Shown here: positions 1 to 17,450 of the stretch, one piece after another
Numbering within the stretch: the stretch's first letter is position 1
Layout of the letters: the number at the start of each line of letters is the position of its first letter
Source: Trichoplax adhaerens
Lineage: Eukaryota > Animalia > Placozoa
Length of the DNA: 17,450 bases
Reading direction: 5' to 3'
Assembly (NCBI RefSeq): GCF_000150275.1
Contig: NW_002061025.1
Location: 1 to 17,450 of the forward strand
The notes under the pieces: model-generated
Databases searched by the model: none
Told to the model about the DNA's origin: nothing
What the model saw: only the letters and a program-made list of their open reading frames with translations
Made by a program: the position numbers and the translations under genes

Positions 1-84
1 CAGTCATGATCGCCTTTGCTAGCAGACTATTTTATCTTCTCATGTTATTTTGACCAAGAACCTCAATCTTAATCCTGAATCTTT

Positions 85-715
85 TTACAAATGTTTTCGT
101 TTTCTCTTCAAATCTCTCTTTCACTGCCATTTATAATTACAATCGAATTAACTCAACTATTGCATTCTCCCCATGGACGAATATGCAATGGTGTTTTGCA
201 TTATTTATTTTTGGGCATTGGTTTTACTGACATTAGGGGTATACTTTATCCATCTGTACAAAGCACACACCCATCATCTTGATTGATAGAGGTGATGTTA
301 ATTTAGTTTATTAATAGCTGAAGAGATCGCCATCTACAATATTACAAGACTGTCATCAATATCTACTTTAGACTAGATGGGATGCTTAATGATAGATAGG
401 CTGCAATTTTGCAATCCATTTTCTCCATCCCTATGTTGATCTTTATGTTCTCCTCCTATTTTACCAATGTTTTGTTACAGATGTTTTTCATTTTCTCTTT
501 CAAGTCGCTCTTTGACTACGATTTGTAATAGACATTAAACTAGCTCAGCAATTGCATTGACCATAGACTAGACATAGACTACTTTTAATTATGCTTTGGT
601 TTATTTATTTTTGGGTATTGGTTTTACTGACATTGGGGGTATACTTTATCCATCTGTACAGTATGCACATCAATCATCTTCATTGATTATGGAAGCAATA
701 TTAACTTAGTTTATT
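85..715. repeat. Diverged direct duplication, ~400-bp period (approx. 85-312 vs 475-715)
   Basis: 201-260 vs 601-660 match at 58/60 nt; the flanks align more loosely. Confidence 0.85.
710..715 (-). promoter_or_regulatory. Putative AATAAA polyadenylation signal of the NB-ARC gene
   Basis: AATAAA on the minus strand about 65 nt downstream of the stop. The context is AT-rich, so the motif is weakly diagnostic. Confidence 0.4.
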
Positions 716-778
716 GTCACTCTCGTTAAATTGCATTGGGTACAAGATACAAGATTAACTTTACATTTCATGCAAATA

Positions 779-1078
779 TCATGTCTTTTTCACGTGGGTT
801 ACTAAGCAGTAATCCTTTCTACTCCTGATGATGAGTTGAGAGTGTTGAAGATTCCATTGCATGTCCCATATCCGGAAGTGAGGGAATGGTAGAGTGATTT
901 GTAGCTGTAGTGTTTGGGGGTTATAAATATTCAAACTAGAGTATTTTTCATATAGGATTAACTGCTTGTCCGACCATAGATTTTCATGGTTGAAGAATTG
1001 TGTGAGAGGCTTGAAGTATTTGATATTGTCTTTGTATCTTTTCATGCGTAAATTTCCATCTTCTTCTTGGTTGAGTAT
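779..1078 (-). CDS. Exon 21, terminal (ILNQEE...IWDMQWN...VKKT*)
   Basis: cctatag| acceptor, open frame to TGA at 779-781; final propeller-like blade. Confidence 0.78.
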   Translation of the reverse strand: MLNQEEDGNLRMKRYKDNIKYFKPLTQFFNHENLWSDKQLILYEKYSSLNIYNPQTLQLQITLPFPHFRIWDMQWNLQHSQLIIRSRKDYCLVTHVKKT

Positions 1079-4000
1079 CTATAGGCATTGAATTTTATGA
1101 TTAGCACAACCTACGTTCAACAATGACGACGTCACATTGATTGTATCCAGTTATCGTTGTCTTACTGCTATATGGTCTCCATTTTCCAGTAGTAGCAAAA
1201 GTTCGTCATCTTTCTATAATGAATTGAATGGAATGTAACGATCAGCTATGGACTAGAGTAGAGTCATAATCAACATATTACAGTCGTTGTCATCCTCCTT
1301 CCAACTCATTTCCATATTGACACTGCGATCATTATGACTTACCATTACATAATCAATCATTTCGGCATCTTTCTCTCCCCATACATCAACTAATTTTTCT
1401 ATCTTCATCCGAAGAGGCGAATGTTTAATCTTATTCATCATTATTTTACACATTAATCCTTTATCCCATTGGTAGTCAATATTTTCCAGTAATTGATATT
1501 CACCATCCCCAAACTTGTAACACTACAATAAATTCAAGTTGGAAATGTCGTTAATGGTCGTCTCCATTTGCAATAGACGTCAAAGTCGACATTCAAGGCT
1601 ATTTTCGACATGAAACTGAACAGTCAATTTATAGACGGTTCCACTTTAGAATAGAGATTAAATGGAAATAAATTATTCTAGCTTACTTTCAAGCTACGTC
1701 TATCATCTTTGTTTCTTTCCCAAACATAAAGATAATCATCATCAACATACACAACACGAGCACCATGACTCAATGTCAGTCGATTAACGCTCTTCTTTCC
1801 GGTCGTAAGGTTAACAGTTATTATCCACTTTTCACCTACGTAGGATGTCTGAAATAAATCAAATAAATGAATCCTTCGACCAATTGACCTCCAACGTAAT
1901 TGTAAAATCAGTTCAACAACTTCTTATGTTAGCTAATAAGCATTCTCATTTTCATCATCTTCTAAATAATACTACCGTCATTTTCATACAAACTTCAAAC
2001 TGGTATTTTCAACATACGTTCATGAGAATGAGTGTGTTATCCTTCTTTCTATATCTGAAGCGTATTTCATCTTTAACAATCTTCAAGTGTCTTTCTCCAA
2101 GTCTTCCATTGATTAATTCCCTGTACTTTCTACAATCTTCTATACCTACAAACTCGATCAGCTGCAACCAATCAATATTATTCAATTCAATTCAATGGAG
2201 CAGAGGATTGAACAAAGTCGATAGAGCTACTAGTGCTGATGAAAGCTTAACCTACGTCGAATATGTTGACGGTAGTTTGGGGGTTACGTTGGGGTCTACC
2301 AACATCAACTGATTTTGTTTGAGAGATATCTTGCCAAGCAATTTTATCGCCTTAGTTTAATAAAAACGATTGTGACCATGAATGAATGCATGATTGAATT
2401 AGAGTTGTTGTACAACCATCATGTCTTACCTTGTAAATTATATTCATATACATCCCGTTTATCATAAATAAGCAATCGATGACTACCAGGAATAAACATT
2501 GATCGACCAGATTGATCAACTCTAGCACGAGATTGGACTTGATCACCACTCATTTTGAGTATGTGTTTCTACATATATCACAGTATTACGATATAGAACT
2601 AATATTACTGCACTATAAAATATTATGCTGATCTACTTTATGACGCATTATCAATATGAGTAACCCAATATTGCACTAACCCTAGTTATACATTCAATAG
2701 CGATCATTGACTGATGGCCTGATACCAAAATATTCTTAACGAATGTAATATCATGTAATATAATTCGAAATTGATTTTCGAATTCGAAAACTTGTTTCAT
2801 TTTTAACTGACCAATTGTACTACTAATATGTCTGGTATATGACAATATCATATAGGCTGCATCACGGTAGATGTTGATGTACGTTAAACGCTTGCTATGT
2901 TGAAAATCATTATTTTTAAAGTACTGACCATCATCCTTTGCATGGATGAAAGCAGGTACTTTGAATGATCGACGAGTCCATTTCTTTACATTCCACATCT
3001 ATCCATCAAATTGATACAAATAGCTTTTATCAATTGGATCTAAGAGACGATATTTGACTTGACTGCATTTAGTCAATTGTAGCTTACTTCAATTTGACAT
3101 TCATTAATCCAATTTTGCGGATCGACAGGTTCATAGTCTTTAGACTTCCCTCCTTGACTTCGATATTTTCTCCACCACAACAAGACACAAACACTATCTT
3201 GCATTAGTACCCATCCACAATATTCTATTTTGTATTGGCGTGATATTTGCTTATTTGTAGGTTTAATACAATTCCCCTCAATCTTCCAAATCTAATAATA
3301 CACAGCACAACAACAGTTGAACACAACAGTTTTCGATCACTTGGCATACTTAAATTAATATTCGCTTAAACTCATATTCACTGCTAACCCTAACTTCACG
3401 GGAATCTCCAGAGAGTGTCATGATCATTTTGGTTTCAGATTGAGGAGGGCAAAATTGTACGGAATCAAAGTCAGTCTTAACGTCTTCCCCTTGATCGTTT
3501 TGGGCAAAGCTTATTTCTTCATTTTTATCGAGATCGTAAACGATCCACTCGTCCTAAGAATATTCAACAAATGAATGAAAAATTAACTTGCCATCAACTC
3601 AATCCTACTCAAATTGCAATGTGCTACCTTTCTGCTGAATTGCTGGAAGGCTGCAGTCCGACCGTCAGCTGAGATTTCCACTTTTTCAATATCCATGTTT
3701 GGTGTTGATATTTGAAGCACAGTTTGTGATGTTTGATAATCTTGAATCTATTAAAGCAATTGCAATCGTGAGCAAGACATGAATTGACATGAATGACATG
3801 ATAGAGTAACGAGTAATCAGCATTGATTTTATTGGCAGTCTATGACTGATTGGATTGTATTTTCAGCACTAGTTCAACGATAGTCCATTCTAATTCTTGG
3901 CCTTTGCCGTTTTATGATTGTATACTAACATACCACAATTTGGCAGTCTCGTTTAAGATTGTTTTGAGTACCAATTATTCGCAAAGGTCCAAACTCGGGA

Positions 4001-7000
4001 TTCGAAACTGATATAGACTGATCCAATTCATTCTTACCGATTGCTTTGCATGCATCATAAGTATATGGAGTTGTTGCACTAGTTGAACACCTATTTGCAA
4101 GTCAGAATCGACAGTATAGTGTAAATTACAGTAGGTAGTACTGCTATGGATTGATGAAATTGGAAGTAGTTTACTTACCTTGACATGCTCCAATAACTTT
4201 CACCATTTCGCACATTTTCCTCAGCTAATTGCAAAGCTCGCTGTTTCATCCAACTATCTGACATGCTAAACCACAAGATCATTTGAACGACATTATTTTT
4301 GTGTACATCTAGCCAAGGTTGTTGCTGCTTGAGGAGCTGCTTGAGTTGATCGAAATCCTCCCAGTTCTGAATGTAAATTAACCATTAAAACGATATTAGT
4401 CGTATTTTGAAAGAAAGCGCTGGAATGACTAGCAGTCGATTTATAATTATAAAAATGAGTCGACGGCGTGATCATTTATTACGTTAATCAAAACATGATA
4501 AAATATGGACATTAGTAAAAGCGACTGTCCAACTACACTTTAAGCATGCAAATACTTATATAGTGATAAAAATGACGCAGCCCGATTTGTACAAAGTAGA
4601 TCGTCAGTTTGAAAACTGCAAATACCAATACCAGGTGGCGTAAGTAACTAGGATTTCTACATGTTATATCATTAATCACTACCTTGAACAATCTACACCA
4701 AAAAATGGATGATGGAATCATTTGTACAGTTGTTATTGATCCATGGTATACAGAGATGAAAGTAATCAATCTTTTCATTCTATTGAATTAACTACATCAA
4801 TTCAGTATCCAACCTTGTTTCTTTTCTTTAGATAGTCGACGTAGTCTGTTAAATCGCATTCTAGGTAATAGATCGTCCTGTCTATTTGAATTTTACGTGT
4901 CATCCAATCGAAATCGGTCATAATACTTTGAAGATGTTGATCATTTTCAGCTATTAAAGCATGATGAATAAGATTGGAATAGAAATAGCCATCATCAGGG
5001 AAGGTATTCCACTTTTCATGGCACTGCTTATGGTAACCATCGATCAACGTTTTGTGTGTATCCACTTGTTCGGACTTGGAGAGTCGTTTCTGTAGATAGT
5101 CGACCATCAAATCGTGTAGAACACAGTGCGATCTTGACAAAGTAAGGGAAATCAATGGGATTAATACTATTTACAGTGGTCAATGCAAGGCTATCGATTG
5201 TAGCACTGCATTGAGAATAATTATAACAATTATAACAATTATAGCGTATGTAAAACTATGGATTGAATAGCACTGGCTCGATTATTGAGAAGAACATATT
5301 GGATAGTCATTGCAGATGAATTGGATTACAGAATCAAATTACTTTAGACGATAGCAAATCATAATTTACTATCAAACTAAACAGTAGCTAATAGAAAAGA
5401 TTAATTAAATAAAAGTAGTTTTGGCTAGTTATCACTAAAAGAGAAAGAGAGCCTTATGGAAGAGGGTTAGAATTCAATTTACTGTGTAGGATATTGTGTG
5501 CAATGTGCAGTGTGTATACAAGGCTTGCTTTGTAGACATACATTCGTAGATCGCTTGAAGATGGAAGAGGAAAATAGTAAATGCCGATTGACTACGTTAG
5601 GTAAGACAATTTATACTTCACAATATAATATTTGCATTATTAATGATGGAAGTGAAAGCGTCACAATTCTAAATTTTACTAGTAACCTTAATATGGTGAT
5701 AATGTTGATTTAGTAGATAAAAAAGGAGACAAAACTAATAGCGCAATATTATCAACCTACATCTAACGATTGATAGATATTCTTATTCTGTACAGTATTT
5801 GCAGAATTAATATAGCAGCCTATGTATAGTCGTCAAAACATAGAATAGGCAATCATCGTAACTAGTATGACCTTTTTATAAATCGTGATACAACCCAAAT
5901 ATATTAACAAGTAGATAAAAAGTATTATGTTCTGTATCTTACAGATTGCATATATCCTAGCTTATTGCACTTGTATTCCAATAACTAAAATATATCTACA
6001 AGTTACACTCGTTCAATCTGTTCATTCCATACCTATAAGGCATTGCAAAATTACTCCATTAACTTAACTTGGGCATACAGTATTCTAACCAAAATTAACA
6101 TAAAGCAGATATATGATAGCTTATTCGACATGCAAGTACTGTACAGTCACAATCAATTTAAAATACTTATCAATCTGTTCATTCTATATCTATCACTATA
6201 TATGCCTACAAGGTAGGTCATGCTTTGAATATTAAAATATAAAGCATTGCAAAATTGTACATCACTCAATTAAGTTAACTTGGATATGCAGTATTCTACT
6301 CTACCCCAAAATTAAAAAATAATTAGTGTTCAAACATGATTGATGCTCTAAATGTATTGCAATTTACTTTGTGTTTATTTCAATACGTTCTACGAACCGA
6401 AATCTGATTAAACTTACTTTTCTTCATCATATGTAAGTAATGATTTGTTATGCATTTTCTTTACGAGAGGACGAGCTTCGATTACATCGTAGTTCCATAA
6501 CGATGCAACAGATTGAATAGGAATACTGACTCGCTTAAATACAGCTAGTTGCTCAAATAATTGTTTATTCTCATTTTCCAAAGAATCAACACTTAATTGT
6601 AAAGTCCCGTATAGATTGAAACCGTAATGAGCTAATTCAATATCTGCAGACTTTTTGGCAATGATACCCTTTGCTCGATTCCATTCTTTCTCAGTTTCTA
6701 AACCAAGACGGCCAATTATAGCGATAGCTAATGGTAAACCTTGACAACTGTCGATAACTTTCTCGACAACTGAACTTTTTAGCAATGTCCGAGCATTATC
6801 GTTAACGGCAAGTAACGCAAGCAGTTCTATAGCTTCCTTATACTCTAGTTTTTTCTATACAAGAGAGTATATGAAATAAGAATTGTATTTATCATAATTG
6901 TTCGGATAGGTTACTTAATGACAAAATAGAGAAATCATAGCGGTGAAGTTTACTTCAACTATAATACTATACTCCATGCCACTTTAATCAATACAGTTGG

Positions 7001-10000
7001 AAAAAAATATAAATTCATTTTTGACCTTTTATTGCATGAAATGAACAATATCGTCAGAGCAATTCAACTGTATTGACGCTTTTAACTATATTTTATCCAA
7101 CATAAATTTGAACATGTGTAATTTGAAAGAAGAATCATGCAAAGTGGATTGATTAATCAAGAGAACATCGACATCAATATTTGCCGATTCCAAATTATAC
7201 TGCAATATATAAGAAACTGAATTACAAAACTAACCGGTAAACGGATAAGACCATCGCCGCGCTCTTTTGCACGGTCCTCAAATCGTGAAGTACAGATTGA
7301 CTTCTTGGCAAAAGATAAGTATTTGTAATGATCCTTTTCCCAGATATCGTCAAAAATAAATAGCGTATCGGATAGTTTGCTATTTGCTGTTATAAGAATA
7401 ATCAAATAACTATTAATACTGTACCTTAAATATAATTCAAGTTGACATAGAATTGCTTATAAAAGGCTCAAAAATCACCTTCTAGGCTAGAACAGAGATA
7501 AGCACGAATTTCGCCGATAGATTGAATATTCTCTTTCCATTCCATATTAAGATCGATACCTATTCTCTTGAGTTTCTGGCATAACTCGGTATTAGATATA
7601 TTGCCTAAATTAAGATAAGTGTGAATCACCATCGCTGCTTTAACCAAAGCAGGGCAATTTAACGACCTTCGACAGCGCGTACATTTCAACAAAGTTAAGT
7701 TTAAAGGATCTAACAAATATGTATCTCTTTTCCCATCTTATTTTTACGTTTTAGAACATATTACTTTATTCGCTCCAGTAGATAAAGGGTTCGTTAATAA
7801 CATGATAACCCACTTATCGATAATCCCTAAAGATCTAACCCTAACAAAGTTATGGTTCGATTTCATATTATCTCTCGACGCAATATTGCCTAAAAATAGT
7901 ACACAATCATAATGCTTTCGACTACTGGTTAAATATGGCCAAATTTTTTAAAAGGGGAAAAATTCCACGGTGTCATGATTTTTAAATCAGGTTACAGTTA
8001 TTAATTTGAATAGGAATTTATAGTTGATTCTCATATACTAGAAAGTATACTTTACCGTACTATTAATTATAAATGGTCATCACTTTCAACGTCATTTAAT
8101 GCGGTAAGGCAGCTATTTTATTATATCGTGGTCTGTAATTACTTTTGCTACATTATTTTCGTAGAAAGAAATGCTCTTATAATTATAATTGAACTACGAG
8201 TTAAAGTTATCTTACTAGAAGCTCCATAAATATTGAAAAATTAAAAACTATGATCATTACATGGTAGCCTACTTGATGGTATTTACTCATAAAATAAGGT
8301 TTAACTTATTTATCTCTTGGCAATACTTTTATCGATTCCATAGGAACAATATTCTCATCTCGTACTTCTTATAATTCTTCTAATGATACTAGTAAATGCT
8401 TTCGGTCCGAAGTAGATAAGGAACAGGCGGGGTAAGCTTATGCTCTACTCCAAATTCGAATTGATCAATTTTACAGATACATTGTATGGATAATTGTACA
8501 GTAATAGTCGCCCAAATACATTACTTATTAATACTTGAAATATCATCTGTAAGACTTGCAGACTTACCGATTTTCATCCAGTAACAGCCATTTGATTTAA
8601 ATGAGCCCTTTTTAGTAGCTTGTCTAACAGACTGGCAAACAGTTGTTGTTTTACCACTACCAGCCATACCATGTATTAAAATTTTACCGTTAGACTTGTC
8701 TATTTCCTGTAATTGAGTACAAATTTGGTCTACAATTTTCTTCCTTATAACGTAGTGACTCTCTGGAGTTGGAGGAAGCTGTCGAAGAGGAATTTCTAAT
8801 TGTGGAATGAATTATGTATAATGGAGGCTTTAATAAATTGGAAAGGACATGTCACAATTGCCTTTCGTCTTTAGCGTTGAGCAAGAACGATTATTTTCGC
8901 ATTATAAATGAAACTCATAGTAAATGTTTATGAAATTAACGGTACAATAACTGGCATATTCTAAACTTGCACAGGATAAACACGACTAGTAAAACTCAAC
9001 AAATAATATCCTTAATCTAATAGCAAGAGCGTTTGAACGTCTAATGAATTTCTAAAGTGATTTTTGATATAAAAAAACAGGTTTTATCGCAGATTTAAAG
9101 AGCTGTCACTCACGCAAATAAAATTGAATATTGCGCGACACTGATGATGAATTAAAAGAATAAACCCATATTAATCTGTTCAGGAAATACGCTTACGTTA
9201 AATAAGTGAAAACATAACTAGGTGTACTTAAGTCTTATGTGTTGGAAGGTAGATGTTCTTACAAAATTCTTTCATTGAACTACAATCTATAACTTTTTAG
9301 CAGTAAATCATTTCAAGAATTTTAAATATTGTATAAAATTGACATACTATGTTAAAATCACAATTCTATATTAAACAAGGAAACCCTCGGGTCGATCAAT
9401 TAATTGGGTAGTATTTTATATCAGTTTTACGTATTTAGACTAGCACAGTAACAGATACGATTAATATTATTCGCTATCAGTAGACGTCGTCGTATACAGG
9501 TAAAATATCTTACGAAGACAACAGCAGATCTTAGAAATAACAGACTAACTCATTTATTTACGTGCGTTAAACAAGTACAAATACAACTAGGTATATCTTC
9601 GTCCTATGTGTTGGAAGGCAGAAGTTGTTACTTCATTCTTTCAGATATTAACTACAATCTCTCATTGTTAAATTAATCATGGAAGTAATTTCAAGTTTTG
9701 AATAAAATCGATATTCTATGTTAAAATTACAGCCCTGTAATAAATAAGGAAACTATCGGATTGATCAATTCATTGGATAGTAATCTACCTCAGTTTGAAT
9801 GCAGTCTGCCTACATCCATCATCTCTTTTTAATTTAAGCGTCGNNNNNNNNNNNNNNNNNNNNNNNNNNNNNNNNNNNNNNNNNNNNNNNNNNNNNNNNN
9901 NNNNNNNNNNNNNNNNNNNNNNNNNNNNNNNNNNNNNNNNNNNNNNNNNNNNNNNNNNNNNNNNNNNNNNNNNNNNNNNNNNNNNNNNNNNNNNNNNNNN

Positions 10001-13000
10001 NNNNNNNNNNNNNNNNNNNNNNNNNNNNNNNNNNNNNNNNNNNNNNNNNNNNNNNNNNNNNNNNNNNNNNNNNNNNNNNNNNNNNNNNNNNNNNNNNNNN
10101 ACTAATTAATCATTGGAAGAATTACAAATACTTCAGTCTTTTATCCAAGGTACATAATTNTGAGTCTCTCGAAGAATACCCTAATTCAGTTTGAAAGTAA
10201 ACTCTTACGAATGAAAATGAACAATTTCTATATGAGAGTGTGGAAGATCGAAAGATGAAAGGTACTGAATTTGCTTAATGAGAAAGAATTACATGAAGAA
10301 ATCGATCGCGTCAAGAAATCTTTCGATCAAGGGATTCCCAAAATAGGTGTTGAGATAGAAAGTAAATTGAAAAGTAATCATGATCAAATAATAGAAGACT
10401 GTAGTAATGAATGAATTATTGCATCATCAATGATATAATTTTGTTGAGTAATGAATTCTATGTTAACACCTAGCCATTAATTAACTACTATTCAATGTTA
10501 AAGAAAGTGTGTTGTGATTCTTGCTATATTCAGTAGGTGGACTTGGCTATAAATGGATGATTGTTTAGCACCAACGAAGTTGGTGAGGCTCTATAAAAGC
10601 CTGAAAGTTCTTGATTGAGGGAGTTGATAAGTTAGTCGATAATAGATGGTTATCAGTTGTTAGTAGTCGATTCTAAGTTGTGAGTTCCATTGGTCATTTT
10701 AATCAATAGCTTTTAGAATAAAGTTTTGGTTCTTAACGTGAGTATTCTATCGTCTAAGACTCGAATCTAAGTTTGGTAGATTAAAGAGTGCTTAGAGTTC
10801 GTTGCTCCGATAGTTAAGACTACATTAAAGGAAAGAATCCCGTTCAATTTTGTCCAGTAAGCTCGGTTGTGACATCATTGGTGGCAGCGATGGGATTCAC
10901 CCAACACTATTAGCTAGTGCCGAAGTGAACGAAGAAGACAACTTTTTGTATTGAGTACGCGTACACACACACTAGGATAAAGTTATTTTACACTTAACTA
11001 GAAGAAACCTGCGAATACTGTCATAAACAATTTCAATCCATTGAAGCAAATTACCGTAGCTGCGGTGATTTAAGAAAAGAAATACATACTGTACTGTACT
11101 AGAGTTTATAGTAACATTAGTAACATCCCTTACGATACTAATTGCAACAGACTAAAATCACAGATGGTAATTACTGAACAAAACTATCGCTGGCATTACT
11201 GAGATCATGGTAGCATACCAGTAGAATCATTATTTTGATTCTGATTACATATAAAATTGAATGCATCAATTTTACCTTTCCTTTTACCTTGAGAGGTCGC
11301 TGCAGCTATTGCCTCTGAGCTTCCCTTTTCATCAATTTTATTAATTATATTTTCTTCCATTTTGCCCAATCGATTTTCCATCCGTTCAACTCGGCTATCC
11401 GTCCTTTCAGTTGTACCTTCTATCCGTTCAGTTCGGCATCAATCCTTTCAGTTGTACCTTCTATCCGTGTCAGTTCGGCTATCTATCCTTTCAGTTTTGC
11501 CGTCGATTCTATCAGTTCTGTCATCAATCCTTTCAGTTGTATCTTCTATCCGTTCAGTTCGGCCATCTATCCTTTCAGTTCTGTCGTCAATCCTTTCAGT
11601 TGTACCTTCTATCCGTTCAGTTCGGCTATCTATACTTTCTAAACGACATATCACTTTGTCATATTGTTCAGCAAAACGATCCAATAGTGAATTATTTTTT
11701 TCCGTAATGTCTTTTATCAACTGCGTTAATTTCTTTATGTCGTCAATGCTGTTATTAATATCGGAGACATTATTTAAAGTTTCTAAAATTTTTTCAATGT
11801 TAGCTTGGACTGGTTTCATAACATCGTCATTTAAACTTTGTACGTCTTCCTTTATTCTATCAAGCATCGTTACTATCAATGACTTTTCGTCTACTAAGAC
11901 CTCGTTTAATATATTTTGAGCATAGTGTTTTAGATCTTCAACATTTTCAACTTTGCCCAATTGGGTCTGATATTTGAAGTTTTTTTCAATAGCAGATGAA
12001 TCCAAAAGCTCGTAAGATTCTTTATTGATTGAGCCAGAGCCCTCAAGGAATGATTTTTGGCGGAAGCCATATTCACAAATGTCGCTTTTTTCCCCCTTCA
12101 ATTTGTAGTACTTTACTGTGTTGTCCTCGACAGTCCTAATGCCAATATTTTTAAATAACTTGGAGGTTTTGATCTTTTTCTCTCCATTTTCTGCTAAAAC
12201 TTTTAATTCACTTCCAGTACCTTTTGACCTACGATACGAATATTGCATATGTTCATTTTGTGTTCAGCAAATTCTTAATCCATTATAGAAATGTGAAGAG
12301 AACGACATTCTAGACCACTAAGTCCATTTTTATAGCGAATGCTACCCAACATGAAGCAAAGTACTCTACAAAACTACGTATATTAATGCAAGATGTTATA
12401 TTCACAAATGTAGATTAAATTGCATAATCATAAGTTACAAGACAGCTGATAGCAGCTGATAGGTTATAAAAGCCTGCGCATGTTGATAATATAATAAATT
12501 ACCCATCACCATTAAAAGACCGTGGATGGAAAATGCTTTACTCATATTTGCATGTAAGTATACAAGGGACCTTGCAGATATTCAATCAGCTATATTCCGG
12601 TTACATTTAGCGATTAATATATTTTAATTCTAAATAAAAAGTATTTCTAATTTTCATGAATTAGGTTACCAATCATTTCTTATAGGATTACCGAGGCAAT
12701 TCAACTAATAAAAACGTATCTCGCAGTATTAGGCCCAGCTAATTTTAAAATCAATAGTGCTGAAACTTAGGGTAAATGGTTTAATTAATGATGCACCACT
12801 GTACGAGTTTATATCCGAACTTTATACCACTTGAAAATTAAGATATTCCATCAAAGCAATACCGTAAGTAAACTGATATATGCCCCTGAGTGATGGAAAA
12901 ATTGTTATGTAAACCGGAAATTTGGACAAGAGGGTAAAAACAGATTATCCTTGCTTTAGTGCTATATCGTACACCTTTCAATTGGCATAAAGTTTGGAAT

Positions 13001-14090
13001 ATATGCAGACTCTAACAGATGTGCATCAGTGTTTAAGCTATTTCCAGTAAATATCAAAGTTGGCGGCAGTAATACTGGCTAAGTTTAATGATCCTTTACA
13101 ATGCCATCATGGCAACTATGCTCTTGAACGATGTGTTAAGCGACGAGGGTTACATAAGGGTTAAGCAAGCACTCACAGCGGGACTACAGTACGCTTGACA
13201 TAGTGACGATAAGAACTCCATTGCCTTTTTTTATAGTAACTAATGTGAATCAAAAACATTCCCTTACTAGATTACTCACTACTAAAATAATGTTAGAAAA
13301 GTTCATATTGAGAGTAATAAGCAAAGATAATCCAAGTCAAACATGTACGAAAATTTAAAATAGATATCGTGCAGAGTTTCTACGACATGAATTTAGAAAT
13401 TCAAACCGCCTTGTTGCGTAAATAATTAGTGAAACACTTGGAAAGAAAATCTGTTCATACATACAGGCAGGAATCCCTGTTTTTCTTGCTAAAACCAGGG
13501 CAGGCAATACTTTTGATAGCAAACTTAGCTCGATCAACTGGCTTTGACTTTTCGTTCACGAAGGCTTCAATAATAGCATCAGTCATGTCATTAGCAAATT
13601 TTTTAATATAATGATAATCGATTTCATCGGAGATATAATGTATTTGTTGTTCAAACATGAACAAGATTTCCAAAGCCATCATTGAGATTGCCAATGTGGT
13701 ATCGTCATTATCGGGTGCTATTTTGTCAATAAGTTCTTTCAATTTCTCTCTCTTGCATTTTTGGAGATACCATACAATACCTTCGCCCAACAACTGTATT
13801 ATGCTGTTTACAATAGCAGAACATCTAAAAACGCTTGATACTACGCCTGTGACTGCCGTTGCTGTATCTGAAGCCGCGCTCCCCAAGAAATTGAATGCAA
13901 CTTTCACACCTTTTCCTGTTTTGCCTAGTGGTGCACTCTCTTCGTTTTCTACAACTTTGGAGGCAATTTCCAGTTTTGCAATGAATTTGAGTATAAAGTG
14001 CTTCAGAAATTGTTTGAATTTCAAACCATCGCTATTGTTAGGATCATCCAATTCTTTTGGCCAATTGCTTATAGTTTGTTGGCTTGCCAT
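779..14090 (-). CDS. Apaf-1-like NB-ARC (AP-ATPase/STAND) protein with non-CARD N-terminal helical domain + coiled coil and C-terminal divergent WD40-like propeller region; 21-exon model, ~1707 aa
   Basis: Manual splicing with GT-AG junctions and compatible phases: 14090-13465, 13239-13177, 12228-11276, 8795-8568, 7604-7479, 7386-7235, 6854-6418, 5132-4814, 4366-4179, 4090-3934, 3747-3628, 3553-3389, 3291-3088, 2998-2681, 2568-2430, 2350-2256, 2161-2018, 1848-1687, 1522-1343, 1213-1166, 1078-779 (sum 5124 nt). NB-ARC motifs occur in canonical order. Caveats: compensating indels with a stop in exon 3, and intron 3 spans the N gap. Confidence 0.75.
1166..1213 (-). CDS. Exon 20 (KDDELLLLLENGDHIA)
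   Basis: cattatag| ... |gtaaga, 16 codons, phase 0-0. Confidence 0.62.
1343..1522 (-). CDS. Exon 19 (CYKFGD...IDYVM)
   Basis: tattgtag| ... |gtaagt, 60 codons; overlaps track ORF 1253-1453. Confidence 0.72.
1687..1848 (-). CDS. Exon 18 (TSYVGEKW...YLYVWE...SLK)
   Basis: tatttcag| ... |gtaagc, 54 codons. Confidence 0.75.
2018..2161 (-). CDS. Exon 17 (LIEFVG...LILMN)
   Basis: gttgcag| ... |gtatgt, 48 codons. Confidence 0.72.
2256..2350 (-). CDS. Exon 16 (DKIAWQ...TVNIFD)
   Basis: aactaag| ... |gtaggt, phase 1-0, open frame. Confidence 0.65.
2430..2568 (-). CDS. Exon 15 (KHILKM...FIPGSHRLLIY...YEYNLQ)
   Basis: atatgtag| ... |gtaaga, open frame. Confidence 0.75.
2681..2998 (-). CDS. Exon 14 (MWNVKK...ECITR)
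   Basis: ggatag| ... |gttagt, 106 codons; QIE|MWNV is a WD-like junction; matches track ORF 2651-2998. Confidence 0.78.
3088..3291 (-). CDS. Exon 13 (IWKIEG...CQIE)
   Basis: ttattag| ... |gtaagc, 68 codons; the EVR|IWKI junction forms a WD-like strand. Confidence 0.78.
3389..3553 (-). CDS. Exon 12: WD40-like blade (WIVYDL...VQFCP...LSGDSREVR)
   Basis: ttcttag| ... |gttagc (alternative donor at 3395), open frame. Confidence 0.75.
3628..3747 (-). CDS. Exon 11: WD40-like blade (IQDYQT...VEISADGRTAAF)
   Basis: ttaatag| ... |gtagca, 40 codons; the ISADGR turn is typical of propeller blades. Confidence 0.75.
3934..4090 (-). CDS. Exon 10: start of putative beta-propeller region
   Basis: caaatag| ... 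|gtatgt, open frame, phase 2-0. Confidence 0.75.
4179..4366 (-). CDS. Exon 9: end of HD2 (NWEDFDQLKQLL...NVVQMIL...ALQLAEE)
   Basis: Open frame between acattcag| and |gtaagt; resembles the Apaf-1 HD2 'NIVQLGL' helix region. Confidence 0.85.
4814..5132 (-). CDS. Exon 8: WHD end (LHDL, MHD-type motif) and HD2
   Basis: CVLHDLMVDYL...DDGYFYSNLIHH...TDFDWMTRKI, Apaf-1-like; acceptor tgtcaag|, donor |gttgga. Confidence 0.93.
6014..6315. repeat. Diverged intronic tandem duplication (approx. 6014-6098 vs 6171-6315)
   Basis: Shared ordered blocks caatctgttcattc, gcattgcaaaatt, ttaacttgg, cagtattcta, ccaaaattaa. Confidence 0.7.
6418..6854 (-). CDS. Exon 7: HD1 with CQGLPLA motif and winged-helix domain
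   Basis: GLPL motif, LSVDSL, LAVF, SLW, KSLL; acceptor ttgtatag|, donor |gtaagt. Confidence 0.95.
7235..7386 (-). CDS. Exon 6: Walker B (LFIFDDIW) and sensor-1 (SICTSR)
   Basis: Resembles the Apaf-1 LLILDDVW and ILLTTR motifs; acceptor ataacag|, donor |gttagt. Confidence 0.93.
7479..7604 (-). CDS. Exon 5: NB-ARC (GNISNTELCQKLKRIG...AYLCSSLE)
   Basis: Acceptor aatttag|, donor |gtgatt, phase 1-1; part of track ORF 7468-7716. Confidence 0.85.
8568..8795 (-). CDS. Exon 4: NB-ARC start with Walker A / P-loop (ILIHGMAGSGKTT)
   Basis: Not in the ORF track (no start codon). Translation EIPLRQLPPTPESHYVIRKKIVDQICTQLQEIDKSNGKILIHGMAGSGKTTTVCQSVRQ...CYWMKIG; Apaf-1 has HGMAGCGKS. Acceptor caattag|, donor |gtaagt. 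Confidence 0.93.
9216..9796. repeat. Diverged intronic direct duplication, 369-bp offset (approx. 9216-9427 vs 9585-9796)
   Basis: Shared blocks aactagg, tatgtgttggaagg, attctttca, aactacaatct, ctatgttaaaat, aaggaaac, gatcaatt, tcagttt. Confidence 0.8.
9844..10100. other. Assembly gap (N run)
   Basis: Run of n; a further single n at 10160. Confidence 0.99.
11276..12228 (-). CDS. Exon 3: end of N-terminal domain + long coiled coil with heptad tandem repeats (frame interrupted 11437-11469)
   Basis: Acceptor tatcgtag| at 12228 (phase 2); 266-aa track ORF. The same frame resumes after the indels (RVERMENRLGKMEENIINKIDEKGSSEAIAAATSQ). Phase-1 donors at 11288 or 11276. Confidence 0.75.
11382..11633 (-). 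repeat. Coding minisatellite, 12 x 21 bp, consensus peptide I[DE]xxTER
   Basis: Plus-strand units such as tcctttcagttgtaccttcta and tccgttcagttcggctatcta; 252 bp = 12 units. Confidence 0.92.
13177..13239 (-). CDS. Exon 2 (63 nt, YYKKRQWSSYRHYVKRTVVPL)
   Basis: Acceptor cacattag|, donor |gtgagt, open frame; phase 2-2 joins exons 1 and 3 in frame. Confidence 0.65.
13465..14090 (-). CDS. Exon 1: N-terminal helical domain of unknown family (MASQQTISNW...KKNRDSCL)
   Basis: Long ORF (211-aa track ORF) with donor CT|GTATGT at 13465/13464 (phase 2). An AG lies 2 nt upstream of the ATG, so an upstream exon is likely. Confidence 0.8.
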
Positions 14091-14700
14091 TTCTATTGAG
14101 CAGGAATTGACACGCAGGTTCTCTTATGCACCCACTTCTATAGAAAGTCAATAATACAAATTTGAAGCAACATGCAAATGAAAGCTAAAAATGCAGTTAA
14201 ACTGAAGATAATTAATTTGTTGAGTAAAACACTTATAAATGTAATAGTAACTTTTAACTAGATAGTTTGATATTAATAAGTCGATGAATTTTCGCTAGCT
14301 TGATAATTATATTGTTACATAGTACTTTGAAATGCAAGCCAAAAGAGTTAATGTCAATAGATCACAACATTAAGCGTCCAAGCATAATCTAACAAGTATA
14401 ATTTCATAACGAATCATATGGGATATTTCTCTACTGCTTATTATCGATAAAACAATTTGAAAATCTTAGACTACTCACACTAATCCGCTTCATATTTTTG
14501 TTGTGGACTACACCCTGAACTCACGACTCGCTCGCTATTCTACTCAAATCAGCTGATTGAAGTTATACAGCTATATGTATCATCAGGGACTACTGGAAAA
14601 CTTTTCAGTTATTCCTGTTAATTAATACTGTACTCAAAATGGATACAGAACAACCTATCATAGTGTAGAACTTGCTATATATATGTTATGTTTAAGACGA

Positions 14701-15801
14701 TGAGTTTGCAATCTAATTTATTACGCTAACACATTAGCTCCAATTTTTGATGTCATCACGCTTCCGTCAAGCAAATTTTTGGCATAAAAATAAGCAGAAT
14801 ACTGTTCCGTCTAGGATAAATAATTTTCGACGATTTTAGATACGTAGTAAAGAAATCGTGATGTTTAAGATGATAAGTTTACAATCTAATCTGTCATAAA
14901 TAAGATCGATTTGTGAGTAATTCTAAATTCGAAATCACTGCATTTGCTTCGTGTCAGACCCACACTACTAAAAATTAAGTGGAGTATGATATTTGAATTT
15001 TAGGATAGTGGGTAGAAGAATATAGATTAGGTTATTGCAGTTGGATCGTCTGCCAAAGTAACAAAATATGTATTTATAACTGGAAATAATCGCAGTCAAC
15101 TCACCTCCCAAGTTCAAGCCTTATTCTCTAGAAGTAAATCTCTTAATAAACGATAAACCTATCTGCGAATTAAGAAAACACTAATTTGCAAAAATCTAGA
15201 GTATAATCGTGTTAACTATGTAGTCCTTTTTATTATCATACGCGTACACGTATCATTTATTATCCATCAATCTAATCTAAATGAAGCAATTTCCGGTTTG
15301 TGAAGTGAAACGCTTTAGCCATATGTTTACTCACATTTAGTACGTATATTTAACTCGTACAATGTAATTAACCATAAGCAGATTTATTTCTTCATTTATC
15401 CCCATTTATTTCCTAAAGAGATGATGTAAGTCAACGAGAATATAGGTACCTATCCATGTGCTTACAACTTTACGAAATGATACTAATCCTATTCGCTAAA
15501 ACTGATGGACTATACTGTACAGTATAAACTCCTAATGATTCTTTATAAACCGTTAAAAGTAAATTGTCTGTAAGCTATTTAAGACCAAAGAAATAAAATA
15601 TCAGCAAGAACAAGTAATTTTTATCTCTGTGTTTCAGATAGTGAGTTCGCAATCTAGTTTATTGACGCTAACACATTAGCTCCATTTTTGGATGTCTTTA
15701 CGCTTGTTTTAAGTACACTTTTGGCATGAAAATAAGTAGAGCGCTATTCTATCTAGGATAGATGATTTACGATGATTGTAGATACGTAGTGAAGAAATAG
15801 T
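14701..15801. repeat. Dispersed direct repeat ~160 bp (approx. 14701-14859 and 15642-15801)
   Basis: Shared acgctaacacattagctcca, tttggcat, tctaggata, tagatacgtagt, aagaaat in the same order. Confidence 0.85.
15105..15158 (-). other. Possible 5' UTR exon of the NB-ARC gene
   Basis: gcagatag| acceptor and strong GAG|gtgagt donor; could splice to the acceptor 2 nt upstream of the ATG at 14090. No transcript evidence. Confidence 0.3.
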
Positions 15802-16459
15802 AGGCTTTAAAACAAAAATCTTGCGATACGTACGTTCAATTTTATAAATTTAATACTGTATCAAAATAAAATAAATCACAAGCTCAGGTTAAAATCTGGA
15901 ACAGGGATTATCGAGTAATGTTAAGTTAAGAATGGAATTAAAGGCGTCAAGCTTATGATAAACACGTGGCATATAAAAATAAAATACATGGGAGGAAATA
16001 TAGAGAATTTGAGATGAACACTTTTTAAATTAGTTTTGAACGATAATGTCTATCCGTACCAGTTCACTCCTGCTTGATTTATTGGGATAGACTGGATACA
16101 ACGTTTAATGAGTATTTCACAGTTCTTGAATCTTGATGCTCAAGCTGACAGTTTAATGGAGCTGATGAAGAAAAAGTAATTAACGAATTTGTCTGTCAAA
16201 AAGGCGGAAAGAGTGAGATAGGAAGGGAAAGTAGAAAACGCATTTATTCGACTGTCATGCGATCACATTATTGACTTTGAGTTCATTAATAAATGAATAA
16301 TGTAACAGCACCGCTTGCAAAGAAAGAAATAACAATAAACTGTTCTTAACTTCTTAATTGGATGTTGAATTTGAGCTATTATCATGCAAATGAAATTAGA
16401 ATTCAGGAACGGTAGATTGACAATAGTTTTAGAGCTTACCAAAGTTTTAATAACATTAA

Positions 16460-17320
16460 CATTTATTGGTACTGCTAAAGTCAAAGAAGTGATGATATAT
16501 GGTTTCCAATGTATCTTGGTCCCTTCAAAGGTTTCAATAGAGGAACAGTATATAGTAGGTCATCATCATTAATTGTAATTCAGCTCGTTTAAGAACTTGT
16601 TATTCCAGTCAGTAAGCATATTTTATAGGTCAATTTGTATTATGACTTAGTTCGAACAGTGTACATAATAGTAATAATACGAGATTCAGTACTATCATTT
16701 AACTGATCGCAGGTAACATTTTGCAAGTCTAGATAAACTGCACTCGCCTACGACGGTAATAGAGCAGCTGTGTTGTCAATTCTGCCGAACCCTTCGTTGG
16801 CTATCTCATATTTCATAAGTCCATGGAGTACTTTCATATAGTTCCATTTTGATATAGGTATTCTTTGCGAAAGCATAGCTTGTACCGCATGAGCAGTTGT
16901 ATACACATTCTCGAATTGATAAGTTGTTTTGGATTGCTTTAAGAGTAAAGCTTGGAAGCCTTTAGATATAGCACTATTACTACTGTTATCGGCACAATTT
17001 AGGGCTAAAATTGTCATTGCTGTTGTATCTAAATCAACCCAAGTTCCATCTGATGATTGCATTACTTGTAATTTATAGACTAGATTCGATTTATATTTGC
17101 TGTTTGTCAATCAAATATGGAGTACATCACTTCTACCCATATAAAGTTATTTTCCTGGGTAATATTGTATAGGAGTACCTGTTGATTCTTAACAGGCCAA
17201 TCGATCGACCTAACACAGCGATTTGCTTGAACTATTATAATTCTTGATGTTTAAACTAGCAAGAAAACTGTGAAATGGAATACAAAAAATAATATTAAGG
17301 CGAGAATCTTTGTCTTAAAG
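16460..17320 (-). pseudogene. Decayed cobalamin-binding protein (transcobalamin / gastric intrinsic factor family-like)
   Basis: Motifs DTTAMTILALNC, FENVYTTAHAVQAM, KWN, GFGRIDNTAALLPS*ASAVYLDLQNVTC resemble the family alpha-domain (intrinsic factor ILPSLKGKTYLDVPQVTC). These are followed by IITIMYTV and, in other frames, QVLKRAE and FEGTKIHWKPYIITSL, resembling the beta-domain. In-frame stops at 16748-16750 and 16640-16642, plus frameshifts. Boundaries are approximate. Confidence 0.72.
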
Positions 17321-17450
17321 GCAGATGAGTAGAAAAGAGTGAAAGGCGAAAAATAACTGTGTCTTCTCGTCTGTTATATCATCATTAATATACGGTACCT
17401 ATTGACCTGGTACTGTTTGAATAATTAATTTATAGTTACCACGCTCATTA

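Follow-up and report, generated by a model that had tools for sequence, protein, structure and literature searches.

A head module beside an Apaf-1-type STAND ATPase in Trichoplax adhaerens, and an assembly gap that probably hides a CARD

The window analyzed here, by which we mean the whole stretch of 17,450 nucleotides, is on the evidence of sequence comparison composed of two units of a tandem array in the genome of Trichoplax adhaerens that has been amplified recently and is poorly assembled (table 1). All the parts described for these units lie on the minus strand. The first (14090 to ~11219) encodes a previously undescribed head module, with a helical domain of ~200 aa, a beta domain carrying a GYRxxS-like motif and a heptad-repeat coiled coil; the second (8795 to 782) supplies the body of a STAND ATPase of the Apaf-1 type, with NBD, HD1, WHD, HD2 and a beta-rich tail. 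The reading that we prefer, with a probability of about one half, is that the head module stands beside the Apaf-1-type body, that the gap between them hides a mini-exon and probably a CARD, and that the head serves as an effector of death-fold/STAND hubs. The two halves belong to different contigs of one scaffold, and in the public annotation the head module of the window constitutes a separate gene of 468 aa, TRIADDRAFT_62502 (P0047), which maps to the window at 100% and has the same splice between exons 1 and 2 that we derived independently.

Table 1. Features of the window, in the order of their positions.
Feature	Position	Strand	Remarks
Tail, at least ~9 exon-like open frames	782-4384	-	Last exon 1078-782, stop 781-779; exon boundaries approximate
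Exon with end of winged helix (HDLMVDYL) and HD2	4805-5132	-	APAF1_C 1.3e-9, 38.6 bits (cut-off 22.8); 3' boundary not fixed
Exon with GLPLAI (HD1) and start of winged helix	6418-6854	-	NB-ARC 9.4e-8, 32.0 bits
Walker B exon, LFIFDDIW then CTSR	~7235-7386	-	Acceptor inferred by eye
NB-ARC exon between P-loop and Walker B	7479-7604	-	Boundaries approximate; 72% identity in C1382
P-loop exon, GMAGSGKTT	8568-8795	-	NB-ARC 2.4e-7, 30.7 bits; acceptor TTAG/AA and donor TCG/GTAAGT, both phase 1
Segment A, intron sequence 5' of P-loop exon	8812-9843	-	95-97% identical in at least 6 other contigs
Assembly gap, 257 N	9844-10100		At least 1.15 kb absent by paralog comparison
Antisense relic of another head-module paralog	10114-10354	+	tblastn 56-59% to TRIADDRAFT_62454 residues 315-394
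Dispersed repeat, ~470 bp, in putative intron	10400-10880		>30 copies, 83-89% identity, many contigs
Exon 2 of head-module gene	11219-12228	-	Small beta domain, then coiled-coil stalk
Tandem array of 21-nt (7-aa) units, ~11 copies of TERIDxR heptad	11376-11639	-	Tandem Repeats Finder; inside exon 2
Exon 1 of head-module gene	13465-14090	-	ATG at 14090 first in open frame; donor CT/GTATGT, phase 2

The ATPase body bears out the intact Apaf-1-like core proposed by the first-pass annotation, since P-loop, Walker B, GLPLAI, NB-ARC and HD2 are all found; the winged helix remains below the cut-off of 27 (Dark_WHD 1.9e-4, 22.2 bits; APAF-1-like WHD 1.2e-3, 19.4 bits) as the domain is divided between two exons. 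The scores refer to single exons, the gathering cut-off of the Pfam NB-ARC family (PF00931) being 23.5 bits. The NB-ARC exons are linked by GT/AG sites in matching phases; an intron of 23 nt between the frames at 7479 and 7455 was dropped for the acceptor at 7387, following splice-site analysis and inspection by eye. A profile of head-bearing paralogs matches residues 119-540 of mammalian Apaf-1 at 3e-42, versus 1e-10 for plant ADR1 and 5e-7 for CED-4. The tail had been described as propeller-like, a description that the searches do not sustain: searched against Pfam up to E 1, ten of its frames matched no WD40 or propeller family other than Beta_propel (0.097), and the paralog profile found no WD40 chain in PDB below E 0.85. 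By eye alone the tail is beta-rich, and it retains 63-91% identity in C1382:1-3082.

Exon 1 of the head-module gene encodes the helical head domain of ~208 aa, which contains the conserved motif LAISMMALEILFMFEQQI and shows 38-40% identity to TRIADDRAFT_59578 and TRIADDRAFT_61449. It has no match in Pfam and none in PDB, by sequence or by profile; 11 places in the genome match it, and a profile search leads to 37 representatives. Residues ~52-112 of the head form a hairpin in which small residues abound and charged ones are scarce (in the window, G/A/S/T 0.41 vs 0.19 elsewhere and charged residues 0.11 vs 0.31). Its best 19-residue hydropathy is 1.59 in the window; P0031, P0032 and P0037, in which the hairpin contains glycine zippers, reach 1.75-1.88, and several Trichoplax paralogs have only a weakly hydrophobic hairpin (0.3-1.3).

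The beta domain of exon 2 carries EYGFRQKS, the window's version of the family motif GYRxxS, and the weak Pfam matches of this exon are of the coiled-coil type only; candidate phase-1 donors lie near its end at 11288, 11276 or 11219. In comparison with its 99% identical twin on contig C1382 (30105-31160), which stays open for 352 aa, the frame of exon 2 is broken by two indels, +1 near 11471 and -1 near 11436, producing in-frame stops at 11450-11448 and 11441-11439, and TRIADDRAFT_62502 therefore ends at the first such stop. Both indels fall within the 21-nt tandem array and may be read errors, or else the window copy may be a pseudogene. An "intron" of 12 or 38 nt between what had been called exons 2 and 3 was rejected, the paired indels being preferred. 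Of the module of three exons and ~547 aa without death fold that had been proposed, the size (~545 aa) and the absence of a death fold by Pfam thus stand, but the second and third exons are one, through which the C1382 twin reads.

The paralogs show that the assembly gap does not correspond to a simple intron. On five contigs (C1361, C1006, C1321, C1372 and C1007) the window's left gap flank runs on for 441 bp, which hold a conserved mini-exon of 31 codons in phase 1-1, and then, for ~790 bp, into a duplicate of the intron; the other contigs carrying segment A also have segment B, its tandem duplicate at 80% identity. The gap thus most likely hides this phase 1-1 mini-exon as a linker, judging from the paralogs. 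All the exon joins given here, including any splicing across the gap, come from gene predictions or from considerations of phase. All the candidate donors of exon 2 and the acceptor of the P-loop exon are phase 1 and hence joinable in frame, as the first-pass annotation had maintained; the paralogs' mini-exon and CARD exons are equally phase 1, so that phase does not discriminate between the possible joins.

Neither Pfam nor tblastn with four paralogous CARDs reveals a CARD in the sequenced letters of the window, and the position of the CARD in the paralogs corresponds to the inside of the window's gap or beyond it. In every near paralog of the NB-ARC half a CARD precedes the P-loop exon by 0.8-2 kb, also in the nearest, C1321 (97%), where the CARD exon is intact and has its own ATG (Pfam CARD 27.2 bits). 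On the other side, both gap-free paralogs of the head module have a CARD exon 2-2.7 kb downstream, between the module and the next sequence. On C1007 this CARD is encoded by two exons with phase-1 acceptor and donor, and the JGI model TRIADDRAFT_62776 joins it to the head module, a copy that carries an in-frame TAG; on C1372 the CARD exon following the head module is succeeded by Roc and COR-A. A CARD exon was also sought in the paralog sequence matching the gap (441 bp, segment B and 157 bp), which contains the mini-exon alone, and a CARD would consequently have to sit further out, as on C1007. On balance, these comparisons suggest that a CARD is probably hidden in or beyond the gap. The possibility raised at first pass that the head-module exons form a separate gene and that a CARD exon lies in the gap is favoured by the separate public model and by the CARD-bearing paralogs, even if it is not proven.

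A rather unlikely alternative is that the window contains a single gene, in which the head module would be spliced to the NB-ARC body without a CARD, probably via the hidden mini-exon, which would make it a product of recent exon shuffling that parallels TRIADDRAFT_61449 and TRIADDRAFT_62454. The two units share strand and order as well as compatible phases, the P-loop exon has no usable ATG and therefore requires an upstream exon, and the family provides precedent. On C1382, moreover, a truncated segment B lies in front of the twin of the right gap flank, and in the five paralogs B is followed by the 441 bp and then by the window's left flank, an arrangement allowing a simple join of ~1.15 kb without a CARD; the estimated size of the gap, 257 bp, also suits a short missing piece better than one of 3-5 kb. 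The antisense relic, which is frameshifted and borders the gap (extending on C1382 further, to residue 250), resembles, together with the truncated B, what would be left behind by a rearrangement able to excise the CARD. Against a single gene weigh the CARDs of C1321 and all the other near NB-ARC paralogs, those intervening on C1007 and C1372, and the broken frame of the module in the window. In addition, C1382 joins the twin of the right gap flank, with 709 bp in front that are absent from the window, to sequence resembling a 3' flank and not to NB-ARC exons. The public model of this twin (P0046) ends inside the dispersed repeat, its last exon mapping to 10820-10770. A direct, CARD-less fusion of head module and NB-ARC in the window hence appears doubtful.

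The same contig bears upon a further and still less probable explanation, namely that the locus is an assembly artefact or is decaying, a head-module pseudogene and an NB-ARC member of the array that is unrelated to it having been joined via the 95-97% identical repeats. The right contig of the window matches C1382:29000-35606 at 99% identity, and on C1382 the left neighbour is another one; the last segment of the left contig exists in at least 6 near-identical copies; and the duplicates (A and B; the 441-bp segment and the sequence to the right of B) invite collapse. The two frameshifts of the window copy and the many small unplaced scaffolds belonging to the same family point in the same direction. 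Yet on C1007 the order module, B, 441 bp and end of A is unbroken and without any N, indicating that modules truly adjoin sequence of the NB-ARC type, and the frameshifts sit in a repeat array where read errors may arise. In any event, the array is unreadable from the present assembly, in which the public models are shortened by frameshifts, repeats and gaps. Our searches with the window proceeded exon by exon or via database proteins. The contigs were read with the exception of C1375, C1364, C1171 and bases 1-85 of C1007.

The anatomy of the head module, its family, its domain combinations and its gene neighbourhoods can be observed directly in the sequences. The signature of the family, to which the window conforms in alignments, consists of an N-terminal FLxxFIxKF helix, the hairpin, RKxxKKI, a LAIxxxAxxIxRMYEQQI helix, the beta domain with GYRxxS and the coiled coil. 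The search for paralogs joining the same N-terminal domain to NB-ARC, which had been suggested as a check, yielded four proteins with the head module at the CARD position: TRIADDRAFT_61449 (C1392), TRIADDRAFT_62454 (C1363; head 1-200, NB-ARC 482-706, APAF1_C 814-941), TRIADDRAFT_62115 (C1381) and RDD38720.1 of Trichoplax sp. H2. In the Trichoplax loci with such a fusion no CARD is detected, and the C1392 locus comprises 28 kb without N. The replacement of the CARD by an N-terminal effector, originally proposed for the window, is therefore found at other Trichoplax loci including the gap-free C1392, but not established in the window, where the two halves meet across a gap and the near paralogs have a CARD. 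(A homology search with the NB-ARC region of TRIADDRAFT_62454 returned only itself and one CARD paralog, its word filter being too coarse for this family.) The head module is combined also with a death domain, in the proteins P0038 (6e-11) and P0004.

Distant homologs of the head are found in Rickettsiella-type bacteria and on metagenomic contigs. In a Rickettsiella MAG, an ORF with Ulp1 and head is followed 55 bp on by an ORF with NB-ARC and DUF7779; P0037 and P0036 overlap NB-ARC ORFs and P0031 overlaps a NACHT ORF; two of the distant homologs have also a CE-clan Ulp1 protease. PADLOC gave no significant match for the head and weak matches, Avs4 and mad8 (~1e-3), for one NB-ARC neighbour of these homologs. 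The position of the head directly upstream of NB-ARC+DUF7779 or NACHT ORFs resembles bacterial STAND defence proteins of the Avs/bNACHT type. Obligate intracellular bacteria have modular Ulp1/OTU proteins with Apaf-1-like regions, and NB-ARC proteins occur in the WO prophage of Wolbachia (Gillespie et al. 2018, PMC6133264).

For the fold search we used an AF2 model of TRIADDRAFT_59578, a paralog whose head region reaches pLDDT 82-97, since exon 1 of the window itself gave a poor model (pLDDT 55.9). Foldseek produced nothing below E 0.4, and the best Z of VIA, 8.3, corresponds to generic bundles and lies below the meaningful level for helical proteins. No CARD, DD, DED or PYD was matched in Pfam or PDB or appeared among the top rows of Foldseek or VIA, in agreement with the earlier statement that the head has no known death fold; nor was there a Pfam, sequence or fold match to plant CC/RPW8, HeLo/HELL or the four-helix bundle of MLKL. 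Homology to membrane proteins or pore formers is confined to weak hints (LeoBC 4e-4, AhlC Z 6.3, HBL-B E 1.7), and the LeoBC matches, at 4e-4 to 8e-4, were set aside as probably due to glycine-zipper composition. ESM Atlas with exon 1 gave weak mixed matches that were judged to be noise, a potyvirus P3 cluster scoring highest (0.90, recognition 1421).

It could be argued that the head is not an executioner but a homotypic adaptor, wired like the PYD and CARD of ASC, or a sensor binding a trigger. Its partners are indeed death domain, CARD or NB-ARC, and a single nearly invariant polar residue in the alignments, Q149, makes an enzyme unlikely. The modest hydrophobicity of the hairpin in many members goes in the same direction, and the pairing of the head with an Ulp1-type protease in proteins of intracellular symbionts could represent mimicry of a host interaction domain. 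Nevertheless, the head occupies the N-terminus in all cases, with a coiled coil after it, which is the effector position in plant, fungal and bacterial STAND proteins, the glycine-zipper hairpins of distant members resemble membrane segments, and the fold searches revealed no likeness to a death fold or other adaptor. We thus regard an adaptor or sensor role as unlikely.

Returning to the head as an effector of death-fold/STAND hubs, the proposed mechanism would operate as follows. Because all the exons involved are phase 1-1, three in-frame products could be made: head-CC-CARD(-NB-ARC), head-CC-NB-ARC and, from its own ATG, CARD-NB-ARC. The head module would act downstream of a hub that gathers its copies, either by direct fusion to an oligomerising NB-ARC, as on C1392, C1363 and C1381, or through a C-terminal death-fold adaptor, which may be a DD (TRIADDRAFT_61448, RDD36911.1 of Trichoplax sp. 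H2) or a CARD (TRIADDRAFT_62776 and probably the window). Such a DD or CARD would dock onto a platform bearing CARD or DD, for example the neighbouring Apaf-1-like protein, and the clustering would activate the head, possibly via insertion of the hairpin into a membrane. The splicing across the gap, this recruitment logic and the membrane activity are inferences. A bolder version, which we consider tentative and improbable as a whole, is that the head would be a new membrane-acting executioner of animal cell death, triggered by proximity on an Apaf-1-type ring or by CARD/DD docking, and exchanged with obligate intracellular bacteria of the Rickettsiella type that carry it on NB-ARC/NACHT proteins.

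Among known systems, Apaf-1, Dark and CED-4 share with the window the NB-ARC, the winged helix (here below cut-off) and the APAF1_C HD2; they differ from its sequenced part, which has no CARD and whose tail has no detectable WD40. Trichoplax sp. H2 has 39 NB-ARC genes with CARD, death-like domain or DD as effectors, several being without an assigned one (Kamm et al. 2019, PMC6321704). Within this placozoan expansion of Apaf-1, some paralogs place at the CARD position a module of 460 aa that is named neither in Pfam nor in the catalogue of PMC6321704. Plant CC-NLRs and RPW8-NLRs, fungal HeLo/HELL NLRs and MLKL present the same order of N-terminal helical bundle, coiled-coil stalk and NB-ARC, and as in plant and fungal NLRs the head module is an exchangeable N-terminal part of STAND proteins. 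Like HeLo in HET-S, the head is also found apart from the ATPase, on proteins with a recruitment domain. In contrast with the CC, RPW8, HeLo and MLKL bundles, the head is larger, with ~190 aa in six or seven helices, and has a beta domain after it. Similarly to ASC-type adaptors, head-CC-DD and head-CC-CARD proteins contain one death fold that could dock on CARD/DD platforms encoded nearby, but their other domain is no death fold, and the two are separated by a long coiled coil.

The accepted view is that animal proteins of the Apaf-1 type signal by recruiting caspases through their CARD. Plants, fungi and bacteria are known to have NB-ARC proteins with helical executioner heads, and their STAND proteins carry effector domains N-terminally. 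A placozoan module that can replace the CARD, rides on CARD/DD adaptors and recurs beside bacterial STAND ATPases would constitute a new effector class, tying animal apoptosome-type machines to caspase-independent outputs. If the executioner reading were true, it would place resistosome- or MLKL-like logic within the metazoan apoptosome family.

The head module, a helical head domain followed by a small beta domain and a coiled coil, has been joined directly to an Apaf-1-type ATPase in several placozoan paralogs. Nine paralogous head domains were combined into a profile, which retrieved 37 proteins from 1.84 billion representatives. The head occupies the N-terminus and is followed by NB-ARC in TRIADDRAFT_62454 (1675 aa), RDD38720.1 of Trichoplax sp. 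H2 (1608 aa, named Apaf-1), TRIADDRAFT_62115 and TRIADDRAFT_61449, the kind of paralogs that the first-pass annotation had proposed to look for. NB-ARC starts at residue ~470-480 in these fusions (534 in TRIADDRAFT_62115), APAF1_C is also matched in TRIADDRAFT_62454 and RDD38720.1, and Pfam finds no CARD or death domain in any of the four. The locus on contig C1392 contains no N and presents head, coiled coil, P-loop, GLPLAI and HD2 in order over 7 kb, so that its head-NB-ARC fusion is free of assembly doubt. The idea that this module stands in place of CARD consequently holds for paralogs, but not yet for the window, where an assembly gap may hide a CARD. TRIADDRAFT_61448 and RDD36911.1 of strain H2 combine head and coiled coil with a C-terminal death domain. 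The placozoan catalogue (PMC6321704) assigns CARD, death-like domain or DD as effector to NB-ARC genes, leaving some with none, and the head module goes unnamed in it; nor did we find a description of this module in the literature. Two head-bearing paralogs on contig C1381 (P0005 and P0012) have the P-loop GIGGCGN, without the lysine of GK[ST]; either part of the exon is missed by their gene models or their Walker A is degenerate.

In the window, all features of the head module and ATPase body lie on the minus strand (see table), in sequence of ~33% GC from an assembly of 105.63 Mb in 1,414 contigs. Exon 1 of the head module is joined to the next exon by the splice CT/GTATGT...CGTAG/G, a join also present in TRIADDRAFT_62502 (P0047, 468 aa), which maps to the window at 100%. 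Three upstream exons had been proposed, but the second and third are a single exon, since the copy at C1382:30105-31160, 99% identical, has an uninterrupted frame of 352 aa. Two indels set the window apart from this copy, +1 near 11471 and -1 near 11436; both fall inside an array of 21-nt heptad units, and they generate two in-frame stops, at the first of which TRIADDRAFT_62502 ends. The indels may be either read errors or real mutations, the sequence being compatible with both.

Features of the window and copies of its last exon
Feature	Coordinates	Strand	Remarks
Eukaryotic cobalamin-binding family frame (PF01122)	17110-16751	-	1.2e-8; exon-like fragment, upstream neighbour
Head module, exon 1	14090-13465	-	
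Head module, next exon	from 12228	-	
Heptad-unit array	11376-11639	-	21-nt units
Dispersed repeat, ~470 bp	~10400-10880		>30 copies, 83-89% identity, many large scaffolds; within sequenced "intron"
Relic of another head-module paralog	10114-10354	antisense	frameshifted; within sequenced "intron"
Gap	9844-10100		257 N
ATPase-body exons	8795-8568, 7604-7479, ~7386-7235, 6854-6418, 5132 onward	-	GT/AG sites, phases match
APAF1_C match	5170-4805	-	Pfam 1.3e-9
Tail frames	4384-782	-	conserved in C1382 paralog
Shared last exon	782-1078	-	
Copies of shared last exon	C1382:492-788, C1382:36993-37271, C1372:97721-98092		

The cobalamin-binding neighbour recurs at C1382:33443-35606 with 98.6% identity. 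The final "exon" of TRIADDRAFT_62074 (P0046) falls inside the dispersed repeat, at window-equivalent 10820-10770.

Pfam scans of the window took each exon as a separate query. They bear out the NB-ARC core and HD2 claimed at first pass, with NB-ARC matches in the P-loop exon (2.4e-7) and the GLPLAI exon (9.4e-8) besides APAF1_C. The winged helix is upheld in part: both Dark_WHD and the APAF-1-like WHD match the GLPLAI exon, but below cut-off. The tail had been called propeller-like; no WD40 or propeller family of Pfam matches its frames, and a profile built from three full-length paralogs aligns with Apaf-1 over NBD-HD2 (3e-42) only, leaving out the WD40 part, so that this description is a putative one. 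The P-loop exon begins with a phase-1 acceptor (TTAG/AA) and has no methionine ahead of the P-loop, and therefore needs an upstream exon.

The sequence between the two halves of the locus can be approached through paralogous contigs. The left flank of the gap, ending at 9843, is found with 95-97% identity in C1361, C1321, C1006, C1372 (122 kb) and C1007, all of which continue for 441 bp and then enter segment B, which over ~790 bp duplicates, at 80% identity, the intron segment (A) together with the opening 36 nt of the P-loop exon. The 441-bp piece contains a conserved 31-codon mini-exon, (E)NRISSTSSTEPVKSTLSDNTTPMQTAPMNT, with acceptor CTAG/AA and donor ACAG/GTATAA, both in phase 1. On the other side, window 10101-17448 matches C1382:29000-35606 at 98.6-99.4% identity, and there a truncated B plus 157 bp precede the twin of the window's right side. 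Judged from these paralogs, the two sides of the gap are not continuous: their continuations imply a missing stretch of no less than 1.15 kb where the assembly has 257 N, and at least one exon is probably hidden there.

The evidence points to a CARD among the hidden sequence. C1321, to which the window's left contig is most closely related (97%), has an intact exon beginning MVVSRAIKG... upstream of B that scores 27.2 bits with Pfam CARD (cut-off 23.9), and the stretch from B to CARD is free of N in C1031. Searching with the C1321 CARD located such exons in C1375, C1298, C1385 (four copies), C1394, C1411 and C1414, in each case 0.8-2 kb ahead of the P-loop exon; all NB-ARC paralogs nearest to the window carry one. 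C1007 is N-free over 86-5295; there the coiled-coil exon is succeeded by mini-exon, B, 441 bp and a 322-bp fragment of the end of A, and then by a two-exon CARD with phase-1 acceptor, its own ATG and phase-1 donor; the JGI model TRIADDRAFT_62776 links this CARD to the coiled coil. In C1372, gap-free here, a CARD exon lies 1.9 kb after the head module, followed by a Roc/COR-A exon and then a copy of the window's last exon. The duplicated pairs (A with B, the 441-bp piece with the sequence right of B) are structures prone to assembler collapse. We thus favor, with a probability of about 0.6, a CARD at the window locus, in two genes or one tripartite gene. A CARD-less direct join of head and NB-ARC, probably through the mini-exon, would agree with the gap estimate being short, with a truncated B beside the right contig's twin, with the scar of a rearrangement and with the very existence of a scaffold linking both halves, but it is made less likely by the CARD exons of C1321, of the nearest NB-ARC paralogs and, after the module itself, of C1007 and C1372. 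That the locus is otherwise misjoined or dead appears improbable.

The splice joins all derive from gene predictions or phase matching at the DNA level. Phase 1 recurs at the boundaries of the last head-module exon, mini-exon, CARD, Roc and P-loop exons (window 11219-11288 and 8795; pieces L052, L058, L042 and L026), and with such a common phase 1-1 set, in-frame shuffling or alternative splicing among these exons would be possible.

The C1372 gene-like unit (region 8046-12092 of L042/L043, covering C1372:86001-106000) combines the CARD exon with a 704-codon exon matching Roc (1.9e-10) and COR-A (1.3e-10), and ends in an exon with 81% identity to the one that closes the window's NB-ARC gene. 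The result is a CARD-ROCO architecture with a terminal exon also used by the Apaf-1-like genes, and a head module immediately precedes it upstream. This one last exon of ~99 aa, containing LWSDKQLILYEKYSSLNIYNPQTLQLQITLP and without a Pfam match, closes both NB-ARC-type and Roc-COR-type genes.

Distant members of the family also lie beside STAND genes. A protein from a Rickettsiella metagenome-assembled genome combines a Ulp1 protease with the head, and an NB-ARC+DUF7779 ORF begins 55 bp downstream; in two other contigs the head ORF overlaps an NB-ARC ORF, in another a NACHT ORF, and a spider head-domain gene has TPR exons downstream. The order of Ulp1-like protease with head, then NB-ARC, is found in L044 (Rickettsiella JAVHYG010000034.1, 6001-10505) and L061 (884-7865), where NB-ARC is also followed by long unannotated ORFs in the same orientation, spaced by short gaps or overlapping; each series may represent one giant gene broken up by frameshifts. 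A Ku/LigD cluster adjoins the ORFs in L044.

The fold was modeled with AF2 on the paralog TRIADDRAFT_59578, using an alignment of 34 rows. In the model (pLDDT 82-97 over residues 10-200, lower at a hairpin, 60-90), six or seven helices are followed by a small beta domain at 235-315 and by long helices that extend to residue 489. Foldseek against PDB gave nothing below E 0.4, and a wide VIA search gave Z values up to 8.3 to generic or membrane helical bundles, below the meaningful level for helical proteins; the earlier statement that no death-fold is recognisable agrees with both searches of this model. Q149 is the only nearly invariant polar position of the head, which renders an enzyme unlikely. 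In the window's protein the hairpin contains many G/A/S/T residues and few charged ones; in distant members it forms a glycine zipper whose hydropathy reaches transmembrane values. The main rival reading takes the head as an adaptor or sensor; its constant placement at the N-terminus, its stalk and the alternation of fusion and docking fit a clustering-activated effector. The head module would then be an effector switched on by clustering, either through direct fusion to an oligomerising ATPase or through an attached death-fold docking domain, and insertion of the hairpin into membranes would be one plausible output.
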